Assembly: GCA_002245135.1 (NCBI GenBank)
Contig: NGBS01001186.1
Coordinates: forward strand, 62,001-97,153
Length of the DNA stretch: 35,153 nucleotides
Direction of reading: 5' to 3'
Origin: Proteromonas lacertae
Lineage: Eukaryota
In this document: in pieces, positions 1 to 35,153 of the stretch
Layout of the letters: every line of letters begins with the position of its first letter
How positions within the stretch are numbered: position 1 is the first letter of the stretch
Position numbers and translations under genes: made by a program
The notes under the pieces: model-generated
The model's database searches: none
What the model was told of the DNA's origin: nothing
The model's input: the letters and a program-made list of their open reading frames with translations, nothing else

Positions 1-29
<29 letters not shown>
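1..29. repeat. (TA)n microsatellite inside an intron of the MON2-like gene
   Basis: Pure TA repeat running into the TTTAG acceptor at 29-33. Confidence 0.9.
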
Positions 30-32
<3 letters not shown>

Positions 33-33
33 G

Positions 34-1476
34 AGTGAATCATCTTCTGCATCAGAAACACCTCGTGATGGAATAGCTGAAGAAAAAAGAACTGAATTAT
101 GGATTGATGTGTTGAAATGTTATGAAGATATTTGCACCAATACAAATCTAATCAAGCATCCTGACTTTTATGATATTGTCTCTCAGATTATAAAGAATCT
201 AAAAAATTTCCATGAAAGTTCAAAGTATATATAATATCATTATTATTTTTATTTAATAGAGAAAAAGAATTTTCTGATTCTCAATACTTAAGAAGATTAT
301 TCAACTGTTTTGTTAGTTTATTAGAAATGAGTGTAAAAGTACCAGATCCAAATAATGGAACTCCAAGAAAGAATGCAAAACCATCAATGAATCAAGTGCA
401 AAGGCAAGTTTTAGAATACTTAGAAAAAATATCTTTACCACCAAAGACTGAGATTTGGTGTTTATATATTGAAATATTACAGAAAATATTATTTAGTGCA
501 AATAACATCATATTTGAAAATAAGATAAAATCAATATTAATAACAACCTATCAGAATTGTCCAGTTGAGGCTAAAGCATTATCATTTGAAACAATGATCA
601 AATCCTTAACACGACTAATGGAAATAAGAAAAGGAAGAGGAGATGGTTCAACTGAAGAAAGTGAATGGAATACAATCATTGAAACAATAAATTCTGTAAT
701 TACCAATGGATTAAGAGCAGCTGTAACAGAATCTGAAAGAGTGACAGATGAATTGGTTAAAAACTCATGGAAAATGGTTTGTGAAGTTATCAAAACCAGT
801 TCAGTTCCTCCAGTGTCAGCCAATGATCTACAATTATTAAAAACAACAGTTTCTTCCATTGTTCCTTTAATTCCTGATGATTTAGTACCAGTTGATGCTC
901 AAGATTTGATTACTTCTACAATATTCAATTGTGCAAGTACATCTATTGGTGCTGATAGTACAATATCTAATGAAGAGATGGCAAAGTTATCAATTAGTTT
1001 GTTGATGGATTTCTGTGAAGATAAAGGTGATTCAATTCCTGCTTTATCTGTATATTATTTATTGACTATTATTCATTATAAATAAATAGATGGCAAAGAA
1101 AGCATTACCTCATTTACAAAGATTGTTAGAACAACTGCTAGAGATATTAACTGGCAAAGTAAATATTGAATTTGCTGATCCAAGACTAAATGAAGCAGAT
1201 CGTTTAGATTACTTACCTCATTATGGTCCAAAGAGTGTTTTAAGAGAACAACATAATGTAATTATACATTCACTTACCAGATTAATATCATTAAAGGTGA
1301 ATAATGCCGTATTACCTGATTGTCCAATTGAGAGTAAAGTTGAAGGTAAAGTTCCTGGATTAATTTGGAGATTATTCCCAAGATTGTGTATAAGCATAAA
1401 TACAAAGGATGAAGATATTAGAAAACTAATTCAGCGATTAATGGTGAAAGCTTCTCAAGAAATTGGATTATATTAA
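34..1476 (+). CDS. MON2: MON2-like (Golgi/endosome trafficking, Arf-GEF-related) protein, 3' part; the gene begins upstream of the window
   Basis: Exons 34-224, 260-1049 and 1090-1476 join in frame across GTAT..TAG introns 225-259 and 1050-1089. Helical protein whose C-terminus GLIWRLFPRLCISINTKDEDIRKLIQRLM resembles the Mon2 C-terminal motif (recalled, not searched). Confidence 0.55.
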
Positions 1477-3030
1477 ATAATGTATTTTCTATTAATCAAA
1501 AAATCATTCATATATATTTGTATGTTGTGTTGTTGGTTAATGGAGTATATCTGAAGTAGTTGAGAAAATATTTGAAGTTGGCATTACAGTTGAATTAAAA
1601 TATAGTAATAATTGTAGATATAATCCGCTATATCACTAACAATCCTTTTATTGTTCTTCAAGCTTTTTTTAAATATCAAGCTTTTTGAATTTTCTTTGTT
1701 TCTTTCTTAATTCTAATGAGCTAATTATCATGTTGTAGGGATTAAACAGAAGAAATGAGAATAGTTATAACAGTTAGATGCAAATTAAAAATTCGAGATT
1801 TAACACTAACCCTAAATGTAAATCAATTTCCTCCAAATGCTGAACAAAGAAATCGTAGTAATGATTAACAAGATTTGAGAACTATAAATAGTTTTATACT
1901 AAGTTATAAAAACATACAGATTGCTTATATTGTGGAGTTAAATTTGATGAATCAGACACAAATAAAAGAATAATACTGCATCATGATCATTTTAGTGGAT
2001 AATTTATAGCAATATTAGTTCAATTTGTAACTTTCACTAATCATAAACATTTACCAATTCCATGTATACCTCACAATTCATAAAATTATGATAACTATTT
2101 TGCCAGTAAACTAATATCATTTTTGTTATCCATCTGAAGGTAAATAATTAAAGCCTTTTATTGTTGTTAAAGGATAACAAATTAAGTCATACTAAACTAT
2201 TGAAAATGTTTGATTAACTGCATAGTCAGCTAAATAATATATTTAACAAATAGTAATATATGAGGATACTTTGTTTAATTATCTATATACTTCTTTATAC
2301 TTCATCAAGCAACATGGCTTTAATACTACTTTTAGATTGATTGAGTGCAGGTTGTTGCTATTGATAAGAACAAATGTTAAATAAATATAAAATTTTAGTA
2401 AAACAGTGTCTAATTCGAAATAAGAATTTATTAAATTGAAATATAACTTAACATTATATAGTCATTATCCTCAGGAATAACCACGTTTAAACCAAACTGT
2501 TGATATGAATTCTTTAGATTTAGATCTTGAGTAAATCTTACAGCGCATTCAACATTTACCATCTTTTTTGGTTTTTTTAACTTCATCTTTGCATTGAGGA
2601 TCTAAATTTAACATTTTTTGATTATGCTTTTTAGATAACTACAAAAATTGCTGAATTAATTATTTTCTATTAATCTTAGTGGTAAATTGTTTTCAACTAT
2701 CAAATTTATTATCATCTTATCGTTTGTTTGCTAATCAAAAATGGAGATTGATGTCTGAATTGTTTGCTTTTGATGTAGCATGAATAATTTTAGTAATTAT
2801 CATTTTTATTTATTTTTTTTAATTGTAATATCTAGTTAGCGATATTAAAAATTAATAAGAAATTTGATATGTAAATCTGACATTCATTTGACATTGAATT
2901 ACCTTACCTCTGTTTTAGAAGTTTATAGTTGTTTTATTAATACCAAATATCCTTGAATTTATGTATGGAGTTTATTCAAGCAATGTAACGGAAAATTATT
3001 ATTCCGCCATAAACCATCATCATTTTATAA

Positions 3031-6000
3031 ATGGCAGATACAGCAGATGGAGTAGATTCTATTATTTTTATACTACTATCGTTGTTTTGTGGAATTATAT
3101 TTAGAATGTGTTTGAAGTGGTCGTTTGTCCCATATTCCGCAATACTCTTATTAGTGGGTGTTTTATTCTCAATTATAAGTGAATATTCATCGTATATTTT
3201 AGTAATTGTAGTTTAATATAGTTCTCTCGAGAATGTTGTTGATATTTGGAGAAACCTGAATCCTCATCTAATATTTATGATTTTTATTCCACCTTTAATC
3301 TTTCAAAATGCAATATCACTAGACTTTCATATTATTAAAAGATCGTTATTACAAATCATTTGTTTTGCATTACCTTCTTCAATTTTAACCTTTTTATTTA
3401 TTGTTCCTTTTGCATATTATGGTACTATATAATTTGATTTATCTATGAATATAATTAGTCTTGCCATACAATTGGTCAATAGCAGCATCATTTTTATTCA
3501 CTTCAATTCTCTCAATTGTTGATCCTGTAGGAATAATATCAATATTGAATAATATTGGAACTCCTCATACACTGTCATTATTAATCGAAGGTCAATCTTT
3601 ACTGAACGATGGTTCATCAATAGTTGGTTTTGAAATCTCAATGAATTATTTATTGAATAAAGAAAGTGGAATAATAATGGCTATTGTTCTGCTTATTAGA
3701 TTAGTTATTGGTGGATTATTGTTAGGAATATTATGTGGATATACAACAATATTCATAATAACCTATTTTCGTGATAAAAGTATATCATTTAATGAAATTA
3801 TATATATATATATATATATATAATAGTTGGATTTGTTACACTGACATTTGTTGTTTGTTATGGTTTATTCTATGTATCAGAATTCACAACAATTAAAGTA
3901 AGTGGAGTTATAAGTTTAGTAGGATATGGATTAGTATTAAGTAGTGAAGAAAGTCTAAGAAGTGATAAAGAACATTTATTAGGTCATTTTTGGAGAATGT
4001 TATCCTATATGTCAACAACAGTTATTTGTATTCTATCAGGTACAATTATATTCAAACATTCATTCATATCCAAATCTTTACAATTGAGAGATTGGATGTA
4101 TTTATTGTTGTTATACATTATAATCAATGTTACAAGAGGTATAATTGTAATGATATTATATCCTCTATTAAAGCATCTTGGGTATGGCATAAGCCTTAAA
4201 CAATGTGTAGTTGTAATGTGGAGTGGATGTAGAGGTGGAATAAATCTTGTTTTAGCATTAGTTGTTTCAGCAGAACATAATTTATCAAGTGATGTAAAAG
4301 ATTATGTAATGTTTCATGTTGGTGGAATTGTGCTACTTACAATGTTAATAAATGCAACTACAATGGAATATATTGTTAAATTATTGCATTTAGTGAATAA
4401 TTCTGTTTGTCAAGTTCATTTGTTTGATGAAGATGGTAATAAATTATTTCATCATTTAAAACATATTATGCATGAAATTAAAACATCTCCATTTTTGTCA
4501 TCAGCTGATTGGAGAATCGTATGGAAATATATTCCTGATTTTACATCTGATTAGTATTGTTTCTATTTATTGTTTTTTTTTTTATTTAATAGTAAAGAGT
4601 TGAGAAGTCAAAATCATATACCAATATCTCATTCAAAAGTATTATTATATCTAATATATTGTTTATATATATATATTTCTTTTTTAATAGTTGAAATATA
4701 AGTCAAATGGTAGAATAACAACAACAACAAATCCATCAAATGAAGAGAAATATGTAATAAGGAAACACTTCTTGAGATTAATAAGAGCCAATTATTGGAA
4801 ACAGATGGATCATGGTTATTTATCTAAACGTTCTTTATTACTATTATTAGAAGCAAATTCTTGTTCAGGTGATCATTTAGAAGATAAAATACATCAATGG
4901 AAATATATAGATCAAAATACTTATTTACTAAAACATTTTAATGCTATGACTAAAATACCACTCATTAAATATCCAGTTAGAAAAATAATTATTAGTTGGA
5001 TAAAATCAATTTGGGAAGTAACAAGTTCATTTTTAATTGCTCATAATCAAGTTTATAATGAATTTATTGGTAAGTTAAATGAAGAGAATATATTAAGGAA
5101 AGAAGTATATGATGAAACGAATGAAGATAGAAATAAAGCTACTGAGTTACTATCAGATATTTATTTGAAATATCCTGAGTATTTATCTGAAGTTGAAGTA
5201 TTAATATTCTTGCTTATTATTATGGAATAGAGTATTAGAGCTGTAAATTTATTTCTGTCAGTATCAAGTAATTATTATAAACACTCTTATGAAAATGGAA
5301 GTATTGATGAAAATGAACAAAAAAGAGTGAATAAACTAATACAAAAAGCAAGTTCTTTACTTTCACAAAGATATAAACAGATTCGTCCATTAACAAAAGA
5401 AGAAGTTATATCTCAATTACCCCTTCTAGCTTTTATGGATTGTGAAGATGTACAATTATCACAAATTTGCTCTGATTTACTTTCTTCTTCAAAATTATTA
5501 ACTTTTTATAAAAATGATGTAATAATTAATGAAGGAGAATTGTCTAACGGAATTTATGTAATTCTAAATGGTTTAGTTTCATTCTCTCAACAACAACATC
5601 CATATCAGTCATATCACAATGATGAATCAATGAAATCGATGAGTAATTTAAAAAGTGTGAAAAGTATAAGAGATGATAAAGATTATATTGATTTGTTCAC
5701 ATATCCAACTATTTATACATTAGATAATAATTTTAACAACATAATTCATGAAAGTATTGTTTTCTCTATTATTGTAACATATAGAGATGTTTGGTTCTAT
5801 GTCTTGTATATCTTCAAATCCAAGTTATTACACAGCCACAACTAAATCATATAAAACTGAATTGCTAATTATTCCAAAGTTAGAAGTGTTGAATATGATG
5901 AAAAATAATGAAGTGTTTGAATTAGGTTTTTGTAAGTATATTATAAATCAAGTATTAAAAAACATATATCCAGATGAATTAGAAGAATATACAGATTCTC

Positions 6001-6366
6001 AAGTATATTGTTCTCTGTGAAATTATTGTTTTTTTATATGTATAGATTCGGTTTATAATATCAAATGCAAAATTAATAAAAATAGAAAATCATCTAAGCA
6101 AACCATTGTTATCAGGTTATTATATAGTTGTATCAGGTGAAATTATTTTCGTATATAACAATAAGCCAGTTCATTATCATCCATTTGATAAATTTTTTAT
6201 TGAAAGGATTAATGATTATGAAATAATTCACACTCTTAGATTATTTAAAATTCAACTTCCAGATTTTTCAGATAAATCTCCTAGCGGGCTTTATGAGGAA
6301 GAAAATTGTAATAACATTAAACGATTTATAAGATCTCAGTCAATGATTAATATAGTTCATAAGTAG
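3031..6366 (+). CDS. CPA1 Na+/H+ antiporter, SOS1/SLC9C-like, with C-terminal cyclic-nucleotide-binding-like domain
   Basis: Multi-exon (introns e.g. 3192-3221, 3422-3458, 3780-3826). Spliced protein has NPHLIFMIFIPPLIF, SIVDPVG, LIEGQSLLNDG, VSGVISLV, WSGCRGGINLVLAL, TMLINATT, then a cytosolic region and CNBD-like VIINEGELSNGIYVILNG. Confidence 0.9.
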
Positions 6367-6559
6367 AAAAGTGATAGAGAAGATAATTGATTAATAATCA
6401 ATATACATATTTTTCTTTTTAAATGCTATTTTTTTATTTTTTATGTAATATTATAAGAAACAATATAACTATTTATGTAAATATCAATAGCTTTATGTAA
6501 AAACAGAAGTTTGTGAAGCAAGCTTTTAGGTTTGATTTTTATTATTTTAGGAATAATCC

Positions 6560-8626
6560 ATGCAATCTACGACAGCGCTAACTGTTGGGCAAGATTTAGT
6601 ATTACCTTATATTTTTATGATTTCAATCTAGAGCCAGTTGGCTGTTAATGTGCCATATATTGTAAGTTCGTTGGTTTTATTTTATAGGTTACTTCTATCA
6701 ACACGTCTGAAAGTCATTCATATGTTGTAAGGAATAAAGAAAATAACCAAGAAGGCTATCTTACTGTAATTAATTTAAGAGGGTTGGATCCAAAAGTAAT
6801 CGAGAATTTTGTATATAAATTGGGATATTATTTATCGATAGAATGAAAGCTACAAGAAGTACACTAAAGACAAAGATCATTTTGATGATCAAAACGCCAT
6901 TTATTTGCAAGCATATCAAGCAATGTTTATGATAATTCCTTACCAGTTTCAACCGCTAATATCCAAGAATTTTGATGAGTTTCAAAATAAATATCGAATT
7001 GACATTATGGAAGGAGTTGTAAACTGTTTAATCAATTTAGACGCTCAGAATATGTGTCATGGTTCATTAAACCCAACAAATATTTCAGTTCATGAAGGAA
7101 AAGACCAAAGAACTGTAATTAAGCTGAGAAATTATGGTATTTATCAAATCAGAAATACAGCTGATTTAACCTACGAAGAATGTACATTTTTAGCTCCAGA
7201 AATCATTTTAGGTCAAGAAGTAACCAGTAAAACTGATTTATGGAGTTTAGGCTGCTTAATGTATTATTTGTCCACAGGTAGAAGATTATTCCACGCAGCA
7301 AATATCAGAACCTTAGTGAACAAGATAATTAAAGCAGATTATACAATATCTTGTTATGAATGTAATGAAAAAGAGAAATCGTTAATCAGAAAATTGGTAA
7401 AAAGAGAAAAAGAAATGGATGTACGTGAGGTAAAGAACTTTGTAGAAAAAATGAAAGATGAGAAATTTGAACCAGATAGTGATGATATTACACTTGAATA
7501 CTTACGTCAAATGGCTGCACATAATGTTGTTATACCTGATAAAGAAAGATTAGCTGTAGTTGGTCAAACCCAAGGTTTGTTAGATGCTGTAATAAATGAG
7601 TATAACTCATTACAAAAAGATGATCCTAAAAAGACTTGGTTTTTAGGGTTAATATTGAATTTAGCATTTTTACCTATTTATTATGATGATATTAAAGCAA
7701 AATTAAACACCGAAGATGGAAGTAATCATCAAGCTTTATTCAGAGCATTAACAACTCAAGGAAAACGAGCTGCAGATGATGATACTGATAAAATATGTAT
7801 TGTGTTTAGTAAAATGTGCGTAAATTGTAAAGATAGAAAAGATGGTCAACCTTTGTTAATGGAATTTTGTAGGATATTACCTGCATTAACGAAACTGCAA
7901 GAATTAGAAGTTACTAGTAATAGCATCAAAGATCCATTGATGAAGTACATGGCATCTAATTTTGAGTGGAAGAATATGGAATTCTTGAGAGAAATCAATG
8001 TAAAAGGTGATCAACTTGGTCAAGATTCAATGAAATTGTTTGCTGACACTTTATCCACAGGAATTGGTCCTGAAAACTTGAGAACATTATACTTAGAAAT
8101 GAACAATATTGGAGATAGAGGTATTTCATATTTAGTATCAAGATTGGGAAATATTCCAAAGTTAATGGAATTGTTACTTGGTAATAATGATTTAAGTGAC
8201 GAAAGTGTAAGAATGATAGGTAAAAATTTATGCAGAATGCCACATTTACAGCGATTAACCCTTGGCTCAAATGCAAAGATAACTGATGCAGGTGTAATCT
8301 ATTTATTAGATCATTTGCATTATTGTCCTTATCTTACTACTTTATTCTTAAATGGAATGAAATTAACAGATGCTGTTGTTGATCCAATGTGTAACTACTT
8401 ACAAAGTAAAAAGAATAAATATATTCAGTATTTGATAATGAATAATAACGAATTGAGTGATGATGGAGCACAGAAGTTGGTTAATGCCATTGGAGTAACT
8501 AGAAAAGATAGTTGTTGTTCAAGATTAGCCATATTTGATCTTAATTCTAACAAAAATATTACTAATAAGGATAAGATATTAAGTATCTTTAAAACAGAAA
8601 AACCATGGTATCAATTTACAGTTTAA
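6560..8626 (+). CDS. Pseudokinase fused to RNI-like leucine-rich repeats
   Basis: Three short 5' introns link ATG 6560 to ORF 6905-8626. Kinase-fold motifs FLAPE and DLWSLGC are present but the catalytic motifs are degenerate (HGSLNPTN, RNYG). C-terminal repeats LYLEMNNIGDRG, LLLGNNDLSDES, LIMNNNELSDDG. Confidence 0.85.
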
Positions 8627-8751
8627 ATAATTGATAAACATTTCTAAACATTTATTGAATTTTATTGCGAAATTATTTGTTGTTTGTATTACACCGTTTA
8701 TATTTTAATTATTGAAACATGTTTTTCAAAACGACTATATTTTAATTGGAA

Positions 8752-10011
8752 ATGGAATGTGTTATTTTCTCTATTACTGTTGTGTTTAGTGTTATATTTA
8801 CGATATTTTTTGTTATTATTACTGTTTTTACTATATCTGTTAATAAAAACCATACTATATGCTTCCGAACAACTCAATTAACTGAAATACAACTCAAACC
8901 TGATGTTTTCGTTATTAATGGATTTTATGATTATCGAATTAATTCAGTCAGGCTGTTTATTTACAGTCCAAAACATTTTTCAAAATTAACTTGTTATCTG
9001 AAGTATAAATATGTTGTAAAGAAGTGCAAATATTATTATAAGCCATATAGAACGTTTGATACTCCATATGGTCATTTGTTAATCAAAAATAGGAATATTA
9101 ATATTTCAGAATATGTAATATTAGACAATCAAAAGATTAAAGTGAATATTGCATCTGAAAGAGTAAATAAATATAAATTAACCGTTTGTATATGTAAAAT
9201 GATCAACTTTACAGCTGTAAATCGATTTATTCAAACAATAGAAGCTTATAGACGATTTGGAGTTGATCATTTTACAATCTATTTAACAAGTGCATCTGAT
9301 GAAGTAATGAAAATAATGAAATACTATCAATCTCTAAATTTGATAGAATTGATAATAGGAAACACAGTATTTGAATATGACAGATTTATGATAGAACATA
9401 TGTATGGTCAACTAGGAAAAGGAGATGATTGTATTTATCGAAACATGAAACAATCAAAGTCAGTGATAATAGTAGATTTAGATGAAATAATTTGGCCTGT
9501 AAAACACAATACATTGAATGAAATGATTAAATTCTATAATAATACATACAATGCATTTTCATTTCGAAGTTTCCACTTTCATACAGAAATAGTGAATAAA
9601 AATGATTTATATTATCATCATCTTCCTGATACAGATATCTTTCTATATCATGAATATTGTATATATAAACCTGGTTATGTAATGAAGAATATATATACAA
9701 AACTTGATGTAATATATTCAATCTTTATTCATTGGGCTATAGATTATACAAAAGATTATAAGGAATTGACTGTTCCTTATAATATAGCCTATATTCGACA
9801 TACAAGAAGATTACAGTTTGTAAAAGATGATTATTGTGAATCAAATTGGGAAATGATGAAAATAGATAAACGAGAAAATGAAATAAATAATGCAGTAATT
9901 AAGATAAGAAAAATACTGAATATCAAGCCTCCTACAACAATACAACCAATTGTATTGAAGAATACAGTAAAACATGTAAATAGAAAGCAAAAAATTCATT
10001 ATTATAAATAA
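8752..10011 (+). CDS. Glycosyltransferase family 92 (DUF23)-like type II membrane protein
   Basis: Single exon with N-terminal TM helix; motifs KLTVCI, IEAYRRFGVDHFTIY, GQ...DDCIYR and DxD motif IVDLDEII. Confidence 0.8.
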   Translation: MECVIFSITVVFSVIFTIFFVIITVFTISVNKNHTICFRTTQLTEIQLKPDVFVINGFYDYRINSVRLFIYSPKHFSKLTCYLKYKYVVKKCKYYYKPYRTFDTPYGHLLIKNRNINISEYVILDNQKIKVNIASERVNKYKLTVCICKMINFTAVNRFIQTIEAYRRFGVDHFTIYLTSASDEVMKIMKYYQSLNLIELIIGNTVFEYDRFMIEHMYGQLGKGDDCIYRNMKQSKSVIIVDLDEIIWPVKHNTLNEMIKFYNNTYNAFSFRSFHFHTEIVNKNDLYYHHLPDTDIFLYHEYCIYKPGYVMKNIYTKLDVIYSIFIHWAIDYTKDYKELTVPYNIAYIRHTRRLQFVKDDYCESNWEMMKIDKRENEINNAVIKIRKILNIKPPTTIQPIVLKNTVKHVNRKQKIHYYK

Positions 10012-10060
10012 TCGATAATTTAATTTTTTTATTTATTTCTTATAAATTATATTTACTTAA

Positions 10061-10991
10061 TCAACTATCTCTCTCTTTAATAGTTATTTTTCTACCTTTT
10101 TCAATTCCCAAAGATTTAGCAAATTCATTCAATCTATTTTTTTCTTTTTCTTCATTCTCTTTTGCTTCTTTTATTAAATCAAGTTGTCTTTGAGTTTTCT
10201 TTTCTTTTTGTTGTTTCATTTTCTGTTTCAGAGAGGAAAAATCAACATCTCCTTCATTACCCAATATAAAGTTATCTGATAATTCAACCAAACCTTCTTT
10301 ATTTTCATATTCTTTCCTCATTTTGTTGGATAATTTTTTCTTTTCTACATGTTTTTCATGACCAGCTGCAGGAGGTGGAACAAGTTCATCTAATGTCTAT
10401 AATAAAAAAATATAGATAGATAGTTATACATTCTTCAAACTTGATTCATATTGTTTTGCCAGTTTTTTCTCTCTTTCAATTTCTCTTTCTTTCTTTAATT
10501 CTTTATCATAATCATCTTCACTTGGTTTTATATCTATAATTCTAGAGTTGTCCTTACTACTATCATATGGCTATTGTTATACATTCATAAATACATCATA
10601 TATACAGTGTTTGTTAATTTAGTAACGAGGTCTTGAAGTCTTGAAATTTCTAATTTTTCATCATCTGTCATTCTGGTCGTGAATTCCCATATATAATCTG
10701 TTCTTTTTACTTTTTCAATTTCCTATACAAATAATATTCAGTATTCTAATACAAAATCAGAAAAACCATTGTAATATTCATTGGGAAGTTTTTTATGATT
10801 CCATTCACTTTTAAATTCTTTAAAATACTTCCCTAATTGACTAATTTCCTCGTGCAGAGCATATTTATTGCTAATACAGTAATATTATCACAAACATACT
10901 ATTTTCGGAATAACCATATTCTAAATTCTAAAAAATGTGTATAAAAATGAGTATATTTTATTTTATGTATCTTATGTGGATTAGATGGCAT
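10061..10991 (-). CDS. Conserved protein with style cell-cycle inhibitor 1 (SCI1)-like N-terminal domain and charged C-terminus
   Basis: Spliced from ATG 10991: MPSNPHK...LEFRIWLFRKY...KYFKEFKSEWNHKKLPNEYYNG...KRTDYIWEF, matching the EFxxWL / FxxxWNxxxLxxxYYxG / RTxxxW pattern I recall for SCI1-like proteins. The last exon includes ORF 10061-10321. Confidence 0.6.
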
Positions 10992-11060
10992 GAAAAATGA
11001 TGAAAATAATTATTGAAAACTTGAGGAGAATCAAATCTATATTATATATTATTGTTCATT

Positions 11061-11417
11061 ATGAACAAGGTTAACAAAATTATTTATATATTAATCATTT
11101 TTTTGGTATCTATATACTTTTACTATCATTTAGGTTAATGTAATTAATAATACATATGCAATTAGACATGTTCCAAGTATTTTTATGTTTATATTATTAT
11201 AAAAATAGGACCTAATGAACAAAAAACTGGAGAATTAATGATGCACAGATTTAAAATGATATTATTGCTTTTATTTATTCCAATGTTTCTAGCAGGTATT
11301 TTCATTTTAATTCGTGATCCCAACACCCCTGTTGTTGTTAGACTTATGTGGAAAAGGTTTAGGAAATGGTTTAAACGAAATATACTCAGAAATAAAAGTC
11401 ATTCTCATAAAAAGTAA
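11061..11417 (+). CDS. Small (~98 aa) signal-peptide plus single-TM membrane protein, not in the ORF track
   Basis: Exons 11061-11105, 11134-11176 and 11209-11417 join across GTAT..TAG introns of 28 and 32 nt: MNKVNKIIYILIIFLVNVINNTYAIRHVPRPNEQKTGELMMHRFKMILLLLFIPMFLAGIFILIRDPNTPVVVRLMWKRFRKWFKRNILRNKSHSHKK*. Confidence 0.75.
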
Positions 11418-11550
11418 TGTAATTATGTATGTATATGTTATATTTCTATTAATATTATCTTTAAAAAAAAAAACATATTATACAGAAAATAGCAACATCT
11501 TTTAAATATTCATCTAAAAATTCAGTGTAATTGTTGATTATTAATATATT

Positions 11551-13018
11551 TTATGCTTTATTAGCATCAGCTTCTGGTGCTGGTGGTATTTTTTTACCTT
11601 CCTTTTTAGCTAAAGCTCTTTGTTGTCTTTCAGCTTGATAATTCACTTTCTTATCTTTCACAAATGGAATAAATGTAGTTCCACCCATATAAGGCACTAA
11701 TTTCTCAGGAACAGTAACACCTTCAGGAGTTTGATAATTCTCCAATACTGCACAAATTGTTCTGGTTAAAGCACATAATGTTGAATTTAGCATATGAACA
11801 TACTTCTTCTCTTTATCATCTACCTTCTTTCTACCTAATCGAATATTAGTAGCACGACTTTGATAATCTAAGCAGTTAGAACAACTGACTAACTCTCTAT
11901 ATTCACCATATCCTGGATACCAACCTTCTAAATCATATTTCTTTGAAGCTGCATTATTCAATGCACCAGATACAATAGCTACAACTCTATAAGGAATACC
12001 TAATGATTCATAAAACTCTTTTGATACTTGAATCATAGCATCATGCATTTCCCATGACTTTTCAGGTGAACAAATAACAAATTGTTCAATTTTATCGAAT
12101 TGATGTACTCTAAATATACCCCATGTATCTTTACCATGAGCACCAGCTTCTTTTCTGAAACATGTACTAAATCCAGCATATTTAATAGGTAATTGATTCT
12201 CTTCTAACCATTCATTCATATGGAAAGCACAAAGTGGTTGTTCACTAGTTGCTATTAAGTATTTTTCATCTCCTTCTTCGCCAGTTACATGGTATAATTC
12301 TTCATCAAATTGTTCTAATTCTGCTACGCCACTCATTACATCTTTATTCATAAAGAATGGTGGGATTACTGGTGAATAACCTCTTTCCATTAAGAAATGC
12401 ATACCATAAGATACTAATGCTTGATTTAATAACACGGCATAATCTCTTAAGAAATAAGCACGATGACCTGCAACATTGACACCTTTTTCTGGTTCATATC
12501 CATTGATCATATGTAATAACTCGTGATGGTGAAGTAATTTACCTTCTGGATTTGGTTTACATTCACCCCAACTAGCTACTGTTACATTGTTTACTTCATC
12601 TTTGAATATTGGTACTGAATCGTGGATTAAATTTCCGATTTTGTTTAATTCTTTATCTCTCTTTTCAGCAAGTTCATCACATTTCTTTTGTTGCTCAATG
12701 ATTTGTTCACTGACTTTGTTGACTTCTTCTCTTTCAGCATCACATGGTTCACCTTTCTTCTTCTTTTCACCAATCTAATTACACAATAAATCTTATATCT
12801 ATACAGCTTTGCTTTTTACACGTTTTTCTGCATTTAATTTATCAAGTTGAAACATTGCTTCTCTCCATTGCTATACATTAATTGATAAAATATACTTTAT
12901 CTAAATCCATTACAACATCAACTTGTTCAACGCTTGCAAATCTTCTTCTTTGAGATTCTCTTACAAGGTCTGGATTTCCACCTTTCTCAGGTCGTAATAA
13001 GTTTATATCGATTGGCAT
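11551..13018 (-). CDS. SARS1: Cytosolic seryl-tRNA synthetase
   Basis: MPIDINLLRPEKGGNPDLVRESQRRRF start; introns 12871-12895 and 12775-12804; class II motifs YLIATSEQPL, CFRKEAGAHGKDTWGIFRVHQF, ELVSCSNCLDYQSR, VHMLNSTLCA. Confidence 0.97.
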
Positions 13019-13105
13019 ATTGAAAATGCAGAATTGAATTACGAAACGAATATATTTTTTAAATATTTTGGAAATAAATAATTTCACACAGAAAAATAAA
13101 AATAA

Positions 13106-14645
13106 TTATGTAACATATTTATATATTATACGAATTAAACATCCAACTGATAATAATCTCGAAAAAAACATAATTAAATCTGTTTCATTTCTAGAGAATA
13201 CTTCTTCAACATAGGATGATATTAATGTATCTCCATCTGTTCCAGGTATTAATAATGAATTTAACAATATTATAGATAATGAAGACTGTAAAATATAAAT
13301 CAAAAAATATGATAGATAAAGTGGAAACTATGAAAACATAAATAAAAATATATAATACAATGTAAGAGAAAGGAAGTAATCTAATAAACCATCTAGGAAT
13401 ATAATTTGACACAATAATGTCATTTAAATATTCATCATCACATATTCTATTAAATGATAGTTTATCAATTGTAAATGAACAGATCATAGAATTGCTCTTC
13501 AACATTGGATGATATAAATACTCTGAATTGTATGATGAATTGTAAAATATTCCTTTATACTTTAACAATTGTAATGTTGAAATACAATGCTATTATTAGA
13601 AGAAGAAAAAATATATATATATTAATACTGATTTTTGTATATTTATTGAATTAATCAAACATATTTGATTTGATTTTGGGTTTGTACAACAACTTGAACT
13701 ATGTAATTCATCTGCTTTAATTGTATGATTTGATACTATTAATGCATAATATGAATTAATATAATAATCATCAAACACATATTGTCTATTATTTTGTGAA
13801 AATTTAATCTCACTTTTTACACTCTTTATCCAATCATTTGAATTGAGTATATTATGGTTATTGAATTTTGTAATAACATTTCCTATCATCATCTGTGATC
13901 CAATATCATTAGATGGTGTAGAAATAATCACTGCGCCATCAGATGTTTTATAGATTGGTGATATAAAATATGAAAAATAAAACAAACACAATGTACTTAT
14001 ACAACATTCTATTATATTACCAATTATTCCACCACTACATATTTGTCTATGATATTTTGATAGTTTAAATGATATAGAACTATTCATTATAATATATATA
14101 TATATATATATATACAAACCAATAACTCCATAGTAAGAGAATAATGAAATACCTAATATTGTTACATGATATATTACTCCGAAAATGTAATGACTTAATT
14201 CATGTATTATCATTGAAATAATGTAACTTATAAACAATAACAATATTTGAGATAAAGGAAGAGATGTTGAACTTATAACAACTGGGGAAAATGTGGATAC
14301 TCTAAAGATTTAGAATTATCATCAAAATATACTTATTTTCTAATGTATAATAGACTAATAACGAATTAATAACAATTGAAACACACACAAATAGTATAGG
14401 AGAACAATACAAAAATGTCCGAAGATATTTGAAGTTCAGTTGCTTTGTCTTATAATTCAATATCCTGTTGAATAATATTGTACGAATTTCTATCTTAATC
14501 TACAAAATATTATATATTTACATACCCAACTAAAATTAAACGAGAAATACTTATTTAAATGGTATTTCCTTGTTAAAATATATATAAAAACAAAGATAAT
14601 GGTAATTAATAGTAAATATATCACATAAAACCAGATAAAATTCAT
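13106..14645 (-). CDS. MBTPS2: Site-2 protease (peptidase M50, MBTPS2-like)
   Basis: Multi-exon membrane protein with HExxH (IHELSH), SGGIIGN, a PDZ-like Cys-containing lumenal insert and C-terminal LNSLLIPGTDG carrying the third Zn ligand Asp. Confidence 0.8.
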
Positions 14646-14702
14646 TCTATTAAAATCTAATTTGATATATTGTAACGGATATTATTTTAAAGTTGATGAA
14701 TA

Positions 14703-15750
14703 ATGTCTGTACACTCTCTTTTAATTAAAATTACTGATACAATTGAACAAGGAAAGAGAATCATCCCTCTAAATAAAGCTGAAGCAATAAACCTCTTCAA
14801 TATAGCAATAGATTCCTTAAATGACCTTAAAAAACGTAGAATAAATATAAAATAATATTAAATAGGTGAGCAAGATAGTTATGTTAATCAAAGAATAGAA
14901 ATGTTGTTAATAAGCGTAAATGAAGCAAAGTGTTATGCTAATGAATATAGTATAATATTAAGGCATAGTGTTGTATATCATAATAGAACCAATAGCGGTA
15001 CAACAAAGAGTACCAGTTTATTATCCACCAAAACCTATAGAAAACCGACATGTAAATCCTCCTACATATAATATACAATCTAATTCATATCAAAAAGATG
15101 AAAATGATATAATTAAAGACAAATTCAATAAAATACAAAATTATATAAATTTAGCCAATTCCATAATAAAAACAGATTCATTCCAAGCAAAACTATTATT
15201 ATCAAAAGCACAAAAGCTAGTAGATGAAGTATCAATAGAATCATTAAATCCAGTTAGAAATAATGTATTATCTACATATGTTGATTTAATAAAGAAATTA
15301 AATAATCAACTTCCAAAAACTCCTCCATCAAAACATAGCATAAACACTATACATCCATCATTGCAACCTCCACTATCACTACCATTTTCACAACAACAGA
15401 ATATGAATAGTATAAATATAAATGAGTATAATAGAATGTTATATCAACAAGCGAATAATCATATTGAATTAGGAGATAAATATGTAATAAATTTACCTAT
15501 AGAAGCGAAAAGAGAGTATGAAAGTGCATTAGAACTATTGCAGAATATTCAAAATAATAACTTCAATGATATAGAATTAAAATCCCAAGTGAGTATAAGA
15601 ATTACTGTAGTTATGGATAAATTAAATATATTAATAAAGCTGTTAGATGTAGAAAAAGTGAAAAATAATAATAATAATATAAATCCTCTAAAACCAAGTA
15701 ATACAAATGGATTTCAATCTGTGAGTAATAGAGTAATGCAGACTATATAA
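14703..15750 (+). CDS. Multi-MIT-like repeat protein A (about 3 repeats), paralogous to the VPS4 N-terminus
   Basis: ATG 14703 MSVHSLLIKITDTIEQGKR...; intron 14836-14865 at the same position as VPS4 intron 1; repeats such as ANNHIELGDKYV..EAKREYESALELL; Pro/Asn-rich linkers. Confidence 0.7.
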
Positions 15751-15968
15751 TACACAACATTTAAAATTATTAATTTAGATTTTATATATATTTACTTTCT
15801 TTTTAAGTATTATAAGAATTTATGTAGATTATGTTTATTATAGCACTATATATGAGGGAAAAAATGATAATTACACTTTTCATGTTGGTTTTATGTCAAA
15901 ATTGTGAAAATGGGTTAATCAAAAATTTGAAACACCCAAATATGTTTTTTTTAATTTTTTCGTTGATA

Positions 15969-17708
15969 ATGTCTTACTCCCATTATTTCCATATGATATA
16001 AATGTATTCAAGTTAAAATGTGTGTTATAGATAAAAGATCAAGTAGAAAAGAGTGATAATGAAGTAAATTTAGTGATTGAAGATAAAAATGATATTAAAA
16101 TGTTGAAAATCTTGAATATTAGCGAGATAAAACAAAAGAAAATATTAAAATTACATGAAAATAACTCGTTGTTGTTAGATTGTGGTTTACCCTTCATCCT
16201 CCATTCTAAATTTTTCATATCCACAACTATGGTGAGATTATGATATATGAAAGAGAATATTATCAGAAGGTGGTATTTGTAGTGTAATAAGTTCAGTATG
16301 TTATATATTGATGATATTGAGTGAATATGATGTCGTTGTTAGTAATTTGAAGAGTAGTAACATTGTATATGAAAGAGATGGTAATGTAAAGATATGTGAT
16401 TTAAACCTAAATGCATTAAGAAAAGAAGAAGAAATGAGAATATATGACATATGCTTTAAAAGTCCTGAAGAGTTGAATGGGTTAGAATGTGATGAAAGAA
16501 GTGTGATTTGGTCAATAGGATGTATATTATATGAAATGATAAACAAGAAATTACCATTCAATGAAGATAATGATATGAATAAAACTAAAGAGAATATTAT
16601 GAGCTGTAAATAAAGTTTAGATTAGAATGTGATGATATGATGAAAGAGATGATAGAGAGAATGTTAAAAGTGAAGAGTTTTGATAGAATGAGTTTAAAAG
16701 AGTTGGAAAAAAAATTATAAAAGTGAGTGAAATTAAAAGAGATCTAACGATGTGTAAAGAACGAACAGAAATGTTATTCAATAATTATACACTTCCATCA
16801 TTGTATCCATTTTCTCATTACCTTCAAAGTGATAAATGGGAAGAAATGAGAGATGATTTGATAAAATTCTACAATCAGAAATATAATGAAAGAATACTAT
16901 CACTATTATTGATGATGAAATTATACAAAAGAGATTATGATATGCATAATAGAATCAAATTTCATATTCATCATAAATGTAGATTTAACGGATAAAGTTA
17001 TTTAGATGAGGAGATGTTTAATATTTATTTAGATGGAGAAAGTATCATAATTGATAGAATTAGATGTTGTGTCTATGATATATCTTGTTTCTGTATGTGT
17101 GTAGAAGGTATGAATTATATCTTCAGAATATTGAAAATGATGAATCCAACACAACTGTCATTTAGTATTTTATTAATAGTAACATTTTGAATAGGAGGAA
17201 GCTTTAATCATTTGACTATTCCAAACAGATATCAACCATTATTTGGATCATCATTTGCTCAATTATCCAATCTACAAGAATTATATTTACATTCATGTAA
17301 TCTTACCTGTTATTTTATTGAATCATTTGTTAAATCAATTCCTTTCATGAAATTGAAATAGACAATCCACTTGGTCCAAAAGGCTTCAAATTGTTTCTTC
17401 CTTATTTACATTTGTTAAATAACAAAGACAATGAAATGGATCTTGATAGTATGAATTTAGATGATGAATCGATGATATTATTATCAGAAGAATTATATAA
17501 ATATCTAAATCTAAAGAAGATAAATATAACATTGAATAAAGATATTCATTCAAAAGGATTAACAGCTATTTCATCTAAATTTCCAATTTCCCAAATAGAA
17601 TGTGATATTGAAGGATATAGAAAAATATTTTCCGAAATGTGTTTATTGTATCAGCAAATACGTGTATATATGGTGAAAATCTGGAACAATTTAGATTTAA
17701 TGTTTTAA
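15969..17708 (+). pseudogene. Decayed, truncated paralog of the pseudokinase-LRR gene at 25999-29362
   Basis: Near-identical peptides (LRKEEEMRIYDICFKSPEELNGLE, SVIWSIGCILYEMINKKLPF, NPLGPKGFKLFLPYLHL), but in-frame stops (TAA 16611-16613 where the paralog has Tyr; TAA 16993-16995), deletions and frameshifts near 16240 and 17360, and loss of the 3' half. Confidence 0.85.
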
Positions 17709-17871
17709 TTGAAAAATGTTATAAAAACATGATCTGAGTTTTTGACAATCCTGTAAAAAGTATTTGGCTTGTTTTTTTAAATTCTCAATAAATATTACAT
17801 ATATAATTATATATCTATTATAAATACACACATTGCATTAATAACATTCTGATATCAGATTATAAAGCAAG

Positions 17872-19056
17872 ATGTCTGTTAATCTCCTTTTTAATCAGAT
17901 GCAAAGTCTTACAGCTAGTGCAGACCATAATTTACAAATCAATAGATCCCAACAAGCCAAACAAGAATATGTAGCAGCTTTAAATATCGTTAATTCTATA
18001 AAATGTATAGTATAGTGTGTCTAATATCATTTATAGCTTCAGGAAATATAACCTATAAAAATCTAATGCCTTCAGTAGAAGATCATATACAAAAACAAAT
18101 TAAGTTGTGTGATTTTACTAATCAGCCTTCTCGCCCATACACACCTCCTTATACCCAAAATAATTCATTTCCTGTACTTCCACCACCACCACCACCGCCA
18201 CATACTCTCCCCTCTCCTCCTCCCCCTACAGGTAAAAATTTAGATGATATTTGGAATAAAGGAATAAAATATATGAATAATGGCACAAAAGACTTAGAAG
18301 ATAATGCAATAGCAGTTGGTATTGAAAGCTTAAAAATTGCAAAAGAATGTTTTGAGCAACTGAAATGCTATTCAGCTTACTCTAAATCATTTGAATATAT
18401 TGCAACTATTGATCGAATATTACAGAAATATGATTTTACAGAGATCACAGATAAAATGAGAACAACATCAGGAAAAGGTGACGAATACTTTAAACTCCAC
18501 GAATATAAATTTGCTAAGATAGAATATGAAAAATGTCTTGATTATTATAGGGAAATTGAGGCTAATTGTATAATGTTATCTATCAGTTGTTTTTTTATAA
18601 TAGCATCAAAAATGCAAAAGTATTTATATGAAGATATGAAGAACATATATAACAAAGTAACAAAAAACTTAAAAATATGTATTTCTAAATGTATATAAAT
18701 TAATGATTATTATTTTTGTTAGATAAACCAGAGAATTCTTGTCTTCCACCACAATCGCCTGTTATTTCTCATTTCCATCATTTTAATGTTGTTTCTGCGC
18801 AAGAATGGAAGAATTTGGATGAATATTTTGCTGAATTAGAGAATTGTTTCTTATATAGGAATAAGAAAAGAGCTTTGGAGTGTTTAGAAATTCTTCAAAC
18901 CAAAATATACAAATTATCTAATAGTATATTACATATGAATTTAGCTATGAATATTTTCTAGAAAAATTAACTGAAGATGAAAGAAAAAGATTAAATGTAT
19001 ATAACGACTGTTTTAAGGCTAAAGAAAACAAATATAATATCGAATATAACTATTAA
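17872..19056 (+). CDS. Multi-MIT-like repeat protein B (about 4 repeats) with polyproline linker
   Basis: Spliced N-terminus MSVNLLFNQMQSLTASADHNLQINRSQQAKQEYVAALNIVNSIKSSGNITYKNLMPSVEDHIQKQIKLCD aligns residue for residue with the VPS4 N-terminus. Introns 18005-18036, 18568-18603, 18691-18722, 18924-18961. Confidence 0.8.
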
Positions 19057-19143
19057 TTGTACATATATATCTTATTTTTCTTGTTTTAATAATTTCAAAA
19101 ATTATAGTCGTTTCGTTTATCGTTTTTTATTTTTGTTAAAATA

Positions 19144-20633
19144 ATGGCTTTATCTGGGTTAGTTGATAAAATGGATGGGTACATTAATCGAGGTGATATG
19201 TATATTTGTTATGATAAACCACAAACTGCTAAAGGCTGTTATATAAAAGCATATGAGAAAGCAACAGAATTAGAAAGTAAATTTTAATGATATCTGTTAA
19301 TATTTAGATATGAATGAACCACATTTACATTCATATGTATCAAAATATAAATCAACAATCAAAGAAAGGATAGAACAATGTGATCATGCTCCTCCTACTA
19401 TATCTCGACCACCCAGTACTAATAGTATAATATTATAATGATTATTTTGTTATAGCGTTAAGAAGAAGTCAATCACCAACAAATTATAATAAATCAGAGG
19501 ATCCGTCACCAGATAATTTATTAAAAAATATATCAAGTATAATATATGAAGGAGATAAACTATTTAAAAAACAAAAATACAAGAAAGCTCAAGTGAAATA
19601 TAAAGAAGCAAGAACTGAGTGTTTAAAACTCTTATTAATAATAATTCCTGATGCAAAATACAAATATCAGCTTGATGATTATATAAACCAAATGAATAAC
19701 AAAATAGAAGAATGCTTAGCTCCTCATATGAAATATACTGTAAAATCATCATCATCATCAAAATTACCATTATTAAGAGGATCTACTGCCAATTCAAAAT
19801 CATCTAACGGTTCATTATTATTAGAAGATTGTAAACCAATACAAAATGAAGAAGGAAGTGATAATATTGATGAATTGAATCTGTCAAATAACAGCGATAA
19901 TAGTGATACATATTTATTACCATCTTTAACAACTGTTGCTGGTGTGTTTTACAATGGTAAAAAGTTAATTAGAAAAGCAAATTATTTTGAATCAAAATTT
20001 AGATTTCATGATGCTGCTGTTTGTTTAAAAGAAAGTGTAAAAGTGATGCGACCATTGATAATAAGAGAGTTAAAAAATCATGAAAAAGAACCACTATGTG
20101 ATTATATTAGTCAAAGTGAATTAAAACTATCAATGTTATCTTATTATCCACCTGTAGAATCACAAAAAGATATGTTAAGTAAAATAGAATTATATATTAG
20201 CCATGGTGATTTACTATTATCATTAATTGATCCAATAAAATCATATTTAAATTATAAAATAGCTTTAAATATAGTAGATGGATTAACAAATTATGTAGCT
20301 GAAAATGAAGAGAAATCTTTAGAATGTGTGTTAAAAGATGATATAGATTTGAAAAGAAAAGATGTTCATTCTAAATTAGATGAAATAGATATAATAAATC
20401 AGTTGATAAATCATGAAACAAATGCAAATAATAACAGAATCTGTGATAGAGATGAAGCAATTAGAGAATATATGAAAGCTAGAGAGCTATGTATTAAATT
20501 GGAAGAATATCGTATATTGTTATATGTATTATTATTTGTTTAAATAGATCAAGTTCAGTTAGATGATCCATTTCTGGTAGAAATATTGAATAAAATAGAA
20601 TATTTTGATAATATACTACTCACTATAAATTAA
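19144..20633 (+). CDS. Multi-MIT-like repeat protein C (about 5 repeats)
   Basis: MALSGLVDKMDGYINRGDMY..AKGCYIKAYEKATELE..IEQCD; first intron 19277-19307; further repeats (IYEGDKLFKKQKYKKAQVKYKEA; YISHGDLLL..YKIALNIV); last intron 20512-20547. Confidence 0.75.
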
Positions 20634-20751
20634 ATAATCTAATTTATTTTTGACAATTTTTGTTTAAGATAAAGAAAGTGTAAAATTTTCTCAAGCCAAA
20701 CTTGATCTTATTTTTTTTATTTTTGTTATTTTTACTATACAGTAGTGGAAT

Positions 20752-22190
20752 ATGTCAGTTAATACTCTTTTTGATAAATTACAAAGCTTAAAGGCTAGTG
20801 GCGATCATTATTTTCAAGCAAATAATTTTAATGAAGCCAAATCGGAATATAAAAAAGCATTGAATATAGTTCAGATAATAAAAGGTATATTTAATTATAT
20901 TGACAGTAAAATAGATACAAAAAATCAAATATATTCACAACATATGCCAAGTTATGAACAACAGCTAATTGCTCAAATAGAAGCATGTGATAAAGGTAGG
21001 ATTCCAGTTGCAGCTCCAGCAGGTGGGTGTGGTGATGCATATGGAAGAGCACAAGGAGGAGGTGGAGGAGGTACAAATTCTCAAACCGATGAACTTGAAG
21101 GAATGGAAAAGCAACTAGAAAGTCAAATGACAAAAGTAGAAGGTTTGAAATGGTCTAGTATTGCTGGATTGAAAGAAGCTATAAATTCCTTACAAGAAGC
21201 TATTGAATTACCACGAAAATACCCACACTTGTTTACAGGTGATAGAAAGCCATGGAGTGGTATATTACTATATGGTCCACCTGGTACTGGTAAGTCATAT
21301 TTAGCCAAAGTAGTAGCAAGTGAAATACAAGGTTCATTCTTCTCAATTAGTTCATCAGATTTAGTATCAAAATGGCAAGGTGAATCTGAGAAGTTAATTA
21401 GGTCATTGTTCTCATTAGCAAGGAAGAAAGCACCTTCTGTTATATTTATTGATGAAATTGATTCAATAGCAACAGCAAGAACTGAAGTATAGAAAAAAAT
21501 ATATATATATATAATAAATAGGGTGAAAATGAAGCTTCTAGACGTATTAAAACTCAATTATTAGTGCAAATGCAAGGTGTAACAACAGATTCAGATATTA
21601 ACCACAGAGTTCTAGTACTAGGAGCAACCAATGTTGTATATTTATTAATATTATTATTATAGCCTTGGGAAATTGATAGTGCTGCAAGACGTAGATTTGA
21701 AAAGAGAATATATATTCCATTACCTGATGCACCAGCTAGAACTGAATTATTTAGAATTCAATTGGAGAAAATGTGGCATAATTTATCACCAGAACAAATT
21801 AACGAATTAGTTCTAAACACTGAAGGATTTTCTGGTTCTGATATTGCTACAATGTGTAAAGAAGCTGCTATGCAACCAGTAAAGAGAGTTTCTGTATTTA
21901 TTTCTTATTAATTATATAGACAACTACATATTATAGATATTGTAATATTGAGAATCAAGTCATATATTTACCTTGTGGTCAACAAGGAGGAAATGGAACT
22001 AAGACATATGATAGTATGACACAGGAGGAAAGAAAGAGAATATATGATTTCGTTTCTTTTGTATATTTATGTGTATTATGTCAATTAGGGTGATTTTACT
22101 AATGCTTTGAACAGAGCTAGAAGAACAGTTAGTCAAGATGATCTTAAACGTTTTGAAGAATGGACAGCTGAGTTTGGTATTCAAGGATAA
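20752..22190 (+). CDS. VPS4: VPS4 AAA+ ATPase (ESCRT-III disassembly)
   Basis: N-terminal MIT-like domain; [95 protein letters not shown]-terminal [12 protein letters not shown]. Introns include 20885-20914 and 21487-21521. Confidence 0.93.
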
Positions 22191-22413
22191 AAACCCAAAT
22201 CTATATTCTATGTTATTATTATAATTTATTATATGTTTTTGTGGATATATAGTATGAGATAATAGTAGAAATCTATCTAAATGAACAAATGTATCTTTAC
22301 TTAACAAAAACACAATTAATTACATGAATTGACATAATTACATGGTAAACTAAGAAACGTTATTCTATTCAAATTGAATAATTGAATGATATCTGATTTT
22401 AGAAATTATTGAG

Positions 22414-24453
22414 ATGGATTACTTTGGAGAATTTCTAGATTCCAAGACAGTGAAGCTGTTTCTAAATAGTAATGCAGATCAAAATAATTCTAAAGTATTA
22501 TTTGGTTATAATATTTTAGTCTATATCTATTCGTGACGGAGATACATTAGACAATATAATTCATCTTGCTTCAACAAAACTTGGAATAGAAGTTCAATCC
22601 TTGTTTACCGAAGTAGGAGAAAAAATAACTGATCCTACTTACATAAATGATGGAGATAAAATAATCTGTTCGAAAGATAATAAATTCCGAAAACAAACAC
22701 AAAGTATTAAAAAGTGTAAATATAATATAATAGAAAGTCGTTTTCCTTATGTACAAGGATATGAAGTAGTTCAGATCTTAGGTAAAGGTGCATTTGGCCG
22801 AGTTTACAAAGCAAAGAGATTATTATCAAATGATTTTGTTGCTTTGAAGTTTCTATCTAAAGCACATATACACAAGCCGAAGGATGTAGCTCGAATATTC
22901 AGTGAGATGGTTTGTTTACAAGCAATTCAACATGAAAATGTAGTAAAATTCTATGGAAATATCGATACAACAACTGATACAATTTTAGTAATGGAATATG
23001 CTGGTGGTGGTGATTTGAAAGAATTTATGAAACATTATGGTGGAAGATTAAGTGAAATAGATGCAGGTAAAATATTTCGAGAAATGACATTAGGAGTATC
23101 TTATTTTCATCAACATAATATTATTCATTGTGATTTAAAATTAGAAAATATATTACTATCTGAAGAGTATATATATATATCCTATTATATATATATATAG
23201 TGGTCATGTTAAAATTACTGATTTTGGTTTATCTTCATTCTTAGCAGCAGGTCGAACAACTAAAAGCACATGTGGCTCATTAGCTTATCTACCACCAGAA
23301 GTGTTGGAAAAGAAAGGAAGCGAAGGTCCTCCTAGAGATATTTGGGCTATGGGGATTATACTATATCAGATGATGTATGGTAATTTTCCTTGGCCTTCTA
23401 CCACAGTACAGGAATTAGAAAGTAATGTGATTTATTCTGATGTTATTTTTCCTACTGATATTCCTGTTTCACAAAAATGTAAAAGTTTAATTTCATTAAT
23501 ATTAAACAAAGATCCAGAGTATATATATAATTATAATTATAATATAATATAGTAAAAGAATAACAACTGCTCAAATATTAGTAAATGCATGGTTAAAAGA
23601 TGCAGCAAATACTTCAGAAGGTGTAGAGACAAATAAAGATGAAACAATTTTCCCAAGTGCTTCAGCAATAATGTATATTAAATTATTATTATATTTTATC
23701 GTAGTGATAAATTGAATAATAAGCATAAAGAACAACATTCATCTTCTCAAAGTCCACCTTCTACATCTGTAAATAGTAATTCTCTCTCCATTCATCCATC
23801 AAGATTACCACCATTAACACCAATTACACCATCAATATTAAGACCAATCTTACAAGAATGGTTAACTGCAAATATAATTATAAATATATTTTTATATTTC
23901 AATTCACAAAGAAAAAGAAAACTACTAAAACCAATAGTAACTCCAATTAAACCTCCTCCAATTCAGACTATTAATTTTCACAACAGTCCTCCTTTATTCT
24001 TACAGAAAAGAAGTGCTTATTTATATGATAGTCCTGTTCCATCTCCTAGTAATAAATCAGTTACATCTACACGTAGATCAAGATCAAGTTCAACTGCAGA
24101 AAGACCAAAATCACATTCATTAACTTGTCGAGAAAGTTCGTTCAATTTTCCTAGTTTAAAAGATAATGAAACTATTGATTTAAAGAGAGTTAGTATGCCT
24201 GAGTATTTGCCTCAACAACAAACATCAGCTAGATTTCCCAATTTTAAGAATAATAGTAATAAACCAGCATCTAGAAGAAAAGTTAGGCAGGCGCAACAAC
24301 AACAAGGGATGAGAACACCTCCTAGAGTATATATATTTTTTAATTGTTTTTTTTATTGAATAGAGTCCTAAGCCTTCAAAATATATTCCTTCTGCTCCTC
24401 CAATTTTTGGTCCTCCAGGTGTAAAGAAAGATATAATTAGTTTTAATTTATAG
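22414..24453 (+). CDS. CAMK-group (AMPK/MARK-like) Ser/Thr kinase with N-terminal DCX/KHA-like ubiquitin-fold domain and Ser/Pro-rich tail
   Basis: GKGAFGRV, VALK, HCDLKLEN, ITDFG, TCGSLAYLPPE, DIWAMG across short introns. N-terminus DNIIHLASTKLGIEVQSLFTEVGEKITDPTYINDGDKIICS fits the DCX/KHA-like pattern. Confidence 0.85.
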
Positions 24454-24577
24454 ATTTTTAATTTAGTATAATTATTTCATTTGATATTTGGAGAGATATT
24501 CGAGAAACAAATATTTTGAAACCACTCTAATTTTATTTAAGTCAAGTTTGCTTGATAATTTGAATTTCTGAATTCTG

Positions 24578-25796
24578 ATGTTAAAACACGCACTTTCTAG
24601 TTACAAATGGATTGGTCTTGATATAGATCATACATTAGTCAGATATAATGAAATTCCTTTGATGAATGTATTTTTTATTGTGTAGATGTAAATGTTTAGT
24701 TGGTTTATAAAGCGTTTATAAGAGTATTAGTTGAACAAAAAGGTTATTCTGAAGAACTTTTGTCAATTCCATTAGACTACTCATTTTTGTATAATCAAGT
24801 ATAAATATTGTATAGAGTAAAGCATACAGTTGTTCACATACCATATGGAAATTTATTGCAATTATCAAGCGATGGTCAGATCTTGAAGTATGTTTATAAA
24901 GAATTATCTTCTATAGAGCTTTTCATGGTACAAAATTACTGTCACAAGATGAAATTAATGATATATATAATAAGGATAATAAAGTATTAAGTGAAATATA
25001 TGAAAATATCCTTAAAGGAGTGACAAGAAATGATAAGTTTTATTGGTTTTTAGCAACTGATTTTGACATTCCTCATTCTTATTTAGCAGCTATATTAATT
25101 GATAGAGAAGACAAAAACAATTCAAAACACGATTATCAAAAGATATTTGATGATATAGTTTATGCTGTTGAATATAATTATAATCCAAAAGATGTAGTTG
25201 AAAGAAAAGGATATTATTTCAAATATATAGAAGATGAAACAGAAAAATATGTAGTAAAACGAACAGAATTAAAATCAAAGATTAAAAATATGAGAAAAAA
25301 TGGACAAAAATTCTTTTTATTATCAAATTCATCATTTGAATATAGTAAAATATTATTAAATCAAGCAATAGGTAAAGATTGGAAAGAATGTTTTGATTTA
25401 TTCTTATTTCATTCATGTAAACCTGGCTTTTATACAAAAAATATTCCATTTGTATTAATAGATAAAAATACAGGATGTATTGTAGATTCTGAAGTGAAAG
25501 AATTAAAAGAAGGAGAATTATACAGCGAAGGAAACCTCAAACAGTTAGAAGATTTATTACAGTCTAAACCACTTTATATTGGTGATCATTTGTTATCTGA
25601 TGTTATGACACCTAATGTATTATGCCATTGGGACACTTTGTTAATATTAACGCAAAATACAACTGGTGAAGAATATAAAGATATTGGGACTAAATGGCTT
25701 GAATTAATTAATGGAGAGAAATGTAATACAATATCAACAAAGATATGTATGAAATATAGTATAGGGTATCTTCATGATTTGAATGATATTAACTAA
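24578..25796 (+). CDS. HAD-superfamily 5'-nucleotidase (cN-II/NT5DC-like)
   Basis: Spliced N-terminus WIGLDIDHTLVRY (DxDxT); FLLSNS, KPGFY, YSEGN, LYIGDHLLSDV motifs; three short introns 5' of ORF 25020-25796. Confidence 0.88.
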
Positions 25797-25998
25797 TATT
25801 TATTATTTGTAGTTGTTTTTTTTATTCTCTTGGAATTTAACTTCTATTAATACTCATAAGAATATAATTATTTAATTATACATAGATAAAACATTTTATA
25901 TTTTAAATTTTGAATAAATAACTGAAATTATGAAACGGATCTATTTACATATAAAAATTTAAAAGATGAATTTCATTGTTGATAGCTTATTAACTTTA

Positions 25999-28900
25999 AT
26001 GTTACCATCAGATTCAGAAGTATTTCGATTGACTTATTTTATATAGATAAAAGAAAGAATAGAGAAGAGTAATTATGAAGAAAACTTGGTCATTCTACAT
26101 GAAAATGATACCAAAATGGTTAAAATATTTAATTTGGATGGAATAAAAGAAAAGAAGATTTTAATATTCTATGAAAATCACTCCTTGCTGTTAAATTGTT
26201 GTAATTCCTTTATTTTTCCTTATGACGTTGTTCAGATGAATGTTGAAAGTGAATATATGATAATTTCTCGAAGATATTATTCAGGAGATTTAGAGGAGAT
26301 AATCCAGAGTAAATCCTTATCAGAAGGCGATATATATAGTGTGATATGTTCTTTGTGTAATAATCTATTGATTTTGAGTGGTTATGATTTAGTAGTAGGT
26401 AATATGAAGAGTTCTAATGTGGTATATGATGTAAATGGTGATATAAAGTTATGTGATTTATTCTTGAATGAGTTGAGAAAAGAAGAAGATATGAGATTGT
26501 ATGATATATGCTTCACAAGTCCTGAAGAGTTGAATGGATTAGAAATGAATGAAAAAAGTGTGATTTGGTCAATTGGTTGTATATTATATAAAATGATAAA
26601 CAAGAAATTACCTTTTAAAGAAGATGATAATATGATGAAAACAAAAGAGAATATTATGAGATGTAAATACTCAGCTGAAGAAAAGAAAGATAACAGAATA
26701 ACAGAATTGTTGAAAAATATATTTATGATAGATAATAATAAAAGACTTAATATTGAAGAGTTGAATAAATGTTTAATGAAAGAAAATTCAATAAAAGAAA
26801 ATTCAAATCGATTGTTATTAATAGAGAATGAAAGAAAAAATATGTTATATAATAACGATAAAGAATTGTTATACTATCCAACCTTATTCCAATCTGAATA
26901 TTATATTAAAAACTGGGAATATGGAAGTATATAACACATACATATATTGTAATATAGATAAATTTCTGTTTATATTATTGTCATACAATTACAATAAAGA
27001 TGATGAGATTCTTTCAATACTGTTGAGATTAAAATCCTATTCAAAAGATGTTAAAATCAAAAATCTAATAAATTATAAATATTATCACAAATGTAAAAAC
27101 AATTCAGGATGTTATTTAGATGAAATGATATTTAACATTAAAATTAATCAAATTAATGAAATATTTATAGAAATCAATTCAGACTGCATTTGTTTATGTG
27201 AAGAAGGAATTGCTTATTTCCTCAAAATAATGAAATTAGTCAATCCTACAAAAATTGAATTTGGTATATTTCTAATCATTATTATTTATTTAGATAAGAT
27301 GAAAATTCCAATCCATCATCAGTCATTATTTGAATCATATTTTTCTCAAATAACAAATCTAGAAGAATTGGATTTATCAGGATGTAATCTTTCTTCTAAT
27401 TTCATTGAATTATTTGTTAAATCACTTCCATTAATGAGATTAAAACATGTTGATCTTTATGGTATTTATAATATTGTTTTTATTGTTTTGAAATAGATAA
27501 TCCAATTGGCCCAAAAGGATTCAAATTGTTACTTCCATATTTACATCTAATAATTAACGAGAGTAATGAATTGAATCTCCAAAAGATGAGATTGAATGAT
27601 GAATCAATTGAGTTATTATCAGAAGAATTATCCAAATATCCAAATATTACAAAAATAGATGTTAGAAATAACAAAAACATTCATTCCAAAAGATTAAAAG
27701 TTTTATTTTCCATATTCCCTGATATATACTGTGATCCATACAAAGAACTGCTAATTGATCAGACAATAGGAAATTTAAATAATTTTATAGAATTATACAA
27801 TGAAAGTATAATTAATAAACATGCTCAATATCCAACGAAGTGTAGAACTTTAAATTTGAGTAATCTGTGTATCGATGATGTTTTTTTCAAATCATTTTTT
27901 TCATTAAGATCAAATGAATTTAGGGATATTTATTGTTTATATTTGAATAGTATATTTTGATATTTTTAAATTATATAGATAATCAATTAACATATGAAGG
28001 TATAAAAATACTGATTAACAATTTATCTTTATTTTCAGATTTTATGGAGATTAAAATATATGGAAATAATATAGGAGATGAAGGAATGAGATTATTATCT
28101 CCACATTTAAAGTTTTTAGAAGATTATTATGAAATAATTAATTTTTCGAGTATAACATTAATTATTGTAATTAATTTTGAATAGAAATGGGATTATCTTC
28201 AACTGGATTGAAATACTTATTAGATGATTTAAAAACAGTTTTTAGAGAAGGATATCAAAGAATCACACTTGATATAAGTGATAATAATATTGATTCAGAT
28301 GGAATAGAATATTTAATGAAGTATGTTAAAGAAGAAGATAATATAAAAAAGTTCTACATTCATAGTATATTATTATATTAAGTCTGTTTTATTCAACAGA
28401 TAATCCAATTGGTAATTTAGGATTTAAATTATTATTATGCAATTTATGGAAATTACCTAACAATCTAAGTAATATCTCAATAGATGATGATGGTGTGGAA
28501 CTATTAGTGAATGTATTTGATAAACTTATAGAATGCAAAACAATAATTTTATATGGAAATAATATTAGAATGAAAGGGTTGAAATCTATATGTTCAAAAT
28601 CCATTTCAAATTGGGTATATCCTTTTATTGCAATGAAAAGTCAATCTTGGACAAATCAAGAATTGGAATATTATTTGAATTATTGTATTGAAAAGGAAAG
28701 AAGAGAATGTTATGATGAGGATAATTATGGTTGGTGTGATAATTGTAACAAAAAGAAAGGGAAATATTACATAAAATTTGATTTTTCAAGTATATAGTTT
28801 ATATTAAATTGAAATAGATATGAATATTAATGATTTTCATATATCACTAATTAAACAGATAGATTATGATATACTTGATTTATCAAATAATAGAATAAGT

Positions 28901-29362
28901 TACAAAGGATTAGAAGAATTGGTGGATTCTTTACTAGGATATCATTATGTATACATATCAATATTCAGTAATGAAATTGGAGATGAAGGAATAAAGATAA
29001 TATGTGATTGTTTAGAACAATTTGTTGAAAGAGATGGAAAAAGAAATCCAGTATCATTAAATGTATCAAATGGAATGACTGAAAATGGATTGATATTGTT
29101 AATAGAAAGATTAAATGATTATCAATCATTACAAAAGATAAATCTATCAGGAAATGAATTAAATGAAAGAGAATTGAGATTAATTATAGAAAACAAAGAT
29201 ATATTTGAATGTTTAGATGAATTTTTAATTACTGTAAAAGATGATGTATCAGAATTAGAATTATTTTTAGAAACATTCTCAACAATTGCAACAATCAAAA
29301 TAAATGGAATATCAGATGAAGAAAAGAAAGAATTATCAAAAGAATTCTTCAACATAGAATAA
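25999..29362 (+). CDS. Pseudokinase fused to a long RNI-like LRR array (multi-exon)
   Basis: Kinase fold with degenerate catalytic loop (VVGNMKSSN) and DLF in place of DFG, plus SPEE and IWSIGC. Many LRRs (NPIGPKG, NNIGDEG, NNIDSDG, NEIGDEG), separated by introns that often fall just before the repeat Asn. Confidence 0.8.
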
Positions 29363-29411
29363 TTTTAAAAACAAAACAATAATAAAAATAAAAATAAAAT
29401 CATAAAACTAT

Positions 29412-30200
29412 TTATTTTGTTTCATACAAATTGAACAAACCTAATAATTGAGTTAAACCATATGATGTACTTTCATCAACACATCCTTCTCCATTTCTTG
29501 CATAAAAGAAATCAATTAACTTCAAATTAACTGGCGGATCTTTTACTAAAGGATCTCCTTCATATATGATAAATACCGAAGATGCTGTGAAATGATATTC
29601 TGTTTGAACTTTGAAGTATGCTACTAATGCTGCTAATTGTGTAAGTATCTTCTGATGGATCAATGGTAAGGTATCTAAACCACATGAATAATAATTATCT
29701 ATTAAAGATTTCAGATTGTCTATTTTTATATCTCTTCCAAAGTGTTTATCTAATATCATGTATTTGTCACTTTTATATTGGTAAACTCTCATTCCTGTCA
29801 ATCTAAATCCTACTTTTTCTTGTTCTGCATACTTCGATAATTCATAATCAACTTTCTCTTTTGCTGCTTCTGGTGGATATGTATATTTTCCAATCTTAAA
29901 ATCCACTATACAAGGAAATTTGAATGTTGACAACAAATTCTCAAGCTTTATGTAATCTTTGCCATTATACTCTTCCTTACCAAGAAAATGGGGTATAAAT
30001 GCTAATAATGGAGATTTTTTCTTGTTTACTTCTTCATACCACTTCAATTCTGCATCTCTATATAAAAATATCATAAAAACAACAAAATACCCTCCATCTT
30101 TCTTTTTGATGGGTTTTAAAACAGTTGAGCCAGATACTAAAAATACGTTGTTTTCACTGACAACATGATGACCTCCTAACTGCTCTTCAAAAGCCTTCAT
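29412..30200 (-). CDS. Inositol polyphosphate kinase (IPK/IPMK family)
   Basis: QLGGH start motif, LENL, PCIVDFKIG (PxxxDxKxG), GFRLTGM, ASSVFIIY, LIDF; in-frame 33-nt intron 30058-30090. Confidence 0.9.
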   Translation of the reverse strand: MKAFEEQLGGHHVVSENNVFLVSGSTVLKPIKKKDGGYFVVFMIFLYRDAELKWYEEVNKKKSPLLAFIPHFLGKEEYNGKDYIKLENLLSTFKFPCIVDFKIGKYTYPPEAAKEKVDYELSKYAEQEKVGFRLTGMRVYQYKSDKYMILDKHFGRDIKIDNLKSLIDNYYSCGLDTLPLIHQKILTQLAALVAYFKVQTEYHFTASSVFIIYEGDPLVKDPPVNLKLIDFFYARNGEGCVDESTSYGLTQLLGLFNLYETK

Positions 30201-30264
30201 TTCAACTTCAAAAAATATAGTCAGTTAATAGAACAAAACGAATATATTTCCTGTTTCTATTGGA

Positions 30265-30583
30265 ATGGTCTGATTTATTTGTATTTTAATTCCTCTCTGG
30301 ACTCCATTTGTGGTATAATTATAGTATGATATTTTTATAGAGCCTTTTATCTTACGTCTACTACAATAACTATGGTCCTTATGCTGCAATAGTCGTTGCT
30401 TTGTTAGGTTTCATACTGTACAAAGTGTATGTTCGGTATAAATTCGGTAGTGCAGAAAAATCGAATGTTGAAGAAGAATCCTCTCTAGTTGGTGAGAATA
30501 AAGATAATGAGAGTAGTAGTTGTGGACCAGGTGGATGATCTACAGGGGGACTTAGGTTCCGTGTAAAACTTGACGAAAATTAA
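30265..30583 (+). CDS. Putative small membrane selenoprotein (96 aa, Sec at codons 3 and 82)
   Basis: Exons 30265-30312 and 30341-30583 (28-nt GTAT..TAG intron) give MVUFICILIPLWTPFVSLLSYVYYNNYGPYAAIVVALLGFILYKVYVRYKFGSAEKSNVEEESSLVGENKDNESSSCGPGGUSTGGLRFRVKLDEN*. TGA at 30271-30273 and 30536-30538, TAA stop, SECIS immediately downstream. Confidence 0.8.
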
Positions 30584-30594
30584 TTTTAATAGTT

Positions 30595-30662
30595 TTAAGA
30601 TTAAAATGATGATTTTTCTCTCATAAAGTGGAAACTGGAGGGAAAATGATGTTAATTCTTAA
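30595..30662 (+). promoter_or_regulatory. Eukaryotic SECIS element (form 2) in the 3' UTR
   Basis: Helix I TTAAGA-TTAA / TTAA-TCTTAA; core ATGAT (30609) / TGAT (30647); helix II TTTTCTCTC / GAGGGAAAA; unpaired AAA (30625-30627) 12 nt after ATGA; apical mini-hairpin GT-GGAA-AC. Confidence 0.85.
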
Positions 30663-31154
30663 AATTATTATATATTTATATATATTGTTTTTATGTTTAT
30701 GTAAAATTCTCTTAAAAGTACTTAAATATGTTGATGAATTGCATTGTTATCTCGATGTGTTTTTTTCTCTCTCGATAGTATAGTAAATATGAAGAAAAAT
30801 AAAATATATGAATTCTTCTGATAATAACTCAATTCATAACCTATTTTAATAAAAGATCAACATATTCCACTTTCATTGAATTTTAAAATCTTCTTTTCTT
30901 TTATTCCGTCTAAATTAAATATTTTAACCATTTAGGTATCGCTTTTATGTAGAATAATCAAATATTCTTCATAATTACTCCTCTCCATCCTTTCTTCTAT
31001 TAAATAAGTCAATCCAAATACTTCTGAATGTGATTGTAACATTGTAGATAATATATTATCAACAACGAAATTCATCATTAAATAATTATATTTATGATTT
31101 AATAAACAAACTAAACAAAAAACATATTAAAAAATATATATATAACATATAAAT

Positions 31155-34104
31155 TTATTTTTTAGATTTATCAAAACAACGATGTTCCAATATCTGTTTA
31201 GCAGATGGTCTTTTATTAGCTTCCTTCGTTAACATCCAATCAATCAACTGTTGTAAATCAGAAGAGTAGTATTTAGGAATTCTTGTAGTTTTACTACTTC
31301 TAATAGCAGTAACTAAAGTAATCATATTGTTCCCAGTAAAAGCAGATTCTAAACAACACAATTCATGTGAAATACAACCTAATCCCCAAATATCTACCTT
31401 ATTATCATATGGTAAGTTTAAAAACATCTCTGGAGCCATATATAATGGAGATCCAATAACTGTTTTAGCCTTTTGATCAGGTCTAACCGCAGTAGATACA
31501 CCAAAATCACCTATTAAACAAGCATCATTATCATTTAAAAAGATATTAGCTGGCTTCATATCACGATGTATAATATTCTGTGAATGGAATATAGTATAAA
31601 CCTAATGCTACACATTGTATATAATATAATATCAACTGTTCTTTAAAGTAAGATCTGAACTTATCTCTTTGAATATTGATCTTCTGTTCTAAGTCTCCCT
31701 TTGAGCAATATTGCATTACTAAATATATATTCTTTTCTTTAGAAAATCCATCAATATAATGAACTACATAGGGTGAGTTTAATCTCTTTAATATTGATAT
31801 TTCTGATTCCATCATATCTTTAGATTTCTTATCAATTCCTTTGGTTGACATTTCCTTCATTACATAATATTGTTCTTTAGATGAGACTAAATATACTTTA
31901 CCCCATGATCCACTACCTATTTCTTTTAATATATGATACTTTTCTGGTTCAGTAAACATACTAGACATTGCATCATTACCTATCTTTATTAACTCACTAG
32001 CATTTGGTCGATTCTTATAATTCTTTGTTAAACTTAAATCTATTAATTTCAATATACCAGGATTAACATCTCTACTTAATTTAGGATAAGATTTAGTAGG
32101 AATAACAGATTGTAATTGTAACAATGTACCAGTAAATGGTGGTTTAAATTCGCATAGTTCATACAGTATACAACCTGCAGCCCATATATCAACACGTTGA
32201 TCATAACTATTTCCTTCATACATCTCAGGTGACATATAACTTGGTGAACCTATGGTTGTATGAGTTAAATTACCTTCATCGAGGGTTTTAGCAACACCAA
32301 AGTCACCTATTATACAGTCATTAACATGGTTTAAGAATATATTTTCAGGTTTTAAATTACGATGGATTATTCCTAATGAATGGATATATTCGATTCCTTT
32401 TAAGAGTGATAAGAACAGTCTCAATATTTCTTTATCATCTAAATCATCTTGTTTTGATCTAGCAGTTTGAATTAGGTGTAATAAATCACCATTAGCACAG
32501 TAGGATGTTACTAGACATATATATCCTGGTATTGCAAATACATCAGTATATTCAATCACATTTCTATGATGTAATTTTCTTAATATTTCTAACTCCTGGA
32601 ATATCATCTTTTTAGCATCTTTTGATAGATTTGTATACATTATTTTCTTTAATACTTTAATGCCTTCACCTCTATCTACTGTATAAAGTGTTGATGTACG
32701 CTTATCTGCAATACAGGCTTGTATTTTATATCCTTTTGATTCAATACTATTACATTCTTCAATACCTCTTCTTTGGATTGAATTTCTATTGTTATATTGA
32801 CTGGAATTATTATTATTATTATTTGAATAATTATTATTTGAATTATTGGAGGTTTGTATTAATACAGGTTTAACGTTTGGTGTATTATTATTAGAATTAT
32901 TGTTATAAACAGTTTCTGGGGATTTTTGAGGTGAAAAATCTCTACTAATTGTTGATTGACCAAATTGAACCCATTCATTTAAATAGTGTTTAATATAAAC
33001 CAAATATCGATTATCACTATCTTTTACAAATAATTGATATAAAGAAGATGAATAAAACTGATAACCTACAGCTACTAATGAATAAAATAATAAAGTCAAA
33101 GTGTCATATTCACACTGTTCTTTACCCCATATTTTATATCGATCACTGTAGTTATTACTATGTTGAAATAATATATTCGCATTAGCTACTTTAGGTTCTG
33201 TACCGTAATATAAAAATATTATTCTAAGTACTTTTCTGTAAGTATTCATATACTTTTCATTCTGTTTGAACTTGTCAATATCTTCCGGTTTAGTTTTGTT
33301 ATAAACTGATGGTAGTAATGCTTTAAACATAGATCTATGAGATCTTAACCAGTTGATATTATGATATTGTCTTAGAAATACATTGATAGTAACCAATGGT
33401 TCGTTTTTATATTGCATTCCTTCTTTACCTTCATAGAGATTAAATATATTCATTTTTTGTACGATATCATCACATACTTCATTGAGATTATCTTCTTCTT
33501 GGTTATTGTGTAGTACCATTGTATTTTTCTTACTATCTGTTGGTTCTACATCGTAAGATTCACATCTCGATTTTGGAATTGGTGGTAATATTGGTGTAGA
33601 TTCTATATTAGCTGTTGCTGGAGATGATATGATGTTCGATGCTTCTTCTAATAAGATCGGATTCTCTGTTTCTTGACCTTTCACTGCCATTGCACTTTCA
33701 CGATGTTTTTTAACAATTTCTGGACCTTTTACTGTATAAGGCTCACTTTCACTCTTAGCATAGTTTGATGCCTTAAGCGGAACAGATGAATTATTGTTAC
33801 TTTTCTTCAAATCGCTATTTTGAGATTTTTTGAGTGGTGGTTTATCTGGTGGCACTTCTGAATTTTGTCTACTATGCAATGTGACATAATTTTGGTTGTT
33901 TATATTGGATTTTTTTATTTCTTCCAGAGAACCTTTTGTTACACGGTTATTATTATCTAAATTCCCTTGATTATAATCCAGATAATGTAAACTATTCTAT
34001 GAAACAGTAATTACACAAAAATACATGTGGGCTTCGTGTCAAAGGTGCTGAAGGTATTGTACTTTTCTATGACATAATAACATAATTTATTATACAGAAC
34101 TCAT
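31155..34104 (-). CDS. Tandem NEK-like kinase (pseudokinase plus kinase), interrupted by a 1-nt frameshift
   Basis: ATG 34104 with introns 34067-34095 and 33997-34024 leads into ORF 31561-33879. Two NEK-type domains (GDFGVA/S, IGSPxYMxPE, VDIW); the second domain continues in ORF 31155-31559 after one extra base at about 31586-31589. Confidence 0.85.
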
Positions 34105-34823
34105 ACACCCCATTAGCGTATAAAAGATGAAAAAAGTGATTTAGAAAAAAACTAAAAAAATTTGAGAGAAAATCAAACGTTTCTCAAATAGTTTGAGAAG
34201 TTTGAGACATTGTTTTGTTTGATTTAATAAAGAATATGATTATATTTCTGTATTATTTTGATATTAGTTAATAATATCAATTGATTTGTACAATTGTGTA
34301 GTAGATGAGAGTAAAGATACTCAAAAGAAAGTGAGATTATGATAAAACAGGATTAAAAATGGTTTAGCCTTTTATTAGATGTATTTATAGATGAAGCATG
34401 TTGTGGTGAGATACTTAAAAAACACAAATTGTCAAATGGAATTATTTTTTCGTAAACCCAAATTCAGAAATTTTCAAACACCGGAAATAAAAAATCTGAT
34501 TATATAGCAAATTCACCTCACTATATTATTATAAATAGTATACACAAATTCATGATGCCTTTTTTTAAAGAATTAAAGAATGATTATATTCATGTAAAAA
34601 TTCAGTGTAGTGAAAAGCAATATAGTAATCCTCAAGTATGAATATTGTTAGTGTTTAACAATAAAATCAATATAAATATCCATTTTTCATCCTTACTAGG
34701 TCATTCAAAAGAATGAATTTCTTTTACATAATTTATTTTATACACACAAGCAGATTGAAAATAAAACGGGTTATTTGGATTTGACATATTTGTTAATATA
34801 AAGAATATGATGTTTTTTGTTAA

Positions 34824-34930
34824 GATTCTGTGGCGCAATGGATAACGCATCGGTCTTAAAATTATTTACCTTTGGTTAATAGTACAACTTTCTAAACCGA
34901 AGATTAGAGGTTCGAATCCTCTCAGAATCA
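34824..34930 (+). tRNA. tRNA-Arg(UCU) gene with a 34-nt insert in the anticodon loop
   Basis: Acceptor GATTCTG/CAGAATC, D arm GCGCAATGGATAACGC, anticodon stem TCGGT/ACCGA, T arm AGAGG-TTCGAAT-CCTCT. Removing 34857-34890 gives the loop CT-TCT-AA. Confidence 0.8.
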
Positions 34931-34931
34931 C

Positions 34932-34938
34932 TTTTTTT
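34932..34938 (+). terminator. RNA polymerase III oligo-T terminator
   Basis: T7 run starting 2 nt after the tRNA discriminator base. Confidence 0.7.
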
Positions 34939-35153
34939 ATTTTTTTTTAATTACAGAATAATATCAATAAAATCACTGATTTTATATATAATTTTATTAC
35001 TGTAATTGATTTATGAAATTATGCACTAGGAATCATAGTAACTATTCAAATTATCCTAAAATAGGATCTATAATATTTGTCTTATTAATTAAATATAGTT
35101 ATGTGAGAATTATATAAAAATATGATAAGAAACAGTGAAAATATAGTTGATTT

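Follow-up and report, generated by a model that had tools for sequence, protein, structure and literature searches.

Enzyme-less genes beside a VPS4 gene carry arrays of modules probably descended from its MIT domain, with a possible role in binding ESCRT-III tails

We found that three genes on the same strand as a VPS4 gene, here called A, B and C, appear to encode arrays of MIT modules descended from the MIT domain of that VPS4. This descent is well supported by sequence similarity, by shared derived residues, by an ancient intron that is also present in internal modules and by an MIT-like model of the VPS4 N-domain. None of the three carries an AAA domain, and the lack of an ATPase is seen directly. 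The VPS4 MIT domain binds ESCRT-III tails, and we put at about even the chance that these enzyme-less arrays are multivalent binders of such tails. In the window (the whole stretch of 35,153 nucleotides analysed), gene A occupies 14703-15750 (326 aa, three MIT-like modules), gene B 17872-19056 (348 aa, four modules), gene C 19144-20633 (463 aa, five modules) and VPS4 20752-22190 (430 aa). All four lie on the + strand, as the initial annotation had stated. Its description of a cluster beside VPS4 stands for B and C but not for A: a kinase-LRR gene (about 16000-17740) intervenes between A and B, so the contiguous set comprises only B, C and VPS4.

The predicted exons of gene A are 14703-14835, 14866-14949 and 14987-15750 (+). 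Introns were inferred at 18005-18036, 18568-18603, 18691-18722 and 18924-18961 in gene B and at 19277-19307, 19425-19455 and 20512-20547 in gene C, all in phase 1, and at 20885-20914, 21487-21521, 21636-21662, 21894-21919 and 22061-22088 in VPS4 (+ strand throughout). All nine introns of A, B and C are in phase 1, which would have helped duplication and the gain of repeats. Other splice sites in B and C were rejected as they give truncated proteins. Fusion of gene A to the downstream kinase was likewise rejected, since a splice at 15733-15778 would run into a stop codon no more than 22 codons later and the relative of A has the same last residue.

By sequence, the gene at 20752 is VPS4, nearer to VPS4 than to katanin, spastin or fidgetin. 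Its exon 4 scored 74.6 bits against Vps4 in the PDB, above katanin (63), fidgetin-like (59) and spastin (57), and the Pfam values were 2.6e-27 for AAA, 2.8e-11 for AAA_lid_3 and 2.6e-11 for Vps4_C. The single AAA cassette is intact, with Walker A and B, an aromatic pore loop and arginine fingers (motifs at residues 165, 196, 222 and 282); a beta-domain, in the region alignable with plant VPS4, and the Vps4_C helix are also present. Unlike canonical VPS4, this protein has an unusually divergent MIT (20752-20997, +): compared with 28 MITs of other VPS4 proteins its median identity is 18%, whereas these reach 42% with one another. Though the domain falls below the Pfam threshold, we consider it an MIT domain on the grounds of an MIT-like model, the shared intron and an 8.6-bit match to a 47-sequence VPS4-MIT profile, equalled by 2 of 500 shuffles. 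The model, for which the neighbour modules served as alignment, has three long helices and a pLDDT of 87.9. MIT domains made up 14 of its first 15 Foldseek rows, with E-values of at least 0.12. The best VIA match was an archaeal Vps4 MIT (Z 12.2, rmsd 1.6, 73 aligned), in top rows where non-MIT bundles tie with MIT domains.

The neighbour modules number 12 (A1-A3, B1-B4 and C1-C5) and, with the VPS4 N-domain (V1), there are 13 in the window, all on the + strand. Gene A contains A1 (14703-14948), split by a phase-1 intron between helices 2 and 3 (14836-14865), A2 (15100-15312) and A3 (15421-15645). In gene B, B1 (17872-18119) is followed by the weak B2 and by B3 with no linker between them (18228-18727; B3 holds a helix2/helix3 intron at 18568-18603) and by B4 (18788-19029), which is weak by sequence and has the intron at 18924-18961. 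Gene C contains C1 (19144-19390, intron 19277-19307), C2 (19500-19724) and the close-set C3-C4-C5 (19923-20630, with the C5 helix2/helix3 intron at 20512-20547). Few residues follow the last module in B and C.

Over the N-terminal 72 aa, gene B is identical to VPS4 at 36 positions (z 27), which bears out the alignment of these two proteins proposed earlier; B1 is thus 50% identical to the VPS4 N-domain, and 88 of 133 nt agree in exon 1. Gene C matches VPS4 at 17/72 (z 7.5) and gene A at z 5, and the N-termini of A and B, or of A and C, have no significant pairwise similarity (z about 1). Each module was also scored with a leave-one-gene-out profile, built from the other genes, against 300 shuffles. 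Nine of the 12 were matched by at most one shuffle, while B2, B4 and C3 were indistinguishable from shuffles; C3 resembles C2 at z 8-10 despite failing this test. The counts fit the approximately three, four and five three-helix modules without an AAA domain that the initial annotation had described.

For B1, C1, B3, C2, A1 and A3, the N-domain of this VPS4 outscored each of 47 canonical VPS4 MITs. Glycine occupies, in 8/13 window modules, a site that is alanine in 46/47 canonical MITs and glycine in none of the 47. Compared with each other, the module profile and the VPS4-MIT profile gave P 7.9e-5 across 82 columns. When the modules were set against profiles of canonical VPS4 MITs, signal was confined to V1, C5, C1, A3 and perhaps B2, and P0310 matched weakly in a comparison by single-sequence profile. 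The VPS4 MIT unit was very probably duplicated in tandem and then repeated inside each gene. Derivation from the VPS4 MIT, as first proposed, is upheld by sequence, intron and model, but the unit is a two-exon domain and not one exon.

From each ATG of A, B, C and VPS4 (14703, 17872, 19144 and 20752), 44 codons stay open before a GTA donor at +133, which places the phase-1 donors of the first intron at 14836, 18005, 19277 and 20885. The predicted introns measure 30, 32, 31 and 30 nt, run from GTA to TAG and have a GC content of 10-25%. As a chance control we took all 842 + strand ATGs in the window at offsets 60-250. Offset 133 was the richest in intron-like hits, with 5 against a mean of 0.35 per offset; four belong to the genes in question and one (16846) is unrelated. 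The common position 133 nt after the ATG was found in all four genes, as predicted splicing, beyond what chance gives. The exact spacing in A rests on compensating indels, namely a one-residue deletion and an intron one codon later. Stops or frame force the predicted first introns in A, B and C; the one in VPS4 keeps the frame and contains no stop, so here the intron is inferred, not forced.

This predicted phase-1 helix2/helix3 intron lies 15-17 residues past a conserved helix-2 alanine in V1, A1, B1 and C1 and again in the internal modules B3, B4 and C5. In canonical VPS4 the corresponding intron lies 16 residues past that alanine, and among 14 MITs of other eukaryotic VPS4 genes in public contigs that are interrupted internally, 12 carry an intron at this site, the commonest interruption. 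Judged by sequence position, the intron of the modules is the ancient VPS4 MIT intron. A conserved intron can mark MIT domains whose sequence has diverged too far for profile thresholds and which would otherwise be annotated as TPR.

Profile searches and modelling gave a mixed answer to the MIT versus TPR comparison called for at the outset: MIT stayed below cut-off and TPR scored higher, while the VPS4 copy modelled as MIT-like. No module or exon reached the gathering score of Pfam PF04212 (best 14.2 bits, cut-off 30), and the best MIT E-values were 0.05, for the gene C relative P0124, and 0.79. TPR families outscored MIT on the modules, with all scores below gathering and mostly one stretch per exon piece, and a module profile retrieved mostly TPR arrays from the PDB and 1.84 billion proteins. 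In the ESM Atlas, TPR was the sole named family at 0.9 or more for V1; P0124 drew just two named families, KATNA1_MIT (0.80) and MIT (0.79), which we treat as a lead only. A single-sequence model of C exon 3 had three-helix units for C2 and C3 at a low pLDDT of 45.6, with generic fold matches. The sequence searches speak for TPR-type or generic helical repeats whose likeness to the VPS4 N-domain arose by convergence, or by TPR replacing MIT. However, the TPR matches fall chiefly in helices 1-2 (roughly positions 8-45 of the 75 in the profile), the hairpin that fits the TPR consensus by sequence. Unlike TPR repeats, the modules have a period of about 70 aa and not 34, helices of 20-26 residues, a long third helix and separate bundles joined by Pro-rich linkers. 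The MIT fold itself is known to be like the first three helices of TPR (PMC13413365). With the ancient VPS4 MIT intron and the half-identity of B1 to the VPS4 N-domain also against it, this reading is very improbable and, for V1, B1, C1, B3 and C2, largely refuted.

Relatives of A, B and C were found in public assemblies, only in those of one close lineage: P0206 for A (60%, exon 3), P0146 for B (68%) and P0124 for C (79%, exon 3), in clusters of 2, 11 and 15. The last residue of P0206 coincides with that of gene A, and the P0146 ORF ends two codons into the site of gene B intron 2. Individual modules are 59-88% identical to the relative, and C3-C4-C5 (82-88%) is the most conserved part. A nearby kinase-LRR copy appears degraded, and A, B and C could be non-functional debris of VPS4 duplications. 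We regard this as highly improbable: every exon is open, the relatives are 60-79% identical, linkers are less conserved than modules and similarity drops off at predicted intron borders. A metagenome scan with the gene C alignment gave no locus, and one with VPS4 gave 80 loci, none coding for a relative of A, B or C. Matches in a first homologue search were dominated by two-domain CDC48 proteins. VPS4 residues 1-125 had no match among 99 candidates of 134-429 aa, and residues 56-245 found no close orthologue among the matches listed (best 71%, part of the AAA domain). The missing close VPS4 orthologue contrasts with the relatives found for A, B and C, and may be due to ORF calls too short for the length window.

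Residue V13 marks a position in the MIM2 groove (PMC11218997). Its equivalent is I, M or F in 9/12 neighbour modules, and 5/5 of these for which the relatives allowed a check have kept it hydrophobic. In this VPS4 it is lysine, found in 0/47 canonical MITs; the position varies even in canonical VPS4s, with A, E or G in 8/47. At the L64-equivalent of the MIM1 groove, 5/9 placeable neighbour modules are polar and 4/9 hydrophobic, with a helix-3 register ambiguous by one turn. It is an evenly balanced prospect that the modules still bind ESCRT-III MIM peptides, mostly via the helix1/helix3 (MIM2-type) groove, the one where most of them retain a hydrophobic residue. Having neither an enzyme nor a known VPS4-binding element, A, B and C would occupy several tails simultaneously and not recruit VPS4. 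They would hold or cross-link ESCRT-III filaments and would limit or time the access of VPS4 to them. More tentatively, and rather doubtfully, VPS4 may have divided up the recognition of its substrate: the MIT it carries would have lost the MIM2-type groove, and the ATPase-less arrays of three to five MITs, offshoots of that gene, would read those ESCRT-III tails as a lineage-specific layer that cross-links filaments and gates disassembly.

Adaptors of the Vta1/Vfa1 kind offer another reading, in which ESCRT-III is bound by the modules, and VPS4 by a motif in a linker or tail that recruits or stimulates it. The linker after A2 carries an LPKTPP motif, which we take to be MIM2-like and which is kept exactly in the relative of A. 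The genes are tightly linked to VPS4, and the conservation of C3-C5 is that expected of a surface facing a conserved partner. Nevertheless, LPKTPP is missing from C and from the relative of B, and the lysine at the MIM2-groove position of VPS4 should disfavour its binding. A complex prediction for the VPS4 MIT and this linker scored 0.02, which is neither support nor counter-evidence. Nine exon pieces searched at E up to 1 gave no Pfam family of the Vta1 or VSL type, and no element known to recruit VPS4, such as a VSL domain or a clear MIM1, was found in A, B or C. Of the adaptor and decoy roles suggested at first, this favours a binder or decoy; an adaptor role is improbable. Alternatively, modules derived from the VPS4 MIT may now bind non-ESCRT peptides (autophagy, kinase, cytoskeletal), like the ULK1/Atg1 and NRBF2 MITs. 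Some MIT domains do have partners outside ESCRT-III, and the ULK1/2 tandem MITs bind ATG13, apparently not ESCRT-III, according to PMC9477494. The R66/E68 signature is eroded, and the modules are strongly diverged from each other (pairwise mostly z < 3) yet each is conserved in its relative (59-88%), which points to fixed, separate specificities. Against this stand the ESCRT-III-binding MIT of the source VPS4, the retained hydrophobic V13-equivalents and the closeness of B1 to VPS4, and we consider new partners rather unlikely.

A, B and C share the MIT and its intron with VPS4 but lack the entire AAA cassette, and each contains 3-5 copies of the MIT. Vta1/LIP5 is an enzyme-less protein with tandem MITs that binds ESCRT-III tails (PMC9477494, PMC5141497). 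A, B and C are likewise enzyme-less and would bind such tails, and their linker-less module pairs (B2-B3, C3-C5) may be comparable to its tandem MITs; Vta1, however, has two MITs and a VPS4-binding VSL, for which A, B and C gave no match, and their modules are nearest to the VPS4 MIT of their own organism. The tandem-MIT proteins that a human survey names combine two MITs with an enzyme or a VSL domain, and our searches of mainly non-subscription literature gave no description of MIT-only proteins with three to five MITs born from VPS4. If real, such arrays would be a natural experiment on how ESCRT regulators arise, and on whether multivalent tail binding alone can control filament lifetime. 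In ULK3, CAPN7 and ULK1/2 (Atg1) two MITs are packed in tandem, similar to the linker-less B2-B3 and C3-C4-C5, but there they accompany a kinase or protease, whereas A, B and C contain three to five and lack any further domain. In NRBF2, MITD1 and Spartin, too, an MIT serves to bind peptides in a protein that is not an AAA ATPase; they are old families with a single MIT and another domain, in contrast to the arrays, whose relatives were found in one close lineage only. With the VPS4 N-domain model, VIA ranked the Atg1 MIT second and the calpain-7 MIT fourth, and the top Foldseek rows include NRBF2, MITD1 and Spartin.

The gene at 20752-22190 (+; 430 aa) is, by its sequence, VPS4. It has Pfam matches to AAA, lid and Vps4_C, its Walker A, Walker B, pore loop and arginine fingers are all intact, its beta-domain region can be aligned with plant VPS4, and it scores higher against Vps4 structures than against those of katanin, fidgetin and spastin. 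Median identity to 28 full-length VPS4s was 0.62 for the AAA part (0.72 among those 28) and 0.18 for the MIT (0.42 among them), and no close orthologue was found among the protein-database matches listed. The MIT-AAA linker (21000-21090, +) is Gly-rich, with a run of six glycines.

The three ATPase-less genes are A (14703-15750, +; 326 aa), B (17872-19056, +; 348 aa) and C (19144-20633, +; 463 aa). Splicing of all four models was inferred from the sequence, the last two VPS4 introns being picked by fit to other VPS4 proteins. The initial annotation treated the four as a cluster; B, C and VPS4 are indeed contiguous (about 90-120 nt between genes), but a kinase-LRR gene separates A from B. Its claim of a common first intron 133 nt after the ATG was confirmed: all four genes carry a GTA donor there, and 133 was the commonest intron-like offset within 60-250 over all 842 plus-strand ATGs (5 hits against a mean of 0.35). 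The nine introns predicted across these three genes (A, B, C) all have phase 1. In the first module of A the helix 1-2 loop is shorter by one residue and the intron later by one codon, so the 133 nt of A is partly coincidence.

Twelve modules were delimited, A1-A3, B1-B4 and C1-C5 from N- to C-terminus, and each was tested against a profile from other genes only, with 300 shuffles. Nine gave scores reached by at most one of 300 shuffles; B2, B4 and C3 were not significant in this test, though C3 matches C2. The proposed N-terminal likeness to VPS4 also held, being strongest for B1 (36/72 identical to the VPS4 N-domain, ungapped, z 27), followed by C1 (17/72, z 7.5) and A1 (z 5). A six-frame scan of the window detected no module outside A, B, C and VPS4.

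By sequence, the modules read like a TPR hairpin, TPR families outscore MIT in Pfam, the Pfam MIT cut-off was never reached, and the module profile retrieves mostly TPR arrays, chiefly over helices 1-2; MIT is described in the accessible text of PMC13413365 as resembling the first three TPR helices. Three independent lines (intron, modelled structure and profile-profile comparison) nevertheless favour MIT, making true TPR repeats very improbable. In a survey of 80 public VPS4 loci, the MIT was recognisable in 69: 52 were unbroken (many probably transcript-derived), 3 were cut by contig ends and 14 were internally interrupted, 12 of these by an intron of phase 1 in the codon that follows helix 2 (L036 and L037 in this set are near-duplicates). 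Several of these loci appear to use the ciliate code, judging from typical in-frame stops, and one seems to resemble animal VPS4. The intron lies 15-17 residues past the conserved helix-2 Ala in the VPS4 MIT of the window, A1, B1 and C1 (16 in canonical VPS4). Beyond what had been noticed initially, a predicted intron recurs at this helix 2/helix 3 position inside B3, B4 and C5, again 15-17 residues past the Ala. The VPS4 N-domain was folded using the modules of its neighbours as the alignment, 10 intron-coded residues included, and was modelled as three helices of 20-26 residues (pLDDT 87.9). Of the first 15 Foldseek rows, 14 were MIT domains, every E-value being at least 0.12. In VIA the top rank went to an archaeal Vps4 MIT at Z 12.2 and 1.6 rmsd, with Atg1 MIT, calpain-7 MIT and two designed proteins level with it to within 1. 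The sole neighbour model was of poor quality, with generic fold matches. Profile-profile comparison of the modules with 47 canonical VPS4 MITs gave a full-length alignment (P 7.9e-5).

Descent of the modules from the VPS4 MIT, as suggested initially, is well supported by the shared intron and by two further observations. Six neighbour modules are closer to the window's VPS4 MIT than to any of the 47 canonical MITs (A2 ties; five are not closer), and 8 of the 13 window modules have Gly in place of the near-invariant Ala16, as do 0/47 canonical MITs. Duplication from VPS4 to its neighbours is the simplest direction, because VPS4 is a widespread gene and bears the ancient intron; the closeness of B1 to the VPS4 MIT suggests a later duplication or conversion. 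Seventeen public loci offered 1.5 kb or more upstream of the VPS4 MIT, and none of them showed a second MIT far from it; over 348 kb of public loci the only module-profile hit of at least 12 bits was a VPS4 MIT.

Relatives were sought among 1.84 billion representatives, with 150 matches listed. The corresponding exons are 79% identical for C (P0124, a cluster of 15 Logan proteins), 60% for A (P0206, 2 proteins) and 68% for B (P0146, 11 proteins). Similarity collapses at the predicted intron borders; the relative of B runs on for two codons of the in-frame intron 18568-18603 before it stops, and that of A ends at the very residue where A does. Module identity is 59-88%, peaking in C3-C5. On this comparative evidence A, B and C are real genes and form a family of multi-MIT proteins derived from VPS4, conserved and restricted to one lineage; debris is a most improbable reading. 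The contigs carrying C relatives, 15 in all, measure 1.7-2.5 kb, against up to 7.9 kb for those with B relatives. The difference points either to assembly breaks at fixed places around C or to genes arranged in another order.

MIT domains have several modes of binding ESCRT-III MIM tails, via the helix 2/3 or helix 1/3 groove (accessible text of PMC9477494); VPS4A loses MIM2 binding with V13D and MIM1 binding with L64D (accessible text of PMC11218997). We mapped both positions through the VPS4A-like sequence P0007. At the V13 position the window's VPS4 has Lys (0/47 canonical MITs), B1 has Thr, B3 Ser and C5 Glu, and the other nine neighbour modules have a hydrophobic residue. The L64 position, in the preferred register (a one-turn shift is possible), is Ile in VPS4, hydrophobic in A2, A3, B2 and C5 and polar in B1, B3, C1, C2 and C3. 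This pattern suggests that VPS4 may have kept MIM1-type binding and most neighbour modules the MIM2-type groove; binding of new, non-ESCRT partners is a less probable alternative. Since A, B and C have neither the enzyme nor a VSL match, their likeliest action would be to occupy several ESCRT-III tails at once, which could cross-link filaments or compete with VPS4. A role as VPS4-recruiting adaptor is unlikely. Vta1/LIP5, with its tandem MIT, may be nearest in working mode, but A, B and C lack a VSL match and are VPS4-descended. The tandem-MIT proteins named in the accessible text of PMC9477494 have two MITs each. No description of VPS4-derived multi-MIT arrays was found in the accessible portions of literature on Blastocystis ESCRT, lineage-specific MIT expansions or proteins with at least three MITs, and the accessible text of PMC10936438 does not mention multi-MIT arrays.

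Directly after A2, an LPKTPP motif (15310-15336, +) is unchanged in the relative while the remaining linker varies; it resembles a MIM2 by the consensus of that motif.

The window is a gene-dense, AT-rich eukaryotic contig (GC 22-33% per kb) with standard code and introns of about 26-38 nt, inferred from sequence. Low GC, short introns and canonical stops liken it to Blastocystis, for which the accessible text of PMC12129017 gives nearly all introns as 30 bp in human subtypes, and GC of 21-23% with canonical stops in tortoise isolates.

The kinase-LRR gene between A and B (16000-17740, +) has a second copy at about 26000-27750, to which its DNA is 65-72% identical. Where that copy stays open, the gene between A and B is interrupted by stops and a shift of frame, and so may be decaying. 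Both copies lack, by inspection, the usual HRD and DFG motifs and are likely pseudokinases. ORF translations revealed more genes that combine a kinase with leucine-rich repeats (6842-8626 and 26047-29362, +), a family that seems to have expanded in this genome. Directly downstream of VPS4 (22520-24359, +) lies a protein kinase whose N-terminus gives a weak doublecortin/ubiquitin-like match. The gene at 31155-33996 (-) apparently encodes three kinase domains within a single reading unit and looks NEK-like by eye. A membrane protein transcribed divergently (13206-14410, -) carries an HExxH motif and is a possible site-2 protease; Pfam gave nothing relevant for it at E 0.05. The gene at 3455-6366 (+), which by eye from its ORF translation we take to be a Na+/H+ exchanger, has a cyclic-nucleotide-binding-like tail.

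What the first reader, a model, noticed from the sequence alone, without database searches (positions are those of the whole stretch)
30265..30662. Hidden two-Sec membrane selenoprotein with N-terminal UxxC, C-terminal CGPGGU and a canonical SECIS
Seen: a 2-exon ORF missed by the ORF track. It has in-frame TGA at codon 3 (MV-U-FI-C, a UxxC redox-type motif) and at codon 82 (C-GPGG-U), a hydrophobic N-terminal half, a TAA stop, and a full SECIS fold (both helices, GA/GA core, AAA, mini-stem) starting 12 nt after the stop. Established: eukaryotic Sec insertion needs such a SECIS, and SelK/SelS are small ER membrane proteins with Gly-rich C-terminal Sec. Inference: the N-terminus MVUFICILIPLW resembles the MVCxxC start of the UPF0729/C18orf32 (DUF4512) small membrane proteins, which I do not know as selenoproteins. 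This may be an undescribed selenoprotein family, with Sec unusually close to the start codon. The second TGA lies about 70 nt before the SECIS core and could act as Sec, stop or both.
Basis: partly seen in the sequence, partly recalled or inferred. Interest (0 to 1): 0.92.

Follow-up and report, generated by a model that had tools for sequence, protein, structure and literature searches.

The report
Two-selenocysteine membrane protein, new family
A protist likely related to Blastocystis has an overlooked gene for a small, predicted membrane protein with two in-frame UGA codons and a selenium-insertion-type hairpin behind it, and a distant, probably ciliate relative has the same layout with UGA and cysteine swapped in one motif, so this is very likely an uncatalogued selenoprotein family, probably related to the poorly understood human protein C18orf32.

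Summary
Observation confirmed. The gene has two predicted exons (30265-30312, 30341-30583), TGA at codons 3 and 82, and the only canonical SECIS-pattern hit in the 35-kb window (0.125 expected by chance), 26 nt after the stop. The host's seryl-tRNA synthetase is sister to named Blastocystis (support 89/81).

Three close relatives keep the second TGA and the 14 residues behind it. A probable ciliate homolog (L003) starts MV-U-VPCII and has its own SECIS-like hairpin. Its tail reads U-GPKG-C where the window has C-GPGG-U, so each tail TGA faces a Cys in the other gene. Human C18orf32 starts M-V-C-I-P-C-I-V (published primer), putting Cys opposite codon 3. The Pfam DUF4512 hit is far below threshold, so C18orf32 is a probable distant relative, not a shown family. 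It is not MSP, SelK or SelS.

Best reading: an uncatalogued two-Sec ER-membrane selenoprotein, likely a redox relay between a mobile tail motif and a membrane-edge UxxC. Splicing, Sec machinery, selenium incorporation and function are untested. This scan noted a similar codon-3 UGA gene before in another protist (e1-7377966, unchecked here).

The parts
30265..30312 (+). Exon 1 (predicted): start codon, UxxC motif (TGA 30271-30273, Cys codon 30280-30282) and first hydrophobic segment
   Evidence: Sequence. Only + strand ATG between the neighbour's start (30200) and the donor. First 10 residues match L003 at 7 of 10 and human C18orf32 start with P = 1.5e-5 for an anchored random match.
30313..30340 (+). 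28-nt GT..AG intron, phase 0 (predicted)
   Evidence: Begins GTAT and ends ATAG like 8 of 9 and 8 of 9 candidate introns (28-56 nt) found elsewhere in the window. Relative P0006 reads MIFIQ before SLL, consistent with a CAG acceptor at the same place. Not confirmed by RNA.
30341..30583 (+). Exon 2: second hydrophobic helix with aromatic/basic end, acidic disordered linker, C-GPGG-U motif (Cys 30521-30523, TGA 30536-30538), 14-residue conserved tail, TAA 30581-30583
   Evidence: Three Logan clusters at 69-77% identity; tail 12-13 of 14 identical against 9-10 of 22 in the linker.
30592..30665 (+). Type II SECIS-pattern hairpin: helix I, UGAU/UGAU core (30610-30613, 30647-30650), 9-bp helix II, AAA (30625-30627), 3-bp mini-stem
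   Evidence: fits the UGAN/KGAW core described in PMC3753652 section 4. No Rfam SECIS_1 hit.
30201..30264 (.). 64-nt gap between the head-to-head start codons of this gene and an inositol polyphosphate kinase gene (29412-30200, - strand); presumed shared promoter region
   Evidence: promoter role inferred.

Best explanation
This is very likely a real spliced gene for a 96-residue membrane selenoprotein with selenocysteine at residues 3 and 82, belonging to an uncatalogued family shared with a probable ciliate and probably related to human C18orf32, and it most likely works as a two-site redox relay at the ER membrane. Steps and my odds: (1) the 3' hairpin is a working SECIS and the gene is a selenoprotein, about 0.93 (sequence, chance test, homologs; no selenium measured). 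(2) TGA82 is read as Sec, about 0.88; TGA3 is read as Sec, about 0.85 (Cys opposite each in a homolog). (3) The N-terminal hydrophobic helix or helical hairpin anchors the protein in the ER or lipid-droplet membrane, leaving the N-terminal UxxC at the membrane edge and the acidic, disordered tail on the cytosolic side, about 0.7 (hydropathy, AlphaFold2, analogy with C18orf32). (4) Inferred only: the tail motif C-GPGG-U (U-GPKG-C in the ciliate type) forms a selenenylsulfide that a thioredoxin system would reduce, and the flexible tail would pass electrons to the membrane-edge UxxC, which would reduce or isomerise a membrane substrate such as a disulfide in an ER membrane protein or a lipid peroxide, about 0.5.
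For: Gene and SECIS. Close relatives: within one 90% cluster the same protein is called once ending at CGPGG and once reading W there (P0006 vs P0003/P0007; P0005 vs P0008), which points to a TGA at that codon, and the following 14 residues are better kept than the linker. Distant homolog L003 (1 of 28 pattern hits): its part downstream of the search pattern matches the exon-2 profile at E 5e-5, the only one of 84 frames below E 1.5; 0 of 1963 reported full shuffles and 1 of 2000 block shuffles scored as high; hhalign P 5e-7. It has a full-length, sub-threshold Rfam SECIS_1 match (16.6 bits, cut-off 35) in its 3' region. The swap U-GPKG-C / C-GPGG-U keeps one Se and one S four residues apart, as expected of a redox pair. 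Human C18orf32 starts M-V-C-I-P-C-I-V (primer in PMC5800811 Table S2); L003 matches it at the two positions my pattern left free (P = 0.006). AlphaFold2 gives helix 4-31 plus a disordered tail for L003; PMC12797721 describes helix 4-35 plus disordered 39-76 for C18ORF32 (passages). Blastocystis ST7 is reported to have Sec-type thioredoxin reductases (PMC3129679 passage).
Against: No Rfam SECIS hit for the window element; the L003 hairpin folds no better than shuffles (z -0.44). The 71-nt TGA82-to-core distance is inside the 51-111 nt zone reported as the minimum for deiodinase 1. Pfam DUF4512 is far below cut-off and seen only for L003 (E 7.4-9.5); neither exon peptide of the window hit it. 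The pattern that found L003 required the codon-3 TGA and was shaped by my recall of the C18orf32 start, so codon-3 TGA conservation is not an independent test. Only one distant homolog was found: phmmer over 1.84 billion representatives returned 1 protein, a close relative, and the L003 protein found no candidate. The window's SerRS placement has moderate support (89/81) and lies outside the named Blastocystis clade, so Sec machinery is borrowed from relatives. The relay itself has no direct evidence; both AlphaFold2 models are low-confidence (pTM 0.29-0.31).
Confidence: 0.6

Rival explanations
1. Same two-Sec membrane protein, but the Sec/Cys residues bind a metal or Fe-S cluster (UxxC plus CxxxxU as four ligands) for sensing or transport support rather than relaying electrons.
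For: Four S/Se atoms in two motifs are kept in both the window and L003 proteins. The weak Pfam rows include a FeoB-associated Cys-rich membrane protein (E 1.7-5.1, 5 of 7 members).
Against: That Pfam match covers only the hydrophobic helix and is far below cut-off. Sec is, from established knowledge, nearly always used for redox catalysis. A Sec/Cys position swap is easy to explain for a redox pair.
Confidence: 0.13
2. It works like SelK/SelS or as a lipidation cofactor: the N-terminal U/C residues are acylated or hold an acyl intermediate, and the protein is an adaptor in ER quality control or lipid-droplet handling, without an internal relay.
For: Small size, N-terminal membrane segment and disordered tail. 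C18orf32 is reported in the ER and on lipid droplets and is needed for efficient GPI-inositol deacylation (passages). SelK's role in palmitoyl transfer is recalled, not read.
Against: No SelK or SelS Pfam hit; tail acidic, not basic; Sec 14-23 residues from the end. It does not explain the conserved C/U-GPxG-U/C pair.
Confidence: 0.13
3. It is a selenoprotein, but only one TGA is recoded: either a 73-nt intron from 30268 removes codon 3 (81-residue product), or TGA82 mostly terminates (81-residue product ending in CGPGG).
For: The 73-nt splice keeps the frame. TGA82 is only 71 nt from the core. Partial termination at Sec codons is common (established knowledge).
Against: The 30268 donor reads GTCTGA, unlike any of the 9 candidate introns. 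Exon 1 matches the intronless L003 start. The tail after TGA82 is conserved, and L003 has Cys at that position followed by 18 more residues.
Confidence: 0.11
4. Not a selenoprotein: a pseudogene, a chance hairpin, or TGA read as Trp.
For: AT-rich DNA folds easily; no Rfam hit in the window; no expression data.
Against: Chance rate 0.125 per window against a hit right behind this stop. Four long frames of the window use TGG for Trp 15 times with no TGA. Relatives keep the frame and the TGA; the distant homolog has its own SECIS-like hairpin and Cys opposite TGA82.
Confidence: 0.03

Closest known systems
C18orf32 / UPF0729 (Pfam PF14975 DUF4512)
   Same: Start M-V-[C/U]-x-x-C-I (human start from a primer in PMC5800811 Table S2). 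Small size (76 vs 85 and 96 residues). N-terminal helix then disordered tail (PMC12797721 passages; AlphaFold2). Collinear weak Pfam hit, residues 2-30 to model 1-28, for L003.
   Different: TGA/Sec instead of Cys3, plus a SECIS. A second C/U-GPxG-U/C motif in the tail, which I recall the human protein lacks (full human sequence not retrieved). About 20 extra residues and a second hydrophobic segment in the window protein. Pfam score 7.7 against cut-off 27.
SELENOK / SELENOS (SelK, SelS/VIMP)
   Same: Small membrane selenoproteins with a disordered tail and Gly-Gly before Sec (family features recalled; the defining paper was not held).
   Different: No Pfam hit. Sec is 14 (window) or 23 (L003) residues before the end, not at the last few positions. 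Tail is acidic (D+E 9-11 vs K+R 5). An extra N-terminal UxxC.
MSP, membrane selenoprotein of Ostreococcus, Chlamydomonas, Dictyostelium (PMC2375036)
   Same: Protist membrane selenoprotein; the Dictyostelium form has two Sec.
   Different: About 177-233 residues with a G-[SA]-U-C-W-P motif and several hydrophobic segments (alignment read); neither motif nor size fits.
Thioredoxin reductase C-terminal GCUG arm / two-centre disulfide relays such as DsbB (recalled)
   Same: What it may work like: a mobile Sec-Cys arm shuttling electrons to a second redox centre.
   Different: No sequence or fold relation; no flavin or quinone site; analogy only.

Membership tests
Eukaryotic selenoprotein | In-frame TGA aligned to Cys in a homolog | tested here: met
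   TGA82 faces Cys67 of L003 and C77 faces TGA62 of L003; TGA3 faces Cys3 of human C18orf32, if that homology holds.
Eukaryotic selenoprotein | SECIS anatomy in the 3' region (UGAN/KGAW core, helix II, apical AA, helix I) | tested here: met
   1 pass in the window, 0.125 expected.
Eukaryotic selenoprotein | Match to a SECIS covariance model | tested here: inconclusive
   Rfam: no hit for the window; L003 16.6 bits against 35. SECISearch3 was not available.
Eukaryotic selenoprotein | TGA far enough from the SECIS (minimum 51-111 nt for DIO1) | tested here: inconclusive
   Codon 3: 308 nt after splicing; codon 82: 71 nt; literature range.
Eukaryotic selenoprotein | Sec machinery in the same genome | not testable with these tools
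   No genome held; no tRNA in the window.
Eukaryotic selenoprotein | Transcript that is spliced and includes the SECIS; selenium incorporated | not testable with these tools
   No run listed.
UPF0729 / C18orf32 (DUF4512) | N-terminal M-V-C-x-x-C-I motif | tested here: met
   With U for C3: anchored BLOSUM62 score 24 (P 1.5e-5) for the window, 39 for L003, which was selected on most of these positions.
UPF0729 / C18orf32 (DUF4512) | Pfam PF14975 gathering score (27 bits) | tested here: not met
   L003: 7.7 and 7.4 bits. Window exon peptides separately: no hit. The spliced window protein was not scanned.
UPF0729 / C18orf32 (DUF4512) | N-terminal helix (about 4-35) followed by a disordered tail | tested here: met
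   Predicted only: helix 4-31, tail pLDDT mostly below 50 for L003; helix then coil for exon 2; human layout.
UPF0729 / C18orf32 (DUF4512) | ER / lipid-droplet location | not testable with these tools
   Human data.
SelK / SelS | Sec within the last few residues of a basic, Gly/Pro-rich tail (recalled) | tested here: not met
   14 and 23 residues follow the tail Sec; tails acidic.
SelK / SelS | Pfam match to the SelK or SelS model | tested here: not met
   No such row at E<=10.
MSP | G-[SA]-U-C-W-P motif, about 180-230 residues | tested here: not met
   Compared by eye with the alignment in PMC2375036 supplementary file 2.
Ostreococcus hypothetical selenoproteins 1-3 | Their Sec motifs (GCUG end, PCUGR end, GLUNI) and sizes | tested here: not met
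   Sequences read; none resembles this protein.

The most novel reading that the evidence does not exclude
An ancient, widespread eukaryotic selenoprotein family that gene finders cannot see because Sec is the third residue. It is the selenium form of UPF0729/C18orf32, which makes the human protein a Cys-converted redox enzyme whose N-terminal CxxC is its active site. The protist members carry a second, position-swappable Sec/Cys arm, forming a roughly 90-residue two-centre selenium relay in the ER membrane.
Probability: 0.45. Interest if true: 0.9.

Novelty: new variant of a known kind. Interest (0 to 1): 0.8.

Why it matters
New eukaryotic selenoprotein families turn up rarely, and this one is built to be missed: TGA at codon 3 removes the start, and the second TGA cuts the tail. 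Sec almost always marks a catalytic redox residue (established knowledge). A Sec opposite Cys3 of C18orf32 therefore gives a direct test for a human ER/lipid-droplet protein whose molecular function was unreported in 2018 (PMC5800811) and whose 2025 study contains the word cysteine 0 times in its main text (PMC12797721): mutate Cys3 and Cys6 and score GPI deacylation and lipid droplets. The gene is also a natural test of two points of UGA recoding: Sec insertion two codons after initiation, and Sec insertion only 71 nt from the SECIS core. The C/U swap within one motif is a clean natural experiment on which position needs selenium.

Tried and rejected
No whole genome is held. No sequencing run was listed, which is no evidence on expression.

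Protein searches: Pfam on the window peptides and on the 7 members of alignment A1 gave no family above cut-off. PDB sequence searches gave 0 hits. Foldseek of the L003 model against PDB gave 0 matches, uninformative for one helix. phmmer over 1.84 billion representatives found only the close relative P0004. The L003 protein had no candidate sharing three 5-residue words. The language-model atlas was not run, so look-alikes there remain unexamined.

DNA searches: the search for related loci with exon 2 in JGI metagenomes had 592 pattern matches and none confirmed. 27 of the 28 N-terminal pattern hits were rejected as chance: best downstream E 1.5, most inside longer frames. Viral and prokaryote pattern hits L001, L030, L031 and L032 lie in unrelated phage or bacterial DNA and were rejected; two viral scans found nothing. 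Plain MAFFT of the two SECIS elements did not align their cores, so no covariation test was made.

Gene-model alternatives: donors at 30268 (GTC), 30281 and 30310 (GTG) were considered and judged less likely. TGA=Trp in the window was rejected. MSP, SelK/SelS and Ostreococcus hypotheticals 1-3 were rejected as families.

Literature: searches for C18orf32 + selenoprotein (5 papers), Blastocystis + selenoprotein (15), Blastocystis + selenocysteine + SECIS (1), MVCIPC/DUF4512/PF14975 (0) and protist selenoproteomes listed no title describing this family. The 186 Seblastian candidates hold no GPGGU, UGP, UPF0729 or C18orf32 string, and all 3 MVU strings are unrelated.

Full report
1. Observation. 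The window is AT-rich eukaryotic DNA (22-33% GC per kb). The sequence shows ATG at 30265, TGA at codon 3, a 28-nt GT..AG interval at 30313-30340, a second in-frame TGA at 30536 (codon 82) and TAA at 30581-30583, giving 96 residues if both TGAs are read. Behind the stop lies a hairpin with an A-UGAU / UGAU core, nine consecutive helix II pairs, AAA twelve bases after the UGA, a 3-bp mini-stem and a long helix I. It fits the type II SECIS description in PMC3753652 (section 4 read). It folds better than 196 of 200 shuffles (z -2.28). In my pattern scan of both strands, 7 sites matched the core pattern and only this one passed the helix I and energy filter; 40 shuffled windows gave 5 passes in all. 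I chose those filters after seeing the element. Rfam's SECIS model did not report it in either of two searches.

2. Gene model. Exon 2 has no in-frame ATG. The nearby intronic ATG (30326) runs into TAG at the acceptor, and 30265 is the only other + strand ATG after the divergent neighbour's start. Of nine candidate introns found elsewhere in the window by joining long frames, 8 begin GTAT and 8 end ATAG, with lengths 28-56 nt; the proposed intron has both ends. A 73-nt intron from 30268 would skip codon 3 and keep the frame, but its donor GTCTGA resembles none of the nine. The splice is not confirmed by RNA (no run listed).

3. Host. The window's seryl-tRNA synthetase has named Blastocystis proteins as its best named hits (62-66%) and is sister to them in a 30-row tree with moderate support (89/81). 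Low-GC Blastocystis lineages exist (21-23% in tortoise isolates; PMC12129017 passages), and ST7 is reported to have Sec-type thioredoxin reductases (PMC3129679 passage). The host's own Sec machinery could not be searched. TGA is not a general Trp codon here: four long frames hold 15 TGG and no TGA.

4. Close relatives. Exon 2 found 3 proteins among 5 candidates, all from Logan assemblies, 69-77% identical, with three more cluster members. In two clusters one member ends at CGPGG and another reads W there and goes on, which indicates a TGA called under two codes. The 14 residues behind it are 12-13 of 14 identical to the window, against 9-10 of 22 in the linker before it. That suggests the tail is translated, though I had no DNA to exclude an RNA-level constraint. 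These gene calls lack exon 1.

5. Distant relative. A scan of JGI metagenome contigs for ATG-GTN-TGA-N6-Cys-Ile-x-Ile-Pro gave 28 loci. 27 look like chance. L003 (20% GC) has an intronless frame 672-926 that is open if TAA is Gln, as in ciliates; the ciliate label is my inference from code and composition. It starts MV-U-VPCII, has one hydrophobic helix, an acidic linker and the motif U-GPKG-C. Homology was tested on the part not used in the pattern: against the exon-2 profile it scored E 5e-5, the only one of 84 frames below E 1.5; 0 of 1963 reported full shuffles (2000 made) and 1 of 2000 block shuffles scored as high; hhalign gave P 5e-7; a pairwise test without the N-termini beat 2000 of 2000 shuffles. 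Its 3' region has a full-length but sub-threshold Rfam SECIS_1 match (976-1039, 16.6 bits, E 1.1) with a UGAU/UGAA core, similar by eye to Tetrahymena SECIS elements printed in PMC2612030 (passages), although it folds no better than shuffles. The key result is the swap: window C77-GPGG-U82 against L003 U62-GPKG-C67. Each tail TGA faces a Cys codon in the other gene, which is the standard comparative sign of Sec.

6. Link to C18orf32. A cloning primer in PMC5800811 Table S2 gives the human start as M-V-C-I-P-C-I-V. The window's first eight residues match with an anchored chance of 1.5e-5. L003 matches at the two positions my pattern left free (P 0.006). Pfam DUF4512 was one of only two families listed for the L003 protein, collinear from the N-terminus, but at 7.7 bits against a cut-off of 27, and the window's exon peptides did not hit it. 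AlphaFold2 predicts helix 4-31 and a disordered tail for L003; C18ORF32 is described with helix 4-35 and a disordered 39-76 (PMC12797721 passages). I put common ancestry at about 0.7 and do not file the gene as a member, since the family threshold was tested and not met.

7. Mechanism. Shown by sequence or calls: two S/Se pairs, an N-terminal hydrophobic region (19-residue hydropathy peaks 2.3 at residue 1 and 1.9 at residue 29 in the window; one peak of 2.3 in L003), and conservation as above. Predicted: helix plus disordered tail (low confidence). Inferred: ER or lipid-droplet anchoring with both ends cytosolic, by analogy with C18orf32 and from the basic residues after the helix. Inferred and untested: the tail pair, held by a Gly-Pro turn, cycles as a selenenylsulfide, is reduced by the thioredoxin system and hands electrons to the membrane-edge UxxC, which acts on a membrane substrate. 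Rivals are metal binding (0.13), a SelK-like acylation or adaptor role (0.13), only one TGA recoded (0.11) and not a selenoprotein (0.03).

8. Comparison with known families. MSP is larger with a different motif, and Ostreococcus hypotheticals 1-3 differ (PMC2375036: passages, supplementary file 1 and parts 7-8 of 8 of file 2). SelK/SelS criteria are recalled (paper not held) and not met. The part of the family table seen in PMC7435645 (passages) names nothing like it. The Seblastian candidate file, which covers B. hominis, holds none of the motif strings (PMC3753652: passages, sections 4 and 13, term searches of supplementary file 2; file 1 not searched). Other papers gave nothing on this family: PMC7539508 (passages and section 5), PMC3316567 (passages), PMC6627142, PMC5330540 and PMC4561486 (passages), bioRxiv 10.64898/2025.12.23.696201 (two passages). 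Limits on the novelty claim: the supplement of PMC7539508, with its 42 algal families including 'Hypo', could not be read; the supplement of PMC12797721 had no text; the Aureococcus and Euplotes selenoproteome papers were not read; subscription journals are not searched. The claim rests on searches.

9. Earlier scan notes. After my own tests I found note e1-7377966: a Telonema-like protist gene with UGA at codon 3, a SECIS and likeness to C18orf32. It agrees with this reading and would widen the family, but I could not check it and do not count it as evidence.

10. Verdict. The feature is real and very likely a two-Sec membrane selenoprotein of a family not found in the lists I could read, present in at least a stramenopile and a probable ciliate. 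Novelty: new variant of a known kind (a new selenoprotein family, probably the Sec form of UPF0729 with an added redox arm). Interest 0.8.

Noticed in passing
P0003, P0007, P0008 (Logan proteins); window 30581-30583; L003:927-929: These relatives read W right after the last conserved residue, where the window has TAA and P0004 ends, so their stop is probably TGA. One mRNA would then use TGA as Sec far from the SECIS and as stop close to it. L003 has a third TGA 54 nt before its SECIS core, which could be the stop or a third Sec.
   Followed up: partly
window 30298-30385 (about residues 12-31): The window protein has about 20 more residues than L003 in the membrane region. They look like a weak internal repeat of the hydrophobic helix (35 of 2000 shuffles scored as high), which would turn one helix into a hairpin.
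   Followed up: partly
window 29412-30200 (-): Inositol polyphosphate kinase gene (Pfam IPK, E 1e-35) head-to-head with the selenoprotein gene, start codons only 64 nt apart.
   Followed up: no
window 11551-12774 (-): Seryl-tRNA synthetase only 62-66% identical to named Blastocystis and sister to all of them in a 30-row tree (89/81): the host seems to be a deep, AT-rich (about 26% GC) Blastocystis-related lineage with one 95%-identical Logan relative.
   Followed up: partly
window 6923-8626, 16251-17708, 26047-29362: Several kinase-like and leucine-rich-repeat frames, apparently an expanded kinase-LRR family (Pfam checked for 6923-8623 and 28820-29359 only).
   Followed up: no
window 14962-15750, 17994-18698, 19431-21492: A run of helical-repeat, Pro-rich frames ending in an AAA ATPase with a TPR-like N-terminus (Vps4/katanin-like by eye; Pfam AAA).
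   Followed up: no
window 31564-33996 (-): Kinase frame with two kinase stretches and a weak OGFr_N match (E 3e-4, below cut-off).
   Followed up: no
earlier scan notes e1-7093438 and e1-9710633: These describe bacterial one-helix microproteins with a U-x4-C motif, the same spacing as the L003 tail motif. No homology was tested; a lead only.
   Followed up: no
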